From Podarcis cretensis (lineage: Eukaryota), in NCBI GenBank assembly GCA_951804945.1, contig OX638164.1, positions 12,338,001 through 12,402,000 on the forward strand: a stretch of 64,000 nucleotides of DNA. The letters are read 5' to 3'. Below, one piece after another: positions 1-64,000 of the stretch. How positions within the stretch are numbered: the first letter of the stretch is position 1; every line of letters begins with the position of its first letter. The translations under genes and the position numbers were made by a program. Below the pieces are notes generated by a model, which saw only the letters and a list, made by a program, of their open reading frames with translations, searched no databases and was not told the DNA's origin.

Positions 1-544
1 AAAGTGACTATAGGAGGAATGCATAAAAAAGGGAGGACAAAGTATGCCTCCACGCCATTTGTATTGGGTTAATATGTATTATGGTGAACAAGGTCATAGA
101 CTAATTTCTGTGGCTGAAATTCCCAACTTCCTCCCTTTATATCCTAATGAATGTGGGGCCCAGGTGATAAGGAAGAAGCTACGTTCTTATTACAGAAGGC
201 TGACCATCTTATTAAGTTCATCACAGCCAAACTTTAATGCTTCAGTTTATGAAATGTATGACAAAATATCAGGCTGCTAGTCCATCTAGTCCACTTCTGT
301 TAACTCTCTTAGCAGCTGTTCAAGGTCTCAGGCAGACCTCTCTCATTCTTGCCTCCTGATGACCCTTTTAGTCACTGATGCCAGGGATTGCCCCAGAGTC
401 CTCCTGCATGCAAAGCATATGCTCCGCCATTAAGAAGTCATGTTATACTTGTGGGATAACCTGCCTCATCTAACCAACATGCTTAATTCTAATGGTATAG
501 AGTAAACTGTCCTGTGAGACTTAGCTAGGTTACTCCTACTCACT

Positions 545-990
545 TTGGGAGGAAGGTAATCAAGCCTATTGTTGTATCTCAGTCTACCTGAGAAGCTCAG
601 CATGTAAAGAGGTCTGAGCTGGTTGTTCCAAGCTCAAACCATGTGGCTCTAAGAAGCCTCTCCTGAGTTCTTCTACCAATAATTTAGATAATTTCCCCAC
701 TGTAACTAAACCAAGTTTTACTGCCTCTGTAAGTTTTCTACATGCTACATGGAAAAGCACATGACCCTGACCTTTGAAGAGTTTGTAAGTAAACCATTTT
801 TAACTTGCAAACATGTGGTCTCTTGGAAGTTTTGGAAGGAACTCACAAGAGCATATTTCAAAGGTTTAACAAGCCATCTCCATGGCTTGGTTTGACTGAA
901 TATTTTGTGATTTTAAATCTCTGCTGGGATTCTCTCACCAAAGAGTACTTGCCCCAAACTTGGATCTTGGCATCCAGGAATTCTCCTTTT
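545..990 (+). repeat. Unclassified ~450-bp interspersed repeat, copy 1
   Basis: Colinear with 45500-45945. Confidence 0.75.
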
Positions 991-1025
991 TATAAGCCTC
1001 TCTTATAAGCCTCTCCTATGGATTA

Positions 1026-1240
1026 CAGTGATACCTCAGGTTAAGAACTTAATTCATTCTGGAGGTCTGTTCTTAACCTGAAACAGTTCTTAACCTGAGG
1101 TACCACTTTAGCTAATGGGGCCTCCCGCTGCCGCCACACGATTTCTGTTCTCATCCTGAAGCAAAGTTCTTAACCCGAGGTATTATTTCTGGGTTAGTGG
1201 AGTCTGTAACCTGAAGTGTCTGTAACCCGAGATACCACTG
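1026..1240 (+). mobile_element. Tc1/mariner (Tigger-like) MITE, family A
   Basis: TIR CAGTG(G/A)TACCTC...GAG(G/A)TACCACTG, TA target duplication. Five copies in the window. Confidence 0.85.
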
Positions 1241-1356
1241 TACCCATAATTTCCTTGTCAGCAACAATACTGAATCAGGCTATTGGTCATCTAACTTAGT
1301 ATTGTCTACACTGACTATCAGTGACTCTCCAAGATTGCAAGCGGCCCTACCTGGAG

Positions 1357-1388
<32 letters not shown>

Positions 1389-1540
1389 TTATTATTTATA
1401 CCCCGCCCATCTGGCTGGGCCTCCCCAGCCACTCTGGGCGGCTTCCATAAAAACCAAAAATACAGTAAAATATCACACATTAAAAACTTCCCTGAACAGG
1501 GCTGCCTTAAGATGTCTTCTGAATGTCAGGTAGTTGTTTA
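1357..1540 (-). mobile_element. L2-like LINE 3' end with (TTA)n tail
   Basis: Nearly identical to the insert at 54790-54904 over their shared length. Confidence 0.7.
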
Positions 1541-1749
1541 TGCCAAGAACTAAACCTGCATGCAAAGCCAATGTTCTGACTGATCAATGTCCTTTTTCTG
1601 CATTGAACTATTGCCTTTCCCCAACTAGCTAGTGAGAGTAGCCAATAACTTCCAAAGACAAGAGCTAGAAAGATGTTAACCGACACCTACTGGGGGAAGC
1701 ATATTAATTTGACTGAGGTGGTCAGGGTATTCACTTGCCAAATTCTGAC

Positions 1750-1992
1750 CTTAGTAGCAACCTTATTTTCAGTATCTGAAGCATTTTCCATNNNNNNNNN
1801 NNNNNNNNNNNNNNNNNNNNNNNNNNNNNNNNNNNNNNNNNNNNNNNNNNNNNNNNNNNNNNNNNNNNNNNNNNNNNNNNNNNNNNNNNNNNNNNNNNNN
1901 NNNNNNNNNNNNNNNNNNNNNNNNACTTTAGAAGCAGCCTTGTCTTCCTGATTTAACAGTGAAGTCAAGAATTCCTCTGCAATCATTTTCAC
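1750..1992 (-). CDS. LRWD1: LRWD1 coding exon 5 (VKMIAEEFLTSLLNQEDK...[gap]...MENASDTENKVATK); 3' boundary uncertain
   Basis: Acceptor ctattag at 1993. VKMIAEE corresponds to human VRMISEE. Interrupted by an N gap. Candidate donor AAG|GTCAGA at 1749. The WD40 exons are not visible in the window. Confidence 0.65.
1792..1924. other. Assembly gap (133 N) inside an LRWD1 exon
   Basis: Run of N bases. Confidence 1.
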
Positions 1993-3639
1993 CTAATAGA
2001 AAAAGATAATGAAGAATGGTCAAATTTTAATAACAAGATAGATGCAGAAAGGAAGCAGTTTATAATACCTGTAAGAGGGATCAACAACTCTGCATTTCTC
2101 CAGAGGCCTTAAAAGACAGAATAGTTTCCTCTTTAAACTGTTTAACAAGGGTAATCAGCTTGTTCATTCTAGGCTTAAAGGAACCATTTCTTAAGAAAGA
2201 TCTTAGATTTTCACTGTCAAATGATTTGTGATATGGCCATGGTTAAGACATCTCAGGCAACTATCAAGTGCATTGATTTTTTACCAATTCTTTCAAGTAG
2301 CCCAGCAAAAAGTGTAAAAATTGGACTGGAATCCTGCAATTTATTCAGTTATTTTGTTGCCCATTAGCATTATCAAAAGAGTCATAAGGCTACCAAATGC
2401 ATAACATTGCTGAAGATTATAAAACCTGTTTTTAAGAGAAAGTTCCTCAAAAAGCAGGATATATAGATAATCAGCCTGTGTCAAGCTTGTCTAAGGCCCA
2501 GGGCGAGAGTCTTGTTAGAATAAAGTTATAAGCAGGCAGTCCGGTTACATAAGATGGCAAAGTAGCTTGGATAAACCTGGGAAATTTGAAAAAATGGAAG
2601 TTCAAACACTTTTTATGCTCTACTCTACACTGATCTAATGAGTATTGTGCACTTCTCAACTATGCTTGCAAAACTACTTCTAAACATCTCATTTTTGCCC
2701 AAGCCCTGCAAATGCAAGATAATGCCAGCACCAGACATGTGGTTCTGACAAACTTGTAGGCTATGAGATGCACTACCTCCTAATATGATCTGACGCTACA
2801 CAATAGTACACAGTAACACAGGTCCAGATTTTACTGTTCAAGCCTTGCAGTGCCTATGAAAAAACCCAAAAGGCTGCAAAGGCTAAAAATCTCTTTGGAT
2901 GAAGCTGTGTGCAGACACATTTTCAAGTCACATGGAACTCTTATCTAAGATAGACTGTGAATGCTCCATATGTAAGAAGACTTTATCTTGCTGTGGTAGG
3001 CATAATATAAACAATAAAAATAGCTATTTCTCAACTGTAGAGAATGCATGGCTTTATGCCTCAAATTCCAAATCAATTTACTTGAAAGTCATTAGTTTCC
3101 ATTTCTGTCAGTAGAACATTTTTTGAAAATAACAAGATGATAAGGCATGCACATGCCTACTCTATTTCAATAAGTTTAGGCATACCTAACACCACAAAGG
3201 ATATTGCAGCTGAAACCTAATACCCTTTATCAATACCGTTCAGCACTACTGCATTTTTAGCAATCCCAACATACCAGCAACGTCAACTTTTAAATAAGGA
3301 ATTTTACAGGGAAGCCCTATTGCCATGATCAGGAAGGCAAAATGTAGAGAAGTCGGTCTGAAGTTCTTGGTTTTCTGTTAATTTCACAAGTCAATCCATC
3401 AATCCTTGGTTGAAAGGCCTCTTGGCAAAGCATGCAGATTTTTACCCTCTTGCCTAGACAAATTTCAGAGTCACTGAGCTGTTTTTGGGGCCAAATGATT
3501 CCGCCCCCGCCCCTGATTTATATTTTGACAATTTATCTGCATAGCTGCAGCTGCCATCAAGATTCTATGTTAGGTATCAGATGCTGCATGAAGACCTAAT
3601 ATACAAAGGGCAGCAGAGAATGAATGGGGGTGAATTTAC

Positions 3640-3792
3640 CCGCCATCGGGTGAAGCCGCTGAGTGAGCTGGGTCCATATGCTACATGGGCTTGTGCAGAC
3701 TTGATGAATTTTTTCCTGACTGATTTCAACTGCTCTGGGGACGGAGTTTTGGGCAGCTGCTTCCGGAAGTTTTTCCCCCAGTGAGATCTGAC
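3640..3792 (-). CDS. LRWD1: LRWD1 coding exon 4 (VRSHWGKNF...VAYGPSSLSGFTRWR)
   Basis: Hand translation. The YGPxSLSxFTxWR motif matches LRWD1. tctag acceptor, CGG|GTAAAT donor, 153 nt. Confidence 0.9.
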
Positions 3793-5497
3793 CTAGACAA
3801 AGAGAGAAGCGTATTAAACTTACATATAAAATAATAATATACAGAATATCCTAGGTTTCCTTTGAATGTATTAACCTGCCCAGGTGTTGAGATTTTTAGG
3901 CTCAGACCTTGCTCCAGGTGCTCCATCAGGTGAGATGGACAGCAACTGAAAACTCATACCAAGTAAAATGGGGACTTTGGTGATGGTTTTCAATCTGTAA
4001 ATTACTTTCTGTTTTATGGGCAGATTTCTCGTGTTTGGTTATTATTTCTATTCTAATACATGGCATTTTTAACTACCTGTCAGTTCTTCACAAACATGAG
4101 AGCTGGTGATACAAACTGCAATCTGGTGTCCACCCAATGGTCAAATTGGGTCATACTGACAGGTAATTGAAAGCTGAGATGGGCGCTTGCTAAAAGCAGG
4201 TGCTCAAGTGTCTCCTTCACTATTAGTCCAGTTTGGCTGCAGGTCTAGAACATGCCAAAGTGAACTTAAGGCTATGTGAATAAACCATAGGTTAATAGAA
4301 AAGGCAATACTGAACAATAAAGAAAGTTATTTACAGTCAAGCTGGCGTCAGTAAAAAAAAAAATTACTTAATCTTCTTGTAAGAAGAAGAGAAATTATTT
4401 TATTATAGTGATGCTGGAATGTTGAAACACATCTATTGATAGAAAAACATTAAATTATAAATGTAAACATTACTTCATGTCAATAGCAGTTAGTGAAAGT
4501 TAAGTGAAGCAGAAATAACAAGAAGATATATAAGGCTGTGCACCCAGAAAAGGGACAGGATGCAGCAGAACAAAAGAGGTAAAGACAATGTTCCTCACCT
4601 GACTGGAATCTAGAGCAGCTGAGGTAAAACTCTGAGATTAAAACTAAGCTCATTTAATTTTTTTTATTTGCTTGCTCTGCCATTATCCTCATGCTAAGTT
4701 TTAATCATGCCTGTCCTACTTTTAAAGGAAAGAAAATAGATGCCACACAAAACCTCTGCTGAACCCACGGGAGTTGGCGTATCCACCCCTTCAAAGATAA
4801 TGCACTTCTAAAAGTACAATACTAAACATGTCTGCTCACTATGTAAACCTACTTATTGGAGGCATCTGCAACAGTCAGCACTCAAAGCTGTAGAAGTTAC
4901 TACATTTATATCCAAATGCCTGCAGACAGACAGGTCATGTATCCACAGCAGTGACCAGATGAGAAATGCCTGCTGGGAGGAGCGTAGAGAGAAGAAACAC
5001 TATGCTGCATCTGTAAAAGCGAAACTGGGTGCCTTCATCTGCCCCAGATGCAATAAAACATGTTTCTCCCACATTAGTTTCTATAGCCACAGCAGGCACT
5101 GTAACTCTCCAGCGGTTTGACTTTAACCTTGATGACACACTCTTCCATTGCCTCTAGAGACAGGTGGATGCCAACATTTATATCCAACCTTTCTTTTCCA
5201 AGGCGCACAGGATGGCTGCCTTCTACCCACTGTATCATCACAACCCTGTAAGGCTGAGAGAGTATGCCTGGCTCAAAGTGGGGGGGGGGGAAGTTTCATG
5301 CCTGAGTGGGGATCATAAGTTGGGTCTCCCAGTCCTAGGCTAACCCTGCTATGAAGGCAGCATCCCCTTTGTTTGGATCAGTTCCTCTTACATTTATGAA
5401 GATCCCCAAAATGTGCCTATTTCAGATCTTATCTATTTGGTTAAGATCTTACTGCGATTGTCTTTGCTTACCCATTTCTTCCTTTCTTTATTACATG

Positions 5498-5649
5498 CAG
5501 TGCTTTTTTCTGGGGTGGGGGGACACAGGGGTATGCATACCCCTAAACATTTTGTGAATCTAAGTTTGGCCTCATTGAGGGGCAGTATTTCAATATGAGT
5601 AGGAAAATGGAAGTACCCTTAAACATTTTTTTAGGGGGGGAAAGCACTG
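5498..5649. mobile_element. hAT MITE (152 bp)
   Basis: TIR CAGTGCTTT/AAAGCACTG. Perfect 8-bp TSD ATTACATG at 5490-5497 and 5650-5657. Confidence 0.85.
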
Positions 5650-5789
5650 ATTACATGTATCTATTTCATTTAAGGTTGTAATTCCATCAATGCAAATTCT
5701 ATTATTTATACCGTACAGCTTTTTAAATATATATATAATGTGCAGTTTTCTTTTATGCTCTAAAAAAATATAACCATCACATGGCTTAC

Positions 5790-5909
5790 CCTACTGGTCA
5801 GCTCTCGACTATTGACAACTCTCACATGGCTGGCCAGCTTGGTGATATCCTTGCCATTCAGTTGTCGGAGATTTTGCAGAAGAAACATGACCTTATAGTC
5901 ATCACTGGG
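5790..5909 (-). CDS. LRWD1: LRWD1 coding exon 3 (PSDDYKVMFLLQNLRQLNGKDITKLASHVRVVNSRELTSR)
   Basis: Hand translation. LRR-cap-like LxxLNG and RELTSR match LRWD1. ccccag acceptor, AGG|GTAAG donor, 120 nt. Confidence 0.9.
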
Positions 5910-6013
5910 CTGGGGGGCAGGCAAGAAAAGAAAGCAGCCTTACAAGATGCCCTTTAAGTAAATCTCGCCAACTTTACTCCAAACCAAGCATTTCATATAG
6001 ACTATGTATGGCC

Positions 6014-6558
6014 CAGGGCCGGCCCACTGAGGAGGCAAGGTGAGGCAACCACACTGGACAGAAGGATCCACAGGTGCAGCAGATTCGGCCTCCAAGGAAT
6101 GCATTGCCCATTGCTGCTGTAGCTGCCATGGTGGCACCAATGGCTGTGAAGAATTCCTTGGAAGCCAAATCTGCCTCCTCCTTGGCAGCCCCCACCCCTC
6201 ATAGTGCCTCTATAGCAGCCTCTCAGAGAATAGGAGACACTGCTCAACTCCTCCCACCCCTAGGGAATAAATGGTGGGTGTTGCCCTCTGGGTTTTAGTG
6301 GGCTCTGCACCTGACTGGCTCGATTCAGAGTGGGCCTCTTTCTTTCCTTCCACCCCCACCCCCGCATGGAAGCCTTTGTTTCCCACTTCAGTTGTTGAGT
6401 AAGGCTGATTTGATTGTTCCCCTTGTTTCTGATGTAGATCTTTTTTCCATCCTTGTTCCCGATTTAGATCTTCACTCACCCCTGCTTCCCTGATGGTGGG
6501 AGGGCTGTGCCATTTTTGTGGTTGGCCTCAGGTGCCAAAATGTCTTGGGTCGGCCCTG
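6014..6558. mobile_element. Non-autonomous hAT element (545 bp)
   Basis: TIR CAGGGCCG(G/A)CCCA, 12/13 match. Perfect 8-bp TSD GTATGGCC at 6006-6013 and 6559-6566. Confidence 0.85.
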
Positions 6559-6837
6559 GTATGGCCCGCCTACTGTGACAACTAAGAGAGTTAGCCAGCA
6601 ATTGAGATTTTAGGTTTTAAAACATTCCTTTAAAAAAATTGAAAACATTAAGTAACATTTGGCTGTTAAGTGTCAAAGAAACAAACGTTTAAAGAACAGA
6701 AAAATGCTTGTAATTCTTGTGAATCCACAAAAGGTAGTTAACTGGTCAAGTAAACATATTTCAGTTTCTCTAAAGTCCATGCAACAGTAATAGCTAACTC
6801 ACAACAGTAACAAAAATGAATTTTTATCTTGCAGGGT

Positions 6838-6972
6838 CTAGCACGGGCTGATCCAACGCGTGGCCCAAGGGCCACTTGAGGCCCTCGTAAACATTTGAGA
6901 CACCTGGTGTCTCAAATGTTTACGAGGGCCTCAAGTGGCCCTTGGGCCACGCATTGGATTAGCCCGTGCTAG
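6838..6972. repeat. 135-bp near-perfect palindrome
   Basis: 67-bp arms, 2 mismatches, 1-nt centre at 6905. Confidence 0.95.
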
Positions 6973-7456
6973 CAGGTATACATCTTTTTCCAAAGCTGGA
7001 AAAGCACTAACTAGGCTTTGGGTGTGGTCTGAGTGTTCCATGTCTTAGTACTCTTGTGGCCTACTTGGTATGAAAAGTTGGGTCGCCCTTTTCCAACAGA
7101 TCTTGCATTCAGGATGAACTTGGACCATGTTACAGATCCACCTCTTATCTTTCATTGAGTATAACCCCAAGGGACAATGAAATGCCTGAACAGGTGTGGG
7201 AGTTGATTGACACATTGGCAGTCCCACTCACCCCCCTCCATGAGGCATGCAAAAAATGGCACACATTTAATCTCTATTGCCCAAAGAGCTAGAAACTTGA
7301 CTTTTAAAAAGTGGGGGGAGGAAGAACACTCAGCTTCTCAGAGGGGCATTACATCCCCTTTCACCACCTGAGACAAGACGGGAATATTATCATCACCATC
7401 AGAGCTCTCCAGGTTTAAGCTTAGAAACCCTGTTAATTGTCAAACACTGTACTTAC

Positions 7457-7691
7457 TGTCAGGTATACATTGTTCACATAGGTTAGCTCCTCCAGCTGTG
7501 GAAACTGCTTCAGGGATGTCACGTCTTCCAGGTTGTTGTTGTCACAGTTTAGGATACGGAGGTTTGGCAAACTGAGATTGTCAGGGAGCCTCTCTATCAA
7601 GTTGTCAGAGAGGTCGAGTTCTTGGAGGTGGCGGAGATGAGAAAATAACTGTGGTTCCAAGTCTTCTGTTGTTATCTGCAACTTGGACAAG
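7457..7691 (-). CDS. LRWD1: LRWD1 coding exon 2, leucine-rich repeats (LQELDLSDNLIERLPDNLSLPNLRILNCDNNNL)
   Basis: LxxLxLxxNxL repeats. Acceptor cttcttcag, donor ACA|GTAAGT. 235 nt restores phase 0. Confidence 0.95.
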
Positions 7692-8936
7692 CTGAAGAAG
7701 AAAAGGGTTCTGCACACTACTGACTCCCATGCCATCAAACATTTTGCAATGCTTTATAGTAAGTATAAAGTGGGAATGTTGAGATAATTATATATTTATT
7801 CACAGCAGCAAAAATGTCAACAGCCACTAACTGGAGGAAAAGAAAGTACTTCCATTTCTGTTACGATTGGTTTTATAGGCCAGATAGATAGAGAGATAGA
7901 TATAGTTATACAGGTAATGCTTAAACTTGCATATTATATCTGGGCTGCACAAATGAAATGAAAACCTACATGTAAAGAAACTGAATTTTGGAATGATAAA
8001 TTTAGTGAGAACATCCATACCTGTACATTCTTTATGATGGTGTAATGAATGAATCTCTTTCACATTAGCTTTTATATTAATAAATTTATTAATGACTGAA
8101 GCGGGGAGGAAGAAATCCCAACAGTATAATCTCTGCTCTCCAGCAGAGGTTAATTTGTTAATTAGTGGTTAACGCTGCAACTAGGCTCAGCAGAGCACAG
8201 CTCCCCTTCCCCAAAATTTTCAGCAACAAGATTCAACCCAGAAGATCTAAAATAGTATGTGGAGTTTTCAAAGCAATACAAGCAAAAACTGTATTTCAGC
8301 AATGGTGGCTAATGAACAGTAAAGGCCAGAAATAGTTTGTGAAGTAATCAAGAACTTAGGGAGGAAACCCTATCCTACAACCTAAAAAGGATAAAGTAGT
8401 GATCTGGGAACTTGACAGTCTGTAAGTATGAAAGTTAAGGAAAACCTCTCATATTTGGGTAGCATGATGGGTAGCTTAATGCCCTATTTGTGAGCTTCTT
8501 GGTGCCATCAAACTGGCTGCTGTTGGAAACAAGATGCTGGACTAGATGGGAGGGCAGGGCTCTTGTTCAGGAACTCTTACAGATCACAGCACCATCTTAA
8601 CTGGAAACTTTGGGGTTTTTTTAATTATAAAATGCTTCCTGAATTGTACCTGCCCCATTTGAAAATGCATCTTAAGGACTGTAACCAAGCAGAAAAAGGA
8701 CTCCATCCTCATTGGCTCCATCCTCATTGGTAAATGAATATTTACCAATATTTATTGGTAGAATGCATTGCTTGGAAATGCATGCTCAGTTTTACATTTC
8801 TGTGATTTGAGGCATTTAATTTAATGCCCTGATTTTTCTGTGAAAGTAATATTACAATCGCTTAAGCAACTCAAATTACTAAAATCTAACTGCACCAATT
8901 ATCTTTCTTCTTTTATAAACATATGACTGCACTTAC

Positions 8937-9016
8937 TTCAGAATTTTGATTTTTCGCAGCCTTGTAGATTTAGGCACCGCCCTTTCCAACAGAAGTTCTG
9001 TGGTAATTTTGGACAT
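8937..9016 (-). CDS. LRWD1: LRWD1 (ORCA) coding exon 1, MSKITTELLLERAVPKSTRLRKIKIL; the exon probably begins at 9068 (5' UTR 9017-9068)
   Basis: Resembles the LRWD1 N-terminus. ATG at 9016, donor AA|GTAAGT at 8936, acceptor ttttttccaccag ending at 9069. 80 coding nt, phase 2, fits the next exon. Confidence 0.9.
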
Positions 9017-10689
9017 TTTTAATCTTTTCTGGTTTTCTGCAAACTCAAAAATATTGGATGAAAACTTCCTGGTGGAAAAAAGAGAGAAAGAATAAGAGCA
9101 CAATCCTAATCCAGTAGCAATAAATTGTGTTGCCAAACAGAAACAAAGTAATCTGCAGTTGGAGCCAAAGGCTGAGGGTTTTAAACAACCATCTGTCTGT
9201 GAGAATATAGAAAGAAAAGTACAGTTCTATATTACCAAATCTCTTGCATTCAATTGCAAGCTGGAGACATCAACTCCACAGAAGCCTACAAGTGGGTTCT
9301 GTTGTGTACATAATATGTTATTACAGCTACTTTGTGTTCAAAATAAAAACTATGTAACTTGAATTATACTAAGCAGAAAACTTAATCTTTGTATAAATAT
9401 TAACATACAGCCAAGTTAACGACTGCTTTTGTATCTATCTGCAGATTTATCTCTAAGAACTTTCATCCTGTACCCGGAAACTGTCCTTCAGGGACTTAGA
9501 AACCGTGTGCTAATTTTGGGGGTTCTTTAATTGTGAAAAGTTGAGATTTACAGAGAATAAAGGTACCTATTTAAATGTATTCATAACAGTAATGGACCCT
9601 GAAGCATCCCAGAACTGTGCACCTATTCCTTGAAAGGGATAGCCCCATCCAGGGCAAGTATACAACCTAATTCCTGGACCTGGGACTAACCCATCTTACT
9701 AGGACTCTCAAGTTTATTAGCACTTATCGAACCCATAATTGCATGCAGGCACTGGTTTAGGACATGCAAATTCCTGATTCAGATGCTGCAGAGAAATACA
9801 GCTGGGTGTCATCTGCATCCTAGTTACAATTTGTTCCAGAACTCCTAATGACACTCCCCAGCTGCTTCAGATATATACATTCAACAGCATGGGGGAGGGG
9901 GGGGAGAGATCCTGCCCTATAGCAGCTGCCAAGGGGCAGAGGCACATTTGCCCAGTACTAGTCTCTGGAACCAAACCAGTATTGAGGTGTGAAACCACTG
10001 CAAAACATTGTCTCCAACTCACAGGAGACCACGGTCCAGCATAGCAAAAGATGCTGAGGAACAAAGGGATCCTTCTCTCAATAAAAGTCATCTATTGGGA
10101 AAACCAAAGGAGATAATATCCTAAAACTGGACCTCATCAGGCTAGAACGGGCCAAGATAATCAGTCTCATTGAAGGGTGTCTGCAGCTGAACTGCCACCA
10201 CCTGCTTTAAGCAAAACAAACCACAATTCCTGGTTTGGACCGAACACTAGTATTATGGCTTGTTGCATGGAACACAAGTATTGTGGCTTGCTGCATGGAA
10301 CAGAGACTTAACTACAATTTGCCATGATGTGCAAACTGGGCCATGGTGTTGCAGGGCAAGTCTGCTGTCTCACTTGTACAATTTACAACTCGTGAGTAGG
10401 GTTGAAGGATCCTGCTTTTAGATTTTGTGAATTGTTGCATATATGATACCTTGTCTTGCAAAGCAGCTTCGGATTTGTTTCTGAAAGGGGGGGCAAAAAC
10501 AACAGCACCAAAGCCATATGCATTACTGTTACTACCTATCAATTCTGGGAGCAGGGAGACTGAGGTTTACATGGAAAGCACAGTCTTAATGGCTGTGCAC
10601 TCTGAATGAATGCTCTCTGTGGCTAAACGCGGGTTGCCGCCACGCATATTTAGGCAGGGCTGCTGCTGCTTTAATTTCATTTTTAAAAC

Positions 10690-12070
10690 CCGTGGTCGTC
10701 GTCCCCGCCGTACCACCAAGCTCCCACGATAAGCCGGGGGTTTCCTTTGAGGGGAGTGGGAAATGTCTTAAACGGGAAAGGGCGGTGTGGCGGGAAATCT
10801 GGGGGGGGGGGGGGGAGTGAGCGAGGAGGATCCTCTCCCTGAGGCAAACCACCTCACGCTGGCATCCGAGGTGCAGGGAGGGGCCGCGTAAGACCCGCGC
10901 GGCCCGTTTCTGAGGGGCGGCATTGTCTCAAAAACCAAGGCGAGGGGCAGTGAGGGGCCGGCAGCTGCTCCCCTTGTCTGAGAACAGAGAGACGGTGGCG
11001 GGGGCCCCCAAGAAATTTCCTCTTCCCTCCCCACTCATCTTGAGGTGGGGAGGCGGCCAAGAAGACACCCCCTCCCCCCGGCTGCGTAGGTGGCAACGGG
11101 AGAAACGGCCCGCGACGGCATCTTTTTTTTCCCTCTTCTAAAACACACAAAGCCCGGCACTACAACTCCCGCCATGCCCCGGGAGGGCCCGAGAATGCTT
11201 TTCTTGCAGGCGCGCCGCGCAAGGCGCTGCTGGGAAATCGAGTCCGCCCTCCTCCCCGCCGCTAAACCACCACCAGTCCGGCGGGGCCTTGGGAGAGGAA
11301 CGTTGGGCGACGGGCCGCTTCACCTCAGCCTCCCCGCCGCGTGCGCGCCTGAGGCGCCTGGAGCGCAGCCATCCCGCCCCCTCCAGCCCCGCTCTCCACC
11401 TCCTCGGCCCCGGGGCCTTTTTTTTTTTACCTCAGGCGGGCGAAGGGGCTCCTGCTCCTGCCGCCGCCGCCGCCAGGGCTCGGCGAACCGGAAGCTCCGA
11501 GGGAGGCCCTCCCGACAAGGCCGGTGGCGGCGGCAAGAGCTACCGGGGTCGGGATGGAGGAGGAGGAGGCGACGGTGGCGGCCGCCGCTGCTGCTGCCGC
11601 CTCCGGAGGAAGGGGAGCGGGAGGCGAGCCCGGGGGCTGCTGCGGGTGCAAAGGGGTCCGCGGCTGCCTGCTCTGCGAGGCCGCTCCGCCCCCGCAGGTA
11701 CCACGCGCGGCATCGGAGGAGGAGGAGTGATGGTGGGGGAAGTGGGTGGGCATTCAGGGGCGAGGGGGAAGGTTTGGAGGAAGCGGGGAGGTGTGTGTGG
11801 AAAGAGGAGGGGGAAGGAGCCCCTGCCTGCCTGCTGCCTTCGGCCGAGGGGCGCAGAGTGGCCCACCATTGCTGCAGTAATAGTAGTGGGTGGGAGGAAA
11901 GGGGCCGCAGGAGCCACTTCGCTGCGAGGAAAGGTTTGGGGCTCCTTTAGTTTGGGGGGGGAAAAGGCGCGGGAAAAGTGACACGATCATGGCAATCATG
12001 GAGAAAGTGTTTTCCTTCCTCTTTCGCCTAACACTCGAACTCGCGGACATCCCGCGAAGCTGCATGTTGG
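10690..12070. promoter_or_regulatory. CpG island / bidirectional promoter of LRWD1 and ALKBH4
   Basis: Very GC- and CpG-rich between divergent genes. ZNF143/THAP11-type ACTACAACTCCCGCCATGC at 11159-11177, an opposite-strand TTCCCAGCAGCGC at ~11224-11236, and ETS CCGGAAG at 11488-11494. Confidence 0.85.
11554..11697 (+). CDS. ALKBH4: ALKBH4 exon 1 (MEEEEATVAAAAAAAAS...CGCKGVRGCLLCE...PPPQ)
   Basis: CGCKGxRxCLxCE is characteristic of ALKBH4. Kozak gggATGG, donor CAG|GTACCA, 144 nt. Confidence 0.9.
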
Positions 12071-12394
12071 GAGATTCAAGAGGAAAAAGCCCTTTTTCAC
12101 GCAGCACATCGTTACAACTGTGAAACTGGCTTCCCGTTCATTGATGTCCATGAAATGAAATAGTAACGAGGATTCTTTCGAAGCGTTGATTCTATCATGC
12201 AAAATAGACCGCTCGGCTTTGGAGCACATTTTTAAAAGGAAAGCCCGACAAGGCTTTCAGATACATTACAATTGAATAACTTGTTAAAGAAATTCCCCAA
12301 GTAACTGATGTGGGAGTTTGAAAGTCTTGTTTATTCCGTTATATTTTACTCCAAGAAGACCCATTTATCCTAAATAGAACCTAATAGGGCAGAC

Positions 12395-12591
12395 ATGAGA
12401 AACGTGCTAAGAGGAAGGCACGCTTGGCAACTCCACACCATGATCAGCTCCCGCCCCGAAACCAATATCCCCACTGTGGAAGGACGTGTGGGTCCAGAAT
12501 TGGCCTCCACAGTCACTTACAGACTCATTGTTAAAACCGTGTTTATGGAAGACAATCTTACTCGACCAGGAGTGATCGCCAAAGAAGAAGA
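12395..12591 (+). mobile_element. 3' end of a non-BovB RTE-clade LINE
   Basis: One frame reads YPHCGRTCGSRIGLHSHLQTHC* (C2H2-like RTE C-terminus), followed by a short UTR and a (GAA)n tail. Confidence 0.7.
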
Positions 12592-13364
12592 CGGCAATTT
12601 TTAAAATGTGTTCCCATTGAGATCCCATGATTAAAATTTGGGTAGCTCCTAGAAATAGTAAATAATCAATACTTTTTTTTGGAAGCTTTCAATTGTAACT
12701 TTTTTGCAGTGTTAAATTTTAAAGTAAGTCCATCATGTGACATATCATATTAAAGCCCATGAAGTTCTGAAGAGATTGGTGTTTTTGTTTTGACATATCT
12801 CAATTCTTGGCTGAGCTTTTAAGGTTTTTGTGTAGTCTGACAAGGCCAAAATTGTCAATTTTTTGAAATTTCAAACCCTCATAACTCAAATGGGATGAGA
12901 CATTAAAATTTTAGATTTAAACTTAGTTTTGATCATATTCACACCTCAAGATGCTAAGCTACCACTTAAAATAACAATAATGTTCACAACCCATTGAGTT
13001 TTCTGTCACTTCACACTCGGCCCCAGGAGAAAGTGCACAGTGCCTTCCCCTCATCAGTGATCAGTAGTGTCATAGGCTGTACTGCTTGCATTCTTTAACC
13101 TTTATTGTTTGCCTTTCTTTTACAATGGAAAATACAAGGAGGGCTTCCATCAGAAGTTATAAAACAACCAAGCTATAAACATCAAAGACATACATGAACC
13201 ATCACCAAGGGTGGTGCCTTCAATCATGTCAGCACACTAAAGCTGAAGCTACTGTCCAATACAACCGTTAGCCCTAAGGCACAAGTGACGAACTTGTGAT
13301 TAGATTCCAACTTCCATCAAGGGCCTCTTCTGAAATAACGTTTTCCACATGCTCAAGTGGCATA

Positions 13365-14044
13365 CAGGGACAGATCTATGAAACTAATGAAGCTTAAGTT
13401 TCAGGGGCCCCAATTCTGGAGGAGCCCCAGAAGTGACTTTAGTCCGTATTGCTTAAAATTTTGGGGTCTGGTAGATGCGGGTGGCACTGTGGGTTAAACC
13501 ACAGAGCCTAGGGCTTGCTGATCAGAAGGTCGGTGGTTCGAATCCCTGCAATGGGGTAAGCTCCCATTGCTCAGTCCCTGCTCCTGCCAGTTAGAAAGCA
13601 CGCAGTGCAAGTTGATAAATAGGTACTGCTCCGGCGGGAAGGTAAACGGCATTTCCGTGCACTGCTCTGGTTCGCCAGAAGCAGCTTAGTCATGCTGGCC
13701 ACATGACCCGGAAGCTGTACGCCAGCTCCCTCGGCCAGTAAAGTGAGATGAGCGCCACAACCCCTGAGTCGTCCGCGACTGGACCTAATGGTCAGGGGTC
13801 CCTTTACCCTTTAGACCAGTTTGAGTCACATTACTCAAATTGATTGATTTTTTTGTTGTATATACTTCAACAATTCCAAAGTTTTGAGAGTCCGTAGCAC
13901 AAATGTTATAAAGGTATTGTGATCTGCTGTGGAACAACCCCATTGAAGAAGATTACATTAGCTACCCAGACCTTGCTACTGGTTGCAAAGGGGCCCACAT
14001 GAGAGTCCAAGCTTCAGGGCCCCCAAAATGTACGTCTGCCACTG
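13365..14044. mobile_element. Degenerate hAT element hosting a Sauria SINE
   Basis: Imperfect TIR CAGGGACAGA/CAGTGGCAGA. TSD GTGGCATA/GTGGCATG (7/8). Confidence 0.65.
13473..13813 (+). mobile_element. Sauria SINE
   Basis: tRNA-like head with A box and B box GGTTCGAATCC. 3' CCTTTACC tail. Colinear with 35717-36077. Confidence 0.9.
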
Positions 14045-14789
14045 GTGGCATGACACCTTTGGGATGTAATCCTATATGCACTTTTCTAGGTTGTAAGCCC
14101 TATTTGTCACAGGAGAACTGCCAAATAAGGTGCATATTATGAACTGTGTTTGCAGCAGCGGTTTGGGGACCAGAACTTACTTGATCAAAAATATTTAGAA
14201 GGGCTGTCACAACTAAAGGAAATTTGGGCTTCAATTCTGTACATGCTTCCTTGGGAGAAAGTACCATTGAATTCAGTGGGATAGCATTGTCAAGCCTATT
14301 TCTTTAAGAATTATTACTTCTCAATTGAAGGGACATATTTTGCTTTCTATTAAACCTCTTTCACCATCTACTTTACAAACCAAGCATGGTGCATATGAAA
14401 ATTATTTGTCATACCACTCCTTTGTATAATCCCATTTATATTATAATTATGTCCACCTGTGTTATAAGGACGCCAAATGCAGAAAGCTTTGAAACCAATT
14501 ATTTCAGATTATTACTTTAACTATAAGTGGTCAGAAATGACTAATAGCAGAATCAGAAGTAAAACAAATGCTTACTCACTTTGCCTTTCAAAAACCTTTC
14601 AAAAAAGAACTTTTTTTTTTTTTTGCTTTTGTCTTGCCACTTTTTAACTTCCTTTTAGTGCCAACAGATGGATAATAAGTATCATATGCTGTTTCAGGTG
14701 TTAAGAAGCTCCTTCATCAGAAAAAAGCATTAATGTAACACTGTGTGATTCAGTAGAGAATGTTAGTATCTGAAAGACTTCCCTTAAAT

Positions 14790-15507
14790 CCGGGGTGTCA
14801 AACTCAAATTCATCGGGGGCCGCATCAGCAGTTTGGTCACCCTCAAAGGGCCGGTTGTATCTGTAGGACTATGTGTCCACTCTTTATTATCATAAATTAT
14901 TGTCACTGCATTCAATTATTACTGTTTTTTGTAATAATGTAAGTAATAACTAGCTCTGAAAGCAGAAACATAGTCAGAATAATGGCAAGTAGATATTCAA
15001 ATGTACAATTATTGTACAATTTATTGAAAAATGATTTTTGGTAACAGACAGTAATTTTTTTAAAAAAACAGATTGTAGTTTATGTAAAGTGACACGGAAG
15101 TAGTCAGTATATCCAAAGTTTACCGCTCAGACTTTTAAGCAGAATAATAAGCAGACCCCCCCCCCATACATCATATGTACTTACAGTACAGGAGAGAAGG
15201 GTTCAGGCAGCCGTTGGATCTGTCACATCACAGGATGGCATGTGCTCAATATAAAAACAAGTGGAGGTTTCCTGAATGCATGTAAAGTGGAGGTTTCCTG
15301 TGTAGAACGGCCGGTGCTGCTAGAGGGCAGATGTTCTCTGGCTTGTAGGCTGCCGCGCATGTGCTGAAGAGGCAGCTTTCTTGTGTCAAAAAAAAAAAAA
15401 AGCGAGAATAAAAGGTGAAGGTTGGTGGCCGGCGGCAGCTACATGGGCCACATGATGAGGTCTGGCGGACTGGATTCGGCCCGCGGGCCTTGTGTTTGAC
15501 ACCCGTG
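14790..15507. mobile_element. Non-autonomous hAT (Charlie/Buster-type) element
   Basis: TIR GGGTGTCAAAC/GTTTGACACCC. Perfect 8-bp TSD CCTTAAAT with central TA at 14782-14789 and 15508-15515. Confidence 0.88.
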
Positions 15508-15727
15508 CCTTAAATAATCCTTAAGCCTCAAGGAAGATAATGAAATCATAACAACAATTGTTTTTTGTGGAGTAACTTTTAATTCTACAAAAGCACATTG
15601 TTACTGTCACAGAACAACCAAAAATACAGATTTGATCATGCAAGTGGGACTACTGCTACCTGTTCCTGTTCTTGAGTATCCATACTGAAAATGCAAAAGT
15701 CTAATTTGCTGTCTCTTCTTTTCTCAG

Positions 15728-15925
15728 ATAAGTGCAAATTTTGTGTACTGTCCACTGACTGGCTTTGCTGTGGGAGAAAAGCAATCAGAATTTGCAGGCT
15801 GGGCATTTCCATTTCCAGGAGTCTATTTACTGGAAGGGTTTATAAGTGCAGATGAAGAATGCAAGATGGTTGAGTTGATGGACTGCAGTGCTTGGAAGCC
15901 ATCACAGTCTGGCCGAAGAAAACAG
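15728..15925 (+). CDS. ALKBH4: ALKBH4 exon 2 (ISANFVYCPLTG...GWAFPFPGV...SQSGRRKQ)
   Basis: Conserved GWAFPFPGV and SQSGRRKQ. tttctcag acceptor, CAG|GT donor, 198 nt. Confidence 0.95.
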
Positions 15926-17764
15926 GTCTTGTCCTCAAATTGAAATTCCTTCAACCCCAACTTGTCTGTTTTTTAAAAATGTGCATGGCTTTCCCCTCTT
16001 CCTCCTCATCTCCCTCTTTCTGCTTCAAATGCAGTGGATAGTGTGTTGGACCAGCACTGGGGCAACGTGAGTTCCAATAGCCACATATACAGCCTTTCCA
16101 ATATGACACCTGCATACACAGCCTAATTTATTTCTTTTAAAGTATTTTTGTATGTATGTATGTATGTATGTATGTATGTACTGCCATCCAGAAGTAGGGC
16201 TGTGCATTGAATCACCATATTGTTGAAATAACATAATAAGTCTTTCAACAAAGCAATATACCTTGCAGATGATTTGCAGGTACAGTGTCTACTGCTCTGT
16301 TTGTTCTCTCCCTTCTTCTAAGGACAAGAAATGAAGATAAGTCCTTACAAACCAGCAAACTCTTTCAGCTTCACCAGTATCTTTTTATTTAGAGCTCAGC
16401 TAATTATGCAGAGTCTACTAATAATCCAGGGGAAACCCTCCCACAGCTAGACAATCAAAGAGGCAAAGTAAACAAAGAACTGGAAAGCACTTATTTCTTC
16501 CCTCACCAGTGAAAAAAAGAGGGGGAAGAGTTTTCATTTTCATTTTCTGGTGGTGTTTATGTCATTGGTTCCCCCCAAATAGCTTTCTTCCATATTAAAA
16601 AGGGTGATTTTTAAAAGATAAAAATTAAAGGAGACTAACTTTGCTTGCTGGCCCTCCCTCCCTCCCTTTGATAAAAAAAGGAAAGATTGGTATTATGAAG
16701 GCTTGGGGGGGGCTTCTGTGGGGGGGATGGAGGGGAGAAGATTTAGCTGGCTGCCTTATACTGAATGGGAGGTTGGGTACTGTGAGAATGATGGTGAGGG
16801 TGTTTTTCAAAAGCAAATGTGTGTCTACTCACAAGCAAGCCCTACTGAATTTAATGGGCTTACTCCAAGGAAAGTAGAAGCAAGTTTAGTTCATAAATAA
16901 GTTGAAAATATATTAAATAGAATATATGGAAGTTTATTTAATATTTTTATTAAATCTACTACTTCCTTACTTTTTAAGGCCCTCCACTACTGCAGGGAGC
17001 CTTGTCAAGGCCCTTGGCTACTGCAGGGAAGTGTGGCGCACCCTCCACTGCTGTGGGGAGGTATGGCAGGAGCCTCTGCCCCCGTGGGGAGGCCCAGCAA
17101 GGCCCTCCGCCACCACAGATATATATCATTATATATCGAGATATTGTGATATTTAGCTGGGGATATATATTGTGATGTTGAAAACCAGATATCACCCAGG
17201 CCTATCCGGAAGTACTCTGGGCAGCTTATAGTCATAAAGTGATGAAATATAGTATGATTAAGTGACAATATGATAAAAACAGCATGCAGTCTTAAATTTC
17301 CAGGAATGAGAGAGATCAAAACCTACTAATTAAAATCACAAAAGCCCCAGAGTACAGCTTCTGAAGAGGATCTTCAGGCTCCAGTGGGGATTAGATGGGA
17401 AAATACGATGCTTTAGTTATATGAAACCAACTTTACAGACAGAAATATCCACCATCACGCCAGCAGGTGAGACAGGAAAACCTATTTGCGCAAGTGAAAG
17501 TATGTTGCACAAGTGGGCTGGATGTCATTCTTAAGATTTCTTCTATCAAGGGACAGCTGTACTTAATAAACTGCATTGGTAGTGCTTGTAAGGTGGGTCA
17601 GCATTATTATTCTCATACTTCCATTTGTGGATTAAGGACCAGCTTGTCTGAGGCTTCCTAGAGGCTTCATGGTCAAGGTAAGATTTGAACCAGGAAAAAG
17701 TGAAGCAGTGCTTTGTACCAGCTCAAGTAACCTTTTCTTCGCCTCCTCCTCCTCCTTCCTATAG

Positions 17765-18439
17765 GACTATGGCCCCAAAGTGAATTTCAAGAAGCGCAAG
17801 TTGAAAGCAGGCGGTTTTGCTGGCTTGCCCAGCTTCAGCCAGGAGATTGTGACTCGAATGAGAAGCCATTCTGTGCTCAAGGACTTCTCTCCAGTCGAGC
17901 AGTGCAACTTGGATTATGGCCCCGAGAGAGGGGCTGCTATTGACCCCCATTGGGATGACTGGTGGCTTTGGGGGGAACGCCTGGTTAGCTTAAACTTGCT
18001 TTCAGCAACTGTGCTCTCCATGTCTTGCGACTCAGAGGATCATATCCAGTTATTTCCAGCCTTTCTTCAAGAAAGCAAGCAGGTACACAGCTCTTTGACC
18101 CATGCTGTTTCTCAGGAGCATTGGCCTAAAGAGTCTACTTCTTCAGGAGGATTCAGAAGCACCACAAAGTGGGGAACTGACCCTTCTTCCCCCACCAGGT
18201 CAGTTTTGTCTAAAGAGGTTGTCGTCGCCATTCACTTACCTCAGAGATCACTAGTGGTTCTGTATGGACCGGCTCGCTATAGATGGAAACATGCCATTTA
18301 TCGCCATCATATTAAAAGCCGCCGTATCTGCATCACCTTCAGAGAATTGTCTGCAGAGTTCAGTCTTGGAGGACAACAGGAAGAATTGGGTCAAAAGCTC
18401 CTAAAAACAGCTCTGACATACCAGGGAATACCTGTATAG
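17765..18439 (+). CDS. ALKBH4: ALKBH4 exon 3, Fe(II)/2-oxoglutarate dioxygenase domain to stop
   Basis: DYGPKVNF, EQCNLDY, HxD (IDPHWDD), distal His (WKHAI) and RRICITFR. cctatag acceptor, TAG stop. Total 338 aa. Confidence 0.97.
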   Translation, partial: DYGPKVNFKKRKLKAGGFAGLPSFSQEIVTRMRSHSVLKDFSPVEQCNLDYGPERGAAIDPHWDDWWLWGERLVSLNLLSATVLSMSCDSEDHIQLFPAFLQESKQVHSSLTHAVSQEHWPKESTSSGGFRSTTKWGTDPSSPTRSVLSKEVVVAIHLPQRSLVVLYGPARYRWKHAIYRHHIKSRRICITFRELSAEFSLGGQQEELGQKLLKTALTYQGIPV

Positions 18440-19754
18440 GCATCCATGTGGAGGAACTGAAACTCTTTAACTTGTTTGGATCCCCGGAAATTAAACTTCA
18501 AGGCTTTTCATAAACTTGGGTATTTTTCTGATAATTCTACTAAAGTTGTGGTTTTCAGTGATCTTTCAAGGAACCCCTTGCTCCTCTTCCACCAGCTCTT
18601 AGGCACACTGATATTTCAAGGGACACCGGCAAGACTTCTTGGGCTTTATCATTCCCTGTGAAAGGGCAGTGTACCCCAGATGTAGGAGATTAATTAAAAG
18701 TGCATGAAACTTGCACATATATAATAGCTGCAGGGCAAACACCACAGGTAAAAAGGTTATGAGATGTTGCCCCGTACCAGGTTAAACCATTACACCGTTT
18801 ATTTTTAAATGTTGCTGAATTTCTTACAAAACACTCAAGGCAATTAACAATCACCAAAGTTAATGGTTAATTAAGACAAATTGAGAAAGCACGTATGAAG
18901 TTGATGAGGTCAGCAAAGGTGAAGGAACCAGAAATGGGAACAACAGACACGCCTCCTGCAGTGAAAAGGTTTTCAGGCTGCACCAGAATACCAATGGAGG
19001 CAAGAGAGATTTCCCAGGGTTGTGGGCTCCACAGCCTGGGTCCTGCAGCGGAGAAGGCCCTTGCCTGTATTTCCACCAACCCTGGGAGGTGGTACCAGGC
19101 TTTTTCTTAGTAAGCAATTGCATGGATTGCTACCTGTATCCTTTTTCTTATAGCTCCATAAGTAAGAGGCGTAGATTTTCTCAGGCAGTGACACCCCTGG
19201 GGTCTGCTTGCTGCACTGTGCCTTGACTCACAGCTCCTGGGACTGAGCACTTTCACTGCTCTGCTTTTAAGAGCAATTAACTGGAAATTGAATGTGCTTT
19301 ACTGTAGATTCTCCTTCAGTAGCCCATGTTCTGCCTGCACACATGGATTGGCAGTTTATATAAAAATAATACAGTACAATCACACTAATGTTTCTTTCCC
19401 CCAAACATAATTTTAGAAAGCTGGGAAAATATGTCTTAAATCCAGCACAGAATCCCAGCTGTCTGATAAAAAGGATGTAAGGCATTTGACAACATGGGAC
19501 ATACTTCCTTCCCTTGAGGGAACCCTGCTCCACCCATGCTCTGCTTGCTTGCTGACTAAATTGTAATAGGAAGATCCCCAGACAGCAGGTAGCACCTGTG
19601 CTTTGACAGTAACCACAACAAGATTCTAGGGGCTGATGAAATCATACGCTCTATTGCACCAGTATTTCCCCCCCTGTATGCAGACCCGAAACACAGCTTA
19701 ATATTTCCCATGTAATTATATTCAAAAGTGTGAAGAATACCTACCATATATATA

Positions 19755-20117
19755 GGTAAAGGTAAAGGTACCCCTGCCCGTACGGGCCAGTCTTGACAGA
19801 CTCTGGGGTTGTGCGCCCATCTCACTTAAGAGGCCAGGGGCCAGCGCTGTCCGGAGACACTTCCGGGTCACGTGGCCAGCGTGACAAAGCTGCATCTGGC
19901 GAGCCAGAGCCGCACACGGAAACGCTGTTTACCTTCCCGCCGGTAAGCGGTCCCTATTTATCTACTTGCACCCGGAGGTGCTTTCGAACTGCTAGGTTGG
20001 CAGGCGCTGGGACCGAGCAGCGGGAGCGCACCCCGCCGCAGGGATTCGAACCGCCGACCTTTCGATCGGCAAGTCCTAGGCGCTGAGGCTTTAACCCACA
20101 GCGCCACCTGCGTCCCC
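19755..20117 (-). mobile_element. Sauria SINE (different subfamily)
   Basis: Head GGGACGCAGGTGGCGCTGTGGGTTAAA, B box, (ACCTTT)n tail. 12-bp TSD ACCATATATATA at 19743-19754 and 20118-20129. Confidence 0.9.
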
Positions 20118-23100
20118 ACCATATATATACACCACACAAATGGTGTATTTTGCTTTTCTCATGATGACTCAGCTGGCAGCTATGAGAGAGACTGCTACGG
20201 AATGAATAAATAAATAGGCATTGAAAGAACAGTATTTAAAAGTATCTGCTGGTGAAGGGAGGCTGAGGCTGTGGAAAGCCCCCCACCTGCAGAATCACCT
20301 GCATGGAGAAGGATACAGGTGGTACAACTAACAGTTCCATTACTGATTCAGTTAACTATTAAGGAAACAAGAAGAGTCCGTCTAGTCCAGTATCCCAGCA
20401 TAATTCAGGGTCCTGTGGAAAATTATGCTAGCAGCTCAGATGCAGTTGCCTGACAGTGCTGGGGGCACCAGGCTGGCTTTTCGAGGTGGGGCGGCTGGGG
20501 CAGAAAAGGCATCAGTAGTGGGCCCTGCTAGAGTGTTGAGACCTTGGTAACTGCCCATGAATGTGAGGTGATGGTGCAAGTCCTATAATTCAGACACCTA
20601 ATGCAGCTAAAAATGTCAGCGCCAGATAGGTAGATGCCTGCTTGAATATATTTAAAAATATTTTGATCAAGTGGCACCAACTGGGGGTGTGCATATGTGG
20701 GGAATCTGGGGTTGGGAGTTCCACAGTTTAAGCATCCTCCTGCCCAGCTCCCACTGGGGTTACCATCAAATACATTATTAAGAAAAAAATGAATTGCTAA
20801 AAGAGAGGGCAAATATATTGGTGACATTTGAACATGCTTATGTGTGCCTACACTAGCCAGGTGCTAACTGTTTATGGGGAAACATCAGAACCTCTGCTGG
20901 TCTACCTTTTGATGGACCAGGCAGCCCTTTACACAGAGAACTGTCCTCTTAAAAATAGGACACATGGCCACTCTGTCTCTTCTCACAGATCACTTTACAA
21001 AGGGAGAATCCTTTCTCCTCCCAAAATGCAATTATTCCTCTGAAATCTAGGGTTGGGAACAAGAAATTAGGGCGCAAGCCTGACGGAAGGACATAAAACG
21101 GCAACCGTGCTTTGCAATTCCTAGATACGCGAACAGAGATTTGTGAACTTGCAAAAATGGTTTTTAAATCTACAATTAATAATTTAAGAATGGATTTTGG
21201 CCTTTGCTACTGCAGTTGTAATAGCCTTAAAAGTACTTAAGAGTTTGACAGAACGTAAGCTGTGACTCTCAGCAATTTATTTCCCAAAAGATCAAGGGTA
21301 GAAAGTGAATTTGACGTGCTTCAGAAATTCAGTGCCTTGAACAGCGGTCTGTACAGTTTTTTCAAGGGGAAGGAGAATTGTTCTATCATGTTACCGGAAT
21401 CCAGTAATCAAAGCTGAAAATCAGCAAACATCAGAACATCCTTGATGAGCCACAATTTATGACAACAGTACAAAAAGGTTTAGCTTGGTCTGCAGAGCAG
21501 CTGTGGTTCCATACCACTTTTAATTACGGTAAGACAGAGAAGTGGTGGGCGTGAGACCTTGGAAACTGGATAGAGATGAGAAGGGCCTCATTAGCTGATT
21601 ACAACAATGAGAGAGGCCTGGTCACCTGAGAAGCTGGGTTAAGGGAGGGACATCAAAGCAGATGGTGATGCCGCACCAAGGCTGGCAGCAGTGGCCTTTA
21701 TGAGATAATGCTGAAAGGAAATGCGCTTAAAAGACAACAGGGAAGCTTGCAGAGAAATGGGAGAGTTCCCACTACTTAGCAATGCAGAAAGTTCTGGCAT
21801 CACCTCTGAGCAACATAAAAAGTTGAGGATAGGATTGTACTTGCTCTTCCACTCCCAGTCGCCCCCCCCCACCCCGTTCTTCTGTTCCCCATTTCTTGTA
21901 GCAATGTAGCTGTATGTGTGCATGACTTACAATGCTTTATGACTTTGAACACGTTTAAAAATAAATGCTAAAAAGAAGAGGGAAAAGGGCAGCAGATCCA
22001 AGTCCTGCCACAAAAAAACTTTGGGGCCTGGGTCACTCCCTAACAATGCCCATTTCCAGACTTAAGGGATTCTTCTGAAAGTCATTAGCCTGCAGCTGCT
22101 CACAAGACTTGGCAGAATGATTTATTCCTCCAAAGGTCAACCGTTTTCATTATGGCCAAGAATATGGCCTTTCAAGAAAGACTGTTCTGGATTTTGCACA
22201 CTTCGGATGGTTCACTGCTTCCACTAATTAGCAGCAAAATAATTTTGCTCTTGCTTCTAGGTCACCCAGCTCATTGTACTCTCTCTCACGCACCCATTTT
22301 TATTGTGAACTGACGCCTATCGCAAAGTACGAAAAATATTATTCTTCCTAACTGTCCACCCCTTGGTAGTTACTAGTTTTGTTTTTCCGGTTTCTCCATT
22401 AACGGCCCCCCTGCCAGAGCCACTCCCATCTGTGCAACCATTTTCTCCAGTACTATTGGGTAGCAGCTGCTCACAACCGAAAGCCTTGAACCAAGTCAAG
22501 CCATCGTTTTGCCTCATCTGGCACATTCTGCTGAAACCAGCAGTGGGTCTTCATGGAAAGCATGAGTTCTGCCACTGAGTTTTAGCCCTTTTGCTAGGAA
22601 CTCAAATATGAAAACCAGGTTGGGAGCATGTCCACACATGTCTTGGGGTGGGGTGCCTATTTTCTGAAGTCCAGTCCTTGGAAGATAGTGACTGGATCGT
22701 GTCCGAGGGAGGGCGAGTAAGACAGCAAGGGGTAGAGATGTTCCTAGGTCATTTTCACTAATACATGCATTTTTAAGCGCAATTCCCTCTAGTTTATGCA
22801 CCTTTGTACATATTCCTTGGCCAGAGAACTGCACTGCAAATTTCAGAGAAGTGCAAATTTCAAAGGGTGTTTCAGTTTGTGTAGTTTCAGAAAGTATGTA
22901 TTAGGTTCGCATATATGTGAATGGAATCAAATTTTCAACCCTTCCTCTGCTCCAAAGTGTAGGACGCAAACCCACTTCTTAATTATTATTTTGCCCTTTA
23001 TCACCAGGTGATCCTAGGGTGGACTACATAATAAAACAAGTACATACACTATCGCACAGGAAAAGAAATGTGTGGTATGACATTAACAAGCATAACAAGA

Positions 23101-23166
23101 TGGCAAAAATAATTTCATCAACTCCCTTGATATGCTCCTCTGTATTAAACATGCAACTTCATCGTA

Positions 23167-23392
23167 CAGTGGTACCTCGGGTTAAGTACTTAATTCATTC
23201 CGAAGGTCCGTTCTTAACGTGAAACTGTTCTTAACCTGAAGCACCACTCTAGCTAATGGAGCCTCCTGCTGCCGCCGCGCCGCTGGAGCACGATTTCTGT
23301 TCTCATCCTGAAGCAAAGTTCTTAATCCAAGGTACTATTTCTGGGTTAGCGGAGTCTGTAACCTGAAGCATATGTAACCTGAGGTACCACTG
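23167..23392 (+). mobile_element. Tc1/mariner MITE, family A
   Basis: Same TIRs and body, TA flanks. Confidence 0.88.
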
Positions 23393-23800
23393 TATCAGGT
23401 GGATGTGTTGTTGAAGCCCTGGTAGAAAAGGAAAGTCTTTAGCTTGTGCTGAAAGCTAAGCGATGCCAGCACCAGCCTTACCATAGAAAGGGAATTCTGC
23501 AACGCTGAGAAGGTCCTAACTCAGATCAAAACACTGCAGCCTTCACCCAGAGCTGGAATAATGAGGACTTGCTTTGCTGGTGGATCTTAAAAGCCTAGGC
23601 AGGACAATACAGGGAGAGATTGTCTAGAAAACTAGATGCTAGGGATTTGTACGCAAGCTCTGAGACTATGAATTGGCAGCATAATTTAGCTGGGTCCACG
23701 TTGCAAGGAAAAGGATTCCGACTAAACATTAAGGAAGAACTTCCCAGCAGTATGAGCCTTTGAAAGTGGGGAAGAATAACCTTGGAAATTGATGGACTTG

Positions 23801-23865
23801 GCATCCCTGCTAAGTGGCCCTCCAGTCTGATTTAAAGTGACTGGAGGGCCACTTAGCAGGGATGC
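23801..23865. repeat. Perfect 27-bp inverted repeat with 11-nt loop
   Basis: GCATCCCTGCTAAGTGGCCCTCCAGTC / GACTGGAGGGCCACTTAGCAGGGATGC. Confidence 0.95.
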
Positions 23866-26026
23866 TTGAGCAGATTACCTGCATAGAGAAAGGGTTGGGC
23901 TTCATGACATTTCAGATCCCTTCCAACGCCATGATTCTATGATTTCCCTCCACTGTGCTACAGATTTATTGATGGCATTTATCCACCACCTTTGTAATAT
24001 TTATCCCAGGGTGGTTTACAATGAAAATTTAGAGAGTCAATATGTACTACCTGCAGCCCTCCAGTTCCTGGAGGCCTTGTTCTCAAGGAAGCTTGCGACT
24101 CCAGACTTTGCATGCTGTTGTGCTGCCAAGGGAGCCCCACGCACTTGCATCACTGGGGCTTTCGGAAGAACTCGAAGATCAAATCCATATCAGGCTTGTG
24201 ATTTGGGCCAAGTGCAGAAATGAGCTCAGGTACCCCACAATCGCACAAGCCTTTCCCTGACTCTAAAGGACTTCAAAGAGGTAACAGATTTTTTTTAAAG
24301 CATCTCAAAGATGGCTTAGAAGTATTTAATAATTGGCAGTTTAGGCAGATTTCACAAATTACACGTGGGGGGGGGGGGTAGGAGTGAGGAGATGTAAATG
24401 TAAATACAATATACTTATTAGTTATAATATGATTAGTGTGTCCCGCCGGCAGCCAAGCATGACAAAGGAGGAATGAGGTATAGCCGTTAAGGACATACTA
24501 CCAATATACAGATTAATTTAAACATTTTGGCAACAGTGTTTGTACAGCAAATAAGGTCCAAGGTGCTGTATTTTCTTTCAGAACAAGACTGTTACGCACA
24601 CAAAAGAGCACTTTTTTCTGTTTTCAAGGTGCAGTTCCCAATGACCGCAAACTTCTTACGTACCATACAGTTATTCTGTTGTTGCAATACAGAAACGCCG
24701 GGGATGCCGTAAGCCTCCATGAAACAGGACACAATGGCTCAAGCAGCTGGCAGATGCTATGCGGGTTTGCTTAAAAGTTGATCCCAACTCAACAGGGCTA
24801 CTTCATCACAAATCATTTGTTGATCATGTTGTTGCACAAGAAAGAAGCTTGGATGGCCCCTCAATTTTTGATTTCAGTTAGCCAAACACACTCTGAACAT
24901 TGGTGGCCAGGGGTGGTGGTGGGTGGCATCCTGTATAAATGCTGTTTAGGTGTCAAAGCAGCCAGCTCTTCAGGGAACAGAATGCTTCCAGGAAGAAGAG
25001 GCCCCAGTCCTTCCCTATGTCTCACCCCCATGATGTGATTCTTCTTCCTGTTTCTACGATATAGCTTTGGGCACACACAAACACGAAAAACTGCTCAAGC
25101 AGCAGCTGATGGCGGCTGTTTGGGCTTAGGGGTACCGGCCGAACAGCTCTGCTCTGTGTCAGTTTTCAAAACTTGTGCAATGTACAAAACTTGTGCAATA
25201 TACAAGTGGACACTGTGCCCATTCTAAAGCGCATTGGGGGTTGTGCTAGGAGAGAGATTTTCAGGCTACAGCCTTTTATATACACACAACAACAAACTTT
25301 GGTTACGCATTCACACCTGCATTTCTACTTGTGTAAAATACTACATGGTGCTCTTTAAAGCCCTTCTGTTCTTTGCTACCTGGTTTTTGTGTTGAAAGAC
25401 AGATAATCTCCAGCCCTTCCACAGAGGCAATGGAGCCCTTGCTAGCCGCTTTCTCAATGGGAACTCTTTCCACCCTATAGAAGCTACGGTACTTGAACTG
25501 GACAGAGGAAAAACTCATCTCTGATAGCATCCACCCCCCGCCCCCGGTTTCTGGTCTTGTCACAATTCCAGAAATAGTCCCTGCCCCTCCAATGTAAAAA
25601 AAGTCACTGTGGACACATTTCACAGATTTCCATAGATGTTCACGTACTGTGATTTACAAACTCCTCTCCAAAAGTGAAGTTTGTAAATCAATTGACGGTG
25701 AGAGAATCACACCCCTTTCCTCACTCTGCATATAAGCTCCTGCAGAAAAACACTTTGCTAAAACTGATGCATATTTTAAAAAATTGCTTAATCTGTCTCC
25801 CTTCCCACCCGCCTAAAAATGTGGAAAGCTAAAGGACAATCCCATCTTCAAACAACTGCATAGATGTAGGTAAAGGGTTCAGTTTTAATGACACAGTAAC
25901 ATCACCCACAGATTTGAAGAGCTGGCCACCCAGAACGTTTTGGCATCTGAGAACGTTAGGCACCTGGGGGTTAATTCCTGTTATGAAAATCCTCAGAGCT
26001 TCAAACAGAAAGGCACCCGCTGGCCA

Positions 26027-26572
26027 TCACACAACCTGCAGCCCCCGGTCGTGCCCATCCAGCTGCACTTTCAGTTTGTGGAGCTCTTCAATCTCCCGGT
26101 TGTGGCGCTCGGTTTTGTGGCGGACGAGGGAGCGGTAGAAATGGATGGTGAAGACGACAAAGATGATCCCCACCGGGACCATGATGATGGTGGAGATGAG
26201 AGCTGCCTGCCACCCTGTATGCTGGCTGGTCTTCTGGACAATGGCAGTGCCGTTTCTCAGCACGGAGTCCACGGGCAGGAACTTGATCCAGCACAGGAGG
26301 ACGACCTCGGCGAGGAAGAGGAGGATGCCCAGGACAGTGGAAAAGCCCCAGGCCAGCTCAATGTAGGGGTGCATGCGCTCGTGGGGGGACTCGCTGATAG
26401 AGTTCAGGTTGTGGATGTTGCTCACGGCTTCCACGTTGGGGAGGATGCAAGTGCTGATGAGCAGGGCGAAGAGGTGGACAGCCACAAGGATGGTAGTGCA
26501 GGCACTGAAGGCAATCAGCAACATCGGGGGGTACTGGTACTGCATCTCCAGCTGGACCTCCACCATCGCCAC
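26027..26572 (-). CDS. ORAI2: ORAI2 terminal coding exon (end of TM1 to C-terminus)
   Basis: VAMVEVQL selectivity-filter Glu, [17 protein letters not shown], and the ORAI2-type tail [20 protein letters not shown]. ttttcag acceptor, TGA stop. Confidence 0.98.
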
Positions 26573-26587
26573 CTGAAAAGCAACATC

Positions 26588-27174
26588 CGTCAGTGTTTGC
26601 TTGCCTCTACAAAACCCAGGAGAGAGTCGGCAGTAAATCACACCAGTCAAGTTGCTCCTTAATAGCAAGAACACAATTAGCACAGACTGGGCAGAGCGTT
26701 AGGCTTGATGAGCATGGCAGCTCATCCCTGGTAGGTCTTGCCTCATGAATCAGTTGCTGAGACTGATAATCCCTCCAAGCAATTGGAGACTGTGCCTGCA
26801 TGCAGCCAACCTCTCCTCCACCCTTTTCATGCCTCTTCTGGTTCTGGGATAGAAGTGGGGAGGGCAGCTTGTCACAGCAGGAGAGGGAGAAACCTGTGAT
26901 TCGTCGCCAGCCTGACTCATCTCTGCCTCTTGGCCTCCCTCCTCTCCTGTTTCAACTTCTGCCTCTGATTCTGGACATCTCTTTGCCACGGACTCTCCCA
27001 GCTCACTAGGTCCTGTTACCCCTTCAGCTTCCGACACCGCCTCTTCCCAGTCTTCTTCCTCCGACCACACATTGTTGCCCCACCACCAATTCCTGGACTC
27101 TGAGGTTTCTTCCCTTGGGGGGTTCCCCAGCTGGTTCCTCCCACTATTCCTTTGCATCCAACCAGTCTGTGACA
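26588..27174 (-). mobile_element. Probable solo LTR (Gypsy-like) in the last ORAI2 intron
   Basis: Begins TGTCACAGACTGG and ends ...CACTGACG (TGTCA/TGACA-like termini). Purine-rich body I recall as a lacertid LTR repeat. No clean TSD. Confidence 0.5.
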
Positions 27175-27404
27175 ACTGCTAATCCACAAGAACAACCCAC
27201 AGAAGCAATTGTCATTCACTCAATGCATGAACCAACATGGAATTCACTGTCATGGGACATGGGGATAGCTCAGATGGTTTTAAAAAGGGGACAAATTAAC
27301 AGAGAATAAATCTATAAACAATTACTATTTAGAATGCCTATGTCCAGAGGAAGAGTATTTATTTATTATTATTTGTTATAAGTGGGACTTGATCATTATA
27401 AAAG

Positions 27405-27800
27405 TTGACAGGTGGTTTCCCCCCTATATGTGGTAGCTACACCCTCGAGGGCATTTCCTTTTTGGGAAAAGTGTTTTATGAAGCTGCTTTAATCACTAAG
27501 CAAAACACGCCTCTAGATTCCAAGATCACCCTCTTTTCATTCCATGTGGAAGCTGCTCGGGATCTTTCAAATAGTAATAAAAAGTGTATAACTCGTCTAA
27601 TGACTGCAGCAAGCCTTATAATTATGAAATTCTGGAAGACTTTAAATAGAGACCTTTTGGAAGCTTGGCTGTCACAACTTCGGGATCTAGTTTTGATGGA
27701 TAAGCTAATTTCACACATGCGGGGGGTGGGGGGAAATGTACAGGCATAATAAAATCCAAGACTTTATCTTCAATCTGGTGCAAATTTATTATGTACGCAA
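27405..27800 (+). mobile_element. L1-type ORF2 C-terminal relic
   Basis: LMTAASLIIMKFWK...W...L...MDKL resembles the C-terminus of non-mammalian L1 ORF2. Confidence 0.55.
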
Positions 27801-29610
27801 CGCTGAAAGGACATGGCTACTGACCACTTGCAATGTGTGGCAATTTATGGAATGACGCCTTTATTCCATAAGTGAAATGACTCTTTGCACAGGATACTCG
27901 ATTCAGTTCCCCCTCGTTTCCCCCCACTGCCCAAAAGCCAGTCAATGCTCTTTTCTTTCCTTTTTTCAATTTAAAGGGGCAAGGTTGCTAGCAAGCACAG
28001 ATTTTGACAGGTTACCAAGACCAGCCAAACTCAGTGCTCCTCTGCGCTAGAGTGCACTTTCAGTTCACACGATGTTACAAGGAAGCCCAAGGTCCAGGCT
28101 AACGCCTTGTGTGAATTCAGCACGCGCTGTAGAACATTCCTGCATGTCGAAGGTTGCTGAGTTGGCACAGGGGTGCATCAGTAGACATACAGAAAGGCTC
28201 CCTGAAGCGGGGGGGGGGGTGTCCTGAAAACTACTCCACAATCGTGCCAGACCAAGAAAACATCTGGGTCAGGTCTCTCCGGGAAAACATTTTCTAAGTA
28301 GGTTAATTCAATATACAAATTAGCAGTAGTCTGTGCTACAGTGCCTTTTTGCATGAAAATACACACACACACACACCGGCTCCAAAGAACATAGGAAACT
28401 GCCTTATACTGAGTCAGACTCCTGATCTATCTACCTCAATAGTGCCTGCACTGACTGGCAGCAGCTCTCCAGGTCTTTCCCAACTCTGCCTAGAGATGTC
28501 AGGGATTGAGCCTAGGACATTCGCATGCAAATCGTGGACTCCACCACTGAGCTTTTACAACAGCACATCTCAAGCAACACCCTCGGGTTTCCACTGCATT
28601 GACGTCTCCAAGGCATCCTCGTCGGCAGGCCTCGAGTTGATCTAACTTCTCTACCAGTAAGGCTTGCGCTTGCTGCAGGTGTAGCTTTGCACATTCTCAG
28701 GCAGGGAGACAAACATGGAACTGGGGTTGCAGGTCACTGCAGCATCTCTCTTGCCATCCATGTCTTTTGGTCCTACCTGCACCGTGAGACAGCACTCGGG
28801 GCCTCCCCCTCAAAATGCCCATGGGGGCAGGATCACAAAAGGCTTAATATTCTTAGATAACATGACATACAAAGTGATGCCTGTTCCATGCTACTACAGC
28901 TGGACAGAAGCCTCCTACACTGCTTACGTTTCATTTTCTCTTCCCTTCCCTTCAGGACTGTGGCAGGGGAAAGAGGCCAGGCCCTGCTCAGTTATCTATT
29001 CGTGCCAGATGGAAGGGGCCGATCAGAGCCGTTTCGACAGAACCGCCCCACCTTATTAAATTTGTATACTGTCCTCTACCCATAGATCTCAGGGCGCTTC
29101 ACAACATAAGATCACAAAATAAAAAAAAACATAAAATACATAATGAAAACAACCCCCCCACACACACATTTTAGAAAGGTGTTGGATGCCAGTCAGCCTA
29201 AGGCAACTAAGGTCTAAACCCCTTTCAAAGCCCTCTCACTTGGTGTTCATAATGTGAGCTGAAGCCACCCAAAAGGCACATGGAGCCAATTTTTTTCAGA
29301 CACAGAAATGAAACTGACAAGCTGCTTTTATTTCTACATTCAGGGGAGATGTATGCAAGAGCACCAGGAACCAGAATTGGCCCTACCATTAGGTAGAGCA
29401 ACTCAGGGTAGCTGATTTGGGGTGATACTAAAGGGCATCAAATGATCAGCTATTTACCATTGCTGTATTTTTATTTTTACTGCCAGGACAGGGAATGGGA
29501 GAGGCGTTGGTAGGATTTTCTAGCACAGGTGTTAAAAAACTTGACTAGCCTTAGGCACATACCTGTCAACTTTTCCCTTTTCTTGCGAGGAATCCTATTC
29601 GGAATAAGGA

Positions 29611-29936
29611 GAGGTTAGGCTGGCCTCAACCAGAGCCAGGGCTTTTTCGGCTGTGGCTCCGATCTGGTGGAACGCTCTGTCACAAGAGACTAGGGCCCTG
29701 CGGGACTTGACATCTTTCCGCAGGGCCTGCAAGACAGAGCTGTTCCACCAGGCCTTTGGCCAGGGCACAGCCTGACCCCCTCCTTTGGCAATCCTCACAG
29801 AACTCTAGCCCAATGGTTGCCATTAATCTGTTTTGAATTAATTTTAGAATGAAATGATTTTAGAATGTTTTATCATTTTACTGTTGTTAGCCGCTCTGAG
29901 CGTGGCTTAGGCTGGTGAGGGCGGGATATAAATAAT

Positions 29937-29962
<26 letters not shown>
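29611..29962 (+). mobile_element. L2-like LINE 3' end with (TTA)n tail
   Basis: RAFSAVAPIWWNAL...FRRACKTELF-type ORF end, then UTR and (TTA)n. Confidence 0.75.
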
Positions 29963-29968
<6 letters not shown>

Positions 29969-30204
29969 GGGCTCGAACCCAAGACCCTGGAATTAAGAGT
30001 CTCATGCTCAGCTATTCGCATGGTGTGAGCGCAGATGCATGGGGTGTTTTTTTTTGTATACTGTAGGTTTTGTTTCTGCCTCAGGCTGCTTCTGATCCTG
30101 GGTCAGCATTAGAACATTCACATTAGCTATTAACCACAAGCTACAGACCAAACGGTTCAGAGATCAGAGCAGATTTTTGCAGACAAGCTGCTATGAAAAC
30201 ATAC

Positions 30205-30432
30205 CATAGCAAATCCAGAGAGTAACGCAGAAGTCCGGCTGGAAGCTTTCAACTTGGCTCGGCTCAGGTACAATTTCCGCCATGAAAGGGCCTGGACGGA
30301 ATGATGGTTGGATGTGACCAGCTCGAGGTAACTGCGACGCACCCAGTCTCGGTAGTCCATGCCCTTAGCGGCAGGCTCAGAGCAACAAGTGGATGCGGGA
30401 GGATCCACGGGGACATTTAACTCGGAACTCAT
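30205..30432 (-). CDS. ORAI2: ORAI2 first coding exon ([11 protein letters not shown]...[20 protein letters not shown]); exon starts at 30445
   Basis: ORAI2 N-terminus [16 protein letters not shown]. ttcccacag acceptor, ATG|GTATGT donor, 228 coding nt. Confidence 0.97.
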
Positions 30433-31166
30433 GATGAAAGGCAAGCTGTGGGAAGGTTGAGGAAAAAATCAGCATTGCAAACACCAGATACACGCCAGGT
30501 GCTGTGCGGAAGTCAAAGCAAAACGAGTCCTGGCTTGCAATCTAAAAGCACATGAGATTAGAGGAGAGGGTAGCTGGAGCAAAATGAGAAACTCCCCACA
30601 AGTTGGAGAGTGTAGGGAAAGGGGAAAGGAGAGAAAGGATGCAAAATATTCAACAGTCAGCCCAGGAACAGGAAAGAAATTAAAAAAGCGAAACAGTGCA
30701 TGGAAAGGTAAAACACAAGAAGGAAAAGATGAGTTTTCAATAACTTGTGAGACAAAGAAGTCTGCAGAATATTTTGAGGAAGACAGGACAGGAAGCAGGG
30801 AGATAAGAAACAGCTCAACCAAGGGTGAATTTAATAACTACAAAGGCAGATAAAAAAGAGCAAGATCATAAAGCGATTTAAAAGCTCAAGTGAGTAAGTT
30901 TAAATTCTATCCGAAGCAAGTGAAGGGGAACACGTAGGCCACCTTCGCATGTAATGTTAAACCAGATTTTCTGGCTTATAGTGGTTTTTTGAGAATAAGC
31001 AGCGCTACACTCTGCCCGGTTGCTCCCATTTCCCTTCTCCTCAGTCTGAGCGGAATAAACAAATCAAGAAGCTTCCCGTTACATTATCAACCTGGAGCCC
31101 ACAGCTTGCTGTTGCCTTGCTGGCCCTGTCAGGAGGAACAAAGAGGAAAGGGGTGAGGTTTCTTAC

Positions 31167-31261
31167 CTTTTAGGCAGCTCCGTCTTGCTCCCTCTCACCC
31201 ATACACCTCCTTTTCCTTTTATTGTTCCTTAACCACTCATCCCTGTCCAAACACTCTCATT
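31167..31261 (-). other. ORAI2: Candidate ORAI2 non-coding 5' UTR exon
   Basis: Acceptor gtttttgcag and strong donor AAG|GTAAGA define 95 nt. No transcript evidence. Confidence 0.4.
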
Positions 31262-31486
31262 CTGCAAAAACACTACTGCCAGGAGATATGCAAACGTAGC
31301 TGTCTATGGAGCGTTTGCATAATGAGAGCAGAATGTGGGGGTGGAAGGTTCGGCAAAAGAGAGAAAGAGTATTTGCTCAACCCCCAGTTTCTCTGAGCAG
31401 GTTCTCTAGAATCCCTCTTCCTTGCCATCTACCCCAGAGTTTAAAAATCCCAAGTTGCTAAGCGATATGTTGGAGCAAAGGCATTT

Positions 31487-31488
<2 letters not shown>

Positions 31489-31533
<45 letters not shown>
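31489..31533. repeat. (TC)n microsatellite (others: (TATG)n ~16149-16180, (TAT)n ~37834-37876, (CA)n ~45237-45264)
   Basis: Read directly from the sequence. Confidence 0.95.
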
Positions 31534-31536
<3 letters not shown>

Positions 31537-32779
31537 CCTCCCCCCCCCCCGCCGCCTTGTGCAAGGATTGGTTCTTTAAAATTCAATGCTCGCACCTCAA
31601 AACATTAGTATTTGCTCCAAGTATTCAAAGCCTCCTCCCCTTTTCCATCTACTTATAGGGTGGAAATGGAGAAAGCTTTCATTCATGAGCCACAATTTTA
31701 GAAAAAGAACTGTGTGTGTATGTGTGAAAGAGATGAGAGAGAGAGAAAGAGAGAGAGAACGCAGACGGAAAAGAATTTAAGCTCAAGGCAATAAAGACTA
31801 CAGTGAGATGGACCTCACTCACTTATAAAACAAGGTTCAAACAGAAAATCAGATGTGAGGGCTGCAAGGTTGGGAGTTCTATAGTAATTCCACGGGCCTG
31901 ATCAAATAATATTCCCAGCTTCCTTACCCCCAAATTATGTATTTGCCCTAGAGATGCAACATGAAGATAGCCACAATACTGTATAGGAAGGATCCTGTAC
32001 TCTGTTACTTTTATGAAGTATTGGTGCATTCATTTTCCCTGCAGCACACTAATTTCATTTATAGAACTGATCTTCCACTTTTCAGCTTGGAAGCTCTCAA
32101 GAGGCTCACCGAAGGAAAACATATTTAACATGGAAGTTTTTAAAAATTTAAAGCATTCCCAAGCATAGTTTGGAGTACACTATTAGAAATACCAACGTCC
32201 TTTGGGGGGACGGGGACAAGGAAGGTGTTTGCTTGGTGCCTAAAAGAAGAAAACAACATTGATGCTAGCCAAGTGTCGCCGCGGAGGGAATTTCAAAAAG
32301 AGGAAGCATTGCTGAAATTGCCCTGTCTATATTTGAGGGGGATAACTAGGGCAGGGTCCCAGGTTCATGTAGGGGAGAGATTCAAGAACGCACTGGTAAA
32401 TTTAGGCTTGTGTAATTAAAACAGATCAAGCTTTGTGCAAGCAAATCAGAATGAATGCTCAATAAACAGGTCACCTGGGTGAGCTCAGAGAAGTCAAGGT
32501 AGTGTGTGAGGGGCTGGAAGTTGCCCTGTAGGTATGCTGGGTACCATAAATGTTTGCCACATCTTTGGCCTCTTAGATGCTGCTCATCTTGCCAGCTCGG
32601 CACAATCCAATCTCTGCACCACAACAGCTACCTTTATTTGGAAGATAGGACTTGAGTGATATCAATAAAAAGGAATGTTTTATAGATAAGAACATCCAAT
32701 TCAGCATCCTGTTCTCACAGAGGCCAACCAGAAGTTTCTGGAAAGCCAGGAAGCAGGACCTGAGTGCAACAGACCTCTC

Positions 32780-33082
32780 CAGAGGCATAGTTGGGGGGAC
32801 AGGGGGGGGCACTGGGTGCCACACCGTGGGGGGCAGCACTTACCGTGGGTCGTGTAGTGCACCAAAGCCATGCCTCTCTCCTGGGAGTGATGCAGTGGTC
32901 CGGGTGCCTGCAGGCTCCATGCTGCCCGAAATGGCAGCGTGGGGCTTGCTTCTGCCTGCTGCCTCCCTCACAGCTGCCCTACAGCCCTGCCCTGGCTCGC
33001 TCTGCCCAGTGGGTAGCTTGTCCTGCCCCCATGGACGATTCATCCCGCCCCCGGGGCACCCGAGCGACTAGCTACGCCGCTG
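32780..33082. mobile_element. hAT-like element nested in a CR1 3' fragment
   Basis: TIR CAGAGGCATAG/CAGCGGCGTAG. TSD GACCTCTC/GCCCTCTC (7/8). The host repeat resumes on both sides (~32686-33160). Confidence 0.7.
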
Positions 33083-35716
33083 GCCCTCTCCCCACTTGTA
33101 AATTTCAGCAACTGATGTTTAGAGGCATACCGCCTCCGAAAGTGGAGACAGAACATAGCTATAAATTCTACCCTGCTCTTTTCAATGACCGCACCTAACA
33201 AAAGCTCACTGTTCTCTTCTGGGAATAATTCAATGAACTGCTGACAACCTATTATGCCCTAATGGCTTCAATCCAACATACCTTAACAAAGAGATTGTGA
33301 ACCTGTGTCTGTAAGATGTTTTGGACTAGTCAGGTCAAAGCTCTGACTAGTGCAGCGTCCTGTACTCACAGTGGCCAACCAGATGTCTATGGGAAGCCCA
33401 GAAGCAGGGCAGGAGCGCAATAGCACACTCCTCAACCAATATAGCCAATGGTCAAGGAGGAGTAGTTCTATAATCCAGCAACATCTAGAGGGCTGCAGGT
33501 TCCCCAACTCTGCCTTACAGACTGTCTTCTCCAATGGCCCTGTTCTCATCTCTAAGCTCTGCAAAAGGTGACCTCTTAATGGTCCTACTGGTGTATCAGG
33601 TTTGCAAAGGGAAGAAGAGAAATATGATCAGTAGCTTCCTCAGGTTTCCTTCCCCCTGGAGACTCACTGAAGTCCAAGGCTGATCACCACCCAGAAGTGT
33701 TACTAGACCTCCCTTTGAGAATCATAAAGACCAAGATCTAGGATCACATTTGCAGTAAAGGATCACTATCAAGGATGAACTTTCAGGAGGATCACAGCCA
33801 AGTTAGAAAAGAGCAGAGAAATTTCTATGAGTTTTGTTGCGTTTTATTGTGTTTTAATGCACAGCCCACTCCTATGCTTTTGAAAGGCTATAAACTGAAA
33901 TAGTGTGGGGAAGCTGCTACAGCAGGGACTGGCAATTGTTTTAGCCTCAAGGAGTGGGTGCCCTACATCAGTGGGCATGGCTAACAGAAGGTGTGGCAGT
34001 GGCTGGAGCCAATGTTGTCATTTACACACACATGCACATTCACACACACTCCAATACAGTGATTACAGACTGTGGCATTCCCAGGTAGGCTTACATAATG
34101 CAAATATGCATTAAAAATATGTCTGCCTGATCATCACACATCATGACTACCAAAAGGGCATCTTCATGCCTTCTCCCTCATGGATTTAATTTTATTACAT
34201 TTATAGCCTGCATTTTCTCCAATAAGCTCAATGCTCTGAACTCATCTTATGATCACAATACTCCTGTTAAATCGGCATGTAGGTGAGAGTTAGTAACTGG
34301 CCTGATGTCACCCAGGGAGCTTCATGGCCGAGGGTAGATTCGAACCTTGGTTTCCCAGGTGCTAGCCTAATATTTTAACCGCTATTGGGTTATTGGATCC
34401 AAATTTACATTCAATACAAGAACCTTTAAGACATCCCCTCCTCTCGCAATCTCAACTTACTCCACCAACCCCTGCAAAATGAAGCGGCAATACCAACTCA
34501 CAGACTATATATACTTTACAAAGCCGGAGGCTGGAAGAACATCAGATTATCACAAATTATTCATTGTCTTGGAATAAAAAAACCTACCCTGATTTTGAGA
34601 ATGCAGCCTCTGCTAAGTCTGGGCCCCCCTGTAATTCCACGGGCTTCGGTGGGCGTTGCCTTGGAGAGAGCATTTGGCCTCGCCACAAGTCATGTCAGCA
34701 AAGCACTCCGAAGAGGGGAAGTGCTTTAGGAGTGCTGGCTGATGCTGGTTTTGATCTTGTTTGTCATCTCTGCTTCAAAGGCAGCAGGGGGAAAGCCTTA
34801 CATCTCTTTTCTTTCCCCCAAGAGTAGTGAACAATGTAAGCAGAGGGAGGAAAAAAAAATATCATTGTATGCACCAGACTCAATCTTCTTTTTCCTTGAA
34901 TTAGTTTTTCAATGCATAGTCTCTCTCTCTCTCTCTCTCCCCCCCCCCAGCTATAGAGGGAAAAATGGGGGAGGAAAAGCCCATGAAATGAAGGAGGTAC
35001 AATCTGTAATATTTCCATGCAAAACTTGAATTTGTCTTTGCATGCTTCCCGTAAATTTCACTCCATCTCTTTTCTCATCAAATCAGAGGTCCTTTCTTAG
35101 TACCCCCCTCTTGGGACCCCTTCTTCATCACCCCATGGACATTTGCAGGACATCAGTGAATCTCTGTTCTCTCCGTTCCCCCCTGCCCCTAACCGCCACT
35201 ACTCCAGAGTTTTCAAATAATCTATTTTTTTCTTCCCATTTGTGCTGCCAATGAGCAACTGTTCCCTAAAAGATCATTGTTCCAGACTCCTCTGTTCTTC
35301 CTCACTCAACCCCTAGAAGTGTGTTCATTTCTTCCTCCCGACTCAATAGCCTTGCAGGCAGCAAACCGTATCATATTTGGCTGAATCAGATATACATGCC
35401 CTTTCTTCCATGTCTCCCGCAGATCTCCCTGCCCCCAGCCTTGTTCTTATGCATTCAGAGGCTGCCCTGTGGCACAATCGAGAGTGAAATCTTTTGTTCC
35501 AAGCAGATCGATGGATGCAGAGCCAGTGCTAAGAGGACGATTCGCTAGATCTAGCACTGTTTAGCTGGTGACGGAGGGTGCATGATGAGTCATTGGAATG
35601 AGGCCATGATCTATTACTCACGTAGAAAAATGCAGGTTCATTGTAATGTCTGAAATGCAGCACATTTTGTTTCCTGCCATAAACACACAAATTGGGAGGC
35701 AGTAATGCTTCTGAAT

Positions 35717-36077
35717 GGGACATGGGTGTTGCTGTGGGTTAAACCACAGAGCCTAGGACTTGCCGATCATAAGGTCGGCAGTTCAAATCCCCGCGACGGG
35801 GTGAGCTCCTGTTGCTACCCCGGTCCCTGCTCCTGCCAACCTAGCAGTTCGAAAGCACGTCAAAGTGCAAGTAGATAAATAGGTACCACTCCGGCGGGAA
35901 GGTAAACGGCGTTTCCGTGCGCTGCTCTGGTTCGCCAGAAGCGGCTTAGTCATGCTGGCCACATGAGCCGGAAGCTGTACGCTGGATTCCTTGGCCAATA
36001 AACTGAGATGAGCGCTGCAACCCCAGAGTCGGCCACGACTGGACCTAATGGTCAGGGGTCCCTTTACCTTATAACTT
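35717..36077 (+). mobile_element. Sauria SINE inserted in a CR1 3' fragment
   Basis: Full-length body. 14-bp TSD TAATGCTTCTGAAT at 35703-35716 and 36078-36091. Confidence 0.92.
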
Positions 36078-36884
36078 TAATGCTTCTGAATACCTGTTGC
36101 TGGAAACCACAAGAAGGGGAGAAGTGCTCTTGTGCTCAAATCCTGCTGGTGGGTTTCTCAGAAGCGTCTGGTTGACCACTGTGACAACATGAAGCTGGGC
36201 TACATAAGCCACTGGCCTGATCCAGCAGCCTATGTTCTTAAACTGAGTAAGCAAAATGCACATAGCCGTGGAAGCCGCTCCACTATACAAAAAGGAAAAG
36301 GGGAAAGTTGATGTCCAGCAGGCATCTTTCCCCTGTCTCTCCTTCAGTGGGGTGAAGGTGGATGGAATCATGCCTGGAATCTAGGGTGGTACCTTTTCAT
36401 TGATGAAGTGAGAGAGTTAAGGATGCACTGAATACTCTTCCATGGAAATCCATAGGAATTAAAAGCATCTTGTATGTGGACTATGCTGTGTTTACACTTT
36501 GAGCTCTCCTCCCTCTCTCATTTGACACACATGAACACCTACTAGGCCAAATGAAGGTCTTCTGTTTGTCAAGCATTAAATGGAACCACCTTTGCTCTCT
36601 TACAGCTGGCTAAAACTCTGTCCCTGAATGAGTGAATGTTTATTATTACAGCTAAACATAGCCCGCATAGTAAAACCTGAATCTCAGCATATTTTTTTAC
36701 ATGAACGTTATGTCCCTGAACATGTGCTGCAGCTGTGCCAATGCCTGCTTTCCCCACCTTTCAAATCCATCATCAGAAAACCACCTTTACCCACATGGCT
36801 TTTGGCTCAACCCTTTAATACCCACCCCCATCTGTAACTGAGCTTTGATCATGACTCGCCCTCATATGGCTCCTCATATCTCTC

Positions 36885-36951
36885 AATACTTCCCCTATCG
36901 TCTTAAATACTTCCCCTATTGTCTTAAATACTTCCCCTATTGTTTTAAATA
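36885..36951 (+). repeat. 21-bp tandem repeat, three copies
   Basis: AATACTTCCCCTATYGTYTTA three times. Confidence 0.9.
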
Positions 36952-37833
36952 ACAAGCTCCTTCAAGGCAACAACCTGCCTATTTTTGTCTACAAAATTCC
37001 ATAAGGCAACCTGTAGCCCTCCAGATGCTGTTGCACTCCAGCTCCCATCAGCTCCTGCCAAAAGTCAAGGTTACAGTGAGCTGTACACTCATGATGTATA
37101 CTGATGCCCTGGGGAAGAGCACTAACAACATAATGAAGACTTACAAAATTATATAGGAAGAAACAAACAGGTCTCTGCCCCCAAGGAGTTTACAATCTTA
37201 GGGTGGTACTCAGTGCTAGCTCTTCGTCAGAGTAGACTCACTGAAGTCATCATGGACATGACTAAGTTAGGACCATTACTTTCTATAGGTCTACTCTGAG
37301 GTGGACTTAGTTGACTACAACCCTTGTAGTGCAAAATGTGCATTTACTCAGAGGTAAGTCCCCACAGTGTCTGGGTGGGGGCTTGGCGATACAAGCACCC
37401 GCATCACATGCAGAAGGTATCGGGTTCAAAAACTGCCATCTCCAGATAATTCTGGGAGACTCCTGCCTAAAAACTGCATCTAACAGGCAATATGGAATTA
37501 TTGTCCTTAACCGTAGGGTTTCTAGACATTTAATTACGTATTAATAACACAACATTATATCCACATTATTTACTATGCATCATTTCACACTGCATTGCAC
37601 TGTATGGATATGCTGCACATAGAATACACACATGCTGTTAAGATTTGGTTGGCGAGGTTTGTCACTAGTCCAATCCCTGCCCTGACTCTCCTCTCCTGAC
37701 TCTTCTGTCAACAAACAAGATCTTAGGTATTGAGAGCCCTTTTAAAAAAACGCCACTAATGAATCGGGGAGAAGTGACACACGTCCCACGCCATGACAGA
37801 TCCTATTCCACAAACGTGCAATATGGTGGAGCC

Positions 37834-37878
<45 letters not shown>

Positions 37879-38089
37879 ACCTCTTTATGCGCCTATATTA
37901 TTATTATTAGATACTTTTGGTTTGTTTTAAGCCGTTTTCAATATTATGCTTTCCTAGGAATGCTGTGTTTTAATTGTAACCCGCCCTCGGACCTGGGGGG
38001 GGGAGGGAAATAAAATAATAATAACAATAATAATAATGGCAATCAATAATAATAGCAATATGCAAATATGCAAATAAGCAGCTCCCCAT

Positions 38090-38350
38090 CGCAAGGCGTC
38101 TCCCCGAAGTCCAGCCCTCCTGCCGACTTACCCCACAGGCAGCAGCAGCAGCAGCAGCAGGAGGAGCAGCACCGCCGCCCCAGCCCCACTAACGCCGCCT
38201 TCGCCGCTGCCAAGGCAACGCCAGGGTCCCGCCACGTGACCGCTCTGGAGTAGTGAGCACGTGACCAAGCCTCTTCTCTCCCTGCTACCCCTCAGACAGG
38301 TCTCGATTCCCGGCAGGCGAGAGGAGTCAGGAACGAGCGCGTGTTGCAAG
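38090..38350 (-). promoter_or_regulatory. ORAI2: Probable ORAI2 promoter and non-coding first exon (donor at 38131)
   Basis: Small GC-rich island. Donor GGG|GTAAGT, (CTG)7 in the exon, and two GGTCACGTG E-boxes (CACGTG at 38233-38238 and 38258-38263). Confidence 0.65.
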
Positions 38351-38462
38351 AAGGGGTTTCATGTTTTTCGTTTTTCATTAAAGAGATAAACATATATACT
38401 CTCTGTGTGTATACATATACAGCGAGAGAGAGATACATATACATACACATACACATACACAT

Positions 38463-41400
38463 GTTGTTGTTGTTTAGTCGTTTAGTCGTGTCCGACTCTT
38501 CGTGACCCCATGGACCAGAGAACGCCAGGCACTCCTGTCCTCCACTGCCCCCCGCAGCTTGGTCAGACTCATGCTGGTAACCTCGAAAACACTATCCAAC
38601 CATCTCGTCCTCTGTCGCCCCCTTCTCCTTGTGCCCTCCATCTTTCCCAACATCAGGGTCTTTTCCAGGGAGTCTTCTCTTCTCATGAGGTGGCCAAAGT
38701 ACTGGAGCCTCAGCTTCACAATCTGTCCTTCCAGTGAGCACTCAGGGCTGATTTCCTTCAGAATGGAGAGGTTTGATCTTCTTGCAGTCCATGGGACTCT
38801 CAAGAGTCTCCTCCAGCACCATAATTCAAAAGCATCAATTCTTCGGCGATCAGCCTTCTTTATGGTCCAGCTCTCGCTTCCATACATCACTACTGGGAAA
38901 ACCATAGCTTTAACTATACGGACCTTTGTTGGCAAGGTGATGTCTCTACTTCTCAAGATGCTGTCTAGGCCTGTCATTGCCCTTCTCCCAAGAAGCAGGC
39001 GTCTTTTAATTTCGTGGCTGCTGTCACCATCTGCAGTGATCATGGAGCCCAAGAAAGTAAAATCTCTCACTGCCTCCATTTCTTCCCCTTCTATTTGCCA
39101 GGAGGTGATGGGACCAGTAGCCATGATCTTCGTTTTTTTGATGTTGAGCTTCAGACCATATTTTGCACTCTCCTCTTTCACCCTCAATAAAAGGTTCTTT
39201 AATTCCTCCTCACTTTCTGCCATCAAGGTTGTGTCATCTGCATATCTGAGGTTGTTGATATTTCTTCCGGCAATCTTAATTCCGGCTAGGGATTCATCCA
39301 GCCCAGCCTTTCGCATGATGAATTCTGCATATAAGTTAAATAAGCAGGGAGACAAAATGCAGCCTTGTCGTACTCCTTTCCCAATTTTGAACCAATCAGT
39401 TGTTCCATATCCAGTTCTAACTGTAGCTTCTTGTCCCACATAGAGATTTCTCAGGAGACAGATGAGGTGATCAGGCACTCCCATTTCTTTAAGAACTTGC
39501 CATAGTTTGCCATGGTCGACACAGTCAAAGGCTTTTGCATAGTCAATGAAGCAGAAGTAAATGTCTTTCTGGAACTCTCTAGCTTTCTCCATAATCCAGC
39601 GCATGTTTGCAATTTGGTCTCTGGTTCCTCTGCCTCTTCTAAATCCAGCTTGCACTTCTGGGAGTTCTCGGTCCACATACTGCTTGAGCCTTCCTTGTAG
39701 AATTTTAAGCATAACCTTGCTAGCGTGAGAAATTAGTGCAATTGTGCGATAGTTGGAGCATTCTTTGGCACTGCCCTTCTTTGGGATTGGGATGTAGACT
39801 GATCTTCTCCAATCTTCTGGCCACTGCTGAGTTTTCCAAACTTGCTGGCATATTGAGTGTAGCACCTTAACAGCATCATCTTTTAAAATTTTAAATAGTT
39901 CAGCTGGAATACCATCACTTCCACTGGCCTTGTTATTTGCAGTGCTTTCTAAGGCCCATTTAACTTCACTCTCCAGGATGTCTGGCTCAAGGTCAGCAAC
40001 CACACTACCTGGGGTATATGAGACATCCGTTTCTTTCTGGTATAATTCCTCTGTGTATTCTTGCCACCTCTTCTTGATGTCTTCTGCTTCTGTTAGGTCC
40101 TTTCCACTTTTGTCCTTTATTATGGAAATCTTTGTACGAAATGTTCCTTTCATATCTCCAATTTTCTTGAACAGATCTCTGGTTCTTCCCATTCTATTGC
40201 TTTCCTCTATTTCTTTGCATTGCTTGTTTAAGAAGGTCTTCTTGTCTCTCCTTGCTATTCTTTGGAAATCTGCATTCAATTTCCTGTACGTTTCACGATC
40301 TCCCTTGCATTTTGCTTGCCTTCTCTCCCCCGCTATTTGTAAGGCCTCATTGGACAGCCACTTTGCTTTCTTGCATTTCCTTTTCATTGGGATGGTTTTC
40401 GTTGCTGCCTCCTGTATAATGTTACGAGCCTCCATCCATAGTTCTTCAGGCACTCTGTCCACCAAATCTAAATCCTTAAACCTGTTCCTCACTTCCACTG
40501 TGTATTCATAAGGGATTTGACTTAGATTGTATCTTACCGGCCCAGTGGTTTTTCCTACTTTCTTCAGTTTAAGCTTGAATTTTGCTATAAGAAGCTGATG
40601 ATCTGAGCCACAGTCAGCTCCAGGTCTTGTTTTTGCTGACTGTATAGAGCTTCTCCATCTTTGGCTGCAGAGAATATAATCAATCTGATTTCGATGCTGC
40701 CCATCTGGTGATGTCCATGTGTAGAGTCGTCTCTTGTGTTGTTGGAAAAGCGTGTTTGTGATGACCAGCTTGTTCTCTTGACAGAACTCTATTAGCCTTT
40801 GCCCTGCTTCGTTTTGATCTCCAAGGCCAAACTTGCCAGTTGTTCCTTTTATCTCTTGACTCCCTACTTTAGCATTCCAATCCCCTATAATGAGAAGAAC
40901 ATCCTTCTTTGGTGTCACTTCTATAAGGTGTTGTAAGTCTTCATAGAATTGGTCAATTTCAGTTTCTTCAGCACCAGTAGTTGGTGCATAAACTTGGATT
41001 ACTGTGATGTTAAAAGGTCTGCCTTGGATTCGTATCGAGATCATTCTATCATTTTTGAGATTGCATCCCAGTACAGCTTTTGCCACTCTTTTGTTGACTA
41101 TGAGGGCCACTCCATTTCTTTTACGGGTTTCTTGCCCACAGTAGTAGATATGATGGTCATCCGAACTGAATTCACCCATTCCCGTCCATTTTAGTTCACT
41201 GATGCCCAGGATGTCAATATTTATTCTTGCCATCTCATTTTTGACCACCTCCAACTTACCCATGTTCATGGTTCTTACATTCCAGGTTCCTATGCAATAT
41301 TTTTCTTTACAGCATTGGACTTTCCTTTCGCTTCATGGATCACTGCCTTGCCGTGGCGAAGGGGCTTGAAGAACTCAGAGAAGCTATGAACTATGCCGAG

Positions 41401-41520
41401 CAGGGCACCCAAGATGAACAGGTCATAGTGGAGAGTTTTGACCAAACGTGATCCACCTGGAGGAGGAACCGGCAAGCCACTCCAGTATCCCTGCCAAGAA
41501 AACTCCATGGACAAAGACAA
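38463..41520 (-). mobile_element. BovB (RTE clade) LINE, near full length, with inverted 5' segment (41334-41520)
   Basis: APE endonuclease plus RT ORF. 3' end ...CTAAACGACTAAA(CAA)n. 22-nt direct repeat at 38441-38462 and 41522-41543. 5'-UTR-like sequence in the opposite orientation. Confidence 0.95.
38474..41269 (-). CDS. BovB ORF: AP-endonuclease plus reverse transcriptase (931 aa, N-terminally truncated)
   Basis: EN motifs LGISE, QVYAPT, GDWNAK, NQIDY, SDH. RT motifs NYRTIAL, QAGFR, FIDYAKAFD, GVRQGCILSP, YADD, FLG. No stops or frameshifts. Confidence 0.95.
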   Translation of the reverse strand: MNMGKLEVVKNEMARINIDILGISELKWTGMGEFSSDDHHIYYCGQETRKRNGVALIVNKRVAKAVLGCNLKNDRMISIRIQGRPFNITVIQVYAPTTGAEETEIDQFYEDLQHLIEVTPKKDVLLIIGDWNAKVGSQEIKGTTGKFGLGDQNEAGQRLIEFCQENKLVITNTLFQQHKRRLYTWTSPDGQHRNQIDYILCSQRWRSSIQSAKTRPGADCGSDHQLLIAKFKLKLKKVGKTTGPVRYNLSQIPYEYTVEVRNRFKDLDLVDRVPEELWMEARNIIQEAATKTIPMKRKCKKAKWLSNEALQIAGERRQAKCKGDRETYRKLNADFQRIARRDKKTFLNKQCKEIEESNRMGRTRDLFKKIGDMKGTFRTKISIIKDKSGKDLTEAEDIKKRWQEYTEELYQKETDVSYTPGSVVADLEPDILESEVKWALESTANNKASGSDGIPAELFKILKDDAVKVLHSICQQVWKTQQWPEDWRRSVYIPIPKKGSAKECSNYRTIALISHASKVMLKILQGRLKQYVDRELPEVQAGFRRGRGTRDQIANMRWIMEKAREFQKDIYFCFIDYAKAFDCVDHGKLWQVLKEMGVPDHLICLLRNLYVGQEATVRTGYGTTDWFKIGKGVRQGCILSPCLFNLYAEFIMRKAGLDESLAGIKIAGRNINNLRYADDTTLMAESEEELKNLLLRVKEESAKYGLKLNIKKTKIMATGPITSWQIEGEEMEAVRDFTFLGSMITADGDSSHEIKRRLLLGRRAMTGLDSILRSRDITLPTKVRIVKAMVFPVVMYGSESWTIKKADRRRIDAFELWCWRRLLRVPWTARRSNLSILKEISPECSLEGQIVKLRLQYFGHLMRREDSLEKTLMLGKMEGTRRRGRQRTRWLDSVFEVTSMSLTKLRGAVEDRSAWRSLVHGVTKSRTRLND

Positions 41521-41561
41521 CACATACACATACACATACACATATACATATACATATACAT

Positions 41562-42274
41562 GTTGTTTAGTCGTTTAGTCGTGTCCGACTCTTCGTGACC
41601 CCCTGGACCAGAGCACGCCAGGCACTCCTGTCTTCCACTGCCTCCCGCAGTTTGGTCAAACTCATGCTGGTAGCTTCGAGAACACTGTCCAACCATCTCG
41701 TCCTCTGTTGTCCCCTTCTCCTTGTGCCCTCCATCTTTCCCAGCATCAGGGTCTTTTCCAGGGAGTCTTCTCTTCTCATGAGGTGGCCAAAGTATTGGAG
41801 CCTCAGCTTCAGGATCTGTCCTTCCAGTGAGCACTCAGGGCTGATTTCCTTAAGAATGGATTGTTTTGATCTTCTTGCAGTCCATGGGACTCTCAAGAGT
41901 CTCCTCCAGCACCATAATTCAAAAGCATCAATTCTTTGGCGATCAGCCTTCTTTATGGTCCAGCTCTCACTGTTGCACTCCAGCTCCCATATGGGAAAAC
42001 CATAGCTTTAACTATATGGACCTTTGTCGGCAAGGTGATGTCTCTGCTTTTTAAGATGCTGTCTAGGTTTGTCATAGCTTTCTTCCCAAGAAGCAGGCGT
42101 CTTTTAATTTCGTGACTGCTGTCACCATCTGCAGTGATCATGGAGCCCAAGAAAGTAAAATCTCTCACTGCCTCCATTTCTTCCCCTTCTATTTGCCAGG
42201 AGGTGATGTGACCAGCTCTCCTCTTTCACCCTCATTAAAAGGTTCTTTAATTCCTCCTCACTTTCTGCCATCAA
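41562..42274 (-). mobile_element. Second, 5'-truncated and degenerate BovB copy
   Basis: Colinear with the 3' end of the first copy. 50-nt deletion at 42215/42216 and a replaced patch at 41972-41991. Confidence 0.95.
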
Positions 42275-42642
42275 CTCTGTGTGTATACATATACAGCGAG
42301 ACAGAGATACATACACATATACAGCAAGAGATACATATACATATACATATATACATACAGTATATGAGGGATTCTATCTATCTTGCTGGAGGGATTTCAC
42401 ACACCTCCCTAAATGTGCTTGGAAACAAGCCTAAGTCTTCTGGTGGCAGCTCTTTCACATCAAGAGCCATGTGCTCTCCTCCTGCCAGCTTCCTAGATGA
42501 CAGGCAGTGCCTCTGAGCATACAGAGAGGGCTCCTCCTGCTCCCCCCAATTGTTAAAATCAGCGCTCAGAGCAGTTGGAGCGTCAGACCAATAGCTCTCA
42601 AAATTATGGCGGCGGCAGTTATTTATTGATTGTTTTCCGAAA

Positions 42643-42783
42643 GGAATATAGCTCAGTCAGTAGAGCAGGAGACTCTTGATGTTAGCGTCGTAGGTTCCAG
42701 CCCCATGTTGGGTGAGATTCCTGTGTAGCGGGGGTTGAACTAGAATGACACTCATGATCCCTTCCAACTCTGATTCTATGATT
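42643..42783 (+). mobile_element. tRNA-Lys-derived SINE with CR1-type tail
   Basis: Head TAGCTCAGTCAGTAGAGCAGGAGACTCTT resembles tRNA-Lys(CTT). Tail CCCTTCCAACTCTGATTCTATGATT. Confidence 0.75.
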
Positions 42784-43396
42784 GAAATGAATAAACCGCT
42801 TCACGGTAGGAAAAAAGCTCAAAGCAGTTTACAAAAAAAAAAAGGAATAAAGTTATCTAAAAATTACAACCATAATTTGAAACATGTGGAAAGTTAAAGC
42901 CACAGTAGAACAAATAAAAAACTTTTGAAACATCTGGATAGGCTTGTCTATTATTTTATTATTATTATTATTTAGAGCATTTGTTCCTCCTCACACTAAA
43001 GCCAAAAGGGGTCCCAAAGTGGCTTACATACAATCCATTAAAGCTAGATTGTAAACCTGCAGGGAGGGACTAAGAAGTAGGAGGCAGAAGGAAAATGGGA
43101 CAGGGAGGGAAGAGGAAAAAAGCAAATTGCAGCACTTGTTCTAATTACATTCTTATATCTTCCTTCTGCTTCTGGGGATGGGTGTGTCAAGAGCATACAG
43201 GATGAGTGCCTCTCTTTCACCTCTGAGTATGTATGTATGTATGTATTTATTGTTATTCTATACTATTTATGGACATGGCATTTACAAAGAGCAAGTATGA
43301 AAGTGCTTAGTGTCTAAAAGTAAAGCACAGGCTGCCCCCCTCAACTCTAAAATTAGACCTGACACAATAGAGCATTTCACCTTCATTTTCTATACC

Positions 43397-44050
43397 TGTT
43401 ATAAGAATTTTAAGGTCTTATATATATAAAATAGATGTTCATAAATGTACCAAGCAAACACATACAAATATGTAAACCACGTGTCCAACACCCACAGAAA
43501 GGTCCTGAAACCATTTTCACTCTCCTGAAAGGACCTCAAATATTTCTTTGCAAGGTTAAAGGAAATGGGAAATCTCCCCATTGTCTCTTTCACAAATCCT
43601 GTCTTAAGGGCACATTTAAGATATGAATAGGGTGAGCCTGTGACCTGGACTCAAGAACTGAGTATTTACCATTACAAAGGAATCGCCAGACTGCCCAAAT
43701 AATGTAATCAGTTATCATTCTCAGGTAACACGGCAGACAGGTTTTCTCTTGTAGACCGCCTCTTCTGTGAAGTAGGTATGATGCATCTGGGGGGTGGTCT
43801 TAAACTACAGGGCGGGCAATTTAAAATGTCTATATAAGGGCTTGTGCGCATGGCTTGGGGTTCTCCTCCTCTCTCCTGCGTGTGGGGGGAGCACCCTGTT
43901 GCAACAGCTTTAATAAAGATCAGGCTTATAGCCACTTTGCTTTTGTAAATCCTGGTCTGGTCTCTGTTCATTTCCTGACCTCCCCAACACTCTCTCCAAA
44001 GGTCTAGTCTTCCTTAAGAAGCTGAACCCCTTGAAGGGACCCCATTTTTA
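43397..44050 (+). mobile_element. Solo LTR (ERV-like), copy A; 3' end approximate
   Basis: Starts TGTTATAAGAATTT. TATATAAG at ~43831, AATAAA at ~43912. Homologous to 55971-56580 and 60590-61159. Confidence 0.65.
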
Positions 44051-45234
44051 TTCTTATTTCACTTTGAAGCAGCTCAAAGGTGTGTGTGAGGGGGGAGAAC
44101 AGAGATACTGTTAGTCGAGTAACTGAGGAGACTCGCTCTTTGTAGCCCCTGAAGAACTGCCAATTCTAAAACTGGCCCTGGATTGAAAAACCAGCCTTCT
44201 CTGTTCCCAAGCTCTGCCATTTATTTTGTTTTCCCACAGATTCTGTCCCTAAAGGGCTCAGGACTCCAGAGGTGGTAACATTCTAAGAGCACCAAAATAC
44301 ATGAGAAGTTGGCCGGAGCAGAATTATTTATATAATGTGAACTATGCTCTACGCGAAAGTTTGGATGTAGTCTACAAATAGGTTGAAGGCTGTACTGTGG
44401 CATTCAGTTTCTTCTATTAATAATGCAGAAATGAGGATGATTTTCAAATTGCATGCTGTGAATTCTAGGAAAAGGTAAATGTGTTTTCTGCCACTAAATT
44501 AGTCACAGCAAGTCTTTGTTGAAGCATAAAATTGTGGAAATAGCAGTAGAGGAAACTAAGGTGAGATTAACACAACACTCCTATGAAAACCTATCTAGAG
44601 AGCAACCTGACTTGAACCCAGCAGGACTTTCTAGTGAGTAAATACGCCAAGACTGGTCTGCAAGGGAATACAACAAAATTAAGTGTTTAATCAAGAGATG
44701 TGAGGAGGGGAGCGCTGAACCAGGAGGCGGCATTTCAGCAGAATATGTGAAGTTAAAATCATTACTCAGTCTTTCCTAGTGACAGTTTTTCCCTATAATT
44801 TTGCACTTGAATCAATAAAACCACTGAGAATTAGACAGAAGCCCCCATTTCAGTCTGCTGCTAAACATGATGCTGCTCCTTATGAAGGATGTGGCTAGCA
44901 ATGGCTACTTGCCATGATGGCTAAACTACGGCTCCACAGTTAGAGGCTGTAATGCTTCTAAGTATCAGTTGCTAGAAGCCACAGCAGCTCAGGTCCTGTT
45001 TGCGGGTTTCCCTCAGGCATCTGGTTGGCCACTGTGAGAACAGGTTTCTGGTCTAGATGGGCCATTGGTCTGATCCAGCAGCCTCTTCCTCTGTTCTTAC
45101 AAGCACAAGATTACCATCACAATACCAAGTGGCTTGAATCTCCAAATGTAGGACCATATGATTCCCTTTTCCTTAAACAGATACACCTGATTGTAGCTCA
45201 CTCCCAGATCTCCCTCAAGTTCCTTGCTCTTCTC

Positions 45235-45267
<33 letters not shown>

Positions 45268-45499
45268 GGCCTTGTCCAATATTTCTGCCCTAATACCTGG
45301 ACACATCACTTCCTGTGACCTTTGCTTCGCTGCCTTCGGCTGTCCAAAGGCTTCTCCCTGTTCTTTCTTGTGCCTTGAACACCTGAAACACCTCAGTCCG
45401 GCCACCTTCCTTCTTTCCTTTGTGGGAGAACCAGCCTCATATAACCAACATACTCAAATCTAATTAATGCACAATAGGTTAAAACCAGGCTTAGTTCAC

Positions 45500-45945
45500 C
45501 TGGGGAGGGACTAGGTGATGAAGTCTTTGTTCACCTTCCTAGTCTACCTGAGCTCAGTGTGTAAAGACGTCTAAGCTGGTTGCTCTAGTTTAGCTGCATG
45601 ACTCTATAACAAGCCTCTCGAGTTCCTATACCAATAATTTAGGAACTTTCACCACTTTGCAACTAAAGAAAGTTTTATGCACTCTTCGATTTTCTGAAGC
45701 ACATGAATCTGACCTTTGGAGTGTCTGCAAGTTCGCAACTTGCCAAACATATAGTCTTCTTCTATGCTGGGGGGAAAGGGGAACTTTGGAAGGAACTCAA
45801 AAGAGCATATTTTAAAGGACTAACAGCCTATATTTCCATGCTTTACTTTGCTGCCTATTTTGTGATTTTAAATCTCTGCTGATGTTCTCTTGCCAAAGAG
45901 CTCTTGCCCCAAACTTGGATCTTGGCATCCAGGAATTCTCCTTTT
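45500..45945 (+). repeat. Unclassified ~450-bp interspersed repeat, copy 2
   Basis: Colinear with 545-990. Identical blocks of 26 and 43 nt. Confidence 0.75.
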
Positions 45946-46201
45946 ATACCTATTTTATCCTTGCACCTACATCCTTGAAGTCCCTTCTCAAAACTGGGCT
46001 TTTCTGGGAGGTCTCCGCACCATCCTGGAAGTCTCCATACCACACTGCAATGGTCACCAACCTTTTTAGGCTCAGTGGGTATATTTAAATTTTTAAGTGA
46101 CAGGCACAATCCCCCTCTACTCACTTCTCTCTCTTTCACCATTAATTTGCCCAATATAAACAGCAATCATGAACAGGCAAGAAAACACTCAATGTCCCCC
46201 T

Positions 46202-46207
46202 TTTATT
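46202..46207 (-). terminator. Probable PRKRIP1 polyadenylation signal AATAAA
   Basis: Minus-strand AATAAA about 555 nt after the stop codon. Confidence 0.6.
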
Positions 46208-46761
46208 AACAAACTATTAGAGCAGAAGTTTTACATCACATTTTTGAAACAAAGAGAGCAATCTCCTCGCAGTGTTGGTGAACCAACTCTTGCAGCAGCA
46301 ATGTGAAGACAACCCCAACTGAAATTCCTGAATAAGTTTGTCTCAAGTTCCGTTATAGAAAAAGCCAGGTCACTCTCTGCCCGAGAGCAAAGGCCACACA
46401 AACCCATTTGTGTACTTGGGTCTCTCAGGGGGAAAGGCTCTGCCTGAAAACACAGATGGATAAAGCATTAGCTTTCAGAGAGACACCACTTTGGAGCAAC
46501 GCTAGGAAGAACAAGAAGGCCCACAGGGGCAGGATGCTGGCATCTTTCCCCAGAAACCCTGTAAGCAGACTGCACAGCAGTTACAGAAGCAAGCTTGGAA
46601 GAGGTTCTCGTTTCACATGGCTCCAATGTCGATACCCCTGCAGGGTCCTTATGGCAACACCTCTGCCGTGATGGAGGTCTGAAACAGCTCAGAAGAGCCT
46701 GCTCAACTGAGACGCCAGGCTCTTCAACAGCACCTGGATACCAGCCACAGAGTCAGCGCCA

Positions 46762-46865
46762 TCATCTCCTCATCCTGAAGCTGGGCTTTTCAGCATCATC
46801 CTCTTCCTCAGAAGTACCTTCGTCTTCATCTTCACTGGTCTGCTGCTTTGGGGAATGGTCAGAAT
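46762..46865 (-). CDS. PRKRIP1: PRKRIP1 exon 6 (DSDHSPKQQTSEDEDEGTSEEEDDAEKPSFRMRR*)
   Basis: Acidic tail ending PSFxM as in PRKRIP1. ctacag acceptor, phase fits, TGA at 46762-46764. Confidence 0.88.
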
Positions 46866-47608
46866 CTGTAGCCGGTAAAAGACATGATGATCAGGCTACT
46901 TGCTTGAGGGAAGAAAGAACTGAATAATATTATGGATTGATAGGTAAATGGAACTATCATATTCAGGGTCAGGGTAGCTCTGTGGATCAGATGGTGGAGA
47001 TAAAATGCATTTCTGGCCTGCTTGTGAGCTTCAGAGGTATGGCTGGCCGCTTACAGTTGAGGTTTTTTGGTCTCCCCCAGCAAAGGCAAGGCAGTTCTTT
47101 TCTCCCTGCCTTGGCGAGGCACATTTTAGGCCAGGGATGTGGAACCTGTGGTCCTCCAGATGCCAGAGTACAACTCCCATCCCTGACCATTGGGAACGCA
47201 GGGTAGGGATGATAGGAGTTGGTGTCCAACAAATTCTGGCAGGCCTGTTTTAGGGAGGAACAATCATCCTAATTCTCCAACTCTCTCAGATTGGAAGGGA
47301 CAACAACACAGAGCACCTCCTCCCCATTTCAAGAATCAAGGTCATGTTCCCCACTGGGCTGCGAACTCTACAGCCTCCCCTTCCTACAGACATTGCTGCA
47401 CTTAGGTGAACCCCAACAAAAACTTGGAAGCAACAGTCCTCCCATTGCCTCAGGCACCCAGGATTAGGATTACTATACGGAACAGCTCCTCCTTCCTTGG
47501 TTTTGCAGATATTTGAGAGTTCTTTGTCCCTGCAGAGGGGGCAGCTGCTTTGCCTCAACTCATCTGAGTCCATGGAGCTTCTGATCCTCCAGTGGGGCCC
47601 TCCACATG

Positions 47609-47666
47609 TTTTGGACTACAATTCCCATCAGTGCTGGTTGGGACTGATAGGAATTGTAGTCCAAAA
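47609..47666. repeat. Palindromic MITE core (24-bp arms, 10-nt loop)
   Basis: TTTTGGACTACAATTCCCATCAGT / ACTGATAGGAATTGTAGTCCAAAA, 23/24 match. Confidence 0.85.
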
Positions 47667-47895
47667 GCGGATTGGGTTGGGGAAGGCTGCTCTATGCAAC
47701 CTCTTTCTCTCTCATCAGGAGCTGTGCTGTCATTTGGCCTGACTACCCTGACAGAATCCCAAAGGACTTCCCTGGAAGATACCCACATCTGGATGCAGGC
47801 ACAAGCTGCAAAAGCTCAACTCATTTCAGTGGGGACTTGAGAGCGGAAGGAGCCTCCTGGTGAACTGAACTCCAGAAGATGTGTTTTCACATTAC

Positions 47896-47963
47896 CTGCA
47901 TGTTCGCTCTTTTGTTCAAGCTTACTCTTCTTCGCCAGCATTTTCTTCTCTTTCAATTTCTGC
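47896..47963 (-). CDS. PRKRIP1: PRKRIP1 exon 5 (QKLKEKKMLAKKSKLEQKSEHA)
   Basis: Hand translation. tttacag acceptor, CAG|GTAAT donor, 68 nt. Confidence 0.9.
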
Positions 47964-48666
47964 CTGTAAATCAAGGATTAAATGCTCCAAATGAACAAGC
48001 TGCCCTTTGCCCCAACATTCTGCAGATTCCAACCCTGATGCTAGCAAAAAGAGAACTGAGCTGTGCAGTTGTTCAAACACCAATTCTTACTGCTCTGGAA
48101 CCCAACCTATTTCACTGCTGATGGAAGAGCATGTGAACAGCTTTGAAACATGTTTGCCTTGTTTACCAGGAGGGAACTGCTATCTGTTCCCAAATTATCC
48201 TAGAGGTAGGATGAAATTTGCCTCTCTAGGAAACTGTTTCCAGGAACTGCAGACAGGTGGACTTGCAGCCACCTAGAGGTAAAAACTGGAATTATTCCTT
48301 CATAGGACTGGCAGCTACATACTGTATCCTGTTTTTCTGTCAATGGAGATTTCCCCCACTAAGGCTCCTAGCCACATGGAAAATCAGACCTCTATGCCAA
48401 TCACGGCAGAACACTGTTGAGCTCAAATCTGCTGTCTACACATGCTGCCTTCCCATGGCAAGAATTTCTCCTCACCCTGCGCCTGCAATTATTTAAGGGA
48501 AATCAAGATAGGTAGCTCCATGCTACGTATTAAGGAAGAATCTCTAGTCTGGCCCTTAAGTCATTTTGGACTGTAAACAAATATTGAACTATTGCCCTTG
48601 ACCCTTCCTGACTCCCCTCATTCTGGATCCTGTTTCCCTAGGCTTCCTGTACAACTTTGACCTCAC

Positions 48667-48752
48667 CGTTTCCTTCTGCGCTTGGCTGTCTGTTCTTCCG
48701 CAACAATCTTGTTCTTTTCTAGCTTCTTCTGATATTCCTCATCCAGTTTTTG
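48667..48752 (-). CDS. PRKRIP1: PRKRIP1 exon 4 (QKLDEEYQKKLEKNKIVAEEQTAKRRRKR)
   Basis: Hand translation. gtcgcag acceptor, CG|GTGAGG donor, 86 nt. Confidence 0.93.
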
Positions 48753-49144
48753 CTGCGACAAATCACAGGGAACATGTCATTACAATCCCAGGGCGGGCTG
48801 CAACAATTTATTATTTAGAAAGCTGAAACAAATTACAGTCACGGGAATAGGGTGGGTTTTGAAAACACCTTTTTCAGGTGCAAAGGTCAGAGCGAAGAGG
48901 TGCATTTTCAGCATTCCATGAAAACTGTAGAGTGAAAGTGGCAGGCACACCTCTCTGAGGAAGCAATTCAACAACCGAGGAGCTGCTGCAGGGAATGCGC
49001 TCTCCCAGGCTGCCACCCCCAAACTTCAGAGGATGGCACAACTACCAAGAGGTAATTCTCCACTGATTTTAGCACCTGATAGGGTCTGTAGGGAAGGAGG
49101 CAGTACAACAACTCAGAAACAGTAAGCCAAAGGAATCACCCAAC

Positions 49145-49245
49145 CTTTTCAGCCATGGCATCCATAAAATCTTGCCTCTGGTATTCTCGCCGGCGAAGGT
49201 GTCGGTAGACGTGGAATTCCCCACTGCCAGCCCCAGCACTGGAAC
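49145..49245 (-). CDS. PRKRIP1: PRKRIP1 exon 3 ([34 protein letters not shown])
   Basis: Signature [15 protein letters not shown]. 101 nt, AG/GT boundaries. Confidence 0.96.
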
Positions 49246-49374
49246 CTGCCAAGGAAGGGGTCACAGCTTATTGACAGAGCAGGTGCATTACAAGTGCAGG
49301 CCGCGACCCTGGCGCCTCCTAGGATCTCAGGTAGCAGGCGATGGGAAAGCTGCTGCCAGTCAGAGGAGACAATA

Positions 49375-49603
49375 CAGTGGTACCTTGGGTTACATACGCT
49401 TCAAGTTACAGACTCCTCTAACCCAGAAATAGTACCTAAGGTTAAGAACTTTGCTTCAGGATGAGAACAGAAATCGTGCTCCGGCGGCGCAGCAGCAGCA
49501 GCAGGAGGCCCCATTAGCTAAAGTGGTGCTTCAAGTTAAGAACAGTTTCAGGTTAAGAACGGACCTCCAGAACGAATTACGTACTTAACCCGAGATACCA
49601 CTG
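49375..49603 (-). mobile_element. Tc1/mariner MITE, family A (reverse orientation)
   Basis: Same TIRs and body, TA flanks. Confidence 0.88.
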
Positions 49604-51240
49604 TAGTTGGCTAGATGAACAAGGGCAGGCTTGACTCTATGAAAGGCAGCTTCACTAGTGGCTTGATCACATTTCATACAAGTAGGAAATTAGTCTGAGC
49701 CTGAAAAGAAATTCTCCTTTTCATATATGGGGGAAAAACCCAAATGTACACAGAAAGCTTGCTGGGAAACCAGCAGCCACACTAGGGACCTTGCTTTTGG
49801 GGACTCCTAGAAACCTTGTTCGCTCCATTTTCTCCTTGCCCTTCCTTTGGCTGGAATAGAGCAAATGCTATCACCGCTTTCCTCTTTGGTTTGTTGTGCT
49901 GATGATAGGAAGGCAAATATTAGTTGTCTAGATACAGGCTCGTAATGCTCCCTAGCACAGTGGGAAAGCTTATGATTTACCCGTGGGAATGGGATTGTGT
50001 ATAAACCATGCTATAAAGACAAAGCACAAATTTGCATGTTTATTCATTGCTGGACGTTGCAGTGCAGCTCAGTTTGCTTAGAAGGGTCTGCATGTGGTTA
50101 AAAACCTCCAAGCCGCCTCTCTCCCTTTGATCTCTGTGCTGACCTGTCACAGAATCTTTAGTTGTGATTCCTGTATTGCAGGGGTTGGACCAGATGGCCC
50201 TTGGGATCCCTTGCAACTCTACAATTCTGTGATTCTGTCCTTGGAAGTCAAAGCTGCATCCTCTTTCATTTCTGTCTCCCCTCTCAAACTTTCTCCGGAA
50301 CTCAAGTGGCAAGTTTATTTTGGAAGTATCTTCTGAGAACAAAGAGGCAAGCATGGCTTCTTTGTTTCACCAACTACTTAGTTAGCTAGGACAAAAGAAT
50401 TCTCTCTTAAAAATAATGAACGTCCCTTAATAAACTTAAGCTTTCTTATTTTATACTAAGTCTCATTCTGAGTGCCTTCCAATTAAAGGTGTGCTCCAAG
50501 TAAGGATTCATTTCACTAAAGGTAACTTCTGCTGTTACACACAAACTCTATATGCTAGCATAAATTATGCTGAATTGAACAAAATTTCCAAATGTTAGTA
50601 TTTTGCATATTTATTCTAGCTTTATTAGTCACAGTGAGGGTTAAGAAGCTATGATGGACACAGAGATCTTGGCTACAGGCACCTGAAAATTAATCCAGCA
50701 ACTCCTCTGGTTTCTTAGATCTCAACAGACCATTTTGAAGGATATCTTTTCAGCCATGCAGGCTAGAAACCTGCTTTTCGTCTAGAGTGAAGGCCAGGGT
50801 TCTCAGAAAGCAACACTCCTGTAGGATCATGACAGATACACAGAGCCCTGGCTACAGAAGACCCAGATTTGGAGCCCCATTTGTCTATGCTGCTTCTCAT
50901 CAGTGTAAACATTACTTTTTTAAGTGAGCACACATCTCAGAGCCTGAATCATTCACTCTTCTGATTCTCTGTGTTTATGGTCACAAACGTCACACATGAT
51001 TTCAAACCGTGGGGATTCAGAAGTGTGACTCATATCAATAATCACTCAAATGCCAGTGAAAAATAATTGGTAATATGGCAAGGGCAAGATGGCTGCAAGA
51101 ACACCCCCTCATCCCCTTCAAAGTTTCAAGCCCCTTATCTTATGACTACTCAATCCTCATCTATTTCCCTTCCCTATTAAGCACATTCCTCTAGAAGCAG
51201 AGTGCTTAAGCTAAGAAGCCACCTAAAAATAGCTACTTAC

Positions 51241-51319
51241 CCATAACATCTCTGACAAATTCTGGAGGCGGACGGGGCGCCCATTCATTGAGCTTTTCAG
51301 GAATTGGAACTGTCTTATC
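51241..51319 (-). CDS. PRKRIP1: PRKRIP1 exon 2 ([26 protein letters not shown])
   Basis: Conserved [14 protein letters not shown]. ttgcag acceptor, G|GTAAGT donor, 79 nt. Confidence 0.95.
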
Positions 51320-52480
51320 CTGCAACAAGAAATGAGCAATACTGTGACACTGTTTCTCTAGGAGGAGAGAGCAATTCTTCAAAGCTATTAGAGCACGGAT
51401 CTAAACAGAAGTGGGAACATTAAGGAAAACAGAACTGATCTTTTTGCCCGAGAATTTATTGGGCATTTGGCTGCAGACAATAAAGTGTCACACTAGCTAT
51501 ATCGTGGGTGATAAATCCTTTTGATCTGAGGGCTATAGTCACTCTTGGCCACCCTCTGGGGATCACATGCCAGGGTGGGTGTGGCCTTCACACACACATT
51601 TACACAAAGAACACACACATGTGTACATATAGGTCACACAGACCTCCCCACTCCTCAACTCATCTATCTACTCTTATTACCCCATGTATCAAATGATCGA
51701 TCTGATGACTGGGGAGGGGATGACTTGCATCTCCATCAGAGTGCTGGATTGGGAAGTTTGCACTTCTCTGCCTGCCCCAGTGTTGCAGCTTATCTATTCT
51801 TTTCTTTCTTCTCCTGCGGCCAGAAAAACCAGTCAAGTGTTGGCTCAAGCTCTCAGAATGGGGATTAACCACCCTAACCCATTTTCTGTATGTGTGAGAA
51901 TATAATGAAGTAACAGGTTTTCTTGTTGAATACAATCCCATGCTACGTACATACATATATGCATGGATGTGCACGCACACACATGCATACACACAGAGCA
52001 GCTCGGAGCAATGGACAGAATTGGTGAGATCTCTGCTGAATGTGCTTAGGAGTAGGGTCAGATAGCTGTCCCCACATATACAGATGTGCGTTCCCTCAAA
52101 GGACTTCAGAAGGGAACTGCAGGATTAAAGTTACTTATGAGTAAAAGCACTAGAATGAGATAGGAAGTGAAGAATAGGACACTAAGCTCTCCCCTGCCCT
52201 TCTCCACAAGCACTCACTGCAATAACCACACAAGTGGAATTTATGCATTTAATTGCATTTATGAATCTACACACACAAAGTGTTCAGGGCAACGCACATT
52301 TAAAAGCATGTTCTACGCAGGACTGCGTATTAAGCCTCATTAAGTGGAGACTCATGTCACCTCCAGAGGGTGGCGTGGGGGACTAGAACACATTGCATCA
52401 AAGCAAGTGTTATCCCACACTTTTCAATGCATCTTCCCGTCACTTTCTGTAGCAGTTAATTCCGATCTTTCACAGAAGTG

Positions 52481-52761
52481 CAGTGGTGCCTCACAAGGCG
52501 AAAATAATCCGTTCCGCGAGTCTCTTTGTCTAGCGGTTTTTTCGTCTTGCGAAGCATCCCTATTAGCGGCTTAGCGGCTATTAGCGGCTTAGAAAAAGGG
52601 GGGGGGGAAGGGGAAAAACTCGCAAGACTCGCAAGACGTTTTCGTCTTGCGAAGCAAGCCCATAGGGAAATTTGTCTTGCGAAGCGCCTCGAAAAACGGA
52701 AAACCCTTTTGTCTAGCGGGTTTTTCGTCTTGCGAGGCATTCATCTTGCGGGGCACCACTG
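52481..52761. mobile_element. Tc1/mariner MITE, family B
   Basis: TIR CAGTGGTGCC...GGCACCACTG followed by TA. Internal TCGTCTTGCGA repeats. Confidence 0.8.
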
Positions 52762-53055
52762 TAGTTTTGTTGTGCAAAAGCTTTACATCAGCTTTCTTTG
52801 TGCAGCCTGAGCTTGCCAGGATATGGCTGAATCCCACCTGAAAACACTGACAGCCTGGAAGCACCTTTACTTCAGAGTCAACATGCACTATGTTGTAAGA
52901 ATAAGTAACTTCTACTTGTTGGGCTGCCCACACTTTTAAAGATCTGCTTCAGAGGCTCTCCAAGTGTCCCGACTCCCTGGTAAGGTGGGTGGCCATGTGG
53001 GAGAGGCCCTTCTTTATGGTAGCCTCACAGCTATGGAATTTCCTTCCCTCAGATA

Positions 53056-53281
53056 TAGTGGTACCTCGGGTTATATACGCTTCAGGTTACAGACTCCACT
53101 AAACCAGAAATAGTGCTTCAGGTTAAGAACTTTGCTTCAGGTTGAGAACAGAAATCGGGCTCCGGCGGTGTGGCAGCAGCAGGAGGCCCCATTAGCTAAA
53201 GTGGTGCTTCAGGTTAAGAACAGTTTCAGGTTAAGTATGGACCTCCAGAACGAATTAAGTACTTAACCCGAGGTACCACTG
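53056..53281 (-). mobile_element. Tc1/mariner MITE, family A (reverse orientation)
   Basis: Same TIRs and body, TA flanks. Confidence 0.88.
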
Positions 53282-54645
53282 TATTTCCAAATTGCAGGCT
53301 TTTTGAAAAGGCCTATAATCTTCAATTGGCCTTTCAGGCATGATGTTTATTAGCTGAGAGATGGCCTGGGTGAATAAGTTTCTATCTGGCTCTGTTAAAA
53401 AGAAATTTATTGCTGAGTTGTAGTTTTAAAACTTTGCATTGCTGTTCCTTGTATCTTTTTGTTGTTTTTGATTGTACTTCAGTTTGAAAAGGCATCTGCA
53501 CAGAAAAGCAGCCATATATATATATATATATATATACATACATATTTTAATGGATGACCATTTAAATATATGCCTTTTCTTTTTATGCTGCCATAGAGGC
53601 ATCAATGGAGAGCTACCCTAGAGAGCTCTGTTCAGTCCTGCAGAGTAGGCAAGCACAAAGTAACAGGAGTCTGTTGGAGTGCTCTAGGCTGTAAGGTCTA
53701 TAGGCAGATGCCCACTCCCACCAAGTACAAAACCAATGAGATTCAAACTACACTTGTAATTTGCCTCAAAGACCTAAATAGGAGAAAGGCAACACATAAA
53801 TTTGTTCAATAAATGCATACATGCAAGCCAAGAAAGACAAAGGCGGAAGGAGACACTCACTGCCAAAGGGCCCGGTTAAACAGGATGGGATGAGGGCACC
53901 AACACCTTCAACTTCGTATCATATAAACCTACCCAGGTATTAAGCTTATCTGCAGATGGACACTCTCAGAGTATAGACTCATATTGTGTTGTGCCACCCG
54001 ATCTAAGAAACTCCCACCCTACTTGTTTCACTTTTGGGGCACCAGGCAAACTCTGTTCTATTCTCCCAGACCTCTAAAGTTCCCATTCCACCCTTCATTT
54101 TTGTTTTTGCCATCATTTTTGATGAGTGGTCTAGCATTACCTAATAATGCAAATGGATAATGGAAGGATAGGGATCAATAGGATTGTGTCAAAGGAACAT
54201 AAGGAGAGCCCTGCTGAATAAGACTAGAAGCCAAGAATCCTCTTTCCCCGCAGTGGCTAACAGAATACCCCTGGGACACCCATGATCACAGCATGAGCAC
54301 GATAGCACTTTTCTGCTGTTGTTCCCTAGCAACTGGTCTTCCGAGACACTCTGCCTTTCTTTCACGCTAGAGGTAGAATATAGCCATAATGCAGCCTTTA
54401 TCCTCCATCAGCTCCCCATTTCCTTTTAAAGCCTTCTAAGTTGGTGTCCACTGCCACGTCCTGTGACAGTGAGTTCCACAGATTCCATACTGTGTGAAGA
54501 AGTACTTCCTTTCGTCTGTCCTGAATCTACCACCAACCAGCTTCATCACATAAACTCAGGTTTCAGTATTATGAGAGGAGCAGGGCGCGCGTGTGTGGAA
54601 TTTCCCCCTTACGTGCACTTGATTCCCCTTGTGAGTAAGCAAATA

Positions 54646-54876
54646 CAGTGGTATCTCGGGTTAAGAACTTAATTCGTTCTGGAGGTTTGTTCTTAACCTG
54701 AAACTGTTCTTAACCTGAGGTACCACTTTAGGTAATGGGGCCTCCTGCTGCTGCCGCGCCGCCGGAGCACGATTTCTGTTCTTATCCTGTATTTTATTAC
54801 TGTATTTTTGGTTTTTATGGAAGCCGCCCAGAGTGGCTGGGAAGGCCCAGCCAGATGGGCGGGATATAAATAATAA

Positions 54877-54908
<32 letters not shown>

Positions 54909-54994
54909 CCTGAAGCAAAGTTCTTAACCCGAGGTACTATTTCTGGGTTAGCGGAGTCTGTAACCTGAAGCGTATGTAACCCAAGGTACCACTG
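54646..54994 (+). mobile_element. Tc1/mariner MITE, family A, with a nested L2-like 3' end (54790-54904)
   Basis: TIRs and TA flanks. The insert ends in (TTA)n and is flanked by TTATCCTG at 54782-54789 and 54905-54912. Confidence 0.88.
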
Positions 54995-55288
54995 TACTCC
55001 CTTCTTCATACAAGTTAACTAGGAATCGGGGGAGGGAAAAATATATTAGTGGGCAAGCCTGGTGAGAGCAGATCAGGACTGCCAAATATAAGAGAAAAGA
55101 GGAAATAAAAGGGGGGCCTCTACCTCTTCATTGAAGCTAACTGAGTAAGAGGGTAGTTATTGAGGGGAGAAATGGGGGGGGGGTTCCACCTCACCTATCC
55201 CCAACTGGAGGCCCTGGTGCCTACACTGCAGGGGTGGGAGCGGGGAGAAGTAGCCACGCCCACCAACACTTATGCCCCGCCCCCTCAC

Positions 55289-55405
55289 CGGATTCCTCAT
55301 GAGCCTCTCCAGCTTCAGACGCTGCTCGTCCGCTGCGCTCCGGGGGATGACCAGCGGCTGCGGTTCCTTGCGGGGCCGGGAGGGCCGCGTCGGCCCCGCC
55401 GCCAT
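55289..55405 (-). CDS. PRKRIP1: PRKRIP1 exon 1 (MAAGPTRPSRPRKEPQPLVIPRSAADEQRLKLERLMRNP)
   Basis: Matches the PRKRIP1 N-terminus. aggATGG Kozak, CCG|GTGAGG donor. The six exons total 555 nt (184 aa plus stop). Confidence 0.95.
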
Positions 55406-55720
55406 CCTGCCCCCCCTTTTGGTTTCCCCTCCGCCTTCTCCTGCGCAAAAGGCCGCGGCCCCGACCGATGACGTCACGGAGGGCGACGGTCATAGAGGCA
55501 TCTTGCGAAAGGGGCGGGGCGGGGCTCCCTTCCTTTCCTTGTCCCGCGCCTTCCCCTTCGCTCCGCCTCCTTTCCGGCAATATTCATGAGGTCTGTTACA
55601 TATTAATGAAGGCGCGAAAAACAGGCCAGAAACGGCGGTTGGTTTTTCTTTCGAAATGCGTGTTAGCGTCGCTTCTGAGGCGATGGGGGAGGGGGGAGTT
55701 CCCAGAATGCTTCGCGGTCT
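55406..55720 (-). promoter_or_regulatory. PRKRIP1 CpG-island promoter
   Basis: Full CRE TGACGTCA at 55469-55476, tandem GC boxes at 55511-55525, ETS-like TTCCGG at ~55572-55577, and E2F site TTTTCGCGCC (minus strand) at 55611-55620. Confidence 0.75.
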
Positions 55721-55970
55721 TGTTTGTTTTGTTTTTTGCATTCTGTTTTTCTTTATATGCCAAATTTAATTATCCTTCACACAACGTAAGGATTAGTTTT
55801 GTTTCTTTTATTCTCAGGGCTTGGCAGCTAGTGATTATTTTTAAAAAATAAAAAATGCACCACAGCATTAAGTTATACCAATGGTGTCACTGTTAGTTGC
55901 CAGCTGCTTCTAGGAACTTTATTGTTCAAACGTTAAAGCTTCATATTGCTGCACTGCAGAGGGTTGAGCC

Positions 55971-56580
55971 TGTGATAGGAATTTTATGGTCTTAGATATA
56001 TGGCAATGTTCATAACCGCACATACATAGATCAACACAGGAAGACCAACCTGGAACCATTTTGATTCCTAAAATGACCAAATCCTTTCTCTGCAAGCCTC
56101 CCCATTGTCTCTTTCCTCACAAATCCTGTCTCAAGGATATGCCTGTTTGAATAAGGTGTGAGCCTGTGACCTGGCCCAGGAAATAAGTATTTTACCACTA
56201 CAAAAGAATGGCCAGGCTCCTCAGGCAATCCAATCAAGTAACCTGCTAGACAGGAGAAAACAATATTAACAGGAGAAAAACAATATTAAAATTTCTGTGA
56301 TGTAGGTGGGATGTATCTGAGGGGTGGTCTTAGGTTACACCCCTTCTGTGATGCATGCATAATGTTTCTGGGGGTGGTCTTGATCTAGAGGATGGGAATT
56401 TCAAAAGTCTTTATAAACCCTTGCACAGCATTTTTGTGGGTCCTCTTCCTCTCCTGCGTGTGAGGGGAGCACCCTGTTGCAACAGATTAATAAAGATCAA
56501 GCTTACTAGCTGCTTTGCTTCTCAATATTCTCTGGTTGGCCTCTGTTATTTTCTCCTACCAATAGGGAACCTATGTAAGG
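55971..56580 (+). mobile_element. Solo LTR (ERV-like), copy B; 3' end approximate
   Basis: Starts TGTGATAGGAATTT. TATAAA at ~56412, AATAAA at ~56489. Shares CCCATTGTCT..ACAAATCCTGTC with the other copies. Confidence 0.65.
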
Positions 56581-58451
56581 ACAAGCCAGATGATCCTCAG
56601 GGTCCCTTCCAACCCTACAATTCCTATTCACGCTTTTGATGAACATATTGCCTGGCAACTTTAAAAAAATACCAGTTACCTATTGCACTTTTAAGTGGTG
56701 ACCTTGCACTCTATCATAGATATACTAGCACAGATTTTAGCTGGTTTTGATCTGCACTGCCAGCAGCAGCTTTCAGTGGAGTCTCTTCGCTTACATCAAC
56801 AGCCTAACCTTTATAACCTAGGGAAGCAGACCTTGTGGTGTGTGTGGTTTTTTTAAAGGAGGCTGAGTTAAGTGATATTTTAAATAGATTAATTCATGAT
56901 CTTTCCCTCCTGAACTACCCACCCAATCGACCACTTTATAGCCCTTGGCAGGGCTCTCAAACATCTACAGTACAAATGTCCATGTGGGTACAAAGCAGTT
57001 GAAAAATCCACCCTAAAGGCAACAAAATTTGCTGAAATCACAGCAAGATATGGCAACTACAACAGTACACAGCAACCACCTAGCCTACTAGTCCAAAAAA
57101 ACCGAACAAACCCTGGGGCAGGGGTATTTATCTGTAGCATTTAGATACCACATTTTTCTCCAAAGAGCTGAAGGTGGCATACATAGTTCATGGCGAAGTG
57201 GGATTTTGAGCCCTGGTCTCCTGTGTTTCCTAGTCCTACACACTAACTGCTATAGCCACACTGGATGAAATCTTAACTTTCTAAAAACCAGAATCGGGCC
57301 AATGCCGGGTGGCTTTGTAATAACAGAATTATTCTGCACAATACTGTTGCTGTAGATTAGACTTTAAGTGAATCCACCATACACACAATTTGGGCAGCAA
57401 TATCCTATTTTGAATTGAAAATATTGTATCGGGTTTCTTTTGGTTTAAAAATTATGTAGGAAATTATCTGGGAGAAGGAAACGATATGTGTGAAACATCG
57501 TGAGAATGATTGCTCTTTTTGCACTCAGGGTTAGCAAAATGAGCAATGCAACAGCCTCCAGGGGGCTCCACTTACAAATTGCTCCATGCAGGGCAAGCGA
57601 AACCCCTGGGGATATTAGCAGCAGATGGAGGAAGTCGTGCTTGGCCTGCCATGAGCGCAGCAGCAACCGCTGCTTCCTGGCAACTGAAAGATGCAACATG
57701 ATCTGCATGCAAACCAGGAAGTGGCAGAAGTGCCCATGGACCAGATAGTGATCAGGCCAGATGCTACATCCTCCACACAGCAGTCTGTGACGTTTTCACA
57801 GCTTTGGGGCGGAACCCATCAATTAAATGTTTTGACTCAGCCCTGTGAAATTGGAGGTTGAGGTCTATTCTCACATTGCCTTTTACTAATGTTTTGCATA
57901 GAGCGGCCACTTATGTGTCACCAAAAAAGACAGGGGGGAAAGATACCAGTTTGCATAATGTTTGCATTTGCTAATGCACACTAATAGGTGCAAAAAAATA
58001 ATAAATTTGGGGGGGGGGATACAATAAGTTAAGTAGAAGTACAATTATCTCAGCATTGTGATTCTTGATGGGTAACTTCTAGGCCCTTCGTCTCCCTTAT
58101 TGGGATTCTTTATCGTGAAACAGAAATTAGATGCTTTCAAACAGAGAACAGTCCTCTGTAAAACAGGATTTATGGACACCCTATTTGTGTAGACCTGTCC
58201 TTTTATTCCTTTTTGGTTCTTTACAAGAGTTACTATTTCATTGATAGCTTGCAAGCTGTTACTATTATAACATTTTTCTTCATGGGTTATTGCGATACCT
58301 GTAGTGGCGTTTTCATTATTCCTGAGGTGTATTAAGTGAGAGGCCCACTGTTGTCCGATGTTATTACCTGGCCACTCACAATGCAAGGAGCAAACTATAA
58401 AGATTGGGAGGAAGGTCATTCAGTGTGGCTTTATCTGGCCAAAATGGATTA

Positions 58452-58705
58452 GGACTCGAACCAATGGCTTCAAGTTACAAGAAAGGAGATTTTGACTATA
58501 CATATGGAAAAACCATCTGACAGTAAGAGCTGTTTGACAGTGGAATAGTCTCCCTCGGGAGTCTGTGGACTCTCCTTCCTTGGAGGTTTTAAAGCAGAGG
58601 TTGGATGGCCATCTGCCATGGATTATTTGGTTTGAGATGCCTGCTTTGCAGGGGGTTGGACTAGATGACCTTTAGGGTCCCTTTCAACTCTACGATTCTA
58701 CGATT
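58452..58705 (+). mobile_element. CR1 LINE 3' end
   Basis: TRTNGFKLQERRF-type ORF end, GGGTTGGACTAGATGACC and terminal ATTCTACG repeats. Confidence 0.85.
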
Positions 58706-59947
58706 AGGACCTGGGAGACAAAGGTTCAAATCCCTACTCTGTCACGAAGTTCACAGGGTAACATTGCACCAGTCATTGTTTCTCAGGGTTGTAGTGAGGA
58801 TAAAACGGGGCGAGGGAAAACTGTGCATGCCACTTTGAGCTCCTGGAAGGAAAGGTGGGATATAAATACAATGGTAAATAGAGTGTAAGTATTGGCAGGT
58901 GTACTTCAGTCACACATCACCAAATTCAGGCTACACAAAGTGGATTTGGTGCTCTTGCACAACAGACCTGCTTCCCTCCCAAAACTGAACCGTTTGCCAT
59001 GAGGATAGCGATGGGAAAATGTATTTGAAAGTATGAGATCACAAGTATGAGATCAGAAATAAATTTTAGAATGAATTCTGTATAAAGATTCTGTCCGCTC
59101 TCTGGTCAGAAATTATTGCATCCATGACTCAGTTGTCTAAAGATCTCACTGCCTTGTCTGTGTTTGAATGCATGGCTTATAATCACCAGTCTCATTTAGA
59201 TACCTATTTGGACATATAGACTGCCTATATTAAGCTATCTGTTTAAGTTAGGACTGATGGAACAGCCTCATGTCCAACTTCAGCTGGCAATGTTTTTTCT
59301 TTTCTGTTATGTTCACAAATAAGAAATAAAATAAATGCTCTATAGACAGTTGGCATCATCTAACCTCCCTGTAAACTTTGTGCAAACAAAATGAATGCTC
59401 ATTAATCAGGTTTTCTGGAAGAAACCTCAGAATGGAACATCTGTGCACTTTAGAATGTGCTCCAGAATCTTTTGCAGATAATACCCTGGGAATGGCAGAC
59501 AAGCTGATGTGCAAAGAGCTTGCAGAAAGCAAAAAGTCTGAACATGTGTGCAGTTACAGTCCCAGGAATGCACAAAGCACTGTTATGCCTGAGCTTGCCA
59601 TGTTCTTGCAAAGGGCCTCATTTCTTAACTAGTAGCTGCAATTGTAAGAAAGGAAAGATATATTGGGTGTGCAACCTCATGCGTCCAGGGCAATACCAAT
59701 TTTGTGTCCTAAAATTATGTAGATTAAATACATTTGCCTTACCTGTGCTTTAATTTATTTTGCTTTCATGGTTCAGGGTTTCGTAGTCCAGACATGATTT
59801 GGCAAGTCAAACCTCCAAAAATATTTGAAATTTTTGAATAGTTGGGAAATGAAACACCCCATATTTTCTGCCAAAAGTGATGCAAAAAGGTTAATGACAT
59901 GTTCTATATGGTAAAATGACTAGCAAATGTTAAAGCAATCATATTTT

Positions 59948-59966
59948 TGGCCATCAGATGGCACTA
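59948..59966 (+). promoter_or_regulatory. Candidate CTCF site TGGCCATCAGATGGCACTA
   Basis: Close to the CTCF core CCASYAGRKGGCRS. Motif match only. Confidence 0.45.
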
Positions 59967-60589
59967 GCACACGCTTTAAAATGATTGTTTAAAAGTATTT
60001 ATTAGGATGAACAGCTTTTAAAAAGAGATTCCCATATTTGCCTTTATTTTAGACCCATGGAACATGATGGCTGGCCATTTTTTCAAGCACCACAATGCTA
60101 GACTGAAAACCATCCTTTTCCAAAGGCAATACGCTTCTTTTAATCAGTATTAAAGTGTAAGAGATTGCTACTATATTCTCAGCATGGGGACGAAACAGAG
60201 GAACGCTTAGAAATTTAATCCCCACTGAAGTCTTTATGCGTCATGGCCACTCTTGTTAAGGGTCTGAATGTATGCAGTTTCTCAAACTGATCTTTAAATC
60301 TTGCCTGAAAGCAAGTAACATAATTGACTCTTTCCTTTCCTATCCTAGAATTGTTGCAAAAACAAATATATTTTGGTAAGACTGACACTCCTCTTGTCAA
60401 AATCCTCCATATATGTGCTCCTCTCCCTGTATGAACCAACCCAGACCCTGCACTTGTCATCTGAGGCCTTCCTCTATGTCCCCCATCCCAGAGAGGTTCA
60501 GAGAATGGCAACAAGAGAATAGGCCTTTTCTGGGGTGGCTTCCCAATTGTGGAATGCTCTCTTCAAAGAGGCTCATCTGGTGCCATCAA

Positions 60590-61159
60590 CATATATAAGC
60601 TATGTGTCTGAAATAGTACAGGAGAGCAATCCTGAAGCCATTTTGACCCTCCCAATGACCTCAAATATTCCTCTGCAGTAAGGAAGGTAAATGGGGAAAG
60701 CCTTCCCATTGTCTTTTCACTTACAAATCCTGTCTTAAGGGTGTGTTTGTGTATGAATAGGGAGAGCCTGTGGCCTGGATTCAGGAACTAAAGTATTAAC
60801 CATCACAAAAGAATGGCCAGACTGCCCAGGTAAATGCAATCAGAGACCATTATCAAGTATCCTGGCAAACAGGATTTCTGCTGTAGACAGCCTCCTGTGA
60901 TGTACGTATGATAGGGGGGGTGGTCTTTGGCTAAGGGGGTTGGGCAATGTCAAAAGTCTTTAAAGGTTCCTGCACACTTTTGTTCAATGTCTCTCCCTCC
61001 TTCGAAGAAACTTGTGTTGCAACAGAAAAATTAATATCTGCCTTGCATTCCACTGGATCCTGCCTCCATCCATTTTTCTCTGACTGATCATGGACTTAGG
61101 GGACTCAAGAGTCCGATGGGGAGTTGGGCAGCCCAAGCCCAAGCCCAATTTTTACATCA
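60590..61159 (+). mobile_element. Solo LTR (ERV-like), copy C, more diverged; boundaries approximate
   Basis: Shares ACAAATCCTGTCTTAAGGG and GAGCCTGTG.CCTGG blocks. Ends ...ACATCA. Confidence 0.55.
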
Positions 61160-62959
61160 ATTACCAGCCAAAAACATTCATCTTCACCCAGGCCAATGGC
61201 TATTAAATAATCTATGGCCCGTGAAAGTGTAGGGAAAGCAGACTGTCATTACGATGGTTATTTTATTATTAGGCTGTCTCCCACTATGTTTTTATCATTG
61301 ATGTTCTGTAATGTGGTTTTAAAGTTGTACACAGCCCTGGAAACTTCTGATAAAGGGCAGCATATTAATGGAATAAATAATATTTCGCAACACCAATAAA
61401 ATATTACGTATAGTACTTCCAATGTTCTAGCTTGTTCAAAGCTTGTTTTATTCCCTGCACCCCTCAAAGAAAGATCAGAACACCATTATTTTTTCCAGTT
61501 CTTTTACAAGTTGGTTTTGTAAATAAAATTAATTTATTCTACAGCACATTAAAACTTTTTTTCACATTTAAAAAAATCGTATTTACAAATTAACATTTCA
61601 TTTTGTAATTGCAGCTCCTTTGGTCCTCATTTTCTTCCTTCGTTCTGATTGGCACAGAAGAAATCAATATGGACAAGGGTGCAATTCCAGCCATAATTCT
61701 CCATGAAGAAGGGCCCAGCAGTGGACTATAGCTCTTGTGAACATCATTAATCCCTTTCTTGAGGGGTGGTGGTGGAGCAGGTATGAGGTTATCTACAAAG
61801 GTCCCCTCCTTGCTTTTGTATCACATTGTACCACGTGTCCCTGTTGCAAAAAAATTTCCCAGTATGTTACATCCCCGCACAATAAGGCTGCAATGCCTTC
61901 ATTTATAGACATAAAGACAGGTTCTGGATTTGAAAGTCAAGAGGCATTTATCTCATAGGATGGCTTGCTGCTCTAAAAGGTGCTACTGATCAAATGCCAC
62001 GATTCAGAACTTTCTTTAAAGGAAGAGGTGCAACCAGCAGCTGCCTATGACATCTATTCCTGGTGAAGAATGGAAAGGCACCACTTCCGTCAAGAGTTTC
62101 CCAGAAATCTTAAAGAAAACCATGGAAACAGGTAGGTGGTAAGGCTACCAACTGAGAACCGGTCCCAAGAAAACAAACAGGCAAGGTGGTTTTGCATTCT
62201 GCATTCAAAGCTCTCATAGTTGTGGTGTTTGGCCTACTGATGGGACAAGTAGTTGTTCTTCAGCGTGGGACAAATGTAAGATCACCTACAAATTAAGAAC
62301 AACTTTGGTCAATTTAACACAAATTACTCATCTGGAAACTCCCTTTGGTGCAACATCTTTACTGCACGTGCTCATGTAATATTGATAGGAATTATTTAGG
62401 TTTATATTTAAACTAATATTAATATTTGAAGTCCATCTTCTAATTTGACCCTATTATAACTATGTCCCTTCCTCCCTTCCTTCCTTCCAACAGGAACTTT
62501 TTTTTTTAGTCAAAGGAATGAATACCTCACACCTGGAATTACTGCTTTCGTACACAATTATCAGTTGGGCATGTTTTGAAACCGCAGTACTGCTGTTACA
62601 TTGCCAAGCTGATCTGATAGGTGAGTGACAATGTGACAGGCTAATAAGAGCAAACACTTCTTTAAGAGTGGCTGCTAAGTGACACATCTCTCCAATCTCC
62701 CTGGTTTAGACTGCAATCCCAAACAGACTCGGTGGAAGCAAGGGTCAAATGAACATAGCAAGGCTTCTTTTCAAGTAAACATAAACAGGATTGCACTAGT
62801 CATGTTGCAAACCTAACACAGTAGTTTCATCAGTTTCAGTATTCACACACAGGTGCTGGAACAGTGCAGGGACCACCACCCCCTCCCTTTATCTCCAACA
62901 TCCCACTTGATTTTGATTCTGGGTTGATGTTTAGCTTAGCTAGTAGTTTAGGGGGGGAA

Positions 62960-63380
62960 AGAGCAAGGGAGAGATGACAGAGGTGTATAAAATTATATAT
63001 GGCAGGGAGAAAGTGGGTAGAGGAAGGTCTTTGTCCCTCTTGCCTAACCACCAGGGCCATCCATGAAACTGAAGGGTGGAAGATTGAGGACAGAGAAAAG
63101 GAAGGAGTTCTTTACACAGTGCAGTTAAGCCGAGGAATTTGCTGCTGCGAGATGCAGTAGTGGCCACCAATTTGAATGGCTTTGAAATACGTATTTGCAG
63201 AGGATAAGGCTATCATGCTGGCTACATTGCTTCCAACATCACAGGCAGTATGTCTCAGTACCACTTGCAGTTGCTGTTGTACTTGAGCCCTGCTCTGGTT
63301 GGCCACTGTGAGAAAAGGATGCTGGACTACAGAAGCCTTTCGTCTCATTCCCAGAGGCTCTTCTTTCCTTATGCTCTTAC
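62960..63380 (+). mobile_element. CR1 LINE 3' end, second subfamily (related fragments at ~8490-8580, 33340-33430, 44890-45100, 54195-54560)
   Basis: GEMTEVYKII-type ORF end and 3' UTR GGTTGGCCACTGTGAGAA..GGATGCTGGACTA, repeated across the window. Confidence 0.75.
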
Positions 63381-64000
63381 AAAGGAGTTAATGGGCATTG
63401 TTTGGGGCTAGATTTCTTTGCCTTTAGCTTAAGACTCTTCAGTTAATTTGAGTTCTGAGGCTGCTTGGTTGAAGTTGTTTGATTTATACATATTAATGCT
63501 GAACAGGAATTTCTGTAAGCTAGACAAGGACAGGTTTATGATGACGAGTTTGCAGCTTCCTGTCTCTGCTCCGGGCAGGCTTCATTAAGTAACTGTATAC
63601 AGTGGGTCAGAAACCTGAGATTCCTTGAAGATTAAGCCATAATCTGTTATAGCTCAGTTTACAGGATTCTAGTGGCTCTATCCCATCACAAGCATGTATT
63701 AGAACAAGGGTGGGCAGTAGGTAGATCAAACCTACTAGCAGAGCGCCAGATAATTTGAAAAAGATTGACATGGGACTCTGACTTCCTCTTGTGTAATAAT
63801 TGGGGGGCGGTATTTTCCCCTTCCCTCAATTAGGCTGCTGAAGTCAATGTAGCTTGTGAGTAAACCAGAAATGGGTTTTTTTTTGGGGGGGGGGTTGAAA
63901 TCTCTGCTCTGTAGTAGCTCAGGTATGCTTTGTATAGGCTAGTCACCCACTGTATGACTCATAGGGTACATGCATATATTTCAACACCACTTTGCACTTG

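What the first reader, a model, noticed from the sequence alone, without database searches (positions are those of the whole stretch)
41270..41543. BovB LINE with an inverted 5' end: twin-priming geometry in an RTE-clade element
Seen: the BovB body runs on the minus strand up to ~41333 (frame ...SERKVQCCKEKYCIGTWNVRT-MNMGK). 41334-41520 reads on the PLUS strand CATGGATCACTGCCTTGCCGTGGCGAAGGGGCTTG...CCACTCCAGTATCCCTGCCAAGAAAACTCCATGG. From memory this is the BovB 5' UTR in sense orientation, so it is inverted relative to the body, and the segment encoding the ORF N-terminus is missing at the junction. Both parts lie inside one 22-nt direct repeat (38441-38462 / 41522-41543). Established: flank, antisense 5' piece, deletion, sense 3' piece, tail within one TSD is the twin-priming product described for mammalian L1. 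Inference: BovB can also twin-prime. I do not recall this being well documented for RTE elements.
Basis: partly seen in the sequence, partly recalled or inferred. Interest (0 to 1): 0.75.

Follow-up and report, generated by a model that had tools for sequence, protein, structure and literature searches.

The report
Lizard BovB retrotransposon with flipped front
This lizard jumping gene carries its front 191 bases flipped back to front, and the same kind of join recurs at other copies in public sequencing data, likely because the element copies its RNA from both cut DNA ends at once, a trick described mainly for mammalian L1.

Summary
Confirmed, with sharper edges. A young lacertid BovB (952-aa stop-free frame, 96% to a Podarcis muralis protein) lies on the minus strand, 38463-41334. 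Its 5' end, 41331-41521 (5' UTR plus codons 1-5), lies on the plus strand. 157 nt are missing, and the parts share a 4-nt microhomology. The 22-nt TSD is real but sits in a 6-nt-period microsatellite, so it is weak evidence; no listed read or contig spans this copy's junctions. New: reads laid on the locus show the same join, a BovB body ending at a variable point fused to the exact 5' terminus, in 7 of the 15 joints shown (of 990), across four runs. Random nesting predicts about 11 reads, and these rows alone hold 29. The flipped piece is predicted to hold an HDV-like ribozyme that would fix the 5' end (no Rfam hit; descriptor relaxed after a miss). Best reading: twin priming (0.7); the main rival is R2-type cDNA snap-back. 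Seven literature searches listed no report for RTE elements, though key papers were not readable. This scan earlier noted an RTE 5' inversion in another genome (e1-7812926).

The parts
38441..38462 (.). 22-nt direct repeat, tail-side copy of the putative TSD, inside an (ACATAC)n microsatellite
   Evidence: period 6, so the length is ambiguous
38463..38476 (-). 3' end with (CAA)n tail, ending in CAAC next to the first A of the TSD
   Evidence: Bov-B_PMu tail is (CAA)2-6 in Table 4 of PMC13295347
38474..41334 (-). BovB body, sense part: stop-free APE endonuclease + reverse transcriptase frame (952 aa) lacking its first 58 codons
41331..41334 (.). Inversion junction: 4-nt microhomology CTTC shared by the body and the 5' terminus
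   Evidence: loose ends
41331..41521 (+). Inverted 5' piece: 5' terminus (minus its first three C), 5' UTR and codons 1-5
41331..41454 (+). Predicted HDV-like ribozyme: P1 3' strand 41358-41364 (5' strand partly lost at the junction), P2 41337-41343 with 41448-41454, P3 41345-41347 with 41355-41357, candidate catalytic C at 41442 or 41443
   Evidence: descriptor fit (relaxed after one search missed); P2 covaries with ruminant loci; no Rfam ribozyme hit
41507..41521 (+). ORF start MDKDN; the piece ends in CAAC next to the first A of the TSD, like the 3' tail
41522..41543 (.). 22-nt direct repeat, upstream copy of the putative TSD
41561..42282 (-). Separate, older 5'-truncated BovB in the same microsatellite (87% to the first copy, gaps included); context, not part of the inverted element

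Best explanation
This is a BovB LINE copy whose first 191 nt are inverted and joined through a 4-nt overlap to a body lacking the next 157 nt, likely made in one insertion by twin priming. Inferred steps: (1) the endonuclease nicks one strand and the RT primes at the CAAC|A of the RNA tail; (2) before that cDNA is finished, the second target strand is nicked and its 3' end primes at an internal CAAC|A just after the start codon, which mimics the tail; (3) the second cDNA runs to the RNA's fixed 5' end, predicted to be set by an HDV-like ribozyme, and so ends in GAAG plus up to three G; (4) the two cDNA 3' ends anneal at CTTC/GAAG and host repair fills in. The same junction type recurs across the family, so this is likely a regular side route of lacertid BovB and not a one-off.
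For: Shown: orientation and identity of both parts; 157-nt gap; 4-nt overlap (background 2.6%). Both outer ends stop at CAAC|A (CAACA occurs at 7 of 2852 body positions; noticed post hoc). The TSD starts with A after T, as for Bov-B. Recurrence: 7 of the 15 joints shown (of 990) run from the body (38755, 38831, 38868, 38881, 38924, 38941, 38951) to 41331 on the window's strand, an eighth goes to 41452, and none of the 15 changes strand. All 7 appear in X15 and X23, 4 in X18 and 4 in X1 (4 runs, 3 studies). In X23 they hold 29 reads, against about 11 (upper bound 18) expected in total from random nesting; single junctions hold 9, 8 and 5 reads where one locus gives about 0.9; 5 of 7 have 2 or more nt of overlap (background 0.23, P 0.009). 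All 7 body ends lie within 650 nt of the tail, as 79% of copies do (uniform: P 3e-5), and cluster near the plain-truncation hot spots at 38947-38969. In X23 the 5' piece is read 2.0-2.8 times deeper than the body next to it.
Against: No listed read or contig spans this copy's junctions, and no empty site was seen. The TSD is in a microsatellite, lacks the T-run about 10 nt upstream that Bov-B targets usually show, and at 22 nt is longer than the 10-12-nt RTE peak cited in PMC4245944. The exact overlap at the flank junction is only 1 nt. 2 of 7 joints have no overlap. The rows shown are the best supported, which favours overlap hot spots, and 975 joints were not shown. Short reads show only the junction, not the length of the inverted piece or a TSD, in the other copies. 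Coverage figures assume a 1511-Mb genome for the coded species. Among the first ~400 characters of the >3-kb P. muralis records with a TSD, three reverse-complement motifs found nothing (low power, since those copies were chosen as collinear).
Confidence: 0.7

Rival explanations
1. Snap-back: a full-length first cDNA folds back, its 3' end primes at an internal CTTC, and it makes the second strand; the loop is then cut, trimmed by 157 nt and joined to the flank. This gives the same final sequence from one priming event.
For: It explains why joints hit the exact 5' terminus. Snap-back after full-length cDNA synthesis is reported for R2 proteins in human cells (PMC11371274, passages). The loop here would be short, about 350 nt.
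Against: The 7 other breakpoints lie 2.6-2.9 kb from the 5' end and follow the normal truncation profile. A nuclease cut would not be expected to land on a tail-like CAAC|A. Snap-back without loop opening would not double the depth of the 5' piece.
Confidence: 0.13
2. Two insertions or two RNAs: the plus-strand piece arrived separately (nested head-to-head insertion, a short non-autonomous derivative, or a second RNP priming the other nick).
For: The microsatellite already holds a second BovB. The piece ends in a tail-like CAAC. Bipartite RTE derivatives are common (PMC5786205, passages).
Against: The CAAC is the element's own internal sequence, followed by AGG in intact copies, so the piece has no tail and no TSD of its own. 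Random nesting falls short in read count, multiplicity, orientation and overlap. A two-RNA form of twin priming cannot be told apart here.
Confidence: 0.08
3. Post-insertion rearrangement: a full-length copy later lost 157 nt and had its front inverted by break repair.
For: Repair also leaves microhomology; the neighbouring copy carries an internal deletion.
Against: It needs a break exactly at the element-TSD boundary with the repeat left whole, and it does not explain many different body ends joined to one terminus.
Confidence: 0.05
4. Assembly or library artefact.
For: This copy's junctions were not seen in the listed reads; high-copy repeats can be mis-joined.
Against: No gap nearby. The junction is not a fold-back palindrome. 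Sister junctions stand in contigs at about 0.6 to 4 times the depth of the unique flank in X18 and X1 and in raw reads of X23, and genomic DNA fragments have no special end at the element's 5' terminus.
Confidence: 0.04

Closest known systems
Twin-primed, 5'-inverted mammalian L1 insertions (Ostertag and Kazazian 2001, seen only as described in PMC2912911, PMC4245944 and PMC10191854, passages)
   Same: Flank, antisense 5' part, deletion, sense 3' part and tail in one direct repeat; microhomology at the inversion junction.
   Different: RTE clade, squamate host, (CAA)n tail. The inverted part reaches the exact 5' terminus in 7 of the 8 shown joints that involve it, and body ends can lie under 300 nt from the tail. 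PMC4245944 found 5' inversions only with L1 in human cells, apart from one Nimb-2_DR insert.
Bov-B of Podarcis muralis (Bov-B_PMu, PMC13295347)
   Same: 5' end, start region, tail type and first TSD letter match; 96% protein identity to P0001.
   Different: The paper's main text has 0 occurrences of 'invers', 'invert' or 'ribozyme'.
R2 cDNA snap-back junctions in PRINT (PMC11371274)
   Same: The full-length cDNA end joined to antisense element sequence at the 5' junction.
   Different: There the antisense piece is added upstream of a full-length insert; here the front itself is inverted and 157 nt are lost.
Bipartite non-autonomous RTEs and SINEs (Bov-A, RTESINE, AfroSINE; PMC5786205, PMC4844689)
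   Same: 5' end retained together with a 3' part, middle lost.
   Different: Those are described as internal deletions; here the two parts are opposed and the ORF body is almost whole.
HDV-like ribozymes at the 5' ends of RTE, R2 and L1Tc elements (PMC6765202, PMC5786205)
   Same: Nested double-pseudoknot pattern starting at the element's first base.
   Different: Not listed for BovB in searches; no Rfam hit; activity untested; the original RTE survey (PMC3308841) was not held.

Membership tests
BovB (RTE clade LINE) | Single ORF with APE endonuclease and RT | tested here: met
BovB (RTE clade LINE) | Sequence identity to described lacertid Bov-B, including 5' end and (CAA)n tail | tested here: met
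BovB (RTE clade LINE) | Tn-TA target signature: TSD starts with A after T | tested here: met
BovB (RTE clade LINE) | Tn-TA target signature: T-run about 10 nt upstream | tested here: not met
   the signature is a trend (265 of 353 in P. muralis)
Twin-primed 5'-inverted insertion | 5' part antisense, 3' part sense with tail; 5'-most base at the inversion junction | tested here: met
Twin-primed 5'-inverted insertion | Parts come from non-overlapping stretches of one element | tested here: met
   157-nt gap
Twin-primed 5'-inverted insertion | Microhomology at the inversion junction | tested here: met
   4 nt
Twin-primed 5'-inverted insertion | Microhomology between flank primer and internal RNA site | tested here: inconclusive
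   1 nt exact; CATA recurs two letters further on
Twin-primed 5'-inverted insertion | One TSD encloses both parts | tested here: inconclusive
   exact 22-nt repeat, but period-6 microsatellite
Twin-primed 5'-inverted insertion | Reads span the junctions; empty allele matches one TSD copy | tested here: inconclusive
   junction repeats skipped, 24 of 188,409 pieces listed
Twin-primed 5'-inverted insertion | Two cDNAs primed on one RNA | not testable with these tools
   needs a retrotransposition assay
HDV-like ribozyme | P1, P2, P3, P1.1 and a C-N-A J4/2 in nested double-pseudoknot order (descriptor written from recalled knowledge) | tested here: inconclusive
   first descriptor missed; relaxed one fits, is the only strict hit in the window on both strands (11 relaxed hits), 0 of 3000 shuffles; tuned post hoc
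HDV-like ribozyme | Covariation | tested here: inconclusive
   one compensatory change in P2; 7 of 9 ruminant loci pair 8 of 8, but they are one lineage and lack the P3/P1 3' strands
HDV-like ribozyme | Element 5' end coincides with the first base of P1 | tested here: met
HDV-like ribozyme | Match to an Rfam ribozyme model | tested here: not met
   7 weak matches, none a ribozyme
HDV-like ribozyme | Self-cleavage in vitro | not testable with these tools
   bench assay
Bipartite non-autonomous RTE | 5' and 3' parts collinear | tested here: not met
   opposite strands

The most novel reading that the evidence does not exclude
Lacertid BovB has a built-in second-priming route: the ribozyme-bearing 5' module is held at the second nick, primed at a tail-like CAAC|A beside the start codon, and capped upside-down onto stalled first-strand cDNAs. 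Such copies would account for the roughly twofold excess of 5' ends, on the order of a thousand per genome, about as many as the near-full-length copies. The RTE 5' UTR would then act in closing the 5' junction, which could explain why RTE derivatives keep both ends.
Probability: 0.3. Interest if true: 0.8.

Novelty: new variant of a known kind. Interest (0 to 1): 0.62.

Why it matters
5' inversion is treated as a near-exclusive trait of L1 in mammalian cells and is read as a sign that the second strand is cut before the first cDNA is finished (PMC4245944, PMC2912911). A recurrent version in a reptile RTE element makes the timing of the second nick, and the role of the RTE 5' UTR, testable from existing lizard assemblies. 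How non-LTR elements join their 5' ends is an open question. It also bears on RTE-based gene-insertion tools that use cognate 5' and 3' UTRs (PMC13708176), where such junctions would be a by-product to look for, and on annotation, since these copies would be split into two hits.

Tried and rejected
No whole genome is held, so no direct census. Viral contigs gave no BovB locus by protein or by 5' UTR pattern. Prokaryote genome contigs gave 41 loci, many of them ruminant-type BovB contamination, with no lacertid-like 5' end. Rfam gave no ribozyme, and plain folding of the piece was unremarkable (z -0.19; pseudoknots are not modelled). The first HDV descriptor missed the piece because it forbade a mismatch at the top of P2. 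MAFFT misaligned the ribozyme region against ruminant loci, so pairs were counted by motif. Reverse-complement 5' motifs were absent from the truncated supplement text. The rest of contig L009 could not be fetched. L024 (fold-back overlap), L022 (tail-first nesting) and L005 have opposite-strand hits but not twin-priming geometry. The piece as a SINE with its own tail was rejected, because its end is internal sequence. Look-ups of earlier findings by sequence and by place gave nothing. PMC3308841 and PMC2727863 were not held.

Full report
What is there. The minus strand holds a stop-free 952-aa frame, 38474-41332, with endonuclease and RT domains. Its best relative is a Podarcis muralis protein at 96% over the whole length, with Zootoca vivipara proteins at 92-93%, so the host is taken to be a lacertid lizard (inference). 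The 3' end is a (CAA)n tail at 38463, the type listed for P. muralis Bov-B. Intact relatives P0075, P0096 and P0015 begin MDKDN and reach SERKV at residue 59. The window's plus strand reads MDKDN at 41507-41521, so the plus-strand piece carries the start codon in the opposite orientation, and 157 nt are missing between the parts. The piece matches the first ~190 nt of P. muralis Bov-B copies, which begin CCCCTTCATGG and continue AGG CAT after the piece's end (supplement of PMC13295347). In 12 contigs found with a body motif, 11 hit the piece, all on the body's strand. The inversion is therefore real in this assembly.

Junctions. Four runs from three studies were laid on 38250-41620. Loose ends before 41331 are unrelated flank plus CCC (agreement 0.41-0.44; 1108 reads in X23), which marks the element's 5' terminus. 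Loose ends behind 41334 are the normal ORF continuation (agreement 0.83-0.95; 809 reads). So 41331-41334, CTTC, belongs to both parts; 2.6% of body positions would give an overlap of 4 or more. At the flank side only one letter is shared for certain, but both outer ends of the insertion stop at CAAC|A, the tail and an internal look-alike (7 such sites in 2852 body positions; noticed after the fact). The 22-nt direct repeat is exact but has perfect period 6, so it shows that the block sits inside one array and does not fix the TSD length. It starts with A after T, as Bov-B TSDs do, but lacks the upstream T-run. The tool skipped both microsatellite junctions, and none of the 24 pieces it listed spans 41331, so this copy's junctions rest on the assembly alone.

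Recurrence. The joints table shows 15 of 990 joints. Seven run from the body (38755, 38831, 38868, 38881, 38924, 38941, 38951) to 41331 on the window's own strand, one runs from 38865 to 41452, and seven are deletions within the body; none changes strand. A second table (12 rows shown, 551 more not) adds five more starting places joined to 41331, often with C or CCC between, but does not give their strand. All seven rows appear in X15 and X23, four in X18 and four in X1. I tested random head-to-head nesting with the X23 numbers: BovB body makes up 1.2% of the letters read, giving about 11 expected reads over all positions (18 at most), while the seven rows alone hold 29. Three junctions hold 9, 8 and 5 reads where one locus gives about 0.9 (coverage 1.26, assuming the 1511-Mb P. 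muralis genome size for a coded species), so they arose or were copied several times. Five of the seven have 2 or more nt of overlap with the C-rich terminus (background 0.23, P 0.009), judged on the window's letters; the rows are the best supported, which favours such sites. All seven body ends lie within 650 nt of the tail, as do 79% of all copies, and several sit beside the plain-truncation hot spots at 38947-38969. In X23 the 5' piece is read 2.0-2.8 times deeper than the adjacent body; summed contig depths show 1.5-2.4 but are no copy number. The excess could be short inverted fronts or collinear bipartite copies. No strand-changing joint or high-agreement loose end of that kind is among those shown, but a breakpoint in the skipped repeat would be hidden. 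One ruminant-type contig, L009, has the same opposed join with a long sense piece and a 1-nt overlap (1 of 31 loci with hits); a mis-join of collapsed repeats is not excluded.

The flipped piece. Its first ~125 nt fit an HDV-like double pseudoknot whose P1 begins at the element's first base. My first descriptor missed it. After allowing one mismatch at the top of P2 it fits, is the only site in the window on both strands with seven Watson-Crick pairs in P2 (11 sites under the loose rule), and 0 of 3000 shuffles fit. P2 shows a compensatory change in ruminant BovB, which pairs 8 of 8 in 7 of 9 loci but has lost the P3 and P1 3' strands. Rfam gave no ribozyme. The descriptor comes from recalled knowledge and was tuned post hoc, so this is a prediction. 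Ribozymes at RTE 5' ends are known as a class (PMC6765202; PMC5786205).

Mechanism. Shown: the anatomy, the overlap and the recurrence of the junction type. Inferred: first priming at the tail; a second nick before the first cDNA is finished; second priming at the internal CAAC|A; copying to a fixed 5' end; annealing of the two cDNA ends; repair. The chief rival is snap-back of a full-length cDNA, reported for R2 proteins (PMC11371274), followed by opening of the loop. It gives the same product for this copy, and short reads cannot tell the two apart at the junction. The position of the other body ends, the tail-like internal end and the depth excess favour two cDNAs.

Literature seen. Passages only: PMC6007223, PMC4245944, PMC2912911, PMC6765202, PMC13708176, PMC5389967 (37, a reference only), PMC4476161, PMC5786205, PMC4844689, PMC11371274, PMC10191854. 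PMC13295347: passages, section 3.2 and three searches of its supplement, whose long records were cut at about 400 characters, so the cut part may hold relevant copies. PMC4245944 found 5' inversions only with L1 in human cells, apart from one Nimb-2_DR insert. Searches listed no report of 5' inversion in RTE or BovB, and searches 28, 46 and 70 none of a BovB ribozyme; most listed papers were seen as listings only. Ostertag and Kazazian 2001 and Ichiyanagi and Okada 2008 were not read, and two ids were not held, so prior mention cannot be excluded. An unchecked note of this scan reports RTE 5' inversions in another genome (e1-7812926).

Verdict. A known mechanism in a clade and host where it is not documented in what I could search, with family-level support and a possible twist: junctions fixed at a predicted ribozyme end. 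New variant of a known kind; interest 0.62.

Noticed in passing
window 41561-42282: Older 5'-truncated BovB in the same microsatellite, same strand, with a 50-nt internal deletion and a long imperfect direct repeat (38401-38462 against 42275-42336, 85%); the inverted copy sits inside the tail-side copy of that repeat.
   Followed up: partly
window 41970-41990 and 37028-37048: A 21-nt patch in the older BovB differs from the first copy and is identical to a stretch 4.9 kb away; possibly a templated patch.
   Followed up: no
window 38936 to 41331 (joint in run X15): A joint with 13 letters between, of which the first 10 copy the nearby 5' UTR, followed by CCC: a templated insertion at the junction.
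   Followed up: no
window 38947-38969: Hot spots of plain 5' truncation in three of four runs (841 and 768 reads in X23), about 490 nt from the tail.
   Followed up: partly
L009:1-140: Ruminant-type BovB contig with reverse body sequence joined to the 5' region with a 1-nt overlap, the same opposed geometry with a long sense piece; single metagenome contig.
   Followed up: partly
L001-L004, L007, L009-L012, upstream of the ORF: Ruminant BovB keeps the predicted P2 helix but lacks about 20 nt holding the P3 and P1 3' strands, as if the ribozyme had decayed.
   Followed up: partly
L013-L026: Contigs of bacterial species genomes that consist of ruminant-type BovB (64-86% protein identity): host or reagent contamination of the assemblies.
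   Followed up: no
window 26027-26698 (-) and 17765-18439 (+): Coding exons of host genes: Orai family (Pfam E 9e-51) and a 2OG-Fe(II) oxygenase-like frame below the curated cut-off.
   Followed up: partly
window 13474-13811, 19758-20116, 35717-36070: Three copies of a ~350-nt repeat at 77-85%; the last ends in an ACCTTT-like tail, as listed for Sauria SINE.
   Followed up: no
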